DNA from: Nitrospirota bacterium
GTDB lineage: Bacteria; Nitrospirota; JACRHJ01
DNA: 64,000 bases
NCBI GenBank assembly: GCA_963733375.1
Contig: CAVTDB010000003.1
Coordinates: 224,001 to 288,000, forward strand
Direction of reading: 5' to 3'
Shown: positions 1 to 64,000 of the stretch, piece by piece
How the letters are laid out: every line of letters begins with the position of its first letter
Position numbering within the stretch: position 1 is the stretch's first letter
Notes under the pieces: generated by a model
What the model was told of the DNA's origin: nothing
The model's input: only the letters and a program-made list of their open reading frames with translations
The model's database searches: none
Made by a program: the position numbers and the translations under genes

Positions 1-244
1 TCATGCGCCCCGCGGCAATCGGCCTGGCCCTCTTTACCGGATGGCACCTGTCTTCCTCCGCATCCAGGATGTCGTTGAATATATATACCGCGCCGGATAG
101 AAGGCAGAAGATGGCGAACGCGGCGATACTGGTTAACAAAGAGGGCAGGTGGAAGAGGTGTTTTGAAAACAGCAGCGCGGGAAAGATGAACAGGTTCTTG
201 GCCCACTGATGCGGCCTCATCATCTTAAAGGTATCAGTTAGCAT
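1..244 (-). CDS. UbiA-family prenyltransferase, decaprenyl-phosphate phosphoribosyltransferase-like (N-terminal part, runs off the window)
   Basis: Not in the ORF track. Manual translation from ATG 244 gives MLTDTFKMMRPHQWAKNLFIF...YIFNDILDAEEDRCHPVKRARPIAAG, with the RPxQWxKN and NDxxDxxxDRxHPxKxxRP motifs. Confidence 0.85.
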   Translation of the reverse strand, partial: MLTDTFKMMRPHQWAKNLFIFPALLFSKHLFHLPSLLTSIAAFAIFCLLSGAVYIFNDILDAEEDRCHPVKRARPIAAGRM

Positions 245-327
245 GCTCAATCAATAGACCTCGGTTGCCTGGCTCCGGCATTCCATAGGGCTAAAACTCA
301 CCCATGGAAAACTCATAAGAGCACTAT

Positions 328-2060
328 TTATGTTTGTGTTTCCTTAAGAGCTTTTTCCAGGTTTATCTTAGACGTCAGGTCGTTTGGGTCCAGATGGACA
401 GCGGCCTGGAAGTGCTCTATGGCCTTTTTCATATCCCCTTTCTTCGCATACTCCACGCCGATATTATTGTGCAGCTTCCGCATTGTTGCGCACACTCCGC
501 GCCGCCGGTAGTTTCACTTTCAGCGCTTCCTCGTATGCCCGTATGGACTCGTCGTACCTTGCCTCTTCTGCCGTATGTGTTGCCGAGGTCCTTATATGCA
601 ACATACGCATCGTCGGGGATTGGATTGCACTTCGTTGCCGTTATGTATTCCCCTATGGCCAGATCGTCGCGGCCGCTTTTTTCATACATTGCGCCTAGGT
701 TGATATGCGCACCCGCAGCCAGCAAGAGGTTGTCGCGCGCAACGTCGGACCCGGGGGACTTCTTCAATTCGGCAGTCCAAAGGCTGTAGTCATCCTTCCA
801 GTCCGCATTCCTGAGTACGGTTCCTGTAGAGTACAGGGCAACCAGCGCTAGGAATACCGACGCGACGGCAATCCTCCTCCCCGAATTCGCAAGCCGGGCC
901 ATAGTTAAAGTGATCAGCATGATAAACCCGACGGACGGGAGATAGAGGTATCTCTCGCCCAAAACGCTTTGCCCGGTAATCGCGGGTAAATAAAGGCACG
1001 GGAGAAGCGGGACAACTATGGTCAAAAGGCAGAACAAGGCCAGCCTGTCCTTTTTGTACGTGAAATAAAAAAGGGCCGCTACCAGCACCGTCAGGAGGGC
1101 GGACGTCAACGCGTTTACCTCAAGCAGGGAATGGACCGGCTTGAACAAATAAATAAATTTGAGGCTGGTTGGCATGATCAGCTTTTTTAAGTATGTCGCA
1201 AAGATTATAAACAGGTTTCCGAAATAGCCATACTCGCCATGCTGCTTCGAGCTTATCCATCCGAGCGCGTAAAACCTGATGCTCATGTAAGCGGATGCGG
1301 CGAGTGCAAACAAGGCGTATCTCTTTACGATAAATGGAAGGGCCGCTTTCTTTTTATTGAGCAGCAGGTCGTAGGCAATTAACAGGCCCGGGAGGGTTAG
1401 CGCGGGCTCCTTGCACAGTGTACCTATGAAGAAGGCAACTACTGAGAGGTAGTAGCCCGTGTTGAACCTGTTCTCGGACCGGAGGTAGAGATAGAATGAC
1501 AGCAGGCAGAAAAACGTGTACGAGAGGTCCGTGACGGCCGAAATCCACGCGACCGCCTCCGTGTGTATGGGGTGCACCGCGAAAAGGACGGCCACCATCA
1601 GAGGGATCGAGAGATATTTAAAAGGGGCCTTGTATTCGCTGAACAAGTATCCTGGCTATCAGGAAAACAAGGACGGAAGACCCGGCATGGAAAAGGATGT
1701 TGACAAGGTGAAACCCCGCGGGGCATGATACCGAAGACGTAATAGGCCAGCATGTGTATAACTATGCACCATTGGCCGGTAGTAGTTGGTGGTGTCCCCT
1801 GTTAAACCCCCAGTCGCATCGCTTGAAAAGATATTTGGAAGAAACCTCGCATCTTTAATCCAGGGGTTACCCAGCACCTGAAAATTGTCGTCATAAACGA
1901 ACCCGTTTCCAAGGGTGTTTGAATAAACAGCAAGGGAGACGGCTATTATTATAAACAAGGGGAATGGTAGTTCTCTCCAGACGGGTCTTTCGGGTATCTC
2001 TTTCATCTGTGTTTCCTTATCAGACCATACTGCAGATTTCTTGTTTTTTAATCTGCTCAA
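328..2060 (-). CDS. TMTC-like multi-TM GT-C membrane protein with C-terminal TPR repeats (frameshifted)
   Basis: ORFs 1659..2060 (GFVYDD, YYRP) and 429..1646 (FAVHPIHTEAVAWI, KE, ERYLYLP, TPR-like tail). A TPR-like frame continues to TAA at 328. Confidence 0.75.
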
Positions 2061-2083
2061 TGCTGCTTAACTCTGCGGTTAAA

Positions 2084-2896
2084 TTATTTCCCCAGTTCCT
2101 GCGAGCGCTTCGTCGCCGCCTCGACTGCCGCGTAAAGCGCCGCCCGCAGTCCCCTCTCCTCCAGAACCTGGAGCCCCGCGATAGTCGTCCCGCCGGGAGA
2201 AGTCACCATGTCCTTCAGCTTCGACAGCGGCTCCTTCGTCTGGAGCGCCATGCTGGCCGAGCCAACGAGCGTCTGGGCCGCGAGCAGGAACGAATGCTCC
2301 CTGGACAGCCCCATCCGCACCCCCGCGTCCGAGAGCGCTTCGAGAATCACGAACACGTATGCCGGCCCGCTGCCGGAGAGCCCCGTCACCGCGTCCATCA
2401 GCTTCTCGTCGGGGACGGTCACGACCGCCTTGCAGATAGCCGATAAAAGTTTCGTCGCGATTTCCATATCGCCCGGCTTAGTGTTCGGCCCGGCAAACGC
2501 CGCGGCCGAGCCTTCCTGCACCAGCGCGGGCGTATTCGGCATCACCCGTATTACACGCGCCTTCTTCCCCAGCGACTTCTCGATATTGGCGGCGGTTACC
2601 CCTGCCGCGATGGATATGATAAGCTGTTTCGGCGTAACGGACGAGGATATTTCGAGCAATACGCCCGCTATATCCTTCGGCTTCACGGCAAGGATTATCA
2701 CGTCCTTGCCCTTCACGGCCTTGACGTTGTCCGTCACCGCGCCCACTTCGTAGAACTTCTTCATGTGCAGGAGCCGGTTCGGCGACGCGTCCGAGACGGT
2801 AATATCTTCTTTCGGCACAAGGCCGGATATGACAAGGCCTTTGACCATCGCCTCGGCCATGTTACCCGCCCCTATGAAAGCAATTTTTTTATTCAT
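2084..2896 (-). CDS. proC: pyrroline-5-carboxylate reductase
   Basis: IGAGNM, RVMPNTP, TGLSGSGPAY and VTSPGGTT motifs. Confidence 0.97.
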   Translation of the reverse strand: MNKKIAFIGAGNMAEAMVKGLVISGLVPKEDITVSDASPNRLLHMKKFYEVGAVTDNVKAVKGKDVIILAVKPKDIAGVLLEISSSVTPKQLIISIAAGVTAANIEKSLGKKARVIRVMPNTPALVQEGSAAAFAGPNTKPGDMEIATKLLSAICKAVVTVPDEKLMDAVTGLSGSGPAYVFVILEALSDAGVRMGLSREHSFLLAAQTLVGSASMALQTKEPLSKLKDMVTSPGGTTIAGLQVLEERGLRAALYAAVEAATKRSQELGK

Positions 2897-3610
2897 CCCA
2901 TAGTCCTCGCACCGAAAATAGCCGTCCCCACCCGGACCAGCGTCGCCCCTTCCTCGGCGGCCACCTCATAGTCCTGCGTCATGCCCATTGAAAGCTCGGT
3001 CATCTCGAACCCTTCCAGCGTAAGCTCCGCCGCGAGGCGGTTCATCTCTTTAAAGTACGGGCGGGAACTCTCCGGGTCCTCCGTAAACGGCGGGACGCAC
3101 ATGAGCCCGGTGATTTTTAAATTTTCCAGGCGGGAAGCTTCCTTCATGAAACCGGGCGCTTCCTCCGGGCGGATTCCACGCTTCGTCTCCTCGGAAGCTA
3201 TATTTATTTCAAGAAGCGCCTTCTGGATTATCCCCCTCTTCCCGGCCTGCCTGTCTATCTCCCGTGCCAGGTCGAGCGAGTCAAGCGAGTGAATCAGTTT
3301 GAATACTCCAACCGCCTGCCGGGCCTTGTTTTTCTGGAGCGAGCCTATCAGGTGCCATTCGATCTCCGCACCCGCCCCCCGCGCTCCCCGCCTTCAAGGT
3401 GTCCATTTCCCGCATCTTGGAAAGCGCCTCCTGGACCCGGTTCTCGCCCAGTATGGACGCCCCGGCCGCCACCGCCTCCAAGAGCCTCGGCAGCGGATAC
3501 GGTCTTTGTCACCGCGACCAGCCGGACCAAGAAGGCTCCCTGCCCGCGCGCTTCGCCGCCGCCTCAAGCTTCGCAAGCACCGCGCGCATGTTTTCCGGAA
3601 TGCGGCTCAC
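2893..3610 (-). CDS. yggS: PLP-homeostasis protein YggS/PipY (frameshifted)
   Basis: Fragments VRLVAVTKT, GENRVQEA, GLMC, LSMGMTQDY and VRVGTAIFG. The GTG start overlaps the pgeF stop. Confidence 0.9.
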
Positions 3611-4414
3611 AGAAGGACGGTCAAGGCCATCATCCTGCCGGCCCTCCCGCCGCTCCCCCTGTGGGAGTAGAACTTCTCAGGGTTGCATGCGGTGCATGCG
3701 CCAAAAACATTTATCCTGCCGGGCCGGACGCCGGCAATTTCGAAGAGTTTTCATATTTGCCTTCCAGAGGTCCAGCCGCCAATGTCCCGGACGCGAGTTG
3801 GTAATAAACTCAGCCGCGTGAGGCATGGATTCCTTCAGCGGGTCGAGCACCTTCGAGTCGACCTCATAGCAGCACGGGCCGATGGAGGGGCCGATGGACG
3901 CCAGCAGGTTCTCGGGCTTGGAGCCGAAATGACGGCCCATCTCCGCCACCGCCTTCCCCGCTATCCCCTTGACCGTCCCGGCCCAGCCGGCGTGCACCGC
4001 CGCGACCACCGACCTTTTCGGGTCGTATAGCAGGATAGGCACGCAGTCCGCGGTAAGCACCCCTATCGGCACCCGCTTAAGGTCCGTAATTACCGCGTCG
4101 TGCCCCGCAGGCTGCTTCCGCCCGGCTTCGCCGTGTACCCCGGGACCAGGCTCCCGCAGGACATAGATATCATCCCCATGCACCTGCCGGACCATCTTTA
4201 TCTCGGCTCCGGGCAAACCAAGCGCGGCGGTTAAAAGCTCCCGGTTCTTTTTTACGTTCCCGGGGCTGTCCCCCGAGCCCGCGCCCATATTAAGGGACTC
4301 GAAGGGATGTGGGCTTACGCCGCCCTTCCGGGTGGTGAATACTCCTCTCGCCCCTTCCCAGCCGGAAACCTCGTAGAAACCGGCGCCGAATTCATCATGA
4401 AATACAAATGGCAT
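3607..4414 (-). CDS. pgeF: PgeF/YfiH purine nucleoside phosphorylase / laccase-domain protein (C-terminal frameshift)
   Basis: FTTRKGG, QVHG, TADCVP, HAGW and IGPSIGPCCYEV. The shifted frame gives CTACNPEKFYSHR...LL*. Confidence 0.92.
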
Positions 4415-4522
4415 GATACCTTGCCTTAAGTGCGTTTAAATCTTTGAAATTCTAACACTTTGCACGACGGTGTGTCAACAGATATCAATCCCTTGAACAG
4501 CCCGCGCACACCCACTTTGTCC

Positions 4523-4551
4523 TTGACCGACGGTGACGCCTCTGATAAGAT
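4523..4551 (+). promoter_or_regulatory. sigma70-like promoter for the pgpA-cinA operon
   Basis: TTGACC-17bp-TAAGAT upstream of the pgpA ATG at 4575. Confidence 0.5.
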
Positions 4552-4574
4552 AAGCTGTGATTTTTACGAGGGTT

Positions 4575-5048
4575 ATGGTCGATAAACTTGCCATATCGAT
4601 TGCCTCCGGCCTGGGCGCCGGATACTCTCCCGTCGCGCCCGGCACGGCAGGCAGCGTCGTCGGGGTCATTATTGCAATTCTTTTTATACTCCTCTTTGGC
4701 CTCAATATCTTTTCCGGGTTTATTTATGCCCTTACGACCGCCGTCATCTTCGCCATCGGCGTATGGTCCGCCGGGAGGGCTGAAGTCATCTACGGCGAGA
4801 AGGACTGCGGCAAAATCGTGATAGACGAGATTGCCGGGATGCTCGTTACGCTTTACCTGGTGCCGTTTGACTGGCGCTTTCTTCTGGCGGGTTTTCTGCT
4901 GTTCAGATTATTCGACATCGTAAAACCATTTCCCGCAAGGCGCATAGACCAGAGAGTAAAGGGCGGATGGGGCGTGATGCTTGACGACATCGCGGCGGGG
5001 ATTTACGCAAACATAAGCCTCCAGATATTTGTACGGGTTATGCGTTGA
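4575..5048 (+). CDS. pgpA: phosphatidylglycerophosphatase A
   Basis: APGTAGS, IVIDEIAG, FRLFDIVKP and GVMLDD motifs. Confidence 0.95.
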   Translation: MVDKLAISIASGLGAGYSPVAPGTAGSVVGVIIAILFILLFGLNIFSGFIYALTTAVIFAIGVWSAGRAEVIYGEKDCGKIVIDEIAGMLVTLYLVPFDWRFLLAGFLLFRLFDIVKPFPARRIDQRVKGGWGVMLDDIAAGIYANISLQIFVRVMR

Positions 5049-6226
5049 GGGCGGAGGCGGTAATACTGGGACTCCTGCTGCCCGACCCGGAAGGCGGCTA
5101 TATCGAGTCGCTCTCCGATTCACTGAGGGAGTTCGGGCTGGAGCTGGCAGCGGTATCGTTTATCGCGCCAAAGGAAAAAGAGGCCGAAGAGGCCGTCCGT
5201 CTGGCCCTTTCCCGCTCGCTGATGGTGGTGCTGTCGGGCAGGCAGGGACAGGGCAGGGTCGAGGAGCTTTCCAGAAAGACCATCGCGCGCGTCCTGGGGA
5301 AACGGCTGATACTCCACCCGGAACTTGCGGAAAAGGGTTCTACTAAAGCGGCGCTCCTGCCGAGCGGCGCGAGGCCTTTGTCCGACGCGTCCGGAACGCC
5401 CGCCGGTTTCTGGCTGGAGCACGGCGGCAGGTATGTCGTTTTACTCCGGGAAAACGTGAAGCTCAGGGATGTTATTCCGCCGGAGCTTGCAAGGGCGCTC
5501 TCCAAGGGCAGGGGCAGAAAGTTTACCGCGAGCCGGACCATCCGGTGCTATGGCATAAACGAAGACCTGGCGCGTGAGTTCCTTGAAAAAATCTCCGTCC
5601 CGGACGGAGATATCCAGTTCAGCGTCTCCCTTGAAGGCCTGGACATAAAGGCGGCTACGCGCGCCGATACCTACGAGAAGGCGGAGAAGGTCCTCTTGGA
5701 GCTGTGCGCGGAAGTCGTCCGCAAAGTCGGCGACGCCTTTTACGGGACGGACGGGGAGGGCCTACATGAAGCGGCGGCAAGACTCCTCATCGACAGGAAG
5801 CTGACGATTGCGACCGCCGAGTCCTGCACCGGGGGCCTGGTCGCGAAGAGGCTCACCGACATCGCCGGAAGCACGGCTTACATGGAACGCGGCGTGGTGA
5901 CTTACTCCAATAAATCAAAGGAAGAACTGCTCTCGGTCCCGGCGGAGGTGTTAAGCGAGCACGGCGCGGTATCCAGGGAGACGGCGCAGGCAATGGCCGA
6001 GGGGATACGCTGGAACGCGAAGACGGACCTGGGCCTCAGCATCACTGGCATTGCCGGGCCGGGCGGAGGCACTCCTTCAAAGCCGGTCGGGCTGGTGTAT
6101 ATCGGCCTCGCCACGCCGGACGGGGTGACGGTAAAAAGCTTCAATTTTCCGGGCGACCGTGCGGCGGTGCGTTTCGCGTCATCGCAAAAGGCGCTGGACA
6201 TGGTACGGCGATACCTGATAAGCTAA
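5045..6226 (+). CDS. cinA: CinA/PncC nicotinamide-nucleotide amidohydrolase with a degenerate N-terminal MoCF-like domain
   Basis: AESCTGG, YSN, GAVS and SITGIAGPGGG motifs; pgpA-cinA-recA context. Confidence 0.9.
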   Translation: MRAEAVILGLLLPDPEGGYIESLSDSLREFGLELAAVSFIAPKEKEAEEAVRLALSRSLMVVLSGRQGQGRVEELSRKTIARVLGKRLILHPELAEKGSTKAALLPSGARPLSDASGTPAGFWLEHGGRYVVLLRENVKLRDVIPPELARALSKGRGRKFTASRTIRCYGINEDLAREFLEKISVPDGDIQFSVSLEGLDIKAATRADTYEKAEKVLLELCAEVVRKVGDAFYGTDGEGLHEAAARLLIDRKLTIATAESCTGGLVAKRLTDIAGSTAYMERGVVTYSNKSKEELLSVPAEVLSEHGAVSRETAQAMAEGIRWNAKTDLGLSITGIAGPGGGTPSKPVGLVYIGLATPDGVTVKSFNFPGDRAAVRFASSQKALDMVRRYLIS

Positions 6227-6231
6227 CGTCG

Positions 6232-6326
6232 AAACCCCGCCTTTTTGAAAAAAGGCGGCCCAAAAACTTTTAAACTGTCCCGCTTTCTTTTGGTTCTTTT
6301 CTTTCTCGCGAAAGAAAAGAACGGTT
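6232..6326 (-). repeat. REPIN-like double-hairpin element, copy 1 (inverted relative to the other copies)
   Basis: Hairpins CCGCCTTTTT/AAAAAGGCGG and GTTCTTTTCTTTC/GAAAGAAAAGAAC, plus the shared CCAAAAACTTTT and CTTTCTTTTGG tags. Confidence 0.9.
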
Positions 6327-6332
6327 AAAAAA

Positions 6333-6911
6333 ATGTCTCAAAAAGGTTTTATCCGCACCTTCATCGCAATCGAGCTTCCTCCCGAAATAAAGGAGGCGAT
6401 GGCGGGGGTGCAGGCGGAACTTAGGAAATCCGACGCGGACGTGGGCTGGGTGCGCCCGGAAGGCGTGCACCTGACGCTGAAGTTCCTGGGGGACGTGGAG
6501 GAGAAAAAAGTCGCGGAGCTTGGCGACGCGCTTGCGGAAGGGCTGAAGGGGGAAACCCCATTTATCCTTCAGGCGAAAGGCGTCGGCACGTTTCCGACTC
6601 CAAGGGCTCCGCGCGTGGTCTGGCTCGGCGTGGAAGGCGAAGTTACGCGGCTTTCCGCGCTTGCAAAGACGGTGGAAGAAATCTGCGCAAATTTAAAATT
6701 CCCGAAAGAAGACCGTCCTTTCAAGGCGCACCTGACTCTGGGGCGGGTTAAATCGCCAGGGGGACGCGGCGCGCTGGTGAAGATGCTGGAAAATTTCAAG
6801 GACGCGGACCTGGGAGAGTTCAAGGCTGACGCTGTATCCGTGATGAAGAGCGAGCTGCAAAGGAGCGGCGCGGTATATACGGAGATGCGGAGAATTGTTT
6901 TGGCTGCTTGA
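6333..6911 (+). CDS. thpR: RNA 2',3'-cyclic phosphodiesterase (2H family)
   Basis: Two HxT motifs (HLTLKFLG, HLTLGR) and RTFIAI. Confidence 0.93.
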   Translation: MSQKGFIRTFIAIELPPEIKEAMAGVQAELRKSDADVGWVRPEGVHLTLKFLGDVEEKKVAELGDALAEGLKGETPFILQAKGVGTFPTPRAPRVVWLGVEGEVTRLSALAKTVEEICANLKFPKEDRPFKAHLTLGRVKSPGGRGALVKMLENFKDADLGEFKADAVSVMKSELQRSGAVYTEMRRIVLAA

Positions 6912-6967
6912 GTTTAATTAATTTTGTACTTGGAATAAACCTGTAGCAATTAGGAAGGAGCAATAAG

Positions 6968-7993
6968 ATGGCGGAAAAGACGGAAAAAGACCAGAAACTG
7001 CGCGCGCTCGACCTGGCGGTGTCGCAGATAGAGAAACAGTTCGGGAAGGGCTCCATCATGCGCCTGGGGAACGACCAGCCGCCGCCGGATGTAGCGGTAA
7101 TACCGACCGGCTCTCTGGGCCTGGACATTGCCCTTGGCGTCGGCGGCTATCCGCGCGGCAGGGTCATCGAGATATATGGCCCGGAGTCTTCCGGCAAGAC
7201 AACACTCTCCCTTAACGCGATCGCGCAGGCCCAGAAGCTGGGCGGCATAGCGGCGTTCATAGACGCGGAACATGCCCTCGACGTCACCTACGCCCGCAAG
7301 CTCGGGGTAAAAACGGACGACCTGCTCATATCGCAGCCGGACTCCGGCGAGCAGGCGCTCGAAGTCGTGGAGACGCTGGTCCGAAGCGGCGCGGTGGACA
7401 TAGTCGTCGTGGACTCTGTCGCGGCACTGGTCCCAAAGGCGGAGATAGAGGGCGAGATGGGGGATTCGCACATGGGGCTCCAGGCAAGGCTCATGTCCCA
7501 GGCCCTGCGTAAATTGACCGCGGCCATCTCCAACACCATGACTACCGTTATCTTCATAAACCAGATACGCATGAAGATAGGCATCGTCTACGGCAACCCG
7601 GAGACGACCACCGGCGGAAACGCCCTTAAGTTCTACGCATCCGTGCGCCTCGATATCAGGAAGGCGGAGGCGATAAAGGACGGCCAGGAAATACTGGGAA
7701 ACAGGGTGCGGGTAAAGGTGGTCAAGAACAAGGTGGCGCCGCCTTTCAAGCAGGCGGAGTTCGATATCCTTTTCAACGAGGGCATTTCGAAAATCGGCGA
7801 AGTAATCGACGCCGGGGTGAATGCCGGCATAATAGAGAAGGCCGGGGCATGGTATTCCTATAACGGAGACCGCATCGGCCAGGGGCGCGAGAACGTAAAA
7901 TCATACATGAAAGACCATCCGGAGTCGTTAGACGATATAGAGGCCGCGGTAAAAGAGAAGGCGGGTCTTGTGCCGCCAGCCGTACCGGCGTAA
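6968..7993 (+). CDS. recA: recombinase RecA
   Basis: [28 protein letters not shown] and GGNALKFY. Confidence 0.99.
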
Positions 7994-8006
7994 GAGGCAA
8001 AAAAAA

Positions 8007-9206
8007 ATGGATATACAGAGCCCGGGAAGCCTTTCGATTAATGACATACTCAAAACGTCCGTCGAACGGCGCGCATCGGACGTTCATATAAAGGTGGGAA
8101 GCCCGCCCGTACTACGAATTGACGGAAAGCTTACGCCGATGCTGGAGCAGAAGCGCCTTACCCAGGAAGACGTGGTGAAGCTCGCGTTCTCCATGATGAA
8201 CCAGACGCAGCGCGAGAAGTTCAAGGCAAAGAACGAAGCGGACTTCGCGTACGGCGTCCCCGGGCTTGGGCGGTTCAGGGTGAACGTGTTCATGCAGAGG
8301 GGCACCGTCGGCACGGTTATGCGCGCCATACCCACCAAGATAGCCTCTATCGAAGACCTGACGCTCCCGCCGGTAATCTCCAAGCTCGCACAGGAGCCGC
8401 GCGGTTTAATACTCGTCACAGGCACCACCGGAAGCGGCAAGTCCACCACGCTCGCCTCGATGATAGACCATATCAACGCGACCAGGACCGAACACATCAT
8501 GACCATAGAGGACCCTATCGAGTTCCTCCACAGGGACAAAAAATCCCTCGTGAACCAGCGCGAGATAGGGATGGATACGGAGTCGTTCTCCCTGGCGCTC
8601 CGCTCCGCGCTCAGGCAGGACCCGGATATTATACTCGTCGGCGAGATGCGGGATTACGACACGATAAGCACCGCGCTTACCGCCGCGGAGACGGGCCATT
8701 TAGTCCTTTCCACCCTCCACACGGTTGACGCCGTGGAGACTATAAACCGCATAATCTCGGTTTTCCCGCCGTACCAGCAGAAACAGGTGCGCCTTCAGCT
8801 CTCTGCGGTACTGAAGGGCGTCGTGTCCCAGAGGCTCATCCCCCGGGCGGACGGAAAGGGACGTGTCCCGGCCTGCGAGATACTGGTCGTGACGGGTACG
8901 ATAAAGGAATGCATCGTAGACCCCGATAAAACCAGGAACATCCATGACCTGGTCGCGTCGGGCGGCTCGCAATACGGTATGCAGACATTCGACCAGTCGC
9001 TCTACGGCCTTTACAAGGCGGGGCTGGTCACCTACGAGGAGGCTCTCAGGAGAAGCTCCAACCCGGACGATTTCGCCCTTAAAATTCGCGGCATCACCTC
9101 CACCTCCGACGATACCTGGGAAGACGCTTCCTCCGGCGGCGTCTCGTCCGGGTTTAATAAACCGGGTGAATCCGGCGGCTTCAAGATCGACCGGCTTGGC
9201 GATTGA
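8007..9206 (+). CDS. pilT: PilT/PilU-family type IV pilus retraction ATPase
   Basis: GTTGSGKST, TIEDPIE, ALRQDPD, ETGHLVLSTLHT and GMQTFDQ. ATG 8007 follows GAGG. Confidence 0.92.
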   Translation: MDIQSPGSLSINDILKTSVERRASDVHIKVGSPPVLRIDGKLTPMLEQKRLTQEDVVKLAFSMMNQTQREKFKAKNEADFAYGVPGLGRFRVNVFMQRGTVGTVMRAIPTKIASIEDLTLPPVISKLAQEPRGLILVTGTTGSGKSTTLASMIDHINATRTEHIMTIEDPIEFLHRDKKSLVNQREIGMDTESFSLALRSALRQDPDIILVGEMRDYDTISTALTAAETGHLVLSTLHTVDAVETINRIISVFPPYQQKQVRLQLSAVLKGVVSQRLIPRADGKGRVPACEILVVTGTIKECIVDPDKTRNIHDLVASGGSQYGMQTFDQSLYGLYKAGLVTYEEALRRSSNPDDFALKIRGITSTSDDTWEDASSGGVSSGFNKPGESGGFKIDRLGD

Positions 9207-9677
9207 GCGGGGACAGGGAACTGAAGAGGGCGCGGGAGCTGGCCTACAGGTATCTCGCGCTCCGCGACAGAAGCATCAAAGAGCTTCGGGATTATTTCTG
9301 CCGCAAGGAAGTCCCGGCCGATATTGCGGAAACGGTGCTTGCAGAGTTCATCCGGTACGGGTATTTGGACGACCGCCGGTTTGCCGTCCTCGTTCGCCAG
9401 AGGCTTAATCGAGCGCAGGGGGCTATCCCGGTACGCCCTTAAGATGGAGCTTAAGAGAAAGGGCGTCCCGGAGGGCGACATAGAGGAAGCGCTGGAAGGG
9501 CTTTTCGGGGAAGACGGGTATGACGAGGACGGCATAGCCCTGGCTATAGCGCGCAAAAAGGCTGATTCCATGCGTAACTTGCCGCCGGACAAGGCGAAAA
9601 GGCGGTTGACCGATTATCTGCGCAGGCGTGGATTTTCTTTTGAAGCCGTGAGAAAAGCTATGAACGGGATTATTTAA
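9203..9677 (+). CDS. recX: recombination regulator RecX (frameshifted)
   Basis: YLALRDRS, GYLDDRRFA, ELKRKGV and YLRRRGFS, split over two ORFs. Confidence 0.88.
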
Positions 9678-9680
9678 AAT

Positions 9681-9710
9681 TTGACTTTTCAGTACATATT
9701 CAAGTATAAT
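9681..9710 (+). promoter_or_regulatory. sigma70-like promoter for tatA
   Basis: TTGACT-18bp-TATAAT; SD GGAGG before ATG 9745. Confidence 0.65.
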
Positions 9711-9744
9711 TCGTAATAATGTTTGGCATTTGGAGGTTAAACCC

Positions 9745-9933
9745 ATGATAGAAAATCTGTTCCGCCCGATGCACCTTCTTCTGGTGCTGCTTATCGCTTT
9801 AGTCGTGTTCGGCCCCGGGAAGCTCCCGCAGATAGGCAAGGGCTTAGGCGAGAGCATCCAGAACTTCAAGAAGGCGATGAACGGCAGCAAAGAAGAAGAG
9901 CCGAAGAAGGAAATCCCCGCCGACAGCAAGTAG
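9745..9933 (+). CDS. tatA: twin-arginine translocase TatA/TatE subunit
   Basis: TM helix followed by FGPGKLP and an amphipathic helix (GKGLGESIQNFKKA). Confidence 0.92.
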   Translation: MIENLFRPMHLLLVLLIALVVFGPGKLPQIGKGLGESIQNFKKAMNGSKEEEPKKEIPADSK

Positions 9934-9991
9934 GTAACTGGTCAGCCGGGTCGGTCGTCATAGCAAACCATTATGCGGAACTATAACAAGT

Positions 9992-10025
9992 GGGCGGGAC
10001 GGGTATATGCCGGACCGCCTTTTTT
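9992..10025 (+). terminator. probable intrinsic terminator after tatA
   Basis: GGCGG...CCGCC stem followed by TTTTTT. Confidence 0.5.
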
Positions 10026-10104
10026 ATCCTTTACGCAGAACCGCCTTTTTTTTGTGTATTTATTACGGATCGCCTTTTTTGTCTGCCGGACCCTTCCGGA
10101 CCCC

Positions 10105-11150
10105 CTAAACCCCGACTTGCATTACTAATTTCCCCTGGACGTGCCCCTCTTCCAGCAGCCTGTGGGCCTTTTGCACTGTCTCGGCTGTTAGATTCCCAAG
10201 CACCTTGACCCTCGGGGGCGCGATCTTCCCGCAGTCGAGCCAGCCGCCGATTTCAGAAAGTTTCCTCCCGTACTGCGCCCAGCCGGAAGGCTCGCCCGAT
10301 TTAGCCCTTGCCAGCACATACTCGAAATGGAACGAGGCGGAACGGTAGAAGATCGGACTTCCTCCGGCGCTGAAGATATCATAGGAAAAATCTTCCGGCT
10401 CCGCCACCGTCGAGACTACGCGCCCCTCGTCCCCGACCAGTTGCAGACACAGCTTCTTCATGAATCCGCCCACAAAATCAAAACAGATATCCGGACGCCT
10501 GCCGCCGGAAAGATTTAAATATGCCTTCTCCAGGCCCGCAAGGTCCAGCCCCTTATACATCAGGATATGCTCCGGCTTTATTCCCAGGTGGTCTATGAGG
10601 TAGTCACTGCTCGGAATCATTCCCGGCGGTGCTGAAAATTGTCGCGTGCGCACGGCGCAGGAACTGGATAGCCATCGTGCCTACCCCGCCTGAGCCGCCC
10701 GCGACAAATACCGTCTCGCTATCTTTTTTTACTCTCGCTTTTTCAAAAACGCAGTCCCAGGCCGTAAGCGCGGTGAGCGGCACGGCTGCGGCCTCAGCCT
10801 TTGAGAGACCCGGCGGCTTTTTCGCCGCGAACTGCCACGGAAAGACCGCATACTCGGCATACCCCCCGTTGCTCCTGGGGCCGCCGATGAACGCGAACAC
10901 CTCATCACCCGGCTTGAATTCGGTCACCCCCTCCCCGACTTTGTCCACGACGCCGGAAATATCCAGGCCCAGCACTGCGGGAAGGACGCCTTCGCGCATT
11001 CCCCGGCGCATCTTGTAATCTACCGGGTTAAACGCGGCGAAATGAATTTTTACCCGCATCTCGCCGGCCTTGGGCTCGGGCATCGGGCAAATCCGCGTCT
11101 TTAAAATTTTCGACCCCGCCGAAACCTTCCAGTACCACCGCTTTCATCAT
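10105..11150 (-). CDS. NADPH:quinone oxidoreductase-like MDR-family oxidoreductase (frameshifted)
   Basis: MKAVVLEGFGG, NPVDYK, GGYAEY, GGSGGVG and AHRLLEEGHVQGKLV across three frames. Confidence 0.85.
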
Positions 11151-11173
11151 GCCGCCTTTCTTACTTTCTCACA

Positions 11174-11206
11174 TAAAACAAGGGCTGGCAATGAATAGCC
11201 AGCCCT
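11174..11206 (-). terminator. hairpin terminator downstream of citrate synthase
   Basis: 9-bp stem AGGGCTGGC/GCCAGCCCT followed by TGTTTT on the minus strand. Confidence 0.55.
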
Positions 11207-11235
11207 CGTTTCAATTATTCCTCCGTAATCGCTCC

Positions 11236-12393
11236 TCATGCCGCCTTTTCCGCCTTTTTCCTGTCCGCGGGCGGCACGTATTTAAGCCCCCGTTCCCCTA
11301 TATATTCGGACGTGGGCCGGATGAGCCGGTTGTCCGAGAGCTGTTCTATGATATGGCTGCACCAGCCTGCCGAGCGCGCCATGGCGAATATCGGGGTATA
11401 GGTCTCAAGCGGCAGGCCCAGGAGATAATATACCGATGCGGTGAAATAATCGACATTCGGCAGCAGCCCCTTCTCCCGCTTGACTATCTCTTCCACCTTA
11501 AGTGAGATCTCGTGCCAGCGGCAGTAGTTCTCGAACTCGCATATCTCCTTGCTCGCTTCCCTTAGTATCGGAGCGCGGGTGTCGCCGTGTTTATATACCC
11601 TGTGCCCGAAGCCCATTATCCGCTGCTTCTTGGCGAGAGCGTCCATTATCCAGGCTTCCGCCTTCTCCACCGAGCCGATTTCCAGGAGCATCTTCATCAC
11701 CGCCTCGTTCGCGCCGCCATGCAGCGGGCCTTTCAGCGTCCCGACAGCGGAGGTTATGCCGGAATAGATATCAGAGAGCGTGGATACGGTCACCAGGGCG
11801 GCAAATGAAGACGCGTTGTACTCATGTTCGGCATATATGATCATCGAGGAATCGAAAATCCTGCCCGCGGGCCCGTCAGGCTCCTTGCCGTGCAGCATAT
11901 AAAGGAAGTTTTCGGCGACCGAGAGGTCGTCCCTGGGTTCTATCGGTTTTCTTTTGTGCGGGAGCCGATAGCCGAGCGCGACCAAAGTAGGCATGACGGC
12001 TATTATCCTGGCGGCTTTGCGCAGGTTGGCTTCCCTGGAGTTATCCCATGCGTCGGGGTCGTAAAGCGCCGCAAGCGATATCCCGGTACGCAGAAGGTCC
12101 ATGGTGTGGGATTTCGGGGGCACTCTCCTGTAGAGGTCTATAATCTCGTCGGGGACCTCCCGCTCCGATTTCAGCGTATCTGAAAACTCCTTCAGTTCGC
12201 CTTCCGTGGGAAGCTCCCCGTAAAGCAGAAGATATGCCGTCTCCTCGTATGTCGATTTGACCGCCAGTTCCCGGATGTCATATCCCCGGTAGGTAAGCGT
12301 CGCCCGCTCCGGGTCTATCTCGCATACACTCGTCTTCCCGGCGACTATCCCTTCAAGCCCCGGGCTATAGCATTTCTCCTTGTCCTCTTCCAT
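11236..12393 (-). CDS. citrate synthase / 2-methylcitrate synthase (short type)
   Basis: GLEG, YRGY, EHEYNAS, GPLHGGANE, MGFGHRVY and PNVD. Confidence 0.93.
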   Translation of the reverse strand: MEEDKEKCYSPGLEGIVAGKTSVCEIDPERATLTYRGYDIRELAVKSTYEETAYLLLYGELPTEGELKEFSDTLKSEREVPDEIIDLYRRVPPKSHTMDLLRTGISLAALYDPDAWDNSREANLRKAARIIAVMPTLVALGYRLPHKRKPIEPRDDLSVAENFLYMLHGKEPDGPAGRIFDSSMIIYAEHEYNASSFAALVTVSTLSDIYSGITSAVGTLKGPLHGGANEAVMKMLLEIGSVEKAEAWIMDALAKKQRIMGFGHRVYKHGDTRAPILREASKEICEFENYCRWHEISLKVEEIVKREKGLLPNVDYFTASVYYLLGLPLETYTPIFAMARSAGWCSHIIEQLSDNRLIRPTSEYIGERGLKYVPPADRKKAEKAA

Positions 12394-12633
12394 ATCCGCC
12401 TCCTTCTAAAAGTATAGCAAAAATAGCGGCATTAGAGGGATTTCGACCCGTAATTTGGGCCGCATAGAGTTTTCCGGGTCTGATACAGGTATTGCACCGC
12501 CATGACCGGAGGCGGCACGGGGCCTTTGGGGGCTTTTGGCTTGCTATAGTGAAATGAGTCGAGAAAGGAACTGCGGGAAGGTTATGGCAGAGTCCGAAGT
12601 GGGGAAGAGGTCTATTTTTACTTAATGCCGCGA

Positions 12634-13590
12634 TTAAACCGCCAGGTTTTCCAGGGTGAGTTCGGCGAGAAATTTTATAAATTCCGCGTCGTCGTCGAAA
12701 TTTTTTATCCTCGCATATTTCATCCCCAGCGACTCGGCCAGGGATTTTTGCAGGATGTCGCAGTCGTATAGGGTTTCGATATTCTCCGCCACGAAGCTTA
12801 TCGGCGCGAGCGCCACGCCCTTCACCCCTTCGGCTGCAATCTGCCGCAGTACCGCGTCCGTCTCCGGCTTCAGCCATTCCATACCGGCGCGGCCTTTGCT
12901 CTGGAAGCCGACCTGCGCGACTCTATCCCCAAGCTCCTCCTGGAGCATCGCCGCCGAATGCATTACGTTGTCCAGGTAAGGGTCGCCTTCGCGGATTAAG
13001 TCCTCCGGCAGGCTGTGGGCCGAAAGCACCGCCGCGACCTTCCCCGCCCCAGAAACCTTCGAGAGCGCCGCCAATGTCCTGTCCGCCAGCAGCCTGATAA
13101 ACCTCGGGTCCGCGCCGAACCCTTCATGGAAAACCATCTCCGGCGGGTCCATGTCCTTTTCCATCAGTTTTTTTAAAATGTCGAAGCTGGAGCCTGTTAT
13201 CGCGGGCGAGAAGTGCGGGTACAGGGGCAGGGCGAGCAATTTTTTTACGCCGTCTTTCTTTATCTCCCGGTAAGCGTCCTGGACGGAAGGTTGCGTGTAC
13301 CTGTTGGAGTGATAGACGGATATATTTTGCCCTTTTAATAACTCCCGGAGCGCATCCGCCTGTCTCCGTGTAATCGCGTCCATGGGAGAGCCGCCGCCGA
13401 TTGCCTGGTATTTCTCCCTCACCGGCTCTTTTTTCATGATGGAGATATATGCCGCGAGGAAAGGACGGAGCGGCCCTGGCACACCACGCAGGATCAGCGG
13501 GTCCATGAAGAGCTTCATCAGATAAGGGAAAACCCCGCCTAAAGTGGCGGGGTCTCCCATAGTGATAAGCAGTACGCCTTTTTTATCCAT
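12634..13590 (-). CDS. hemH: ferrochelatase (possibly coproporphyrin III type)
   Basis: IGGGSP, LPLYPHFS, SAHSLP, GDPY, WLKP and FVAENIETL. Confidence 0.93.
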   Translation of the reverse strand: MDKKGVLLITMGDPATLGGVFPYLMKLFMDPLILRGVPGPLRPFLAAYISIMKKEPVREKYQAIGGGSPMDAITRRQADALRELLKGQNISVYHSNRYTQPSVQDAYREIKKDGVKKLLALPLYPHFSPAITGSSFDILKKLMEKDMDPPEMVFHEGFGADPRFIRLLADRTLAALSKVSGAGKVAAVLSAHSLPEDLIREGDPYLDNVMHSAAMLQEELGDRVAQVGFQSKGRAGMEWLKPETDAVLRQIAAEGVKGVALAPISFVAENIETLYDCDILQKSLAESLGMKYARIKNFDDDAEFIKFLAELTLENLAV

Positions 13591-13596
13591 TTTTTT

Positions 13597-13706
13597 AAAA
13601 TTCTTACTTTTCTTTCAGGTGAAAGAAAAGTAACAAAAGAAAGCCGGATGTGAAAATAAGTTTAAAAGTTTTTGGTGTTACCTTTTTACAAAAAGGTAAC
13701 GGTTTT
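13597..13706 (+). repeat. REPIN-like double-hairpin element, copy 2
   Basis: TTACTTTTCTTTC/GAAAGAAAAGTAA plus AAAAGTTTTTGGT-GTTACCTTTTT/AAAAAGGTAAC-GGTTTT; overlaps the hemE stop. Confidence 0.9.
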
Positions 13707-14755
13707 AGCTTTTTACCCTGTGCGATTCCCCGTGTTTATGCACGAAATCCACGAGCGCCTTCACGTGGTCCGGCGGGGTCTCCGGGACGATTCCATGCCC
13801 GAGGTTGAATATATGCCCCGTATCGCCCGCGGCGGCCAGAATTTCCTTCACCCGCTTCTCTATCTCCGGTATCGGCGCGAGCAGGAATATCGGGTCCATG
13901 TTCCCCTGGACGGCCTTTGGCGCCCACCTGCCTCCTGGCCTCGGCGATATCGATGCGCCAGTCTATGCCTATCACCTCGCCGCCCGCCTGGGCGACCAGC
14001 GGCAGGAAGCCCTGGCTGTTCCCGACGAAATTGATTACGGGCACCTTTTCGCCTTCGGGCGATTTTTTTATGCCCTCGATAATCCGCCTGGTGTACGGCA
14101 GGACGTAGTTCAGATAATCCGCCGGAGACAGCACGCCGCCCCAGGTATCGAATATCTGTATCGCCTGAGCGCCGGCATCCACCTGCATGTTCAGGTACCT
14201 GATTACCGTCTCCGTCAGCTTCTCCATCAGGGAGCGAAAAATCTTCGGTTCCCGCCACATCATTTTTTTGAGGTTCTGAAAGCTCTTGCTCCCGCCGCCT
14301 TCCACCATATAGCTGGCAAGCGTAAAAGGCGCGCCCGCGAAGCCTATGAGCGGCACATTGCGGGACTCCAGCTCGCGCCGGAGTAGTTGAATCGTCTCCG
14401 CGACGAACGGGACGTCCGCTTCCGGTTCTATTACCCGGAGCGCGTCCACGTCGGCCTGCGTGCGAACAGGTTTCTCGAATACCGGGGCCGGGTTGAAGTC
14501 CAGCTTCAGGCCCATCGGCTCGATGGGGACCAGGATGTCGGAGAATACAATCGCCGCGTCCAGGCCGAACTTGTCAATCGGCTGGAGCGTCACCTCGGTG
14601 CATAACTCAGGCGACTTGCAGAGCGTAAGGAAATCCACCTTCGCCCTGACCGCCCGGTACTCTTCCATGAACCGCCCCGCCTGGCGCATGAGCCAGATGG
14701 GCGTCCTGTCAACGGGCTGGGAAAAGCAGGCTTTAATAAATCGGTAATCGGACAT
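13705..14755 (-). CDS. hemE: uroporphyrinogen decarboxylase (frameshifted near the C-terminus)
   Basis: PIWLMRQAGR, AAIVFSDIL, GFAGAPFTLASY, QIFDTW and IFNLGHGI. Start taken at ATG 14755. Confidence 0.96.
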
Positions 14756-14777
14756 GAACGTCTCCAGGATTAAAGTC

Positions 14778-14811
14778 CCACTTTCTTTTAAAAAAGAAAG
14801 CGCCAAAAAAA
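14778..14811 (-). repeat. degenerate single hairpin of the same REP family
   Basis: Minus strand TTTTTTGGCG-CTTTCTTTT-TT-AAAAGAAAG matches the TTTTTGGCG plus stem pattern. Confidence 0.5.
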
Positions 14812-15192
14812 TTGCTATTACTACCAAAAATACTTGCAATAGACATTTGTATTAAATACCTTTATCCAGCCTCTTTTAGGACGAAAGGTCCAGATATCTC
14901 GAAGACTAATTTCCATTATCACGGAAAGCGGAATAATAAATGTGTTAGGTAATATTATGAATATTAACCATCCCCTAATACGATTGACAAAAAAAGCAAC
15001 AATCGAACTGGCAATAGAGATGACGAAATTTATTTAATTGTCGGGTCTTTATCCATGACTTCGACAAGAGCATTTACAGGATACAATAATGAACCGATAA
15101 AAAATGCCATTATTCCGAGCAATGATAACTTCTTTGGAAATCGCCCTTCTGCCTATTTCAAATAATGCATGTCAGAAAAGACAATATCCATT

Positions 15193-16281
15193 TTATTTCT
15201 TCCCCGCCTTGTCCTTCTGCATCCTCACCGGCGTATAGTTGCAGAACGGCTCCTCTTCGAGGTAATCGCCGTAGACCGCGTCGGCTCTCGCGCGGCATCC
15301 GCCGCAGACGTTCACGTACTCGCAGACGCCGCATTTGCCCTTGTATTTTTTGAAGTCCCGGAGGTCGTGGAACAGAGGCGCGTTCTCCCATATATCCTTG
15401 AACGGCGTCTTCTTCACGTTGCCCGCGGAGTGCGGGAAGTAGCTGCACGGGAATACCTCGCCCTCGGCTGTGATGAGGCATATCACCTGCCCCGCGAGGC
15501 ACCCCTTCGAGCCGCCCGTGGAGAATTTCAGCGTCCGCCTCTCCAGTTTGTCGCCTTCTTCGGCAAGCTTGTTCATCTGGGGCACGATGCGGTAATAATG
15601 CGGCGCGCATGTCGGGCGCATGAGCATATCAGACTCATTTTTTTCGGTCTCGTAATGCCATTTGAGCAGGTCTTCGTAGTCTTCCTTGGAGATAAGTTCG
15701 GACATTATATCCTCGCCCCGGCCGGTCGGCACGATCATGAACATATACCATGCCTTCGCGCCAAGCTTCTTGGCGAGCTTCATAACTTCCGGTATCTCAG
15801 CCTGGTTCCTTTTCGTGAAGGATGAGTTTATCAGGAACTCGATGCCGTGCTTGTTGAAAAGCGCGGCGGCGCGCACCACGCCCTCGAACGCCCCCGGCTG
15901 GCCGCGGAAGTTGTCGTGGACGGCGGCATTAGACCCGTCCAGACTCATAGAGACCATTTTGATTTTGGCCTCCTTCATCTTCTCGCAGACTTCGTCCGTG
16001 ACCAGGAAGCCGTTCGTGGCGATGCACATCCGAAGGCCAAGTGACGTCCCATACGAGGCTATCTCGAACAGGTCCTTGCGCAGCAGCGGCTCGCCGCCGG
16101 AGAGCACTATGACGGGGGTGGAGAACGAGGCTATATCGTCAAGGAGTTTTTTGGCTTCATCGGTATTAAATGCCGTATCGAATGAATTGCTGGTGGAGGC
16201 GGAGCGGCAGTGGACACAGTTGAGGTTGCATCGGCGGGTTACTTCCCAGGCTATCCACTTGGGGACAAAATCCATGTTCAT
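15193..16281 (-). CDS. radical SAM/SPASM haem-biosynthesis protein (AhbD/NirJ family)
   Basis: [30 protein letters not shown] and SPASM cysteines ([24 protein letters not shown]). Confidence 0.85.
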
Positions 16282-16371
16282 CTTTTTACACTCCCAGTAT
16301 GAAAAACTCTTGCAAATGCGTGAGCTTAATATAGCACAGGCGGCTTACCGAAAGCAACCTGAAAGAACATA

Positions 16372-16475
16372 GTTACTTTCTTTTCGAGAAAAGAAAGTAA
16401 CACAAAGAAAAGCGAAACTGTCCGGCTTTCTTTTGGGTACCTTTTCCTTTCACCTGAAAGAAAAGGTACGGTTTT
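16372..16475 (+). repeat. REPIN-like double-hairpin element, copy 3 (two long-type hairpins in inverted orientation)
   Basis: GTTACTTTCTTTTC/GAAAAGAAAGTAAC plus CTTTCTTTTGG-GTACCTTTTC..GAAAAGGTAC-GGTTTT. Confidence 0.85.
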
Positions 16476-16529
16476 CTGCTATACTTTTAAGAATAGGGGT
16501 ATAGTATTTATAAATTCGGAGGGGTTATC

Positions 16530-18625
16530 TTGAAAAAAATGGGCAAAGACGCGCTTTGCATTAATACCATACGTTTCCTGGCGGTGGACGCCGTCCAGAA
16601 TGCCGATTCCGGACATCCCGGCATGCCCATGGGCATGGCCCCCACGGCATATCTCCTGTGGACGAAGTTATTGAAATATAACCCGAAGAACCCCCGCTGG
16701 CCGGACCGGGACCGTTTCGTCCTCTCGGCCGGGCATGGGTCCATGCTCCTTTACTCGATGCTCTTTTTAACGGGATACGACTTAAGTCTCGACGACATAA
16801 AAAGTTTCCGCAAATGGGGGAGCCGCACGCCCGGCCACCCTGAATACGGGGTTACTCCCGGCGTCGAGTGCACGACCGGGCCCCTTGGCCAGGGGTTTGC
16901 GAACGGGGTCGGCATGGCCATCGCCGAGCGGTATCTGGCGGCCAAGTTTAACCGGCCCGGCCATGAGATAGTGGACCATTACACGTTCGTCATCTGCAGC
17001 GACGGGGACATGATGGAAGGCATATCTTCCGAGGCGGCGTCCCTGGCAGGGCACCTGGGCCTTGGAAAGCTCATTTATATATACGATAACAACCACGTCA
17101 CCCTTTCCGCGGACACGAAACTCTCGTTTACCGAAGACGTGAACAGACGCTTCGACGCCTACGGCTGGCATACCCAGAGCGTGGAGGACGGAAACGACCT
17201 GGACGCCATATTAAAGGCCGTAACGGCGGCGAAGGAAGATATAAAAAGGCCGTCTCTCATTTCCGTCCGGACACACCTGGGCTACGGGAGCCCCAACAAG
17301 CAGGACAGCTTCGAGGCGCACGGCTCGCCGCTGGGCGTCGAGGAGGTGCGCCTCACGAAGGATAATCTCGGATGGCCTCCGGACGAGGTATTCTACGTGC
17401 CGGACCAGGCGCTTAAGGTTTTCCGGGAGGCCGGAGAGAAGGGCCCGGGACGGGAAGAGGAATGGACGGAGCTTATGCGCTCTTACGGCAAAAAATATCC
17501 GGAACTCCTGACCGAGTGGGAGCTGATGACCGGGCCGAAGCTCCCGGAAGGCTGGGACCGGGACATCCCGGTGTTCGCTCCGGACGCCAAAGGGATGGCT
17601 ACCCGTTCCGCCGGAGGCAAGGTGCTGAACGCCCTGGCGGAGAAAATCCCGTCGCTTATCGGCGGTTCCGCAGACCTGGACCCGTCCACGAAGACGGCGA
17701 TGGAGGGGCGGGGGGATTTCCAGCACAACGGTAATGGCGACGAGGGCATCCAGGGGGCGGTGGCGGGCCACTGGGGCTACGGCGGGGCAAATATCGCATA
17801 CGGTGTACGAGAACACGCAATGGGGGCTATCAGCACCGGGATGTCCCTGCACGGCGGACTTATCCCGTTCACTGCCACGTTCTTCGTCTTTTCCGACTAC
17901 ATGCGCCCCGCAATCCGTCTGGCCGCGCTCAGTTCGGCCAAGGTCATATACGTCTTCACCCATGACTCCGATCGCGTTGGGCGAGGACGGCCCTACGCAC
18001 CAGCCGTCGAGCAGTTGGCGTCGCTGCGGGCGATGCCGGGGATACGGGTGATCCGTCCGGCGGACGCCAACGAGACGGCCGAGGCGTGGAGGTCGGCTAT
18101 TATGGAGAAGGAAGGGCCGGTCGCCCTGGTGCTCACAAGGCAGAACGTCCCGGTAATCGACCAGGTAAAAATATTCTCTCGCGTCGGGCCTTCACATGGG
18201 TGCATACATCCTTGCGGACGCGCCGAAGGGGCGGCCGGAGCTTGTAATCATCGCCACCGGCTCGGAGGTCCACCTGGCGCTGGAGGCGTACGAGAAGCTT
18301 ATCAAGGAAGGCGCGGCGGTCCGGGTGGTAAGCATGCCTTGCTGGGAGAGTTTCGAGAGGCAGTCGGCGGAGTACCGTGACAAGGTGTTGCCCCCCGGCA
18401 CGGCAAGGGTAACCGTGGAGGCCGCGTCAACTTTCGGCTGGGAAAGATACGCCGGGCATGGAAGGGATATCCATCGGTATAGACCGTTTCGGGGCTTCCG
18501 CCAAGGGAAGCGTCAACCTTGAGAAATTCGGTTTCACCGCGGAGAATATTATAGAGAAGAGCAGGAAACTTCTAAGCCAGGGCGAAGGGGGACGAAAACA
18601 AAAGGCCGCGGGGAAATTATCATAA
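16530..18625 (+). CDS. tkt: transketolase (C-terminal frameshifts)
   Basis: [32 protein letters not shown] and IATGSEV; the last frame ends FGFTAENI...*. Confidence 0.96.
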
Positions 18626-18637
18626 AGGAGACTTAAC

Positions 18638-19784
18638 ATGGCAGGCAATCCTTTATTGGAACTGAACCAGGCCGGGCAGAGCGTCTGGCTGGATTTTCTA
18701 AGCCGCGACATAATCCGCTCCGGTGAACTGAAAAGGCTCATTGCAGGAAGACGGCGTCTGCGGCGTCACTTCCAACCCTACCATATTCCAGGGTGCGATA
18801 GAGGGAAGCGACATCTACGACACGCAGATAAAGGACCTGGTGGAACGCGGGGTCACGGAGCCGAAAAGAATATACGAGGCGCTCACTACGGAGGATATCC
18901 GGGAGGCCGCCGATATCCTTAAGGAGGCCTATGACAAGTCCGGCGGGCAGGACGGGTTCGTCAGCATCGAAGTCTCGCCTGAGCTGGCCCGGGACGCGCA
19001 GGGCTCTATAAGTGAGGCGAAGCGGCTTTTCGCCGAGATAGGCAGGAAAAATATTTTTATAAAGATACCCGGCGTGCCCGAGGGCGCGGAAGCTATCGAG
19101 GCGCTGATTGAGGACGGGATCAACGTAAACGTGACGCTCCTTTTTTCCGTGCAGAGGTACGAGGCGGTGGCGGCCGCCTACCTTAAGGGGATAGAGAAAA
19201 GGATAAGCGCCGGGAAGCCGGTCTCGGAGATCCGCTCCGTCGCAAGCTTCTTCGTCAGCCGGGTGGATACCCTCTTCGACATGATGCTGAACGAGAAGCT
19301 CCCGGCGGCCGGCACCGAGATCGAGGAGCGCAGGATAATGAACCTGTACGGGAAGGTCGGCGTAGCGAACTGCAAGCTCGCGTATCAGAAGTACAAGGAG
19401 CTTTTCTTGAGCACGAACTTCAGGCTTATCCGGGAAAAGGGCGCAAACGACCAGAGGCTCCTGTGGGCTTCGACCGGGACGAAGAACCCGAAATACAGCG
19501 ACATCAAATATGTCGAAGAGCTTATCGCGCCCGATACCGTAAATACCATGCCGCTAAAAACCATGACGGCGTTCAAGGACCACGGCAAGGTCAAAGTGGC
19601 GATAGAGCAGGACATACAGGACGCGCGCGACGTGTTTGAAAAGCTTGCATCTATCGGCATTAACCTGGAACAGGCGACGGTGCAGCTTGAGGAAGAGGGA
19701 GTAAAAAAATTCAGCGATTCCTATAACGACGTGCTCGGCGCGATTGCCAAGAAAGTAGAGGGCATTAAGACGAAAGCCGCATAA
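18638..19784 (+). CDS. tal: transaldolase (long type, frameshift near 18740)
   Basis: GQSVWLD, GVTSNPTIF, IKIP, NVTLLFS, SVASFFVSRVD and LWASTGTK. Confidence 0.95.
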
Positions 19785-19786
19785 GC

Positions 19787-19885
19787 AAAACCGTTCTTTT
19801 CTTTCACGGGAAAGAAAAGAACCAAAAGAAAGCGGGTCTAAACGGCCCAAAAGTTTTTGGCGCTACCTTTTTCCAAAAAGGTAGC
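19787..19885 (+). repeat. REPIN-like double-hairpin element, copy 4
   Basis: GTTCTTTTCTTTC/GAAAGAAAAGAAC plus TTTTTGGC-GCTACCTTTTT/AAAAAGGTAGC. Confidence 0.92.
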
Positions 19886-19906
19886 AGATTTCAAGGGGGA
19901 ACAAGA

Positions 19907-20818
19907 ATGCAGATTGGGATGATCGGCCTGGGCAAGATGGGCGCGAACATGACCCGCAGGCTTCTACAGGGCGGTCATGCGGCGGTGGTTTTCGACCTCT
20001 CGCCTGAAAATGTAGAGGCCCTTGCAGGTGAAGGGGCGGAGCCGTCTTCCTCGCTGGAAGATTTGGTCGGCAAACTTGCCCCGCCGCGCGCGGTATGGAT
20101 CATGCTCCCCGCCGGAAAACCGGTCGACGACACCATTAATTCGCTTAAAGGGCTCCTGTCGAAGGATGACGTAATCATCGAGGGGGGTAACAGCTTCTAT
20201 AAAGATTCACTCCGGCAGGAAGCCTTCGTCAAAGACGCCGGCATCGGCTTCCTGGACGCCGGAGTGTCGAGCGGCATCTGGGGTCTTGAGAAGGGATACT
20301 GCCTGATGATAGGCGGGGAAAAAAATTTATTCGACCGGCTGACGCCGATATTCGAAACTCTCGCCCCGAAGGACGGGTTCATGCACTGCGGGCCGACGGG
20401 CGCGGGTCATTTCATAAAGATGGTGCATAACGGGATAGAGTACGCGCTTATGGCCGCATACGGCGAGGGTTTCGAGCTGGTGAAAAAATCCCCGTACGGA
20501 GATATAAATTTCGAAAGGCTGGCAAGCCTGTGGAACCACGGGAGCATCATACAGTCATGGCTTCTGGAGTTCGCGGAGATGGCGTTCAAAAAACACGGCG
20601 ACCTGTCTGACATAGAAGGGTACGTCGCGGACTCCGGCGAAGGCAGATGGACGGTGCAGCAGGCCGTGGATTTCGCGGTGCACGCGCCGCTTATCTCCGG
20701 CGCCCTCTTCCAGAGGTTCCGCTCCCGCGAGAAGGAATGTTTCGCGGACAGGCTGCTTGCGGCGCTGCGGGACGAGTTCGGAGGCCACGGCTTCAAAAAA
20801 AGCGGGTCCTCTACATGA
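19907..20818 (+). CDS. gnd: decarboxylating 6-phosphogluconate dehydrogenase (short GntZ/YqeC type)
   Basis: IGLGKMG, GAGHFIKMVHNGIEY, DSGEGRWT and LRDEFGGH. Confidence 0.95.
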   Translation: MQIGMIGLGKMGANMTRRLLQGGHAAVVFDLSPENVEALAGEGAEPSSSLEDLVGKLAPPRAVWIMLPAGKPVDDTINSLKGLLSKDDVIIEGGNSFYKDSLRQEAFVKDAGIGFLDAGVSSGIWGLEKGYCLMIGGEKNLFDRLTPIFETLAPKDGFMHCGPTGAGHFIKMVHNGIEYALMAAYGEGFELVKKSPYGDINFERLASLWNHGSIIQSWLLEFAEMAFKKHGDLSDIEGYVADSGEGRWTVQQAVDFAVHAPLISGALFQRFRSREKECFADRLLAALRDEFGGHGFKKSGSST

Positions 20819-21261
20819 AAATAGGAATCTGCGCCGACCACGGCGGCTTCGACCTGAAGGAAAAGCTGAAGACATACCTGGCCGGGCCTGGCCGCGAGGT
20901 GAAGGATTTCGGCGCTAAAATCCTTAAACCGGACGACGACTTCCCGGACTTCGTCGTGCCGCTCGCGCGCGCGGTGGCTTCGGGCGAGGTAGAAAAGGGC
21001 ATTGCCGTATGCGGGAGCGGGGTAGGCGCGGCGGTCGCGGCGAATAAAGTGCCCGGCGCACGCGCGGCCCTTATCACCGACGCGTTCTCCGCGCACCAGG
21101 GAGTCGAGGACGACGACATGAACATAATCTGCCTGGGCGGCAGGGTCACAGGGTATGAGCTGGCAAGGGACCTGGTTGATATCTTCCTGAACGCGAAATT
21201 CGCGGGCGAAGAACGATTCCTGCGCAGGCTTTCCAAAATAGCGCGGCTGGAGAAGCGATGA
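20815..21261 (+). CDS. rpiB: ribose-5-phosphate isomerase B
   Basis: ADHGG, CGSGVG, ANKVPGARA and NIICLGGR; ATG 20815 overlaps the gnd stop. Confidence 0.93.
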   Translation: MKIGICADHGGFDLKEKLKTYLAGPGREVKDFGAKILKPDDDFPDFVVPLARAVASGEVEKGIAVCGSGVGAAVAANKVPGARAALITDAFSAHQGVEDDDMNIICLGGRVTGYELARDLVDIFLNAKFAGEERFLRRLSKIARLEKR

Positions 21262-22894
21262 GCGAGACAGATAAGCCGCCGGAGGGGACAGGCAGTATGC
21301 AGGGTGGAACCCCGCCCGAAGGACACCTGCAAGATTGAGAAGCCCGCCCCGGCGTGCATCGTCATCTTCGGCGCGACCGGCGACCTCTCCACAAGAAAGC
21401 TCGTGCCGTCGCTCTACCGGCTCTTCGCCGACGGACTTCTGCCGGACGAGTTCCTTATACTCGGCGTTTCCCGGACAGAGATGGACGACGACGCCTTCCG
21501 GAAAATAATGGAAGAAGCGGTCGGCCGCTCCCTGCCGGAAAAATTCTCTCCCGAGGCCTGGGACGAAATTCTCCGGCAGGCTCTTCTATGAAACCGTCGC
21601 GGACGTGAATTCCGAAGAGTCCTTCAGGCAGCTCCCCTCGCGTCTTGGGCCGCTTGAGAAGAAGTTCGGCACCTGCGGCAACCGCATATTCTACATGGCG
21701 ATCCCGCCGTCGGTCTATGAGACCGTGATACGCCACCTCGGGACCAGCGGCCTGTCTTCGGAGGAAAACGGCTACTCCCGCATAGTGGTGGAAAAGCCTT
21801 TCGGTTACGACATCAGCTCTTCCAGGCATTTAAACAGCGTCATAACGGAGTCGTTCACCGAGGCCCAGACCTTCCGGATGGACCATTACCTCGCGAAGGA
21901 GAACGTCCAGAACATCCTGATGTTCCGGTTCGCGAACTCGATATTCGAGCCGCTGTGGAACCGCAGGTACATAGACCATGTCGAGATCACCATCTCCGAG
22001 ACCCTGGGGGTGGAGCACAGGGCCGATTACTACGAGGGCGCGGGGGTGCTCCGGGATATGTTCCAGAACCACATCCTGCAACTCCTTTCCCTGACGGCGA
22101 TGGAGCCTCCGGCCATCTTCACGGCCGACAGGGTGCGCGAGGAAAAGGCGAAGGTGTTAAGGTCTATCCGGCCCATACCGCTCGACAAGCTCGACGAGTA
22201 CGTCGCCCTGGGGCAGTACGGGGCGGGGACGGTGGAAGGGAAAGAAGTCCCGGCTTACAAAGACGAGCCGGGCGTGGATAAGAAATCAAAGACGGCGACA
22301 TACGGCGCCATGAAACTCTACATAGACAACTGGCGCTGGAGCGGCGTGCCTTTTTACATGCGCTCCGGGAAAAGGCTCTCGGCTTCGAAAGCGGAGATAG
22401 CCATAACATATAAGACGGTCCCGCATCTGATGTTCTCCCACCTCCTGCCGGACAGGATAGACCCGAGCAACCTTGTGCTGCGGGTCCAGCCGGACGAGGG
22501 CATAAGCCTCCAGTTCCAGACCAAGATGCCGGAATCGCGCGCCTGCCTTCAGCCGGTGCTGATGGACTTCACATATGAGAAAATCTACCTGCTGGACGCA
22601 TACGAGAGGGTGCTCCTGGACACCATGACGGGCGACCAGATGCTCTTTGTAAGCGGGGAGATAGAGGAGCTGACCTGGGGACTTCTCACCCCGGTGATAG
22701 AGCGGCTGGACGGGATGAAAGGGAGGTTGAACTTCCCGAACTACGCCGCCGGTTCAAGCGGGCCGAAAGAGGCCGAGGAACTGATGTCGCGGGACGGGCG
22801 GCAGTGGCGCGGGCTCGTAAGATTATCATCCCACTGCTATCCTGTCTTCCGAGCCGTGATGCAGGCCCACCATCAGGGTCAAATGCTCTCTTAA
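21258..22894 (+). CDS. zwf: glucose-6-phosphate dehydrogenase (frameshifted)
   Basis: [35 protein letters not shown] and AYERVL. Confidence 0.95.
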
Positions 22895-24068
22895 CTGCCT
22901 CGTCAGAAGAAAGTTCTGGCGCACGTACTCCCTCGCATTCCTCCCCATCTCCTCCCGTTTTTCCTTGTTCAGGAGGAGGTAGCGGATGCGCAGGGCCGCC
23001 CCTTCGGGCGTGGTTACCAGAAAGCCCGTGTGGTGGTCGACTACCTGTATCCTGATGCCGCCGGTGTTGCCGCCGATTACCGGCTTCCCCTTCCAGAGCC
23101 CCTCGGTCACCGTAAGCCCGAAGCCTTCCCGTATGGATTTCTGCACCACGATGTCCGCCACGCGCTGAAGGGCGTTGATTGTCCGGTGCGCGTCCGCGGG
23201 CAGGAGCAGGACGTGCACGTCCGGGTCATCCCCGGCCGCCTCCTGGACCTCGTGAAGGACCACCTCCCCTTCCGGGTCGTCGGTGGCGCCGCCGCCCGCT
23301 AAAACGAGCTGAAGGCCCGGCGCGAACTTCTTGGCCAGGCGGTATGCCTTTATCACCCCGACCGGGTCCTTGAACCGGTCGAACCGGGAGACCTGCACGA
23401 TAATCGGGCGGCCGCGGTCCAGGTTGAACATCTCGCTGACGCGGCTCAGCTCCTCTTCCGGCAGGTCCACGTTCTTTTCGGAAAGCGGGTCTATGGACGG
23501 CGGGATAATATACTGGGGGTGCGGCAGCGACTGCGAGAACTCGGCCAGGGAGAAGACGCTCGTATCGTACTGCGCCACGAACCTGCGGAGGTAGTTCCAT
23601 ACCGGCCTGTACGGCTGGGATGCGTCTATATGGCAGCGCCACACCCACTTCCCCTTGCGGTTCGGGAAGTATTTGATAAGCGGCGCGGGCTGGGGGTCGT
23701 GTATAAAGACGACGTCCGCATCTTCCAGTGCTGGCCCTCATCCTGTCGGCGTTTTGCTGGTTCGTCTTCTCGAACTCCTTAAGGAGCCTCTCCGGGATCA
23801 CTACCGGGTTCCCCTGCAATGCGTTATGAAAGCTTTTAGTGCACTGGTAGAAATCCTTTTCGCCGTTTATTACTTCCCATTCGGAAACAAAACCCAGCTC
23901 CTGCTGGAGCGGGATGAGCCGGTAAAGTATTTCGGCGACTCCCCCTCCCTCGCGGGTCGAGTTGACATGCACCACCTTCATCCCTTTCAAAGAAGCCGAG
24001 AGCTGCTTTAAATGGGAGATGGTATCCTCGCCCACCACCTTCGCGTATGCGTCAAGCAGCCCGCTCAT
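22826..24068 (-). CDS. treT: trehalose synthase TreT-type GT4 glycosyltransferase (frameshifted)
   Basis: HVNST..GGGVAEIL, WRCHID, PSIDPLSEKN, QVSRFDRFKD and QKSIREGFGLTVTEGLWKG. Confidence 0.88.
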
Positions 24069-24729
24069 TTTCTCCCCCCTCTGAAAAAAAACCGTTAAAG
24101 ATGTTCACAATTTTTTCCTTCAGTTCGGTCAGTGGAGATGAAGTACGGGTCCAGCCCCGCGAGCAGGTCGATAAGCGGCCTGAATTCATCGCCGTATTCC
24201 ATCAGCCATTCGCGGAAGTCGTCCACGCGGTCTTTCGTCCTTTTGCGCGCGTCCACGAAATGGAAAAAAAATCGACGACGGGGTCATCAGCGGCGCGGCG
24301 GCGGCCAGCTGGGACGGGTGTTCTATGGTCACGTCCGGTATCGAATATCACTATCTGTGAGCGGATGAACATGAACGGCCTGTCCGCATGTAAGAGCCTC
24401 AGCTTCTCGCTCTCCTCCAGCCTGTCCGAGGTCACCTCCACCACTTGCTGCCTTAAGTCCTCTAAGTCGTCGAAATCGGTCGGGTCTATAACGGAAAGCC
24501 TTTCCGCGAGCGCCTCGTCATGGAGGCCGTGCGCGCTCCTGGCCCAGTTCGCAAAGTCGTTGTTGTACTCCCGGAGGTCGAATGCGGGCCTCAGCAGCTC
24601 TCCCCAGAAATGGTAATAGATGCTCCCGGGGTGCACCGTCATAAGCTGGTCCCGGAGTTCCCTTAAGTTATGCGCGCGCACGCCGGTCGCGATGGCGGCC
24701 AGCGCGCAGTCTTTTATTGCGAATGCCAT
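24065..24729 (-). CDS. DUF5752-like protein (usual TreT partner; frameshifted)
   Basis: SIYYHF...YNNDFANW...LAERLS.IDP motif, with a second FFHF..A...DDFREW repeat in the shifted frame. Confidence 0.7.
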
Positions 24730-24849
24730 TCTCGCTCTCCTTTAAGTTCACGCCCTCCCCGAATGAGTTTAGTCTACGCCGCCTTTTTTAATTATACCCA
24801 ATTTTCCCCGCTTCCGCCGGAAGCCTTAAAGCGCGCTCCGAGGCTCCTT

Positions 24850-24878
24850 TTGACGCCGCATTATCGGGGTGTTAGACT
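24850..24878 (+). promoter_or_regulatory. sigma70-like promoter for the DUF72 gene
   Basis: TTGACG-17bp-TAGACT. Confidence 0.5.
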
Positions 24879-24927
24879 TTTTTAAGAACGGATTTGGTAC
24901 AGCAACGAGTGGGACTATTCATGCCGG

Positions 24928-25728
24928 ATGGTAAGGAGAGGCCGCGCGGATGCCGGGCGTGGAAGTAGGCGCGCTTCGGCAGGCGTCATAAATATTTTCG
25001 TCGGTACCTCGGGCTGGAACTACAAGCACTGGAAGGGCCCTTTTTATCCGGAGGGCATAAAGGACCGGGAGATGCTGGAATTTTACGGCCGCTCTTTCTC
25101 CACGGTAGAGCTGAATAACTCGTTTTATCACCTGCCGAGTGAGAAGAGCGTCGATAACTGGCGGGACGCTACGCCGGATAATTTTATTTTCGCCGTCAAG
25201 GCCAGCCGGTTTATAACCCACATAAAAAGGCTGAAGGACTGCGAAGAGCCGCTCAAAACGCTGATAGACCGGATGAGCGGTTTGGATAAGAAACTTGGCC
25301 CGATACTCTTCCAGACCCCGCCCGTGCTTAAGTTCGACCCCGGCAAACTGAAGGAGTTCATCTCGGTCCTGCCCAGGGGATTCCGCTACGTCTTCGAGTT
25401 CAGGAATCCGGGCTGGGTAAATGACGAAACCTTTAAAATCCTGGCCGATAAAAAGATGACCTTCTGCGTTTACGATTTCAACGGCTATTTTACCCCCTGG
25501 GAAATCACGTCGGACCTGGTGTACTTCCGCCTGCACGGCCCGGCCGGAAACTACGCCGGCTCATATCCCGACAGCCTCTTAAGTGAACTTGCGGCGGCTT
25601 TCAGGAAATACGCGCGTGAAGGGCGAGCGGTCTTCTGCTACTTCGACAACGACAATGCGGGCTATGCCGCTTTAAACGCGCTGACCCTTAAAGGCCTTAT
25701 CGAAAGGGCCGGGGCCCGCGCGGCCTAA
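24928..25728 (+). CDS. DUF72 (YecE-like) protein
   Basis: GTSGWNY, VELNNSFY, KASRFITH, LGPILFQ, FEFR, YFRLHG and YFDND. Confidence 0.9.
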   Translation: MVRRGRADAGRGSRRASAGVINIFVGTSGWNYKHWKGPFYPEGIKDREMLEFYGRSFSTVELNNSFYHLPSEKSVDNWRDATPDNFIFAVKASRFITHIKRLKDCEEPLKTLIDRMSGLDKKLGPILFQTPPVLKFDPGKLKEFISVLPRGFRYVFEFRNPGWVNDETFKILADKKMTFCVYDFNGYFTPWEITSDLVYFRLHGPAGNYAGSYPDSLLSELAAAFRKYAREGRAVFCYFDNDNAGYAALNALTLKGLIERAGARAA

Positions 25729-28700
25729 GCCGGTGACCAGCACGGCTACCGGGAAATCGCGGAGCGCGTCCTCAAGGGGAATCCAGGGCTTTTCTTCCCT
25801 GATTAATATCCCGACCGTCTCACCCGTTAAAATATTCCTATATTCCTTCACCGCCTCTGAAGGCGCCTCCACCGCCGTCTTCGCCCAGACGCCCGCGCCG
25901 ACGGGAGGGTCCTGTATCTCTGTCAGAGGGTAAAAAAGACGCGGCGCGATAACTACGGCAGAGTCTTCTTGCACGCGTCCTTGCGAAGGCGCAGACGTGG
26001 GCCGCTCGCGGCCCTTCCGCGTTCAGCTTCAGGTAGTCGCCCTCCTTGAAAAGCAGTTCCTGCTCGCGTCTGAATGACAATACACGCCAGGTCAGGTACA
26101 TTTTGATCCGGCCGTCTTCCATATCCGACATAATCTCGCGCAGGCCCTCAAGCGTCCCGGAAGGCTGGGCGAACAGCCGCCTAAGGCAGTCCAGCATCTC
26201 GCGGCGTTTTCCGTAATCCACCTGCCTCCTGTTGTCGGGGTCCACTAAATTGAAATTCCACAGCTCGTCGCCCTGGTATATATCCGGCATTCCCGGGCAG
26301 GTGAATTTCAGAAGCGACTGCGACAGGCTGTTGAACATCCCCAGCCGGGAAATTTTCTTATGGAACTGTATAAAGTCCTCGACGAAGATATTCTTTCTCT
26401 GCCGGGTCAGCGCATACCTCACGAAATCCACCAGCGCCTGCTCGTAGTCCGGGTTCGGGTTTATCCAGCTCATATGCACCTTGGCCTCGCGCGCCGCCTT
26501 TATCATATAAGCCGAAACCCGCTCCTCGAAATCCGCCATCTCCCGCCAGCGGTTCTCCAGGCGGTACGCCCGGCGGCCACGCGCCAACGAGCGTCTGATA
26601 AAACATATACTCGTCGTTCCTGCTTGGGGCCATTTTCCCGTCCACTTTCCTTTTCCCTTTTTCGTTCAGCTTGCTCCACCGGGCGACCCGGTCCCGCCAC
26701 TCGGCGGGAAGCTCACTCAGCGCCATAAGGCGCATCCGCACGTCCGCGCTACGTTTACTGTCGTGCGTGGAAGTTGCGAGCATGGAATGGGGAAACCGCT
26801 TCGCCCTCTCCATGTTCGCATGGTGGAACGCCTGGACCGAGACGCCGAAACGGGACGGGTCGCCTCCCACTTCGTTCAGCGAGACCAGGCGGTTATATAT
26901 ATAAAATGCGGTGTCTTCCAGGCCCTTGGCGGTAACGGGGCTGGTGAACTGCTGAAGCTTCATCACGAACCGGGCCGCCGACTCCTTGAAAATATTCAGT
27001 CCGGGATTCCCGCATGTCCGGAAAGCATCACGTCCCTTAAGAAATCGAACACGCTCACGTCCGCCGTCCGGGTGCGCTTCCTTGCCAGGTTAACCGCCCA
27101 GTCCACGTGCATCCTGTCTTCCTGGGTTATAACCTGCCCGCTGATATAGGTGCGGTAAACGGGGAAGCAGGCGACCGTCTCCTTTATGGCGTCCCGGAGG
27201 CTATTCAACGTGAAATCGCGGGTATGCCTGTCGGAGTCGGATATCCGGGAGAGCATGTTCGCAAGCACGTTAAGCTCGGAAGCCAGCGCCACCTTCATGA
27301 TAAGTTTTTTGCGCTCGTACGTGAGCATATCCCAGTCTATGTTATGGCCTATGAGACGGGCATAGACGCGGTCCAGCTTCTTCTCGGCGTCCTGGTTTAC
27401 GAATATCCCGTCAACTAAGCGCATGAAGTCGTAACCGGTCGTGCCGTGGACCGGCCAGTCCTCGGGCAGGTGTTCGTGTCCCGCCAGAATTTTTTCCGCC
27501 ACGACGTACCCGGGCTTCCCGCGGCCCTCTTCCAGAAGCATCCTGCCCAGCTCCGGCTCACCCGCACGGGCGGCCAATGATTCCGCGACCCTTTCCTGAA
27601 GCCGCTGAAAATACTCCAGCGGGTTTTGAAGCCCGTCCGGGTGGTCCACCCGAAGGCCCTGCACCTTCCCCTCGGCGATGAGCTTCAAGACCAGCTCATG
27701 GGTCTTCTCGAAAACCTCGATGTTTTCCGTCCTGAGTCCCGCCAGGTCGTTTATGTCGAAGAACCTGCGGTAGTTTATCTCGTCGGATGCTACCCTCCAG
27801 CAGGCCAGGCGGTACGCCTGCTTCTCCAGCAGTTCGTGCAGCAGGTCGAAGCTCTCCGGCCTCTCCGGGGAGCCTTCGTATTCCCGCATGTTCGCATCTA
27901 AGAACGATGCTATCTCGGCGAGAGGAAGAATAAACCTCCGCGAGCTGTTTCTTGTATATCTCCTTGTCCCGGTTCCTCTCCATCAGGCGCTGGGTATTTT
28001 TTTCCCTCTGCGCCGGGAGGTGGCCAAACGAAGTTATCAGGCTCTGAAACTCCAAAAGTACGGGGTTGTCCGGGCCAAGGCGCCCTCAAGCCCGTTTATG
28101 CCGCGGCCCAGGATGGAAGGATACTGCATCGGGTCTATGGGAAAACGGTGGTTCCAGTAATATACCGAAAACTCGCCCCGCCGGGGATCGAAGACCAGTT
28201 TTAATTCCCCCTTCTCAAGGACGTTCCCGTACTGGTCGTCCAGCACCGGGACATGTACCTTCCCCCGGAGTTCGGGTTTCCCCGGCTGCCAGTCTATGTC
28301 GAAAAAACCGGCATATACCGAAGCCTGCCCGTTCTCCAGCACGTCCAGCCACAAGAGGTTGTCGTCCCCCATCACCGCCATGTGGTTCGGCACCAGGTCC
28401 ATCACCTGGCCCATGCCGTGGTCTTTCAGCGCCCCCGCGAACCTCTCATATTCCTCCCAGGAGCCGATCTCCGGGTTGAGGGCGTTATGGTCTATGATGT
28501 CGTAGCCGTGCTGACTGCCCTTCCGCGTCTTGAAATACGGCGAGCAGTAGCAGTGACTTATCCCAAGCTCGCTTAAGTAGGGGACGATTTCGGCGGCCTG
28601 TACAAAACGGAAACCTCCGTTTAACTGGAGCCTGTATGTCGCGCGGGGATATCTCGCGCCGCAAGGCTTTTAAGCCTGTCCGCCTTAGCCTTCGCCGGAA

Positions 28701-30896
28701 GCGTTCCCCGCTCCTTCCGGAGCATGGACGAAAGCCTCGCCATGAATGCCGAGTCTTTCAAATCGTCTAAGTCCATCGACAGCTTCCTGAGCCAGTTATG
28801 CACCCCCCCGGTTCCAGGGAGGTTTACCTGGTCCGCCTCTTTTGTAACGTCGTCTATGGCGACGGTAAATATTTTGGACGGCGTCCTTGCCAGGTAGGTA
28901 TGGATGGCGAGGATTAAGTCTTCCGACATCTCCGGCACCGTCTTCGGGTCCTCCGTGCTTATCCCCTCCGGCAGAAGGCCCTGGTTCTCCAGCGCGACAA
29001 GGACCGACGTCCTGTCCCTGGCGCGCGCCAGCACCTGCCTCTCCCGCAGGTCGTCCGAGGGAAAGGCGTTATGCTCTTTTCTGAGGAGCAGGTCGCGTCC
29101 CTGCCAGTATCCTATAAGCGTCGGCAGGTCGTGCGTATCGACCACGACCATCGCCTGTTCCGGATACTCCGAGGGCGGCCGGTGCGCCTTCTCGTCCTGC
29201 TCCAGGTAGAATACGCGGTATGAAAATATCCCGTACTCCTTAAGGAGCGGCGGCAGGTAAGCCGGCACGGTGCCCAGGTCCTCCCCGATTATGAGGCACT
29301 TGTTCCTCTGGCTCTCAAGCGCCAGTATCCCGATTAAATCGTCAAGAGGATAATTGACGTAAGCGCCTTCCATCGCGCTTTTGTCCGCCGGCACCCAGAA
29401 GAGCCGGGTGAACGCCATGACGTGGTCGATGCGTAACGCGCCCGTGTTCTTCATGGCCTCGCGCAGCACTTCTATAAAAGGCGCGTAACCTTCTTCCCTC
29501 AGTGCGCCGGGGTTAAACGGCGTGAGATACCATACCTGCCCCTTGAAATTAAAATCGTCCGGCGGAGAACCGATATAACAGCCGTGTGCATGGACGTGCT
29601 GATCCACCCAGGTGTCCGAGCCGTTATGGTAACAGCCGACGGCAAGGTCCTGATAAAGCCCCACGCCGAGCCCCATCTCCATGGAGCGCATGCCCGCCAT
29701 TTCAAGCTGCGCGTGCGCCTGCCACTGCATATACTCGAAATATTCGACCCTCTCCAGGTTCTCTTCCGCGAATTTCTTAACCGCGTCCGAGGAAGGGTCC
29801 CGGTACTCTAGAGGCCAGTCTTTCCAACCGTCCACTTCCGGGTGTTCGAAGATGAACTTTTCGTTTAACGCATCGAACAGGCAGTGCCGAAACAGTTTTT
29901 CGCCCCTGGCGCGCTGGAATTCCCTGAAGGCTTCCGCCGCTTGGAGTCCCGGCATTTAAATGGCCCTGCCCTGAACTGCCGGTACAGCAACTCCAGCATG
30001 GAAAGCTTCGCCTGATAGACCCCGGCATTGTCGAGCATGTCGGATTCCCGGAGCTGGCGGAGCTTCGCCTGGAAATCGGGTGACGAAAAAAGCTCACCGC
30101 GCATCGATGCTTTCGTTAAACTCCTGCACGGCCTCGACGTCTATATACATCACGTTCAAAAACAGCCTGGACGACGGCCCGTATGGGCTTGCCCTTTCCG
30201 GCTTGTGCGGGTACATGGCGTGAAGCGGGTTCACTCCGACCATCGCCGCGCCTTGTCCAGCCCATATTTCGATGAACTCCTTCAGGTCGGTAAAATCGCC
30301 GATGCCCCAGTTGCGTTTGGACTTAAGCGCATAGAGCTGCGTGGAGACGCCCCAGATTTTCCCGTCGCCTTTTAAAGCGTCCGGCAAATAACATGCGGGC
30401 GGTGTTACTATTATCCGGCACCGGCCTTGTTCCTCGCCTTCCTCATCGCTTATATAAAAATCGTGATAGCCTGCCGGGGCCTGTGCGTCGATTTCCAGTA
30501 TGTAGCGGTAATAGTTTTTCCCGCCTGCCTTCCGGATTTCGACAGGCTCGGATGCGAGAGGGCTGAAAATGCCATCAAAGCTCTCGCCCCCCTCAAGCTG
30601 GAAACGCCATTTTAACGGCCGCTCCCGCATATCCTCCTGGAGCGTCACCGTCACGGATATTTTCTGGTTTATCTTGATTACCTGGACGGGCGGAACGGTC
30701 TTCAGCCACGGGCGGTTTTCCATTCTTCCAGCGCCTTGTCCAGGTCTTCCGGGGAATTAACAGGGTAGCCCATGCAGGCCAGGACCGAAGCTTGAGTCTC
30801 CTCGGAAACCGCGTGGAGGTTGCCCCAGATGTCCCAGTACTCGAGGTTTATCCCGCAAAGCCCGGAGAGTTTTCTAAGCTTGTCATTGTCCAGCAT
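25672..30896 (-). CDS. fused 4-alpha-glucanotransferase (MalQ, GH77) and malto-oligosyltrehalose synthase (TreY, GH13); multiple frameshifts
   Basis: MalQ motifs (WGIGDF, SPYGPSSR, DLAVG, RIDH, GEDLG, THDLPT) run via IP(R)ATYRLQL into TreY motifs (HGYD, DLVPNHM, INYRRFFDI, GLRVDHPDGL, TSTHDSKRS, LVDPDNRR). No separate treY start or RBS is visible. Confidence 0.8.
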
Positions 30897-32754
30897 CAGG
30901 TCAGCCCCCCCGGCGTTATGGCCTCATTTTCCAAGGAACCAGGCGACCGACCATCGGCGGCATCCTGCCCGAATTCATCTCTTCGATGAGTCCGCACTCC
31001 GACAGGCGCAGCGGCGGATAGCCGGGGAACTCGGGTACGTTTGAGTCCTCCTGCCCCAGGTTGGCGAACGAGGGTAAGCATGCTTCCGTCGTTTAACGTC
31101 CACCAGGCCTTGAAGGCCGTGTCCCCCTGCATTTCGAAACCTGCCCCGTCCACCTTCACGCCTTTGAGTCTTGGAACGATTTCCTTCTTACGGGTTTCTA
31201 TCAGCTCCTTATGCAGCTTATGCCAGAGCGCGTGCTCCGGCTCCGAGAGTTGTTTAAAGTCCAGTATTGCCGACTGGAATGTCCTTTCGTCGGACGGGTC
31301 CGGCATGTCGTCCAAGTTATAGCGCTCCTTGAACATCGGCAGGTCGATGAAGAATTTCAGTCGCCCGTCGGAAATCGCCGGGGCCAGTTCCGGAGATAAA
31401 TCGCTGAAGAACGGGAACGGGCTGTCCGTCATGAACTCCTGGCCCATGAAGATTAGCGGCGGCGCGGGTGAAAGGAGCAGTATCTCCGTTATCGCCCCGA
31501 GCGCCTCCGGCTTTGCCAGCATATTAATGCGGTCGCCCAGCGGCCGGTTACCCACCTGGTCGTGGTTCTGGATAAACGCGACAAACGAAGAAGAATACAA
31601 CTCCCCCGTTTCGCCTCCCCGGTTCTTCTTCCTGTACTCGGACCATTCCCCCTGGTATGCGTAGCCTTCCGTCAGGCTCTTTGCAAGGAAGTAAACCGGC
31701 TTCTCCCTGTAGTCATGGTAATAACCGCTTGTCTCTGTCGTGGCCGACACATGCAGGCAGTGGTGGAGGTCTTCATCCCACATAGCGTTATACAGCCTGG
31801 GCCGCCCCTTATCGTCGCGGCGGAGGTACTCTACCGGGTTGTCGTCGTTCTCCAGTACCAGGTGCTTCCCATATCCCAGGCGTTCACGTATGGTCTTTGC
31901 CATCTCCGTCAAGGAAGTCCGGGCGCGTTTCGTCTATCAGCCAGTCGCTTGCGTCGAACCTTAAGCCGTCGAAGTTATATTCGGTCAGCCAGTAAAGGGC
32001 GTTATTGATAAAGAAGTCCCTGACGGTGCGGCTTCCTTCGCCGTCGAAGTTTATGGCGTCACCCCACGGGGTCTTGTGGCGGCTGGTGAAGAACTGCGGC
32101 GCGTAGAGGTGCAGGCAGTTTCCAAGCGGGCCGAAGTGGTTGTAGACGACGTCCAGAAAGACCATGAGCCCCCGCGCGTGCGCTTCGCAGATCAGGGACT
32201 TCAAACTCTCCGGATGGCCGTAAGTGTCTTCCGGCGCGAACGGGAGCACTCCGTCATAGCCCCAGTTCCTGCGGCCCGGGAAAGCTGTTGAGCGGCATCA
32301 TCTGGATGGCGGTCACTCCCAGGTCCGCTATGTAATCGAGGCGGCCCATGAGCGAATCGAACGTCCCGCGCGGCGTGCACGTGCCGACGTGCAGCTCGTA
32401 GAATATCGCCTCTTCCCACGGCCTGCCTTGCCACTCTGTGTCCGTCCAATCAAATATTTCAGGGTCTATTATCTGGCTCGGGCCCAGCGCGTCCTCCGGC
32501 TGGAAACGGGACGCGGGGTCGGGCGCCAGGGTATCGCCGTTTATCCTGTACCAGTACAGCATGCCGTGGCGGGCTTCATCGTTCCTTGTCCCCCGCCAGC
32601 CGCCGCCCAGGTCGTCCATCTCGAAGAATTTTTTTCCCAGGCCGTGCTGGAGGCAAAGCTCCACTTTTTTTGCCGCCGGCGCCCACAGCCTGAACTCGGC
32701 CCCTCCCCCGGGCAGGACGCTTGCCCCGAACTTCATCTCGTGTCTGCGCTTCAT
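30896..32754 (-). CDS. treZ: malto-oligosyltrehalose trehalohydrolase (frameshifted)
   Basis: FRLWAP, PDPASRFQP, YELHVG, DVVYNHFGP, GLRFDA and QNHDQVGNR. Confidence 0.9.
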
Positions 32755-34931
32755 CCTTTGGCTTTACCGTTTACCTCCGGTACTTCCGGCTCGGCGGGGG
32801 ATATCAGAAGCGCAAGAGAGCGCGCCTTCAGGAGATAGGAATCTCCCTGCCTGCATACGTCGTTTCCGTCAATGCCGAGCGGGTTATCCGTATCGATTAA
32901 GGGTACCCAGTTATTCCGGAGCGGGTAGCCCGGTATCGTGAACGGGATGTCCTCGTGATGTGCATTGATGAGGAGCAGGAAGTCGTCGTCCTTGATGGGG
33001 TTTCCATGCTCGTCCCTCTCGTTGGGGGCCTTGCCGGCGAGATACATCCCCAGGCTGCGCGCGAAACCGTCGTTCCACTGCTCTTCCGTCATCTCAAGGC
33101 CGTCCGGGTTCAGCCACATTATGTCCTTCACGTCCTCGCCCCGGATCTTCCTGCCCTGGAAGAAGTGCCCTTTACGGAAGGTCGGATGTTCCTTGACCAC
33201 CCGGATAAGCGTCTTAGTAAACTCCAGTATCCGGCGGCTGTTTTCATCCAGTTTCCAGTTAATCCATGAGAGGTCGCTGTCCTGGCAGTAGGTGTTGTTG
33301 TTACCCTGCTTGGTATGGTTTATCTCGTCTCCGTGATGCACCATGGGGATGCCCTGCGATAGAAGAAGCGTGGCCAGGAAGTTCCGCTTCTGCTTCTCCC
33401 TGAGGGCGTTTATCTCCGGGTCATCCGTCGGCCCCTCGGCCCCGCAGTTCCAGCTCTGGTTATTGTTATCCCCGTCCTGGTTGTCGTCTTTGTTAGCCTC
33501 GTTGTGCTTATCGTTATAGCTGACAAGGTCATTCAGACAGAAGCCGTCGTGCGCGGTAATGAAGTTCACGCTGGCGAACGGCCGTCTCCCGTCGCGCTCG
33601 TAGAGGTCGGACGAGCCGGTTACCCTGTAGGCCAGCTCTCCTATCTTGCCCCCGTCCCCTTTCCAGAACGAGCGTATGCAGTCGCGGTATTTCCCGTTCC
33701 ATTCCGCCCAGCCCCCCGGGAAGTTCCCCACCATGTAGCCGCCCTCGCCGATGTCCCACGGCTCGGCTATGAGCTTTGCCTGGGAGAGGACAGGGTCCTG
33801 GTTTATGATGTCGAAAAACGCGCCCAGCTTGTCCACGTCGTGCAGCTCCCTGGCCAGCGCGGCGGCCAGGTCGAACCTGAACCCGTCCACGTGCATCTCC
33901 AGCACCCAGTACCTTAAGGAATCCATTATAAGCTTCAGCGCCATCGGCTGGGTCATGTTAAGCGTATTCCCGGTACCCGTGTAGTCCATATAGAAGCGCT
34001 TATCGTCTTCCATCAGGCGGTAGTAATTGAAGTTGTCCATGCCCTTGAAGCAGAGCGTCGGGCCCATCTGGTTCCCTTCGGCGGTATGGTTGTAAACCAC
34101 GTCTAAAATTACCTCCAGCCCGGCCGAATGGAGCCTTTGCACCATCTCCTTGAACTCACGCGGGTCGCCAGACGACGAGTAGCGGCGTTCCGGGGCGAAG
34201 TACCCGATGGAATCGTAGCCCCAGTAGTTCTTCAGTCCTTTATCGAGCAGGTTCCTGCTGTCCACGAAGGCATGCACCGGCATAAGCTCCACGGTGGTGA
34301 TGCCCAACTCCTCGAAGTATTTGAGCATGGGGTCCGAGGCCAGCCCCGAATACGTGCCGCGTATATTTTTAGGCACATCCGGATGCTTGATAGTCATCCC
34401 GCGCACGTGGGTTTCGTAGATTACGGTGTCCTTCCAGGGAATTTTAAGCAGCTGGTCTTTCTTCCAGTCGAACGACTGGTCGATGACCTTGCATTTGGGC
34501 ATGTCCGGCGCGCTGTCGCGCTGGTCGAACGAGAGGTCGTCCTTGCCGATCTCATAGCCGAAGCAGGCGTCCGTCATCTTGAACTCGCCCTCTATCGCCT
34601 TGGCGCAAGGGTCCAGCAGCAGCTTGTTCGGGTTGAACCTGTGGCCGTTATTCGGCTCGTACGGCCCGGATATGCGGTAGCCGTAAAGCGTACCCGGCTT
34701 TAGTTCGGGGATGTAGCAGTGCCAGACGAGGTCGAGGCGCTCGATGAACTTTATTCGCTGGGTTCCGAGTCCCGTTTCCGGGTCGAAAAGACATAGCTCC
34801 ACCTTCTCCGCATTCTCCGAAAAGACGGCAAAATTTACGCCTTTACCGTCCCATGTGGCCCCCAGGGGATACGGATTTCCGGGATATATTTCCAGGTCCG
34901 GTTTTTTGCCCTGCGCCTGTGCCTTTTTCAT
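32751..34931 (-). CDS. glgX: glycogen debranching enzyme / isoamylase
   Basis: PYPLGATWDG, NYWGY, DVVYNHTAEG, DGFRFDLA, AEPWD, NFITAHDGF and GNNNTYCQD. Confidence 0.97.
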   Translation of the reverse strand: MKKAQAQGKKPDLEIYPGNPYPLGATWDGKGVNFAVFSENAEKVELCLFDPETGLGTQRIKFIERLDLVWHCYIPELKPGTLYGYRISGPYEPNNGHRFNPNKLLLDPCAKAIEGEFKMTDACFGYEIGKDDLSFDQRDSAPDMPKCKVIDQSFDWKKDQLLKIPWKDTVIYETHVRGMTIKHPDVPKNIRGTYSGLASDPMLKYFEELGITTVELMPVHAFVDSRNLLDKGLKNYWGYDSIGYFAPERRYSSSGDPREFKEMVQRLHSAGLEVILDVVYNHTAEGNQMGPTLCFKGMDNFNYYRLMEDDKRFYMDYTGTGNTLNMTQPMALKLIMDSLRYWVLEMHVDGFRFDLAAALARELHDVDKLGAFFDIINQDPVLSQAKLIAEPWDIGEGGYMVGNFPGGWAEWNGKYRDCIRSFWKGDGGKIGELAYRVTGSSDLYERDGRRPFASVNFITAHDGFCLNDLVSYNDKHNEANKDDNQDGDNNNQSWNCGAEGPTDDPEINALREKQKRNFLATLLLSQGIPMVHHGDEINHTKQGNNNTYCQDSDLSWINWKLDENSRRILEFTKTLIRVVKEHPTFRKGHFFQGRKIRGEDVKDIMWLNPDGLEMTEEQWNDGFARSLGMYLAGKAPNERDEHGNPIKDDDFLLLINAHHEDIPFTIPGYPLRNNWVPLIDTDNPLGIDGNDVCRQGDSYLLKARSLALLISPAEPEVPEVNGKAKG

Positions 34932-35070
34932 GGCGGAATACCCTCTATTTAATGAATAGTTAAGGACTTGCCACGGACTTAGGCTAAGCGTGCTCTTTTG
35001 GTTGGGTCGGTTTAAGAAAATTATAGCATAGATAAGATTTTCCCGTCATCGGGCCCACGTGTCCGAAAAT

Positions 35071-35232
35071 TGCCTAATATTTAATCACAATAACCTCGAA
35101 AGCCGATTTATTGCGCATACAAATCTATACACCAGTCTTTACCAAGCACACATTATAGGCAATATTTTTGCTGATTAATCAGCGTATTAGCGCTTAAAAA
35201 CGAAAAATGCGGGATATGGCATGAGTCTTGTA
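35071..35232 (+). promoter_or_regulatory. sigma54 promoter with upstream degenerate NtrC-type sites
   Basis: TGGCATGAGTCTTGTA at 35217-35232. 17-mers resembling TGCAC-N7-GTGCA at 35071, 35101 and 35145. Confidence 0.6.
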
Positions 35233-35305
35233 AAGCTAATAATCAGGAAGCGCATTCAGCGCGAGTCAGTTGTTTGGGATTCTTTTTACTTAGAGAGGAG
35301 AAGGG

Positions 35306-36055
35306 ATGAAGAAAAGAGCAGGGATTTTATTGATGAGCGGTCTTTTTATAGCTCTTGTTTCGGGCACGGCGCTGGCCACTCCCTCCACCCAGATCTGGAT
35401 ACCCTCCACGGACATCCAGGCATTCAAAACGCTCCATCTGGGCATCGACGATTACGTCAGGACACAGAAAAACCCGGACGGCACGTACTCGCCGATAGCT
35501 TATGACGCAGGCCTCACGGCTGGCGTCCTGCCATTCGACAAGATTCAGGCGGAGATAGGCGTGGATTACATCCGGGGCCTAAGCGCCGCGGCCGACGACA
35601 GGCCGGTATTCTTCAACGCCAAGCTGGCCACGCCGGAAGACTCGATAGTCAAGTGGTCGCCGGCCCTGGCGATAGGCTCTTACGACCTGGGATACGACAG
35701 CAAGACGAACTACGCCATCTCGTACGTCCTCGCCGCCAGGACGTTCCCGGTCATCGGCAGGCTCTCCGCCGGCTGGTATATCGGCAACGCCGCCCTTTTG
35801 AAGGACCAGAACGGAAGCACCGACAATAACGGCGTCCTGCTCTCCTGGGACCGCACCATGACCGAGATATCCGACAAGCTCTGGATGGCGGTGGACTACC
35901 AGGGCGGCGACAACCTCTTCGGCGCGACCAGCTTCGGCGTATCATGGGCGTTCTCCAAGAACGTCTCCGTCATCGTCGGCTACGACATCTATGCAAGGAA
36001 GGCCACCGGCGGCCAGCCGACCTTCACGACGCAGCTTGATATCAACTTCCCGTAA
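35306..36055 (+). CDS. uncharacterised exported protein, probable outer-membrane beta-barrel
   Basis: Signal peptide ending ALA-TP, alternating hydrophobic beta-strand patterns, C-terminus TTQLDINFP; first gene of the amtB-glnK unit. Confidence 0.65.
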   Translation: MKKRAGILLMSGLFIALVSGTALATPSTQIWIPSTDIQAFKTLHLGIDDYVRTQKNPDGTYSPIAYDAGLTAGVLPFDKIQAEIGVDYIRGLSAAADDRPVFFNAKLATPEDSIVKWSPALAIGSYDLGYDSKTNYAISYVLAARTFPVIGRLSAGWYIGNAALLKDQNGSTDNNGVLLSWDRTMTEISDKLWMAVDYQGGDNLFGATSFGVSWAFSKNVSVIVGYDIYARKATGGQPTFTTQLDINFP

Positions 36056-36161
36056 AACCGTTCTTTTCTTTCGCGAGAAAGAAAAGAACCAAAAGAAAGC
36101 GGGACTGTTTTTTGGCTAAAAAGTTTTTGGCGTTACCTTTTTCCCAAAAAGGTAACGGTTT
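36054..36161 (+). repeat. REPIN-like double-hairpin element, copy 5
   Basis: AAAACC-GTTCTTTTCTTTC/GAAAGAAAAGAAC-CAAAAGAAAG...AAAAGTTTTTGGC-GTTACCTTTTT/AAAAAGGTAAC-GGTTT. Confidence 0.93.
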
Positions 36162-36190
36162 AAAAAACCAGACAAAAAAAGGGTGAAAAA

Positions 36191-37835
36191 GTGAAAAAGA
36201 CGTTCAAGAAGTACATACCAATAATATTCGGGCTTGCCCTTCTTGTAGGGCTTGCCACGGCGGCATTCCCGGACGACAAGCCGGCGGCGGCTCCGGCAAT
36301 GGGCGGCGCTACCACCGCGGCGCCCGCGGCTTCCGAACCCCAGCCTGACCCGTCCGGCGTAAATACCGGCGTCGCGGCCGACGCGGTGGGCGAGGCGCCT
36401 AATTCACCCACTGCCGACGACATGACGAAGCTCGGAAAGACCGAGCCGCTGGCGCTGAAGCTGGCGGACAGCGTCGGCCATAACCGCATAGCCATAAACT
36501 TCGTATGGACACTGGTCACCGGCTTCCTGGTCATGTTCATGCAGGCCGGGTTCGCAATGGTGGAGACCGGCTTCACCCAGGCGAAGAACGCGGGCCATAC
36601 CATGGCCATGAACTTCATGGTCTATCCCCTGGGCATGCTGGGTTATTGGGCAATGGGCTTCGCCCTCCAGATGGGCGGCGTCGGCGGCGTCGCATCGCTT
36701 GGCGCGGGCACGGGAGTGCTGAACCACGAGTTCATCCTGCACATGTTCGGCCACGACTTCGGCCTGTTCGGCCTGAAGGCGTTTTTCCTGTCCGGCGGGT
36801 CTTACGATACCGGCGTCTTCACGCTTTTCCTGTTCCAGATGGTGTTCATGGACACCACCGCCACCATCCCGACCGGCGCGATGGCGGAGAGGTGGAACTT
36901 CAAGTCGTTCGTGATATACGGCCTCTTCGTCGGCGCGGTCATCTATCCGCTTTATGCGAACTGGGTATGGGGCGGCGGCTGGCTTAGCCAGCTCGGGCAT
37001 AATTTCGGCCTGGGCCACGGCCACGTGGATTTCGCAGGCTCCTCCGTCGTCCACATGACAGGCGGCGTCATAGGCCTGGCCGGAGCGATCGTGTTGGGGC
37101 CGCGCATCGGGAAGTTCAACAAGGACGGCTCCCCTAACGCCATACCCGGCCATCACATGCCGATGGCGATAGTCGGCTGCTTCATCCTGGCCTTCGGCTG
37201 GTTCGGGTTCAACCCCGGCTCCACCCTGGCGGGCACGGACTTGCGGATCGGCGTGGTGGCGACAAACACGATGCTCGCCAGCGCGGGCGGCGCGTTTTCG
37301 ACGATGATTTACATGTGGATTCGATACGGAAAGCCGGACATCAGCATGATAGCCAACGGCTTCCTGGCGGGCCTGGTCGCGATCACTGCGCCCTGCGCCT
37401 TCGTCACCGCCCCGATTGCGGTATTTATCGGCGCTGGTCGCGGGCGTTTTGGTCTGCTTCTCGGTATTCTTCGTGGAGCGCACCCTGAAGCTTGACGACC
37501 CGGTCGGCGCGATATCCGTGCACGGGGTTAACGGCGCATGGGGCGTTTTGGCCCTGGGGCTTTTCGCCGACGGCAAATACGGCGACGGCTTAAACGGCGT
37601 GGCGGGTACCGTAAAGGGGCTTTTCTACGGCGACCCCTCTCAGTTCCTGGCCGAAGTGATCGGCACGGCAACGAACATTATCGTTATATTCATAATCTCC
37701 TATGTCTTCTTCAAGGTCCTCGACAAGGTAGTCGGCCTGAGGGTTCCGCCGGAAGTCGAGGAAGAAGGGCTCGACATGGCCGAGGTCGCGGTCAGGGCGT
37801 ATCCGGACTTCAACATCAAGACCATCCACCATTAA
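36191..37835 (+). CDS. amtB: ammonium transporter with long N-terminal extension (frameshift near 37435)
   Basis: FMQAGF, GAMAER, DFAGSSVVH, FGWFGFN, NG.LAGLVAITA and LDDPVGAISVHG. Confidence 0.95.
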
Positions 37836-37850
37836 TCTGGCGGACGATAA

Positions 37851-38201
<351 letters not shown>

Positions 38202-38258
38202 CTCCTCCCTGGGGGCCGGGCATGGTGCCCGGTCTCCGTTTTACTTTTAAAGGAAGAA

Positions 38259-39611
38259 ATGACTCCGCAACCGATAGTAATGGACGCCACGTTCTGGATG
38301 GCGACGGCGATATTCGTAGTCGCGTACGCGCTCATTATAACCGAGGGCATACACAAGACCGTGGTGGCGCTATGCGGGGCGTCGCTGGTTATACTGCTGG
38401 GCATCCTGAAACAGGAAGAAGCTTTTCATTCCCTTGATTTAGGGGTGGACTGGAACGTCATATTCCTGCTTCTGTCCATGATGATAATCGTTGACCTGAT
38501 GAAGCCCACGGGCGTATTCGAGTACGTCGCGATAAAGAGCGCAAAGCTGGGGAAGGGCTCGCCCGGCAGGATACTGGTGATTTTCGCGGTAGTGACGGCG
38601 GTAGCTTCCGCATTCCTGGACAACGTGACTACCGTGCTGCTGATAGCCCCCGTTACTATTCACATCGCCGACGTCCTGGACGTGGACCCGATCCCCTTCC
38701 TGATTTCCTGCGCTATTGCATCCAACATAGGCGGCACGGCGACATTGATCGGAGACCCGCCCAACATAATGATAGGCTCCAGGGCGCACCTGGACTTCAT
38801 GGCTTTCATTTATCACCTGGCGCCCGTCATCATCATAGTACTTGTCGCGTATCTGCTTGCGGCCAGGTTCATCTGGGGCGAAGGACTAAGGACGCGCGAC
38901 GACTTGAAGGCGCGGCTCATGGAGATGGACGAGCGGGAGGCGATCAAGGACTTTCCGCTCCTGATGAAATCCCTTGCGGTGCTGGGCGCGGTGATGGCGG
39001 GCTTCGTCCTACACGGCAGGTTAGGGCTCCAGCCCGCCACGGTAGCCCTCTCCGGGGCCGCCCTGATGCTCCTCCTGGCACGCAAAGATGCGCCGGAAGG
39101 CTCTCTGCTCGCGGTCGAGTGGTCCGCGCTCTTCTTTTTTATAGGACTTTTTATAATTATCGGCGGGGTGGTCAAGGTCGGTCTGATAGGGTGGCTTTCC
39201 GTGCAGGTACTGGGCCTGACACATGGTAACACGTTCTGCACCAGCATGCTGGTGATGTGGTTCTCGGCGTTCGCGTCGGCATTTATCGATAACATCCCGT
39301 TCGTGGCCACGATGAACCCGCTCATCATAGACATGGCAAAAGAGATGCACCCGGGGCTTACCGGGACCGCGCTTTTGCACAGCGCAGACCTCATGCCCGT
39401 CTGGTGGTCGCTTGCCCTCGGGGCCTGCCTTGGCGGGAACGGCACGGCCATCGGCGCATCCGCGAATGTAATCGTCGTGGGCATGTCGGAGAAAATGGGA
39501 AGGAAGATCACTTTCGGGCGATTCATGCTTTACGGCATGCCGGTCATGGTGATGACCGTGGCGATATCCGCCATTTACGTCTGGCTCAGGTATTATGTGC
39601 TGAAGATATAA
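38259..39611 (+). CDS. ArsB/NhaD-family (IT superfamily) ion transporter
   Basis: SAFLDNVTT, ASNIGGTATLIGDPPN, DNIP and GGNGTAIGASAN. Confidence 0.88.
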   Translation: MTPQPIVMDATFWMATAIFVVAYALIITEGIHKTVVALCGASLVILLGILKQEEAFHSLDLGVDWNVIFLLLSMMIIVDLMKPTGVFEYVAIKSAKLGKGSPGRILVIFAVVTAVASAFLDNVTTVLLIAPVTIHIADVLDVDPIPFLISCAIASNIGGTATLIGDPPNIMIGSRAHLDFMAFIYHLAPVIIIVLVAYLLAARFIWGEGLRTRDDLKARLMEMDEREAIKDFPLLMKSLAVLGAVMAGFVLHGRLGLQPATVALSGAALMLLLARKDAPEGSLLAVEWSALFFFIGLFIIIGGVVKVGLIGWLSVQVLGLTHGNTFCTSMLVMWFSAFASAFIDNIPFVATMNPLIIDMAKEMHPGLTGTALLHSADLMPVWWSLALGACLGGNGTAIGASANVIVVGMSEKMGRKITFGRFMLYGMPVMVMTVAISAIYVWLRYYVLKI

Positions 39612-39616
39612 TGACA

Positions 39617-39781
39617 TGCACAGTAATTGTGCAACTTGTGACTTGCTGCCCTTTTTATGTGCAGTGAAACAAAAATGTATGCCAATTTTGTAGTCATGCT
39701 CAAAAATTAGATTTATTCTTGTTTTCCCGTGGGTTACGCGGGTAACACACTGGTGTGCCTCCTCCTGGCACGGACTTTGTA
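39617..39781 (+). promoter_or_regulatory. tandem NtrC-type sites and sigma54 promoter for the second amtB-glnK
   Basis: TGCACAGTAATTGTGCA (39617-39633), TGCCCTTTTTATGTGCA (39647-39663) and TGGCACGGACTTTGTA (39766-39781). Confidence 0.8.
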
Positions 39782-39858
39782 ATAAAGCCCGACAGGGACA
39801 GGTTTAACTTCGGCCGGCAAGACGCCTTGGCTGAAATTAGCGAGGAGGAGAAAAAACA

Positions 39859-41540
<1,682 letters not shown>

Positions 41541-41542
<2 letters not shown>

Positions 41543-41652
41543 AAACCTTGTTACTTTCTTTTGCGAAAAAGAAAGTAACACAAAGAAAACGGGACTTAAA
41601 AACAGTCTAAAAGTTTTTGGCGTTACCTTTTTACCAAAAAGGTAACAAAGGT
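41541..41652 (+). repeat. REPIN-like double-hairpin element, copy 6
   Basis: ACCTT-GTTACTTTCTTTT/AAAAGAAAGTAAC...GTTACCTTTTT/AAAAAGGTAAC-AAAGGT. Confidence 0.93.
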
Positions 41653-41688
41653 CTAAGATGCACGTAAAAGAGATCATCCGGCGTAAAG

Positions 41689-42027
41689 GTGGCCATAACG
41701 GAGGACCGGGCCTACAAGCCCGCGTCCCCCGGCCTCCCCGCCAGAAGATACTATCTGGAAACCGAGTCCTACAGGTGGAGCGTATTCCTCTGGGAGTACG
41801 AGCTGAAGGAAACCGGCACGCCTCTTTTTTGCGCGAAGGCGGACGAAGGCTTCTCCGCGTACGGCTTCACGAGGAACGAGGCCATAAACGGCATAGCCTC
41901 CATCATGGGAAGGCAGGTCCGCGCCTTCGCCTTATCAAAGCAGGAAATCAGCCTGGAGAAGGTGCGGCACTACCTGGACAAATCGGACGTGGAACGCGAA
42001 TCCAAAAAACCCCGCCGCAGGAAATAG
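41689..42027 (+). CDS. hypothetical protein, weakly HicB-like
   Basis: 112-aa ORF filling the gap before tpiA; segment AYGFTRNEAINGI resembles the HicB GxTxxEA motif. Confidence 0.5.
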   Translation: MAITEDRAYKPASPGLPARRYYLETESYRWSVFLWEYELKETGTPLFCAKADEGFSAYGFTRNEAINGIASIMGRQVRAFALSKQEISLEKVRHYLDKSDVERESKKPRRRK

Positions 42028-42074
42028 CAATCCCCCGCCTCCTTATGCAGGTTACTGTAACACGTTGTTTTGTC

Positions 42075-42103
42075 TTGACAGAAAACCCCAAAAATAATAG
42101 ACT
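42075..42103 (+). promoter_or_regulatory. sigma70 promoter giving a leaderless tpiA transcript
   Basis: TTGACA-17bp-TAGACT, 8 nt before the ATG; no SD. Confidence 0.65.
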
Positions 42104-42111
42104 CAACCGTT

Positions 42112-42873
42112 ATGGTCCGAAAACCTGTCATAGCCGGAAACTGGAAGATGCATCTTACGGTCCCAGAAGCACTGGAGCTGGTTCGGGGCATTATTTCCTC
42201 GTGTTCCGGGAAGACCGGGGTCGAGGTGGTGATAGGCCCGCCCTTTACCGCGCTCCACGCAACTTCTTGCGAGATAAAGGGAAAAGGCATAGGCCTTGCC
42301 GCCCAGAACATGCATTACGAGCCGAAAGGGGCGTTTACCGGCGAGATTTCCGCCCCCATGCTGATAGACGCCGGATGCACGCACGTCATCATCGGCCACT
42401 CCGAGCGCAGGCAGTATTTCTGCGAGACGGACGAAGGGGTAAATAAGAAGGTAAAGACGGCGCTCGCGGCTCGGTTGACCCCAATCATGTGCGTCGGCGA
42501 AACCTTGGCCGAGAGGGAATCCGGCTTAGCGTTCAAGGTAATAGAAACCCAGTTAAATGGCGGCGTTGCCGGGCTGACGCCTGAGCAGGCCGAGAAAATA
42601 ATCGTGGCCTACGAGCCGGTCTGGGCGATAGGGACGGGCAAGACCGCGTCGCCCGAGCAGGCGCAGGAAGTCCATAAGTTCATCCGGGAAAAATTATTGG
42701 GCACATTCGGAGAGAACGCCGCATCCAGGGTTCGGGTGCTGTACGGCGGGAGCGTAAAGCCCGATAATGTCAAGAGTTTAATGGCAATGGAAGACATCGA
42801 CGGCGCCCTGGTGGGCGGCGCATGTTTAAAGGCGGACTCCTTTTCCGCCCTCGTTAATTATTCGGAGGTATAG
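42112..42873 (+). CDS. tpiA: triosephosphate isomerase
   Basis: AGNWKM, IGHSERR, AYEPVWAIGTG and LYGGSV. Confidence 0.98.
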   Translation: MVRKPVIAGNWKMHLTVPEALELVRGIISSCSGKTGVEVVIGPPFTALHATSCEIKGKGIGLAAQNMHYEPKGAFTGEISAPMLIDAGCTHVIIGHSERRQYFCETDEGVNKKVKTALAARLTPIMCVGETLAERESGLAFKVIETQLNGGVAGLTPEQAEKIIVAYEPVWAIGTGKTASPEQAQEVHKFIREKLLGTFGENAASRVRVLYGGSVKPDNVKSLMAMEDIDGALVGGACLKADSFSALVNYSEV

Positions 42874-42879
42874 GGTATA

Positions 42880-43207
42880 ATGGTTACTTTTCTTATGATA
42901 ATTCATGTAATTGTCTGTCTGGCTGTCGTGCTGGTAGTCCTTCTCCAGCAAGGTAAAGGGGCCAGCGTCGGCGCGACTTTCGGCACGGGCGGCTCTCAGA
43001 CCGTATTCGGAAGCCGTGGCGCGGGCAATTTCCTGACGAAGCTTACGGCGGCCGCCGGCGCGATATTCATGATTACCTCTCTTGCGCTTGCAATACTCGA
43101 ATCGCACGGCACGAGTGCCTCGATAGTCAAGGACGCCTTCCGGGAATGCGGCGACGGCTCCCTCCACCGCCGGTCAACCGGCCCCGGCGCAGAAAGGCGG
43201 CAAATAA
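42880..43207 (+). CDS. secG: preprotein translocase subunit SecG (frameshift near 43138)
   Basis: VLLQQGKG..GATFG..GSQTVFGSRGAGNFLTK. The shifted frame ends ...PAPAQKGGK* at TAA 43205-43207. Confidence 0.92.
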
Positions 43208-43306
43208 GCCGTTACTTTTCTTTCGCAGAAAGAAAGGCGGCCAAAAGAAAGCTGGACAGTTTAAAAGTTTTTGGCGTTACCTTTTTACTAAAAAGGTAAC
43301 GGTTTT
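43208..43306 (+). repeat. REPIN-like double-hairpin element, copy 7
   Basis: Same architecture; the first hairpin is chimeric (GTTAC left arm, GGCGG right arm). Confidence 0.9.
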
Positions 43307-43336
43307 AGGGGGCTCTGATTTCGAGTCCCCTTTTTT
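43307..43336 (+). terminator. intrinsic terminator of tpiA-secG
   Basis: AGGGGGCTC-loop-GAGTCCCCT followed by TTTTT. Confidence 0.75.
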
Positions 43337-43354
43337 GTCCTTGGGAGGTAATCA

Positions 43355-44953
43355 TTGAAAAGGGTTGCCGTATTGGCCTTGGGTTTATTTCTCCTGCTCT
43401 CGGCATGTGGTAAAAAACACGAAGAGGGGCTGGTCAGGGACCCGGATTACCTCACTGTCGCAATGGGCGCGGACGCCAAAAGGTTAATCCCGATGCTGGC
43501 GACCGATTCCGCCTCCGGAGACATATCCGGCCTGATTTTCCAGGGCCTGACGAAATACGACAAGGACATAAAGATTACCGGCGACCTGGCCGAAAACTGG
43601 GACGTATCGAAGGACGGGCTGGTGATAACCTTCCATCTGCGCAAGAACGTGAAGTGGCAGGACGGAAAGCCTTTTACCGCGGACGACGTACTCTTTACCT
43701 ACAAGGTCCTGAAAGACCCGAATACGGCGACACCTTACAGCGATACGCTGGGGCCTGTCGATAAAGTCGAGGCGCTGGACCCGTACACCGTCAGGGTAAC
43801 GTACAAGGAGCCGTTCGCCCCGGCCCTGGAGGCATGGGGGATGGGCGTCATACCGAAGCACCTCCTGGCGGGTAAGGACATAAACAAGGACCCGTTCAAC
43901 CGGCATCCCATAGGGACGAACATGTTCAAGTTCGGCGAGTGGATTACCGGGAACAGGATAGTCCTGGACGCATATGACGATTACTTCGAGGGCAGGCCGC
44001 ATATCGACAAGTACGTCTCCCGCATCCTCCCGGAACAGGCGACGCAATTCCTGGAGTTAAAGACCGGCGGGATAGATCTTATGAACCTCACTCCCATGCA
44101 ATATTCAAGAGAGACCGATACTCCGGAGATAAAGCATCGGTTCAATAAAATCCGCTATCCCGCTTTTGCCTATGATTACCTGGGCTATAACCTGACCAAT
44201 CCCCTGTTCAAGGACAAGCGCGTACGCCAGGCGCTATCATACGCGATAGACCAGAAGGGTATAATACAGGGCGTGCTTTTAGGCCTTGGCACGCCTTGCA
44301 CCGGCCCGTTCCCGCCGGAGTCCTGGGCGTTCAACAAGGACGTGAAGGGATATCCCTACGACCCGGAAAAGGCTAAGGCTATGCTGAAGGAGGCTGGCTG
44401 GACGCCTGGGCCGGACGGGGTGCTGACAAAGGACGGGAAGACTTTCACGTTTACGATACTGGTGAACCAGGCGAACAAACAGCGCCAGATGGCGGCGGAG
44501 ATTATCCAGCAGGACCTGGCCAAGGTCGGCGTCCACGTGGAAATAACCGCGCTGGAATGGCAGGCGCTCCTGCACGACTTCATAGACAAAAAGCGATTCG
44601 AGGCGCTCATCATGGGCTGGGGATTAGGCCGAGACCCCGACTCCTATGATATGTGGTATTCCAAGAAAACCAAGGAAGGTGAATTCAACTTCATAAGCTA
44701 TAATAATCCGGAAGTGGACAAGCTTTTAATCCAGGGCCGGCAGACGTTCGACATCGGGAAGCGGAAGGAGATATATCACCGCATCCACGCGATATTATCG
44801 GACGACGCGCCCTATACCTTCCTGTACGTACCCGACGCCCTGCCGATAATCCATAAACGCTTTAAAGGCGTGAAGAAGGAGCCGCTCGGGATATTCTATA
44901 ATTTAAAGGACTGGTACGTGCCGAGGAACCCGGGAGAATGGTATACACAATAG
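43355..44953 (+). CDS. ABC peptide/nickel-binding lipoprotein (family 5, AppA/OppA-like)
   Basis: Lipobox LSAC; LAENW, FHLRKNVKWQDG.PFTADDV.FT and VRQALSYAID. Confidence 0.9.
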   Translation: MKRVAVLALGLFLLLSACGKKHEEGLVRDPDYLTVAMGADAKRLIPMLATDSASGDISGLIFQGLTKYDKDIKITGDLAENWDVSKDGLVITFHLRKNVKWQDGKPFTADDVLFTYKVLKDPNTATPYSDTLGPVDKVEALDPYTVRVTYKEPFAPALEAWGMGVIPKHLLAGKDINKDPFNRHPIGTNMFKFGEWITGNRIVLDAYDDYFEGRPHIDKYVSRILPEQATQFLELKTGGIDLMNLTPMQYSRETDTPEIKHRFNKIRYPAFAYDYLGYNLTNPLFKDKRVRQALSYAIDQKGIIQGVLLGLGTPCTGPFPPESWAFNKDVKGYPYDPEKAKAMLKEAGWTPGPDGVLTKDGKTFTFTILVNQANKQRQMAAEIIQQDLAKVGVHVEITALEWQALLHDFIDKKRFEALIMGWGLGRDPDSYDMWYSKKTKEGEFNFISYNNPEVDKLLIQGRQTFDIGKRKEIYHRIHAILSDDAPYTFLYVPDALPIIHKRFKGVKKEPLGIFYNLKDWYVPRNPGEWYTQ

Positions 44954-45023
44954 AAGCGGGCATATTTGCGAGCGGACATTTACCCGAAGGACCCTTCCGA
45001 GAGCGAGCAAATGATGCCTGCTT
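44954..45023. repeat. REP-like hairpin carrying a TTTAC-tagged insertion
   Basis: Arms AAGCGGGCAT-ATTTGC / GCAAAT-G-ATGCCTGCTT around GAGCG[25 bp]AGAGCGA. Confidence 0.55.
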
Positions 45024-45032
45024 TAAATAAAT

Positions 45033-46010
45033 ATGTCTAATATCTCTGTAAATTCGTTAGTCAAAAAGTACGGCTCCCTGACCGCGGTGGACGGCATATC
45101 GTTCGAGGTCGCGCCGGGCGAGGTATTCGGTTTTCTCGGGCCGAACGGGGCGGGGAAATCCACCACCATATCCATCCTCTGCACGCTTCTGTCCCCCACT
45201 TCAGGCCATGCCTCCGTGGGGGGTTTCGACTGCGTGAGGGACGCGGACTCCGTGCGCCGCTCCATAGGGATAATCTTTCAGGACCCGACGCTCGACAACG
45301 GCCTGACTGCTTATGAAAACCTTCTTTTCCACGCATACCTCTACGGTCTGGACAGGGTAACGGCGAAAAAGAGAATAGAGGACGCGATTTCGTTAGTCGG
45401 CCTCTCCGCCAGGAAGAACGAGCTTGTGCGGAGGTTCTCCGGCGGCATGAAAAGGCGGCTGGAGATAGCGCGCGGCATCTTGAATTACCCCAAGGTGCTG
45501 TTCATGGACGAGCCTACTCTGGGACTCGACCCGCAGACCAGAAACATGATATGGGAATTCATACGCGAGCTGAAAAAGACCACCGGCATTACCGTATTTA
45601 TGACCACCCATTACCTGGAAGAGGCGGAGTTCTGCGACAGGATTGCGATAATCGACCTGGGTAAGATTATCGCGTCCGGGACCCCGGCCGAGCTGAAGTC
45701 CGGGCTTCACGGCGATACCTTGAAACTCTCCGCCGACGACCCGAAGGTCTTGGCGTCGGAGCTTCGGGAGAAATTTCAAATGGAGCCGAGATTAACCGAC
45801 GGCGGCGTTACCCTCACGGTGGAGAAGGGGGAAGAGGTGCTGCCGGTACTGATAAAAGGACTCTCCACCCGGATTACCTCCGTCAGCATGACCCGGCCCA
45901 CCTTGAACGACGTATTCTTAAGCCTGACGGGCAAGAGCATACGCGAAGAGAACTCCGACCCTTACGGCCCCATGCGTTCCTACGCCCGCAAGGCCTCCGG
46001 GAGGCATTGA
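45033..46010 (+). CDS. ABC-2 exporter ATP-binding subunit (DrrA-like)
   Basis: GPNGAGKST, FSGGMKRRLEIARG, DEPTLGLD and RPTLNDVFL. Confidence 0.92.
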   Translation: MSNISVNSLVKKYGSLTAVDGISFEVAPGEVFGFLGPNGAGKSTTISILCTLLSPTSGHASVGGFDCVRDADSVRRSIGIIFQDPTLDNGLTAYENLLFHAYLYGLDRVTAKKRIEDAISLVGLSARKNELVRRFSGGMKRRLEIARGILNYPKVLFMDEPTLGLDPQTRNMIWEFIRELKKTTGITVFMTTHYLEEAEFCDRIAIIDLGKIIASGTPAELKSGLHGDTLKLSADDPKVLASELREKFQMEPRLTDGGVTLTVEKGEEVLPVLIKGLSTRITSVSMTRPTLNDVFLSLTGKSIREENSDPYGPMRSYARKASGRH

Positions 46011-46780
46011 TGGCTAATCTTTCGCACGAGCTTAAGGCGATATACGTCATCTCCTTCCGGGAGCTTCGGAAGTTCATCCGGGAAAGAAGCCGCATAATGG
46101 GTACGATGGCCCGGCCAATATTGTGGCTTTTCGTGTTGGGCGGCGGGATGGGCAGGATAGTCACCCTCCCCGGCGGCGGCATAACTTACACACAGTTTCT
46201 TTTTCCCGGGATATTGGGCTTTACTATCCTCTTCGCGTCCATATTCTCCGCCATATCGATTGTCTGGGACAGGGAGTTCGGATTTTTAAAGGAGATACTG
46301 GTCGCGCCCATCTCCAGGTTTTCGGTCGTCGCCGGCAAGGCTATGGCCGGTACGTCCATATCCCTGTTCCAGGTATTGATCATGTCTGTTTTTATCCCGG
46401 TACTGGGAATAAAAATAGGTTTTGTCCAATTCCTGCTGCTGTTGATGTCGGCGGGACTGCTTGCTTTTTCGATGACCTGTTTCGGGATACTTGTAGCTGC
46501 GAGCATGCGCTCCTATGAAGGGTTCAACGTAGTAATGAATTTAATCGTCATGCCGATGTACTTTCTGTCAGGCGCGATGTATCCGATAAAGCGTCTGCCC
46601 TCCGTGCTTAAGGAGCTTACCCGCGCAAATCCTTTGACATATGGAATAGACGCGATGAAGAACATATTGGGCGCTTCTTTCAGGCCTGAGTATCCTATCT
46701 TTGTTGACCTTGCGGTGTTAATAGGGTTTTTGGCCGTAACCGCCACATTGGCTAATTTATCTTTCAGGAGAGCGGCCTGA
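46007..46780 (+). CDS. ABC-2 exporter permease (DrrB-like)
   Basis: DREFGFLKEILVAP, FLSGAMYP and NPLTYGID; about 6 TM segments. Confidence 0.9.
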   Translation: MMANLSHELKAIYVISFRELRKFIRERSRIMGTMARPILWLFVLGGGMGRIVTLPGGGITYTQFLFPGILGFTILFASIFSAISIVWDREFGFLKEILVAPISRFSVVAGKAMAGTSISLFQVLIMSVFIPVLGIKIGFVQFLLLLMSAGLLAFSMTCFGILVAASMRSYEGFNVVMNLIVMPMYFLSGAMYPIKRLPSVLKELTRANPLTYGIDAMKNILGASFRPEYPIFVDLAVLIGFLAVTATLANLSFRRAA

Positions 46781-46783
46781 GGA

Positions 46784-46812
46784 TTGACTTCCCGTCCCCG
46801 GTGGCTTACAAT
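46784..46812 (+). promoter_or_regulatory. sigma70 promoter giving a near-leaderless thiF transcript
   Basis: TTGACT-17bp-TACAAT, 9 nt before ATG 46822; no SD. Confidence 0.6.
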
Positions 46813-46821
46813 TTTAATATC

Positions 46822-47628
46822 ATGGTTCGATTAAAAGTAAATGAGCGGTTCGTGGAATTCAAGGAGCCGCCGAAGCTTATGGAGGTCCGCGCCAAGTATA
46901 AACCCGGCTCGGACCTTACTATTTTAAACGGCTTCCCCACCCAGGAAAACCCTGTCCTGCACGATGGAGATAACATCGTGTTCATAAGGAAAGGGGCCAT
47001 GCCTTCCAGGGAAGAACTGGAGGCCCTTATGACGGCGCGCCATACCCCGGGCGTGCACGAGGTGGTCAAGAAGGCGCGGGTCGGGGTAGCGGGGCTCGGA
47101 GGGCTTGGCTCGGTCGTCGCCGTGGCCCTGGCAAGGCTTGGAGTCGGCGAACTGGTCATCGTGGACTATGACATGGTGGAACCGAGCAACTTGAACCGGC
47201 AGCAGTATTTCATAGACCAGATAGGGAAGCCCAAGACGGAGGCGATGGAAGAAAACCTCCGCAGGATCAATCCCTACGTAAAGGTATCGTCGCACAAGAC
47301 GGTCCTGACGGAAAAGAATATCCCGGAATATTTCTGCAAGGTAAGCGTGCTGGTCGAGGCGTTCGACAAGGCGGAGGCGAAGGCGATGCTCTTGAATACC
47401 ATGGCCGAGCACTGTCCGGACGTGCCGGTGGTGACCGCCTCCGGCGTGGCGGGGCATGGGCCTTCCAATTCGATAAAGACAATGCCGTTCGGCAAATATT
47501 TCATAGTCGGCGACCAGGAGTCGGAGGCGGCGGCAGGCCAGGGGCTGATGGCGCCCAGGGTAGGCATCGCGGCGCACCACCAGGCAAATTGCGTGCTTAG
47601 AATTTTATTGGGTGAACCGGGAGAATAA
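46822..47628 (+). CDS. thiF: sulfur-carrier adenylyltransferase ThiF with N-terminal ThiS-like domain
   Basis: GLGGLGS, D.VEPSNLNRQ, EAFD and MAPRVGIAA.HQAN. Confidence 0.9.
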   Translation: MVRLKVNERFVEFKEPPKLMEVRAKYKPGSDLTILNGFPTQENPVLHDGDNIVFIRKGAMPSREELEALMTARHTPGVHEVVKKARVGVAGLGGLGSVVAVALARLGVGELVIVDYDMVEPSNLNRQQYFIDQIGKPKTEAMEENLRRINPYVKVSSHKTVLTEKNIPEYFCKVSVLVEAFDKAEAKAMLLNTMAEHCPDVPVVTASGVAGHGPSNSIKTMPFGKYFIVGDQESEAAAGQGLMAPRVGIAAHHQANCVLRILLGEPGE

Positions 47629-47730
47629 ACCGTTACTTTCTTTTGCGAAAAAGAAAAGTAACACAAAGAAAACGGGAACAAGTTTAAAAGTTTTTGGCGT
47701 TACCTTTTTCCCAAAAAGGTAACAAGTTTT
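47627..47730 (+). repeat. REPIN-like double-hairpin element, copy 8
   Basis: AAACC-GTTACTTTCTTTT/AAAAGAAAAGTAAC...GTTACCTTTTT/AAAAAGGTAAC. Confidence 0.93.
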
Positions 47731-47750
47731 AGGTTTTTCGGAGGCGGTTT

Positions 47751-49108
47751 GTGAAAGATATTTTAAACGACGTGGAGGCCGCGCTTAAAGAGGCGAAGGC
47801 TCCTTCCCGTCTGGAAGTTGACGCGATCCTCGCTCGCGCGGGTGAGCTTAAGGGGTTGTCCATCCGGGACGCGGCTGCGCTTTTGATGGCCGAAGACGAA
47901 GACACGGTAGCGGCCATCCGCGAAAAAGCGGCGGAAGTGAAGGAGGCTGTATTCGGCCCGCGCGTGGTGCTTTTCGCCCCGTTGTATTTATCGAATTACT
48001 GCTCCAACGACTGCCTGTACTGCGGTTTCAGGAAGTCCAATTCCCTGGCCCGCAGAAAAGCCCTGTCTCCGGACGAAGCGGTGGAGCAGGCGAAAATCCT
48101 GTCACGGATGGGTTTCAAGAGGATTATCCTGGTGGCGGGCGAGCACCCGCGCCATTCCGGGGTCGATTATTTAGTTGAAGTCGCGCGCGAAATTTACTCC
48201 CGGACGGACGTGAGGATACTGCACGTGAACTCCGCCCCGGTTTCGGTGGAGGATTTCAGGAAAATCAAGGCGGCGGGTTACGGCGTGTATCAATGCTTTC
48301 AGGAGACCTACCACAGGGAAAGCTATAAATTTTTGCACCCGACCGGCAAAAAATCGGATTTCCTCTACCGGCTGTCCGCGATGGACAGGGCGCTCGAAGC
48401 GGGTTTCGGCGACGTGGGGATAGGGCCGCTTCTGGGCCTGTACGATTACCATTACGACGCCCTGGCGGCAATAGCCCACTCGAAGCACCTGGAGGCGACC
48501 TTCGGCGCTAGCGCCCATACCATTTCCGTGCCGCGCCTGCGTCCGGCGGAAGGCGCCGGGATTAAGGACGCCCCTTATCCCGTCAGCGACGAAGAGTTTA
48601 AAAAGGTAGTCGCGGTATACCGCCTTTCCGTCCCGCAGGCGGGGGTGGTGATATCCACGCGCGAACCGGCGAAGCTCCGGGAAGAATCCCTGTCTTGCGG
48701 CGCGTCCCAGATATCCGCCGGCTCATCGACCGAGCCGGGAGGCTATGACAAGGGCGACCATAGCACGGCGCAGTTCGACTTAGCGGACCACCGCCCGCTT
48801 AATGAAATGGTGAGGATAATCGCTGAGGCGGGGCTTCTGCCGTCGCTTTGCACGGCCTGTTACCGGAGCGGAAGGCAGGGGCCGGATTTTCTGAATACGG
48901 CCTCGTCCGGGAAACTGAAAGAACTCTGTACGGCAAACGCGCTTCTGTCGTTAAAGGAATACCTGCTGGACGTGGGGCCGGACGGGCGGGAGAGACGTCG
49001 AGGCCGCGCTTGAAAGTTTCCTGGACGGATTCACAGGACCTCTTCGGGAAGACCTGAAACAGAAAATGGAAATGATTCAAGGAAGGCAAGAGAGATATAC
49101 ATTACTAG
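47751..49108 (+). CDS. HydG/ThiH-family tyrosine lyase radical SAM protein with the HydG-type C-terminal cluster motif (C-terminal frameshifts)
   Basis: FAPLYLSNYCSNDCLYCGF, FQETYH, HTISVPR, ISTRE, C-terminal CTAC-x22-C; the shifted frame ends GKRDIHY*. Confidence 0.85.
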
Positions 49109-49143
49109 AGCCCGCGGCTTGACTATCTGCCTTTCAAAAAGAC

Positions 49144-49172
49144 TTGATTATCTCAAAATCGCCAATTATAAT
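49144..49172 (+). promoter_or_regulatory. sigma70 promoter giving a leaderless thiS transcript
   Basis: TTGATT-17bp-TATAAT, 7 nt before ATG 49180. Confidence 0.6.
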
Positions 49173-49179
49173 CCAAGAC

Positions 49180-49383
49180 ATGAGAATTTCCGTAAACGGC
49201 GAGCCGCTTGAGACCAGCCCGGACGTGGGGACGGTGGGGGAGCTTTTATGCTCCCTGGGGCTATCCGAGCGGCGTGTGGCCGTGGAGCACAACCGGGTGA
49301 TACTCCCCAAAAACGCTTACGCCGAAACCGCGATAAGCGAGGGAGACGCGCTCGAAATCCTCAGCTTCGTCGGCGGCGGCTGA
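49180..49383 (+). CDS. thiS: sulfur carrier protein ThiS
   Basis: MRISVNGE, VAVEHN and C-terminal EILSFVGGG. Confidence 0.93.
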   Translation: MRISVNGEPLETSPDVGTVGELLCSLGLSERRVAVEHNRVILPKNAYAETAISEGDALEILSFVGGG

Positions 49384-49486
49384 CCGGCTGAGCCGGGGGG
49401 GGCCGGGGGCAGGGGCGCGCGTGGATGCAGGCATGGCGCTGACACGCACCGCCTGAAAAATCCTCAGCTTCGTCGGCGGCGGCTGA
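49355..49486 (+). repeat. perfect 29-bp direct repeat (49355-49383 and 49458-49486)
   Basis: AAATCCTCAGCTTCGTCGGCGGCGGCTGA occurs twice, separated by 74 bp. Confidence 0.95.
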
Positions 49487-50699
49487 GCAGGGCGAAGGCC
49501 TCGATATGGTACGTCTGCGGGAAGAAATCCACCATCCGTAAAGATTCCACTGAATAGTCGTCTTGAAATTTATTTAAGTCTCGGGCTAACGTCGCGGGGT
49601 TGCAGGATACGTAGGCAATCATGCCCGGCATAATTGACAGAATTTTCCCGATACCCGCCTCCGATATGCCCGCGCGTGGCGGGTCCGCTATAACGGCATC
49701 GAACTTCTCACGGATGTTAAAACCGTCCACGCTTACGCTGACGAACTGGCAGTTCTCAATTTTATTCAGCTTCACGTTCTCTTTTCCGTCTTTGACGGAA
49801 GACCGCCCCTCCTCCACCGCGACCACCTTCCGGGCTAGGCGCGAGACGGGCAGCGAGAAATTTCCAGCGCCTGCATAGAGGTCGAGCACGGCCTTTCCCG
49901 CAACCGGTTTCAGACTTTCAAGTACGAGGTCAACAAGGGCGCGGTTAAGGCTCCAGTTGGCCTGGAAAAAACTCTCGGACGAAACGGAATATTTTATACC
50001 GTCCAGTTCGAGGTTCAATTTACCGGCCCCGAAATGCAGCGGCTGTTTCCCTTCGATCTCCACGCGGACTCCCGAAAAACCCCCGCCCAGCAAATCCTTC
50101 GAAACATCCTTCCAGACATGCCTGGTGGAGGACGGGACTTTTATCAGCGCGAGGGTTTTATCACCACGGCAGATATGCAGCTCCTGAGCGTCCGTGTTTT
50201 TAAGGAGCCTTTTCGCATTTATGAAGACCTCGTTTATCTCATCGACCATCAGCGGGCAGGAGCTTATGTCCACCAGGTCCCGCGAGTGCTCCCTGAAATA
50301 GCCGACCCGCCCGCCTGATATTTTGAACTGGCCCCTGTGCCGGTAGTTCCAGGCTCTCCCCGTCAGCGGCTCGGAAAGGGATAACTCCATTTTCCCTATC
50401 CTCTTAAGCGCCGATTTCAGGACTTCCTCTTTCAGGCCTACCTGCATCGGGTATGAGGCATACTGGACCTGGCATCCGCCGCAGACGCCGAAGTAGGGGC
50501 AGGGAGGCTCCACCCGCTCAGGCGAGGGCTCCAAAATCTTCCGTGCAATGGCGACCGAATAGTCTTTTTTCTCATCGAGTACCTCCGCCTCCACGGTCTC
50601 GCCGGGGATAGCGCCCTTGAGCATCACCACTTTGCCGTCCAGCCTCGCCACGGTATAGCCGCCGTACGCGGGCGGACCTGCTGTAAGTTTTATTTTCAT
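49464..50699 (-). CDS. rlmD: 23S rRNA m5U methyltransferase (RlmD/TrmA family, TRAM domain and FeS cluster)
   Basis: CPYFGVCGGC, FFQAN, DLYAGAG, DPPRAG, YVSCNPATLARD and DFFPQT. Confidence 0.9.
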   Translation of the reverse strand: MKIKLTAGPPAYGGYTVARLDGKVVMLKGAIPGETVEAEVLDEKKDYSVAIARKILEPSPERVEPPCPYFGVCGGCQVQYASYPMQVGLKEEVLKSALKRIGKMELSLSEPLTGRAWNYRHRGQFKISGGRVGYFREHSRDLVDISSCPLMVDEINEVFINAKRLLKNTDAQELHICRGDKTLALIKVPSSTRHVWKDVSKDLLGGGFSGVRVEIEGKQPLHFGAGKLNLELDGIKYSVSSESFFQANWSLNRALVDLVLESLKPVAGKAVLDLYAGAGNFSLPVSRLARKVVAVEEGRSSVKDGKENVKLNKIENCQFVSVSVDGFNIREKFDAVIADPPRAGISEAGIGKILSIMPGMIAYVSCNPATLARDLNKFQDDYSVESLRMVDFFPQTYHIEAFALLSRRRRS

Positions 50700-50730
50700 G
50701 GATTTTTATATACGATTAAATCGCCGGATT

Positions 50731-50866
50731 TCCGTATTCCCGAATGATTTAATCCTATTTGTCCGTCATTCCCGAGATGATTTACCTGTCCAGAGCGATA
50801 GCGAAGACAGAATGATTTAATCGGGAATCCAGGGTTTGATTTAAATTCCCGGATTCCCGCTTTCGT
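50731..50866. repeat. CGTC-type REP cluster with a 36-bp insertion (50775-50810)
   Basis: CGTCATTCCCG[36 bp]AATGATTTAATCGGGAATCCAG, plus a partial upstream copy and a truncated inverted partner GGATTCCCGCTTTCG. Confidence 0.75.
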
Positions 50867-50951
50867 CCGAGTTTGCTGTCGGGGGGAGCATTCTCTCCGA
50901 AAAATTATTATTCACAATTTCGCTTTAAGCCGCGTGAGTTTTATTTTACGT

Positions 50952-51749
50952 TCAAGATAATTTTTCTCCGAGAACGCTCCCCCCTCCCTCTTGCCTCTTC
51001 CTTTGCCGCTCGTCGCGCATATCTTTTCGCCGGTCCCAGGCGGACGGGTCTTCCGAGGCGGTAAGCGCCTTCCCCACCACAATTATTTTGAAGGCGTCCT
51101 CGTCCGCGAACCACTCCGGGTCAACGTCCTTTGCAAGCCTCTCGATTGTGGTATTTATAATCCCCTCGCCCGGCAGGGAAATCCGCGAGACTATCGCGAC
51201 CGGCGTATCGGAGTTATATCCTTCCAGCAGCTCGTATGTCAACTCTTCCGGCCTTTTGTTATTCATGAAGAGCACCATCGTTGCCTGGTGCCTGGAGAGC
51301 GCCCCGATAGTATCGGGACTGCCCTCTACGGTCTTTGGGGATGTTGCGATGACGGAATGGGCTGCGCCGGAGATGACGAACGTCCTTTTAAGCGCCGCCG
51401 AGGCCGCGTTAAGAACGCCGACGCCCGGGATTACTTCCGCGTCCGGGTAACGCGCGATTATGGACTGCACGGGCGAGAAAATGGCCAGGTCTCCGGGCAC
51501 TAAAAATACCGCGTCTTGCCCCTTCGCCAGCACGGAATCGATCTTCTCTGTCAGCTCCTTAAAATGGAAATCGAACGGGTCGTAATATTCCTTGCCTTCA
51601 AGCAGCGCGGCATAAGAGTCCTTGAAATGTCCCGGCGCGAACACGAGCGAGGCATTTTTCAATACCTCCATCCCGCGCAAAGTCAGAAGCTCCGGGTCCC
51701 CCGGCCCCCCGCCCACGAACCACAGCTTGCCGCATATGCTGTCAGACAT
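50952..51749 (-). CDS. cbiF: precorrin-4/cobalt-precorrin-4 C11-methyltransferase-like tetrapyrrole methylase
   Basis: FVGGGPGDPELLTLRG, GD..IFS, VIPGV and HQATMVLF..TPVAIV.R.S.P.E. Confidence 0.7.
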   Translation of the reverse strand: MSDSICGKLWFVGGGPGDPELLTLRGMEVLKNASLVFAPGHFKDSYAALLEGKEYYDPFDFHFKELTEKIDSVLAKGQDAVFLVPGDLAIFSPVQSIIARYPDAEVIPGVGVLNAASAALKRTFVISGAAHSVIATSPKTVEGSPDTIGALSRHQATMVLFMNNKRPEELTYELLEGYNSDTPVAIVSRISLPGEGIINTTIERLAKDVDPEWFADEDAFKIIVVGKALTASEDPSAWDRRKDMRDERQRKRQEGGGSVLGEKLS

Positions 51750-51783
51750 TAAAATTTTCCTCGATTTTTATTTCCTTAAAGCA

Positions 51784-51883
51784 CGTCATTCCCGCGCACG
51801 CGGGGAAAGATTTACCTGTCCAGAGCGAAACGGTTTACCTGTCCAGAGCGGAAGCGAAGACAGATAGCGAAGACAGAATCCAG
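51784..51883. repeat. CGTC-type REP with two nested 36-bp insertions
   Basis: CGTCATTCCCGCGCACGCGGG[72 bp, one 36-bp unit inside another]AATCCAG. Confidence 0.85.
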
Positions 51884-51938
51884 CGACTTTAAAAATAGGG
51901 GATGTGTCCCTAATTTTTCTAATTTCTAAATTTTCTTG

Positions 51939-52757
51939 TTAGATAATTTTCACGTTAATTTTAAAATATGGATAATAGCGGTCGCTTTTTTCTTGAAAAT
52001 CGATAATTGACGTGCCTGGTTTCTCTCCAATAAAAACCCATTGCCAGACGAAAGAGTGGGGTGATTTATATGTTCCGAGCAATTTTAATTGTTTGTTGTC
52101 ATAACTTTTTAATTCAAGATCCATAGCAGCACCTAAATGAAGTTCTAACATTAATCCCTGTCCCGGCTTAATTGCAACATTCTCTTCTCCGTCTTCCGCC
52201 CGTTTTTTAGTTACTACTAATGGCGGCTCGCTTAACCCGTATTTTTTTGTTTCTTCCAATTTGATTGTTTCAATATTTTTTTCTTCTGCATTAATTAGCT
52301 TGTTTAATAGGGGTGTCTTTTTTTCGGGGGCGTCAACATCCAGAGATTTAATCTCATCCAAATTTTCCTGTCTTTCAATTTTTTCCTTTAATTCAGATAA
52401 TTCAACAGGTATAAATTTTTGCTTAGGCCATTGTGGGACTGTTTGATATCCATAACCTGGTTTAAAAATTCTAAACATCGGCGCTCCTATTCCATCGATT
52501 AAAGGAATACTAAAACCTATAAACAATGGTATTTTAAATTCACCATTCTTGTCAGTCAAAGTTTCCTTTGCATCATAGAAATCTGTAAACCCGCTGCCCA
52601 AAGCTGCATGGAACTCATCCCAAATAGCTACGACTACTGCCCCATCAATAGGCTCTTTAGTCTTTGCGTCTATTACTTTTCCCTTCCAGGGGCCTTGTAC
52701 ACTAGCGCAGCCAAAAAATAACAAAAGGACAAACAGAAGAAGTACCTTTTTCCCCAT
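51939..52757 (-). CDS. AT-rich hypothetical lipoprotein (N-terminal carboxypeptidase-regulatory-like beta domain)
   Basis: SD GAGGT before ATG 52757; lipobox FFGC; GKVIDAKTKEPIDGAVV; much lower GC than its neighbours. Confidence 0.65.
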   Translation of the reverse strand: MGKKVLLLFVLLLFFGCASVQGPWKGKVIDAKTKEPIDGAVVVAIWDEFHAALGSGFTDFYDAKETLTDKNGEFKIPLFIGFSIPLIDGIGAPMFRIFKPGYGYQTVPQWPKQKFIPVELSELKEKIERQENLDEIKSLDVDAPEKKTPLLNKLINAEEKNIETIKLEETKKYGLSEPPLVVTKKRAEDGEENVAIKPGQGLMLELHLGAAMDLELKSYDNKQLKLLGTYKSPHSFVWQWVFIGEKPGTSIIDFQEKSDRYYPYFKINVKII

Positions 52758-53154
52758 GATTACCTCATTTGTTTTCCTGCTCTTAATAGCCCTTCCTGTT
52801 TTCCGCCCCAACCCATCATTCCTTAACGCCAATCAATATATAAATGGCTCATGCGCCGAATTTTATCGGGTATCAAAAAACGGCCATTTTTACCGGTTTT
52901 GACGCTATTTCTGGGGGTCCGGGAGGGGTTTTGGAGGCATCGTTTTTAAAAGGGAGTTGCGCCATTTTACCTTTATTTAACAAACAGATACGCCTCTAAA
53001 AACGTCCATTTTCAGGGTGCGTGGAAACACCGTTTCCGTTTTTGCAACCGGCTGATTTTAAACGAATTTTTTTCCGGCCTCGACGGACTTTCCGGCAGCC
53101 GCATCCCTTTAATCAAAGATTATTTATTTGAGCGAATTTAAGTACCCGCCCAAA

Positions 53155-53907
53155 TTACTGGACCAACCCCTGCACGATAAAGGGCCTTACCGGGTTTCTC
53201 CAGGAGTTGGAGCGGATGGTCAGCACCTCCTGGAAATTGCCTTTCTGGATCTTGGGAGCTATCGTCACATCCATTGTTCTTGATTTCGCCGGGTTTGACC
53301 GTCACGGCGGTCTTCGTCGTCTGGCCGCTTTCCGCCTTCACGCCGTCGATATCGGCCTGTATGCCCGGGGTGGCGTCTATCTGGTTTATTACGAGGTCCA
53401 TCTGCCCGGGATTTGAAATTGTTATGCTCCTCTGCGCGCTGCCCCCCGGCGGGAACCTGAATGTTTGCAAGCATATAGACGGAGAGGGCGATGTCCGGGC
53501 GCAGGCTTGGCCTTTACATTTGCGCTAAGAATAAGGCTGACATTTCCGGTTTTCACGTCGTTTGTCTGGACGTTTATGAACTTCCGGATCTGGCCGCTGG
53601 CGTTTCGCGAGTTATAGATCGCCTGGACAGTCGCGGTCTTGCCGGGGGCTATGATCTTGGAGCTTAAGTTTGCTATGGTGCAGCCGCAGGTCGGCCTTAC
53701 ATCGTAAATGATAAGGTCGGCATCGCCCGCGTTTTTTATGGTGAATGTGGCATTCGCCTTTACGCCTTCGTCAATCGTCCCCAGGTTAACCGTCGCGGGC
53801 GTTATCTCGACTTTGGGCATGGCCTGCCCGGCGGTCGCGGTCGCACAGAACGAAATTGTTAAAAATAAGGCCGCAACCGCGCAAATCAATGCCGCTTTCT
53901 CTCTCAT
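53155..53907 (-). CDS. exported DUF1573 / Ig-like domain protein (frameshifted)
   Basis: Signal peptide; FTIKNAGDADLII..V.PTCGCT..IAPG motif; a second Ig-like repeat in the shifted frames. Confidence 0.75.
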
Positions 53908-53963
53908 GCCTAAACCCTCCTGGTTATTGTTACCCGGCCATAACGCACGGATTAAAATTATGA

Positions 53964-55342
53964 TTACAGCAGCCCGAACTTCTTCATACGCCTGCGGAAA
54001 GCGTCTCTCTGCACCCCCAGCAGGTCGGCCGCCTTGCTCTGGTTTCCGCCGGCTGCCGCAAGCGCCTGCTTTACGAGCTCCTCCTCGACCTTCTCGAGGG
54101 ACATCCCCTCCGTCGGGATATTTATGGAGGAAGCGGCCGATGAAGCGGCTGGCAGCATCCCGCCGACAAGCTCCACGGGCAGATGTTCGAGCAGGAGGAT
54201 ATCCTCGCTATTCGAGTATCATTGCGCGTTCTATGACATTTTTAAGCTCGCGGACGTTGCCCGGCCAGTCATAGCGGATAAGGAATTCCCTAGCCTTTTC
54301 CGATATCTCCTTGACGTTTTTTCGGAATTCCAGATTAAAAGTCTCAATGAAATGCCTTGCCAGGGGGAGTATATCCTCCTTGCGCTCCCTCAAGGGGGGG
54401 AGGTATATGGGCACAACCTGGAGGCGGTAGTACAGGTCCTTCCTGAACTTGTTCTCCATCATCAGGGTCTTTATTTCCTGGTTGGTGGCCGATATGATCC
54501 GGACGTCCACCTGTATGTCCTTCACGCCGCCGACCCTTTTAAAAGTCTTGTCCTCCAGTATCCTGAGGAGCTTGGCCTGCATCGGGTAGGGCATGTCCCC
54601 TATCTCGTCCAGGAAGACCGAACCGCCGTCCGCCAGTTCCAGAAGGCCCTTTTTCTGCGCCTTCGCATCGGTGAAGGCGCCTTTTTCGTGCCCTAACAGC
54701 TCCGACTCCAGGAGGTTCTCCGGGAGCGCGGCGCAGTTGATTGCCATGAACGGCTTTGTCCGCGCGGGAGCTGCCTGCATGGACCGCCCTGGCCACCAGC
54801 TCCTTTCCCGGTGCCGGACTCGCCCTGGATAAGGACGGTGCTGGCGTCGGACTGGGCTATCTTCTGGATCATGTCCAGGACGCCCTGGATGGCCCGGCTC
54901 TTGCCGATGATGTTATAGGAGCGGGCAGTGGTTCTTCTGCTGTTCCTTTAAGAGCTTTACCTCTTCCCGGAGCGAGACGGTCTCCAGCGCCTTATTTATG
55001 GTCAGCGTTATCTCGTCTAAGTTAAACGGCTTGCTGATATAGTCGTACGCGCCCAGTTTCATCGCCTTCACGGCGGTCTCCGAGCAGGCCGTGCGCCGTA
55101 ATCATTATGACGATGGTCTCTTTGTCTATCTCCTTTATCCTGCCCAGGACCTCAATCCCCTGGATGCCCGGGAGCTGGTTGTCCAGCAGCACCAGGTTCG
55201 GCATCAGGTCCGCTACCATCTGAAGGGCTTTTTCTCCATCCTCCGCGGTGTATACCTCATACCCCTCATGCCCTAGGTGCTGCTCCAATGTCCACCTGAT
55301 GAGGTGCTCGTCATCGACTACCAGTATCTTGGCTTTTTCCAT
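53964..55342 (-). CDS. sigma54-dependent response regulator (NtrC/AtoC family; frameshifted)
   Basis: Receiver ILVVDDE (ATG 55342); [24 protein letters not shown] and WPGNVREL; C-terminal Fis HTH. Confidence 0.92.
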
Positions 55343-55359
55343 TCCAGATCCCTCTTGCG

Positions 55360-56915
55360 TTAAACTGTCGGCGCCGTCATCCTGTCCTTTGCCAGCGGCA
55401 GATAAATCGTAAAGGCGGTCCACTTCCCGGGTTCCGAGTCGACGGTAATCCCGCCTCCATGCTGTTCTATTATCTTCTGGGTTATGGCCAGGCCAAGGCC
55501 AGTCCCCTGCTGCCTCGTAGTGAAGAAGGGGTTGAATATCTTCACCATGTTCTCCGGCAGGATCCCTTTCCCGGAATCGGTTATCCTGATCGTTATGGCG
55601 TCGGTACGGGCATCCGATGCCATAAAAGGTTCTCCGTCTTCCGCGGGGCCTACTTTGTGCATTATCGGGGCGGCGATCGAACTGATGCTCGTCTCCACCC
55701 GTAACTCTCCCCCTCCCGGCATGGCCTGGACGCCGTTCAGGATTATATTCAGAAAAACCTGCTGGAGGAGTTCCGGGTCGCCCAAAACTTCCGAGACTTC
55801 CGGCAGAATAGTCCTTGCGCACGGTGACCTGGTTCTTCGAGAACTGCGGAGAGAGGAAGGCGATTATCTTCTCCAGGAGCGCGTTTATCCTTACCTCGGT
55901 CAGGTTCGGCGCGGGCGGACGGGCGAAGGAGAGCAGGTTTTTAACTGCCTTGTCCAGCCGGTCTATCTGCTCCAGGACCTCTTTTATTATTTTGTGCCTG
56001 TCGTCTTCCGGCGGGATGCCCCTGCCGAGGATCTGTATCACCCCCGCTATCCCGGTGAGAGGGTTCTTTATCTCGTGCGCTATGCCCGCCGCCATCTCGC
56101 CGACGGTAGCCAGCCTGTCCGCCCTCTTCATCTGCTCGTAGTGGAGCTTCTCCACTTTTTTCTTTGTCTTGTTCAGTTTTATAAGCATCGAGTTAAAGCT
56201 ATGGGCAAGCCTCCCAAGCTCGTCTTCGGATATCACCTTCGCCCGGACGTCAAGACCCTCCTCGGCCTTCGCCATCGTATTCGTCAGGTCTCTTATGGGA
56301 TTCGTGACTAATTTGGAAAGGAGAGTGGACAACGCCAGCGCAAGGAGGGCCGTTATGGCCACCGCCCATATTATCATCGTCTTCCTGAGCCTTCCCACGT
56401 GCTGCTGCATCTCGGCCAGTGAGACGTCCACCTCCAGCACGCCGTTAATCCTTTGGCCGGCAGTATGGCAGCGGAAGCATTCCGGGTGATTTAATATGGG
56501 ACGGAGGTTCCGCAGGATTACATCCCCGAACTCGTTTTTATCCTGGATTATGATGTTCGACTGGTCCTCTATCTGCATGGCGGAGAAGTCGAGGTTCTCG
56601 CGTCATGCCTATCTCTGCCGCCCTTGACGACCGGAGTATGATGCCGCCGACGCCAAGGACCCTGATGGCGTGTATCTTGTTATGCGTCCCCACCATCTCC
56701 ACTATCCTCTGCACGTCCTGGCTGCGGCCTTCCAGCATGGCGGTACTGAGGGAGCGCTCGATAGTATTGGCGAGGATGGTAAGTTTATCCTCCGTCAGCT
56801 TCCTGAGCTCCATTATCTGAAGGTCGATAATAACCCAGGTGCCGAGGCCAATGGCTACGATGAGGATGGCGACCATGAAGACGATTATCTTCGTCCTAAG
56901 GCTCTTATAAAACAT
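55360..56915 (-). CDS. membrane sensor histidine kinase with HAMP domain and a periplasmic CxxCH motif (frameshifted)
   Basis: CFRCH in the periplasmic part, DELGRLA, AHEIKNPL, QQVFLNII.N and FFTT..GTGLGL. Confidence 0.88.
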
Positions 56916-56960
56916 TTAATACCCTCGTATAACTAAGGACATGTAAAAGAGTTCCATCAC

Positions 56961-57722
56961 TTAAAAGCCGCCCGCGCCCGCGCTGGAGCCGGTGTCGCCT
57001 CGGTCCGCTGGAGGTCGTTCCGCCGGCGGGGGCCGGTCCACCCGCTGGGGCCGGTCCGCGTCCGCCGGTCGGAATCACGACGTTTGCGCCGGGTGCGGGT
57101 GCGTTCGGGTCGTAATCGAACAGCCATTCGGAATAGCGCGCCTTGCGGCCCGCACCGGAAATATTTGTGAACTTTATATCCTCCAGGTCGAAGTTGTCCT
57201 TCTTCAGAGGTTCCGCATCGCTTACGCTGTGCACCCCCCCGATATGGTTCGCCAGACTCGACAGTGCCGCCCGCTGATGTTACTGCCGCCGGGCGGCGGC
57301 GGGGGATCCAGCGCCCAGTCGGCCTTTCCCGGTCATGGGGTCGGTATATATCTTCCTCAGGTACCTTATCGTGTTCCAAGCTCCGGGGTCTTCAGGAGGT
57401 CGCCCAGGTGAGGTCGGATAATGGTTCGCGTTCCGGGCCTGTGGCCGGCCGCAGCCTGACCCTTCTGCCTGGCCTGATAATATCGGTTTATCGCCAGGCG
57501 GAACTGATGCCCGCGCCAGAGCAGTTCCTTCTCTTTCTCCCTTTTCGCGGCAATCTTCCAGGACTGCCCCACGACGGCTGAGGTTATCCCAATGATCATA
57601 ATGATCACCAGCATCCCCATATAAGTGAAACCGGCCCTGCCCGACAGGGGGCGAAATATGGATTTTATACCCGCCAGCCTCCTGCCCCCCGGCCCATTTT
57701 CCTGGCCCTTACCATTCCGCAT
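56961..57722 (-). CDS. type II secretion pseudopilin-like protein (frameshifted)
   Basis: GFTY.GML prepilin-like N-terminus, KREKEKELL..G, RYLRKIYRP and YSEWLF; Pro/Gly tail. Confidence 0.75.
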
Positions 57723-58109
57723 AAGCTCTTACCGTTCAGCCCTGTTTTGTCGCTCCCGCTGTGGACGTCGCAAATACCGCCGGAAGTCTCCCCGGAGGAA
57801 CTGTCGTCGCTCGTGAAATATTCAGGACGCCAGTCTTTCGTCCCGGTGATCGGGTCGGGCGGGATGGAACGCATGTAGCCTTTTGTCACAAGGTCGTCAA
57901 GCGAGTCCGGGTACTTCCCGTTGTCGGCGTAGTACTGGTCCAGGACGTTCCGGAGGTTGAAGAGGTCCTCCTTCAACGCGGCCTCCTTGGACTTCAGGAC
58001 GAGCCGTCTTGAACATGGGCTGGGCGAGCGTCGCGAGTATGCCTATTATCGCGATGACTATCATCAGCTCCAGCAGGGTAAAGCCTTTTTTTTCTTTTAA
58101 AACATTCAT
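57709..58109 (-). CDS. GspG-like pseudopilin (frameshifted)
   Basis: GFTLLELMIV; LDQYYAD.GKYP.SL..LV..GY.R.IP.DPIT. Confidence 0.85.
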
Positions 58110-58117
58110 CTTCACCT

Positions 58118-58643
58118 TTACCAGTCTTTGTATTTCGTCCCGTCCAGCGCGGTCCCGTCGGAAAGCGAGTAAACGTCGAACACGTCCTGTCCGCCCCATA
58201 CGGTGCTGTCCGGGTCGTCCGCGTTGCTCCTCATGCCCCATTCAGCTTTTCCGGTCATCGGGTCCACCGGGATTTTCCGCAGAAGCCTTATCTTCGCCGG
58301 AAGCTGCGGAACGCTGGAACCGGTGGTGGTTATCGCGACTGTGGCCACGGGCACAAGCGTCTGCAGCTTGGTCAGTTCTCCGAGGGTAGGAGGATACCCC
58401 GTAGGCGCTGCTTGCCCCCAGGTTGAATTCGGCATTCACCGTTGAAATCCTGCCGTCGTCATGGAGCTTCTTATATGCATCGATGGCGTCCCGCATCTCC
58501 CGGAGGTCAGCCCGGAGTTCCGCCTCTTTTGTGCGCTTTACGGATATGCGGTAAATCGGCATCGCCACCGACGCCAGAATCGACATCACGACCATCACGA
58601 CGACGAGTTCGGTCAGCGTGATGCCTTTTGTATTATTTAACAT
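58118..58643 (-). CDS. GspG-like pseudopilin (frameshifted)
   Basis: GITLTELVVV; L..MRDAIDAYK; LRKIPVDPMTG; DVFDVYS.S...ALDGT.Y.DW. Confidence 0.85.
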
Positions 58644-61252
58644 ACAACGTGCCCGTCTTCAGATCCGCGGGGACTGTAGCATGGTTTACATCTTTCAAGT
58701 CGTTCTGCTTGAAGACCAGCGGGCTGATGCCGGGGGCCACGCCCTTAAAGGTCAGCGAGAAAAGCCTTCCGGAGCCCGCTACCCCCGGGACGCCCCCCAC
58801 CCTGGTCAGCATGACGTCTATCAGCCCGATCTTTTCGTTAGCCGTAGCCATGAAGGAGGTCGGTTTCTTGTCCACGTTCATGTAATTGCCCTCTTCCGCC
58901 TTAACAAACTTTACGAGCTTCGGGTTATAGATAATCGAGAGCGGCGCCTCGAATACCGAGTCTAAATCCGTCGCCATCACGTCCACGGTTATCTCCTGGC
59001 CCACATTGACCGGGATGACCTCCGGCGCGAACGAGAGTGTGCCCACCCGGCCAATCTTGCCGGGCGTGGGCATGGCGGCCGCATTTTCGCCAGTCCCGGC
59101 TGGCGGGGTTACCGGCTGCGCTGGCTCCCGGCTGCAGCTGGCGCTCCCGGCTGTACTGGCGTTCCCGGCTGTGCTGGCGCTCCCGGCTGTGCTGGCGCTA
59201 CCGGCTGTACTGGTGCTCCCGGCGCGGGCGCTGCCCGGCTGCAGCGGGTTGAACGGTTGCGCCCGGAGCGGGCATTACCGCGACGGGCCCGGCCGGCGCC
59301 GCCGGAGCCGGCGCCTGCGCGGCTTCGCCTTCGGGCGCGGCTTCAGTTTCCGGAGTCGAGAGGTTTGCCTTTTTCTCCTCGAACAGCGGCTTCGTATCGT
59401 ACGCCTCTTCCGTCCCGGACCAGAAGGAAGTATCCTGTGTCCCCGGAACCTCCAGCGGCCGGATTATGTGCGGCGTGAGCGTCATTACCAGCTCGCGCTT
59501 GGAGTTCGGGCCGACGACATTGCTTGAGAATAGCTTGCCCAGGATGGGTACGTCCATCAGCCCCGCGATTCCGCTGGCCGATGTGCCGTCAACGTTCTCC
59601 AGCAGGCCGCCGATTATGACGGTCTCGCCGTCTTTCAGGCTCAGGGTGGTCTCGGCGGTGGTGGTGTTGAAGGTCGGCTCGCTCAGGCCGCCTACGCTTA
59701 TGCTGGCGCCCAGAGAACTGACTTCCAGCGTCGTCTTCAGCTTCACGTCGTCGCCAAGTCCTATATCCGGCTCGACGGTGAGCTTGATGCCGATGTCCTT
59801 GTACTCGAAGGTGCTGACCGCGCCCACTACCGCGCTCCCGACCGCCGTGCTGGTCTGGACGGGTATCCTGCTTGCCGATAAGTATCTTCGCGGGCTTGTT
59901 GTTCAGCGTCCTTATCTGCGGGTTGGTAAGGGTCTCGGCATTGGCCAGCTGTCTCACTCACATGGCAGTGGCACGAGGGATAGCTGAAGACGAGGTTCTT
60001 GCCAAAGCTGTGCAGAGCGTCTTTCAGTCCCGGTATATCGTTGCATTAGCGTCAGTGCCACCTAACCAGTTCGTTGTCACCGAAGTCGGTATCGAGGCGG
60101 CGTCGTGACGGTATTACCGTTGGTGTCCGTTGATGGTGGAACTCGCGGTTAAACTGCTCAGGCCGCCCGGCAAAATCGTGCCCGTAACCGACGTGGGCCA
60201 GGCAATCCCGTAGTCTGTCTCGTCCGGCCCCTTGTCCACGGACATCACCTTGAAACGTCTATGATGACCTCGGAGTCTTGCCGGTCGTTCGCCGCGATAA
60301 GCTTCTCGGCTAACTTCAGCTTGTCGGGGGTCTCCCGGAGCGTAATGGAATTCAGGGTTTCGTTTATTATTATCTTCCTCGTCTCCAGCATCGTGCGCAG
60401 GATGTTCACCATGTCCTTCGCCTGGATATGGGAGAGGTAGAAGGTCCTGATCATCAGGTCCTGGTACTGGTCCAGCTTCGACTTTGTCTTGGGTATTATT
60501 ATTATCGCGTCTTTTGCTATCTTTTTCATAAACATCTTGTTCGTGGCGAGCAGCAGGTTCAGCGCCTGCTTGAACGAGACATCCTTGGCGAAGACGGTAA
60601 CGGGCTGGTCCTTCACGTCTTCGTCGAACAGGATGCTTATGCCGGAAATCTTCGAGAGAAATTCAAAGACCTCCTTGAGCTTCGCGTCCTTAAACGATAG
60701 CGTAATCGGCTCGTTCGATGCCAGGTCGAGCTCGTCGATTTCCTCCGCTTGCGCCTTCTGCTTCGTTATCCTCTCCACATACTCCGCGGCGAGCTTGTTC
60801 TTCGGGTCCAGCTCAAGAGCTTTGTTAAACTGGTTCAGCGCCTCGTTGGGCCTTCCCGCGGCGAGGTAGCTTTTGCCCGATGCGAGGGTCTCCTCGACAT
60901 CCTTAAGCTTCCGGGCCTTTTCTATGAGAATGCGCGCCTTGTCGTTGTTCGGGTCGTAGATATTCGCCTGCTGGGCCTCGTATATCGCGGCTTCGGGGTT
61001 CTTCTCCTGCAGGTAACGGGCGGCCCGGTCGATATGGTTTAACGCCGCCTGGTTCTGGACCTTGGTCAGCCGGGTAAGATAATCGACATTTTCCGGGTCC
61101 TGCTGCAATGCCTGCCGGTAAAACGACACCGCCCGGTCCAGGTCTCCATTCAAGGCGGATTTTTCTCCCTTCTTGAAAGCGACGTCTCCGGCACAGCCCG
61201 CGAGGACTACGCATATGAGGAGCGCCGCGCAAAACCTGACGAGATTGAACAT
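58633..61252 (-). CDS. lipoprotein secretin (GspD/PulQ-like) with N-terminal TPRs and a C-terminal cohesin domain (frameshifted)
   Basis: ATG 61252 with lipobox LAGC; TPRs; STN/N domain; secretin core (NPQIRTLNN, LKDGETVIIGGL, VPILGKLF); cohesin-like YNPKLV..G.L..LTFK. Confidence 0.85.
59112..59240. repeat. 18-bp coding tandem repeat (about 7 units)
   Basis: CCGGCTGT(A/G)CTGG(C/T)G(C/T)T(C/A) units encoding PGAP(A/V)Q-type linker repeats on the minus strand. Confidence 0.85.
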
Positions 61253-61308
61253 GTTCCCCCTTTCAGGAATAAGGCTAAAATATCGTCCCATCCTTGTCGA
61301 AAAATTAT

Positions 61309-62135
61309 TCAAAGGATCAGGCAATGCCCCCTGCGCGCTGCCGGGCTGGGCGGCCATGCCCTGAGGTCTCGGCATGTTCCCGGACTGGCCATGCCCTGAG
61401 GTCTCGGCACGTTCCCGGGCTGGCACATAGTTCCCGCCCGGAGGCCCCGGCGGCCTTCCCCCGTACGGATTTGGATAGCGCTGCGGCATTCCGCCCCCTG
61501 CTCCCATCCCCCCAAATCCGGGAGAAGGGACGATTTTGGAAGAGGCATCCCTGGTGAAATCCGTGTTGAGTTTTACCGCGATGCCCGTCTTCCTGTCGGA
61601 TACGGTCAGCGAGTCCTTAGCCACGTCCGTGAGATAATATTGCTTCGTTATGTTATCCCCTTTGGCCACTACATAATTTTCCGGGCCCAGGGATAAAAAG
61701 ACGTCCATCCTCCCCTTCCTTTTCAGGAAACCCAGGACCTTGAGCTTATTCATCTCCTCGCGCGCGTTCTCCATGTCTATCTCCGCCTGAGACTTCGGCG
61801 GCGGAGGCGGCGGAAGCGCCTTAAGCGGAGTTACCGTAACCGTGTTCCCCCCTGCCCCTCGTTTTCGCGGCGCGTTTCGGCAGGGACGGCTTTTCATATA
61901 CCGGGTTGAATATGTTCTTCGACGCCAGGTAGCCCTCCTTCGGCTTCCCCAGCAGGTCAAGGTCCACTTTAATGGCCGTCTTCGGCATTCCCGCCCGGGC
62001 GGCTTTTTTGTCCGCGGCGCGGACGGGGGCCGGAGCGTTTTTCGCCGGGCCGGAAGACATCAATTTAGTAATAATCAATATCCCCGCCAGGACGGCCAGC
62101 ACTGCTATAAGTACAGTCGTTCTTTTATCTTTCAT
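61309..62135 (-). CDS. PilP/GspC-position inner-membrane protein with a Pro/Gly-rich tail (frameshifted)
   Basis: Single N-terminal TM, KNIF.P, PPPPP and LGFL...VFL. The ORF track fuses it to the secretin. 35-bp duplication at 61352-61421. Confidence 0.6.
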
Positions 62136-62689
62136 CAGGATCTCGCGTAGGTGGTAAGACCGAGGGTAACCGCTATCTCCCCCGTTCCCTCGTTACTGTC
62201 AAGGCCCAGATCGTCTATATTCAAAAACAAGGAAGAGCTCTCCATGTCGTGGATGAACTTCCTGACGTCTTTGTACCTTCCGGTGACGGGCATGGAGAAA
62301 GATATCTGCACTATGTCTTCCTCCTGGTTGTGCGCCACCTCTTTCTTCATGGCGGAGATGGTATCGCTTTTCACCCCGTCTTCCTTTGCCATTTTAAAGA
62401 CCTCCCTGAGTATCCCCGTATAATCGGATTTTGCCGGGAGCATCTTCTTGAAGGTCTCCAGCTGTTCTTTCCCGCGGCCGAACGAGGCGTAAAGCCGGTA
62501 CTGGTCCTGCTTTGCCTTCATGGACCGCCTGTTATCCTGAAGCCTTGTCTCCAGGCCGGACGCCTTGAGCGAGGCCGGCTTCGTCCTGAACAGGTAAAAG
62601 CCGCCATTCGCCAGAAGCAGGCCGGTCAGAAGCAGCGTCAGAAGCTGCGCCTTCCGGTTTTTTATCAAAAGTTCAACCAAAGCCTTCAC
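62135..62689 (-). CDS. PilO/GspM-like protein
   Basis: TM segment, coiled coil and the V.G.Y..VRKFI..ME ferredoxin-like motif. Confidence 0.8.
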   Translation of the reverse strand: MKALVELLIKNRKAQLLTLLLTGLLLANGGFYLFRTKPASLKASGLETRLQDNRRSMKAKQDQYRLYASFGRGKEQLETFKKMLPAKSDYTGILREVFKMAKEDGVKSDTISAMKKEVAHNQEEDIVQISFSMPVTGRYKDVRKFIHDMESSSLFLNIDDLGLDSNEGTGEIAVTLGLTTYARS

Positions 62690-63319
62690 TGCGCCCCTCC
62701 CTTAAGCTCCGTAGATTTGTAAGGGCTTTTTGAGGAGCGCGTCCCGTCCGGGTTATATTTTATTATCAGGTTGAATTTCTGCACCGTCATCCCGATATCC
62801 TTGTCCACCACCACTGAAGAGGTATGGAAGTCGGGCGGTATCTCCTCGAAGTATTTGGATTTCGTAAGCCGTTCCACGAACTCCATCAACTGGTTCGACG
62901 AAAGCGACGTGCCGGAGATATTCATTTCGAGCGTCTGAAAATCCGGCTTTACATCGGTTATCCCCACCCCGTCCGGCACTACCTCCTCAAGCCGGTTCAG
63001 GAACGCCGTCCACGAAAAGACTCTCCTGGCAATGGCGTTGTTGGCGAAATCCGCCTCCTTAAGCGCCGCTTTTACATCCGCCGTGCCGCCCACCTCTTTT
63101 TTAATCTGGGCCAGTTTCTGAGTCCATCTCGGAAGCTATCCTCTGCTGCAACGCCAGCTGCGCTGAAAAAGAGCGGACCTTCTGGACCGAATTCCTGTAC
63201 TCGCCGTAATTATAGGCGAAGAGCAGGACCGCCGCCGCGATTGCGACGGCAAGCGCCAGATAAGCCTTCCTTAACAGCTGGTATTCTCTTGAAGCGAAAT
63301 TTATTTCTATACGCATCAT
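62686..63319 (-). CDS. PilN-like protein (frameshifted)
   Basis: IEINFAS; SWT.FL.RLE.VVP.GV.IT; I.G......MEFVERL. Confidence 0.8.
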
Positions 63320-63320
63320 T

Positions 63321-63356
63321 TAATTTCTTTGGTAATTTCTTTGGTAATTTATCTGG
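63321..63356. repeat. 12-bp tandem repeat x3
   Basis: TAATTTCTTTGG TAATTTCTTTGG TAATTTATCTGG. Confidence 0.9.
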
Positions 63357-64000
63357 TTAGATCTCCGAGGCCGCGCCGCAGGCGGCCGAGAAACAGGCGG
63401 ACATGCCCGGAACGGCACCCTGCCGCACCGCGCTCTTCAGTGAAAGCATCCGCGCGTCTATCCCCGATTTCGCGCCGGCCTCCTCCGCCAGGCTCTCTAT
63501 CCCTCCGGCGTCCCCGGAGAGATATACGGTCTTGATGGACGAGGAGGAAAAGTTTTCCCTGTAATAGACAAGCGACGCGTTCAGTTCCCGGAGCACCCGG
63601 ATAATGTCCATGCGGCCGTTTTCCGAAGACTCATCCAGCTTCCCCAGGTCCTTCAGCCTCATAAAATGCGGAGAGCCTTCGTGGAATATTATTACCGAGA
63701 GCTTGCCGGCCGCCAGGTTCATGACGGCGAAATTGGCATCCTCGCCCAATTCCTTAAGGACATTGGCCCGGAAGAGGTTCCACACCGAAAAAGAGGCTAA
63801 TCCAAGCCGCTCCGCGTTAACGCCAGCCTCCGCGAGCGCCGCCCGGTACTGCGAGAGTATCTCCGTTTTTATTATCGAGGCAAGATAACGGTGCTGCTCC
63901 TTTTCGCTTGCCTGAAATTTCCCAAGGTACTGCCACCGAAGCGTCGCCAGGTCGATCTCGAACGGCAGTATTTTTTTCAGCCGCCACCGCAGCATCTGTT
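63357..64000 (-). CDS. PilM/GspL-like protein (C-terminal part)
   Basis: RW.LKK.LPF, Y...L..AG and EL..SL.YY actin-like fold motifs; lies upstream of pilN/pilO-like genes. Confidence 0.75.
   Translation of the reverse strand, partial: QMLRWRLKKILPFEIDLATLRWQYLGKFQASEKEQHRYLASIIKTEILSQYRAALAEAGVNAERLGLASFSVWNLFRANVLKELGEDANFAVMNLAAGKLSVIIFHEGSPHFMRLKDLGKLDESSENGRMDIIRVLRELNASLVYYRENFSSSSIKTVYLSGDAGGIESLAEEAGAKSGIDARMLSLKSAVRQGAVPGMSACFSAACGAASEI

Follow-up and report, generated by a model that had tools for sequence, protein, structure and literature searches.

What is a 36-bp unit that sits inside larger palindromic repeats and, in one place, inside another copy of itself? The question is raised by a 64,000-nucleotide stretch of a Nitrospirota genome (G000:C3:224001-288000, hereafter the window), the genome, G000, being a MAG of 2.39 Mb in 26 contigs that is 81% complete. 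The original prediction described the unit as an extremely small mobile parasite of other palindromic repeats. Our comparisons with two other species of the same genus (G001 and G002, MAGs 97% and 94% complete, the latter assembled in 8 contigs) and with one genome of a neighboring genus (G009) lead us to hold with confidence that the 36-bp unit is a real mobile micro-element with the insertion rules set out below. The element is recently active and non-autonomous.

The window contains one single copy, hereafter copy 1, and one nested pair, each within a palindromic repeat, as well as two palindromes of another type whose insertion sites are empty (Table 1). The inner copy of the pair enters the outer one after its 23rd base, between two blocks of fixed sequence, with a G before it and an A after it, and all three window junctions read G|A, as had been predicted. 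Deletion of the inner copy, computed from the window, restores the 30-bp core of copy 1, as also predicted, with 30 of 30 positions identical, and the claim that deletion of both nested units restores the host is borne out by a product that differs by at most three mismatches from three other CGTC-tagged REP copies in the genome. A pattern search of the window finds the 30-bp core twice and the 17-nt left half three times (0 mismatches), counts that were equaled in none of 100 shuffles. The assertion that the unit measures exactly 36 bp is right for the window copies and for 62 of the 76 unique copies that we tabulated, and too strict for the other 14, which have a spacer of 0 or 1 nt instead of 2.

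Table 1. Copies of the 36-bp element, host palindromes and empty sites in the window (positions counted from its first nucleotide)
Feature	Position	Strand	Details
Single 36-bp copy (copy 1; AGATGATTTACCTGTCCAGAGCGATAGCGAAGACAG)	50775..50810	+	AGATGA leader, AT spacer; same sequence as five further G000 copies
Host palindrome of copy 1	50764..50836	+	CGTC-tagged REP variant with long loop; element at the 5' arm/loop junction
Nested pair	51805..51876	+	Outer copy = 51805-51827 + 51864-51876; GAAAGA leader, AT spacer
Inner copy of the nested pair	51828..51863	+	AAACGG leader, GA spacer
Host of the nested pair	51785..51885	+	CGTC-tagged REP with 8-bp stem; insertion in the 3' arm
Empty REP-A palindrome	19793..19822	-	Site between 19805 and 19804; G001 orthologue (L020) filled
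Empty REP-A palindrome	13604..13634	-	Site between 13616 and 13615; orthologues filled in G001 (L019) and G002 (L032)

REPs are defined, in the available part of the source text, as palindromes that end in a GTAG or CGTC tag and have a stem of at least 8 bp around a short loop (PMC3733652), and the host of the nested pair is a REP in this sense. As far as the available text of these papers goes, GTAG- and CGTC-tagged superfamilies are distinguished (PMC3733652, PMC3116915), and the CGTC-tagged repeats have no associated transposase and occur also inside genes (PMC3733652). The genes that flank the window copies are ordinary, namely those of an RNA uracil-5 methyltransferase, a tetrapyrrole methylase and a radical-SAM/BATS protein. 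In the orthologous spacers of G002 the whole host REPs are missing, including the REP of the nested pair together with its insert, so that these spacers provide no clean empty site for the window's own copies. At a permissive threshold, Rfam returned one chance-level match in the window region, to an animal long non-coding RNA family (E = 0.3, far below the gathering score), and in four congener loci it returned tRNA only.

The genome-wide search suggested along with the original prediction places the three window copies in a family of 37 nhmmer matches (E<1e-5) at 31 loci of G000, to which a few decayed copies can be added. The genome holds 38 left halves (17 nt, at most two mismatches), and a right half adjoins each of them. 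The 36-bp layout consists of an 11-nt variable leader, a 12-nt near-invariant block, a free 2-nt spacer and an 11-nt near-invariant block, and the two blocks are almost without variation across the three species. Variation is mostly found at positions 1-11 and in the spacer; in the left half, 34 of 41 variants fall in 5 of the 17 positions, a pattern that is not an ascertainment effect since the search tolerates mismatches anywhere in that half. The two invariant blocks resemble sites of protein recognition. Pairing of their outer 5 nt can give a 5-bp stem with a 15-nt loop, a DNA hairpin of -3.1 kcal/mol (z = -2.5), and because this hairpin is invariant the structure of its weak stem is beyond the reach of covariation.

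The leader deserves separate attention, as its first six bases had been thought to be carried along from a previous insertion site. This idea does not survive the comparison of copies. A loose consensus describes the six bases (A, A/G, A, T/C/A, G, A/G); the last of them is mostly A, in contrast to the G that closes the left flanks, and they are linked to the spacer, AGATGA going with AT and AAACGG with AA. Consensus and linkage together indicate that the leader is an inherited, subfamily-specific part of the element and not a flank acquired at an earlier site. By inspection, leaders bear no likeness to left flanks and no consistent likeness to right flanks, donor flanks or target complements.

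Besides the window pair, G000 has a second nested pair on contig C17 and tandem pairs on C10 (two) and C16, while on C3 and C25 there are nested forms that have partly collapsed; the other nested pairs share the anatomy of the window's pair. Nesting thus has independent support, from C17, from the Illumina-type assembly of G001, from a metagenome contig (L141) and from a Logan contig, and tandem forms are present in the 8-contig assembly of G002. The units of a tandem dimer have rare core variants in common and different leaders, a combination for which neither simple slippage nor simple reinsertion suffices to account; the congeners have monomers at those sites. In run X1, both junctions of copy 1 are covered by mismatch-free Logan contigs, and the left-left junction of the nested pair is covered too. 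Among the Logan contigs of four soil/peat runs, none extends across the whole nested pair with both unique flanks, the uncovered parts not being counted as evidence. One Logan contig of run X3 skips exactly 36 nt of copy 1, its shorter side measuring only 20 nt.

The junctions of the 62 canonical copies follow a simple rule. The base before the element is G in 53 and the first base of the element is A in 55, while on the 3' side A occupies position +1 in all 62, position +2 in 55 and position +3 in 51, and G occupies position +4 in 43. On the 5' side only position -1 is conserved, the 3' flank being the conserved side. As the element begins with A and ends with G, three junction registers are possible; a duplication of 0, 1 or 2 nt would look the same and nothing longer is compatible with the junctions. 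No duplication at all, duplication of a 2-nt 'GA' at the target and a crossover core of 2 nt all look alike. An analogy with the TTAC target of IS608 had also been drawn, and it is not supported, as TTAC lies inside the element and not at the target flank.

The commonest host, which we call REP-A, is a palindrome with a 13-14-bp stem. A regular expression for it gives 114 matches, 105 of them empty (30-34 bp) and nine filled (62-68 bp, 35-36 nt longer). The remaining hosts are CGTC-tagged REPs, the element itself and unique sequence. REP-A is entered one base inside its 3' arm, and CGTC-tagged REPs receive the insert in the 3' arm, in the loop or at the edge of the loop. A copy of the element that serves as target is entered between its two fixed blocks, which gives rise to nested pairs; the junctions made by the element are targets as well, which gives rise to tandem pairs. 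A third arm of the repeat is found upstream in 28 of the 32 copies hosted by REP-A. Twenty of the 76 unique copies sit outside repeats, and their locations include two genes for proteins, regions of signal peptides and of ribosome binding, and the leader of a tRNA. Such targets are no better folded than random G|AA sites, which rules out a hairpin requirement. The portrait of a parasite of other palindromic repeats is accordingly right in part: precise insertion into REPs and into the element itself, without visible duplication, stands, but confinement to repeats does not. G000 contains 6,743 GAAAG sites, and by our reading of the listed copies 19 of its 31 loci are in REPs; the excess of REPs probably owes much to survival where insertion is harmless. 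Insertions that survive are concentrated in harmless places, namely the loops of REPs, spacers between genes, 5' leaders and hydrophilic linkers in proteins.

Empty and filled alleles can be compared between the species of the genus, and this comparison, which the original prediction had proposed between strains, speaks directly for mobility. We mapped the flanks of 30 congener copies onto G000. At eight loci (L002, L011, L012, L014, L017, L020, L025 and L028) the site exists in G000 without the element, the flank matches being 0-6 nt apart, and at five further loci (L013, L018, L019, L021 and L022) an empty REP-A is visible, which makes 13 orthologous sites filled in a congener and empty here. 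Two of G000's empty sites fall within the window. Seven loci, corresponding to six G000 sites, are filled in G000 and congener alike; the rest comprise three loci in rearranged spacers (L005, L015 and L027), one (L023) whose REP-A is arranged differently in G000, and six that are unplaced. At locus L008, G001 has a nested pair and G000 a single copy, so that polymorphism extends to a nested insertion. Between orthologous copies a few bases have changed (L026 versus C1, L006 versus C8), while one identical sequence is shared by six copies at separate loci of G000, from which it follows that identity reflects recent spread and not conservation. Donor-like copies persist, with identical copies at many loci.

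Two insertions interrupt housekeeping genes and remain readable. In the rqcH/NFACT gene of G000 the 36 bp lie between the NFACT_N and NFACT-R domains and add the residues KRITCPERQRRQ; among seven aligned genomes the insert is present in G000 only, the six other family genomes being without it. In pyrF of G001 the insert follows the conserved TPGIRP motif and adds KSLTCPEPQRRQ, and the G000 orthologue is without it. Both inserts are species-specific, in frame and 12 codons long. The four coding inserts that we examined share one reading frame and have AAAAGA, AAAAGC or AAACGT as leaders. In this frame the leaders AGATGA and AAATGA would produce a TGA stop, and read-through needs a TGA-free leader. 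Part of the association between leader and target described below is thus attributable to selection.

Leader type tracks target type more widely. The AGATGA leader is present at 17 of 32 REP-A sites versus 1 of 41 other sites, the copies not being independent of one another. All five full nested inner copies (two in G000, one in G001, one on a metagenome contig and one collapsed remnant) have AAACG(G/A), a sixth copy of the nested class (L149) has GAAATG, and several second units of tandem pairs begin with AAACG(G/A/C). The leader could help to choose the target, or it could be rewritten upon insertion; a search for a pairing rule between leader and target found none.

How might so short a sequence move? 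Thirty-six base pairs cannot encode a protein, and the element must therefore be moved in trans. As a duplex it is too short to circularize or to hold a synaptic complex, and the lack of a long parent and of a duplication of the DDE type likewise favors a single-stranded route. The explanation that we consider likely as a whole is that of a lineage-restricted, non-autonomous 36-bp micro-transposon, with a single-strand route as the likeliest way of transfer. In detail, and more tentatively, a single-stranded 36-nt copy may be cleaved at either boundary, behind the G, and then joined to a G|A site elsewhere. The mover would be a strand transferase that acts in trans and recognizes the sequence of the two invariant blocks, and this candidate enzyme would not be a recognizable member of the usual families. 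Several observations weigh against this explanation. An enzyme was not found in the searches described next, the tandem dimers are not accounted for by simple reinsertion, the hairpin is weak, and the orientation of the element shows no bias relative to local GC skew (15 versus 16 of 31 loci, on draft contigs with noisy skew), although transposition of the IS608 type would predict one.

Searches for the enzyme were made with profiles of the known families. The Y1_Tnp profile (PF01797) matched in none of four genomes (G000, G001, G002 and G009; MAGs 81-97% complete), with a control search positive in 6 of 14 reference genomes, and the IS110 DEDD domain was likewise absent from these four. RVT_1, TnpB, DDE_Tnp_1 and Cas1 gave no match in the three genus genomes; nor did Y2_Tnp, but its control search matched nowhere either. 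Among the same three genomes, the Resolvase domain of serine recombinases occurs in G000 only, and the rve domain has weak matches in all three; rve transposases produce target duplications. With the three MAGs 81, 97 and 94% complete, a multicopy or plasmid-borne enzyme gene could be missing from them.

The alternative that fares best is the one named in the original prediction, a Y1 (HUH) transposase of the IS200/IS605 or RAYT type that would move the element as a single-stranded hairpin, cutting 3' of a short motif. Several features suit it: target duplication does not exceed 2 nt, cleavage would occur after G at the left flank and the right end alike, many targets lie in palindrome loops, and the small size is suited to a single-stranded circle. 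IS608 inserts 3' of a tetranucleotide without duplication and has its guide just 5' of its hairpin, which also counts in favor of this alternative. The element further resembles IS200/IS605 members (IS608, ISDra2) and their miniatures in having one orientation and in making a single-stranded intermediate plausible. However, neither the Y1 profile nor the usual partner of the enzyme, TnpB, was found in the genomes searched, the proposal standing unsupported in MAGs that are incomplete; there is one weak 5-bp stem instead of two subterminal hairpins; the left flank is conserved at its last base only, where IS200/IS605 elements need a 4-5-nt target 5' of the left end; and leader-target complementarity was not seen. 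A lagging-strand bias, which is shown by IS200/IS605 elements according to the available part of the source (PMC6006769), was not found here either. A derivative of IS200/IS605 is not supported by these criteria (Y1 absent in four genomes, one weak stem, no strand bias), and we regard the Y1 alternative as unlikely.

A more adventurous form of the single-strand reading can be set beside it. The element would be the substrate of an undescribed strand transferase, distinct from Y1/Y2 HUH, DDE, IS110, serine and tyrosine enzymes and from reverse transcriptase, that moves 36-nt single strands and uses the 11-nt leader as a target-selecting guide. This would be a long shot. If the guide reading were true, it would explain why leader type tracks target type, and if the undescribed transferase were real, the same machinery might also spread the transposase-less CGTC-type REPs.

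It is also conceivable that a larger insertion sequence is missing from the drafts and that the 36-bp units are its solo ends in joined form (23 + 13 bp), nesting then being a new insertion into the old joint. The two-block anatomy, with a free spacer exactly at the position of nested insertion, would fit, as would the frequent loss of multicopy insertion sequences from MAG assemblies and the location of several copies at contig ends. Yet no long form exists among the copies seen, a right half lying beside every left half in 38 cases in G000, 15 extra congener matches and 20 further cases. The 8-contig assembly of G002 still has short forms only, viral contigs and plasmids are without matches, and each of the dozens of sites with an identical joint would have required its own exact deletion by an enzyme. 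We therefore hold this explanation to be quite improbable.

Still less credible is a history without transposition, in which one old insertion into a REP was spread by ectopic gene conversion and slippage gave the tandem and nested forms. The same insert position in 32 REP-A copies, the same orientation to the third arm in 28 of them and the rare variants shared by the units of tandem dimers would accord with it. It is contradicted by the insertions at unique sites, 20 of 76 copies being in sequence without REP homology, rqcH and pyrF included. Moreover, the loops beside the insert differ among filled REP-A copies, so that conversion tracts would have to end exactly at the insert, and the left-left-right-right order of nested pairs is impossible by single slippage. 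Gene conversion could survive only as a secondary process within REP-A.

The least credible of these proposals, that a small RNA copy is reverse-transcribed at a nick, with a T-run of the target priming on the A-rich end of the RNA, can point to the A at +1 in 62 of 62 copies and to the variable 5' junction region, both reminiscent of target-primed reverse transcription, but RVT_1 is absent from the three genus genomes, no master RNA gene was found (Rfam giving only a chance-level match in the region), and copy length is very uniform, with 5' truncations absent. The solo-end, gene-conversion and reverse-transcription explanations are thus each contradicted by at least one direct observation.

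Two other identities were considered. A MITE of a DDE transposon is ruled out by ends that are not inverted repeats and by a junction ambiguity of at most 2 nt. A CRISPR-type repeat or Cas1 product was also rejected, Cas1 being found in none of three genomes; a crude scan of G000 for repeat-spacer arrays yielded none made from the element and one unrelated 16-mer present three times on contig C3.

Among known systems, the closest published analogue of the 36-bp micro-transposon is given by the small dispersed repeats of heterocystous cyanobacteria (SDR4-6, especially SDR5), which are likewise very small, non-coding, lineage-restricted and exactly inserted into another palindromic repeat. The SDR families were reportedly described by Elhai et al. 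2008 (Genome Res 18:1484), who are said to have found SDRs nested in each other as well, and SDR sizes are said to be about 21-27 nt. SDR5 (21 nt) sits exactly between the third and fourth base of the HIP1 palindrome, and the available portions of these papers report SDRs from Nostocaceae only and give their mechanism and function as unknown (PMC4390886 for the site; PMC5861425, PMC13756078 for both statements). Compared with the SDRs by description and not by sequence, our element differs in its 36 nt, in its phylum and in its asymmetry, a variable leader being followed by two constant blocks. It targets a loosely defined G|AAA(G), in contrast to the single fixed octamer of SDR5, and in-frame inserts in housekeeping genes are documented for it, which sets it apart from the SDRs.

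The resemblance to REP, BIME and REPIN sequences is more general, all being short dispersed non-coding repeats of 20-40 bp of which some are intragenic. Unlike REPs, the element has a stem of only 5 bp with a 15-nt loop, no GTAG or CGTC tag and a fixed asymmetric sequence, it inserts into REPs, and a RAYT was not found. In lying in frame in protein genes and being read through as extra residues, it is comparable to the Rickettsia palindromic elements (RPEs) and to intragenic REPs. RPEs are about 100-150 bp long and strongly palindromic, unlike the present element with its 12 codons and weak palindrome. Intragenic REP inserts are often located in DNA repair genes or at protein N-termini, in the available text of the source (PMC3733652).

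Our literature searches, which covered the papers in part, turned up no description of the 36-bp element, and it cannot on that account be called unpublished. The kind of phenomenon is not unprecedented; what the family gives is an unusually complete and testable set of insertion products. Mobile repeats of less than 40 nt are barely documented and the question of their mechanism has been open since 2008. The present family is an unusually clean system for it: its three species differ in their insertion sets, empty and filled sites form exact pairs, the junction rule is simple, the products include nested and tandem forms, and two blocks of the element are fixed. The rqcH and pyrF inserts show what proteins tolerate. 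For annotation, such inserts matter in that proteins acquire spurious 'indels' of 12 residues and assemblies are broken where the repeats lie. If the enzyme were found, it would serve as a compact tool for delivering a defined 36-nt cargo to short target motifs.

The element has a narrow distribution. A pattern search of 41 relatives identified as carriers the two congener species (21 and 8 matches) and one neighboring-genus genome (1 match), with none for the reversed control, and a looser left-half pattern gave 30 matches in G001, 15 in G002 and 1 in G009. In a sample of the phylum with 401 genomes from 162 genera, four genomes match and 397 do not, the reversed control pattern again giving 0. 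A 16-mer scan of 185,579 species genomes recovered at least 20 true elements among the matches listed, all in the two congener assemblies; 87 of the 107 matches listed are left halves only, from unrelated taxa and without a right half, and are due to chance. The element is absent from the viral contig and plasmid collections that we searched. Sequencing runs with this DNA comprise 16 DNA runs, all with small shares, and no RNA runs, and are not informative on expression. A metagenome collection contributed 13 loci of the element, including the nested pair on contig L141. In the four soil/peat runs, summed contig depth over the element is 34-159, against mostly less than 10 over neighboring unique sequence and up to about 26 at another nearby repeat, and this high depth indicates that the family is abundant in those communities.

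REP-A, the palindromic repeat that most commonly hosts the 36-bp element, is the most abundant repeat of the source genome (G000; 114 regex hits). It forms a palindrome with a stem of 13-14 bp, one arm being T/C-rich and the other A/G-rich, and usually belongs to a ~110-bp composite in which a second hairpin and a third arm accompany it. The presence of REP-A itself varies from species to species. A separate repeat, also ~110 bp long, occurs at least 15 times in G002 and several times in G001, the two other species of the genus, and one copy adjoins a cluster of the 36-bp element at the end of contig C25.

The element copy found 1-2 nt upstream of the tRNA-Leu(tag) gene, which is encoded on the opposite strand, has the same sequence in all three species. 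Because of this identity, the copy must belong to the leader or promoter region of the tRNA gene. On contig C10, a small membrane-protein gene is flanked on either side by a tandem pair of the element, the two pairs directly following the stop codons of two successive genes; in G002, each of these positions holds a single copy.

Two protein-coding genes carry species-specific in-frame inserts of the element, rqcH in G000 and pyrF in G001. The G002 orthologue of rqcH was matched in two frames, with the break exactly at the G000 insertion site, where the A-run is one A longer in G002; this extra A is probably a homopolymer error of long-read assembly. The pyrF reading frame has 168 codons in G000 versus 253 in G001, its early end in G000 being due to either a frameshift or a fault of the assembly.

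Among the matches listed, the left 16-mer of the element also has chance matches in coding sequences of many phyla (loci L036, L043, L065, L076 and others), some of which encode an LPVQSG-type radical-SAM motif. Such matches are a pitfall for scans with short patterns.

On contig C3, ~27 kb before the start of the window, two long rve-domain reading frames cluster with a resolvase gene, together probably forming a transposon or island. A domain search of the three genomes detected the resolvase in G000 only.

Coordinates of the repeats, genes and clusters discussed
Feature	Location	Remarks
Element copy at tRNA-Leu(tag)	G000 C25:122776-122811	outside window; L024, L030
Separate ~110-bp repeat	window 50873-50990	
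REP-A copies	window 19793-19822, 13604-13634	about 100 further places in G000
Two tandem element pairs	G000 C10:67475-67909	
rqcH orthologue	G002 C2:174591-176265	L169, L177
pyrF reading frame	G000 C13:11224-11730	L165
Resolvase and rve-domain frames	G000 C3:186119-196855	~27 kb upstream of window
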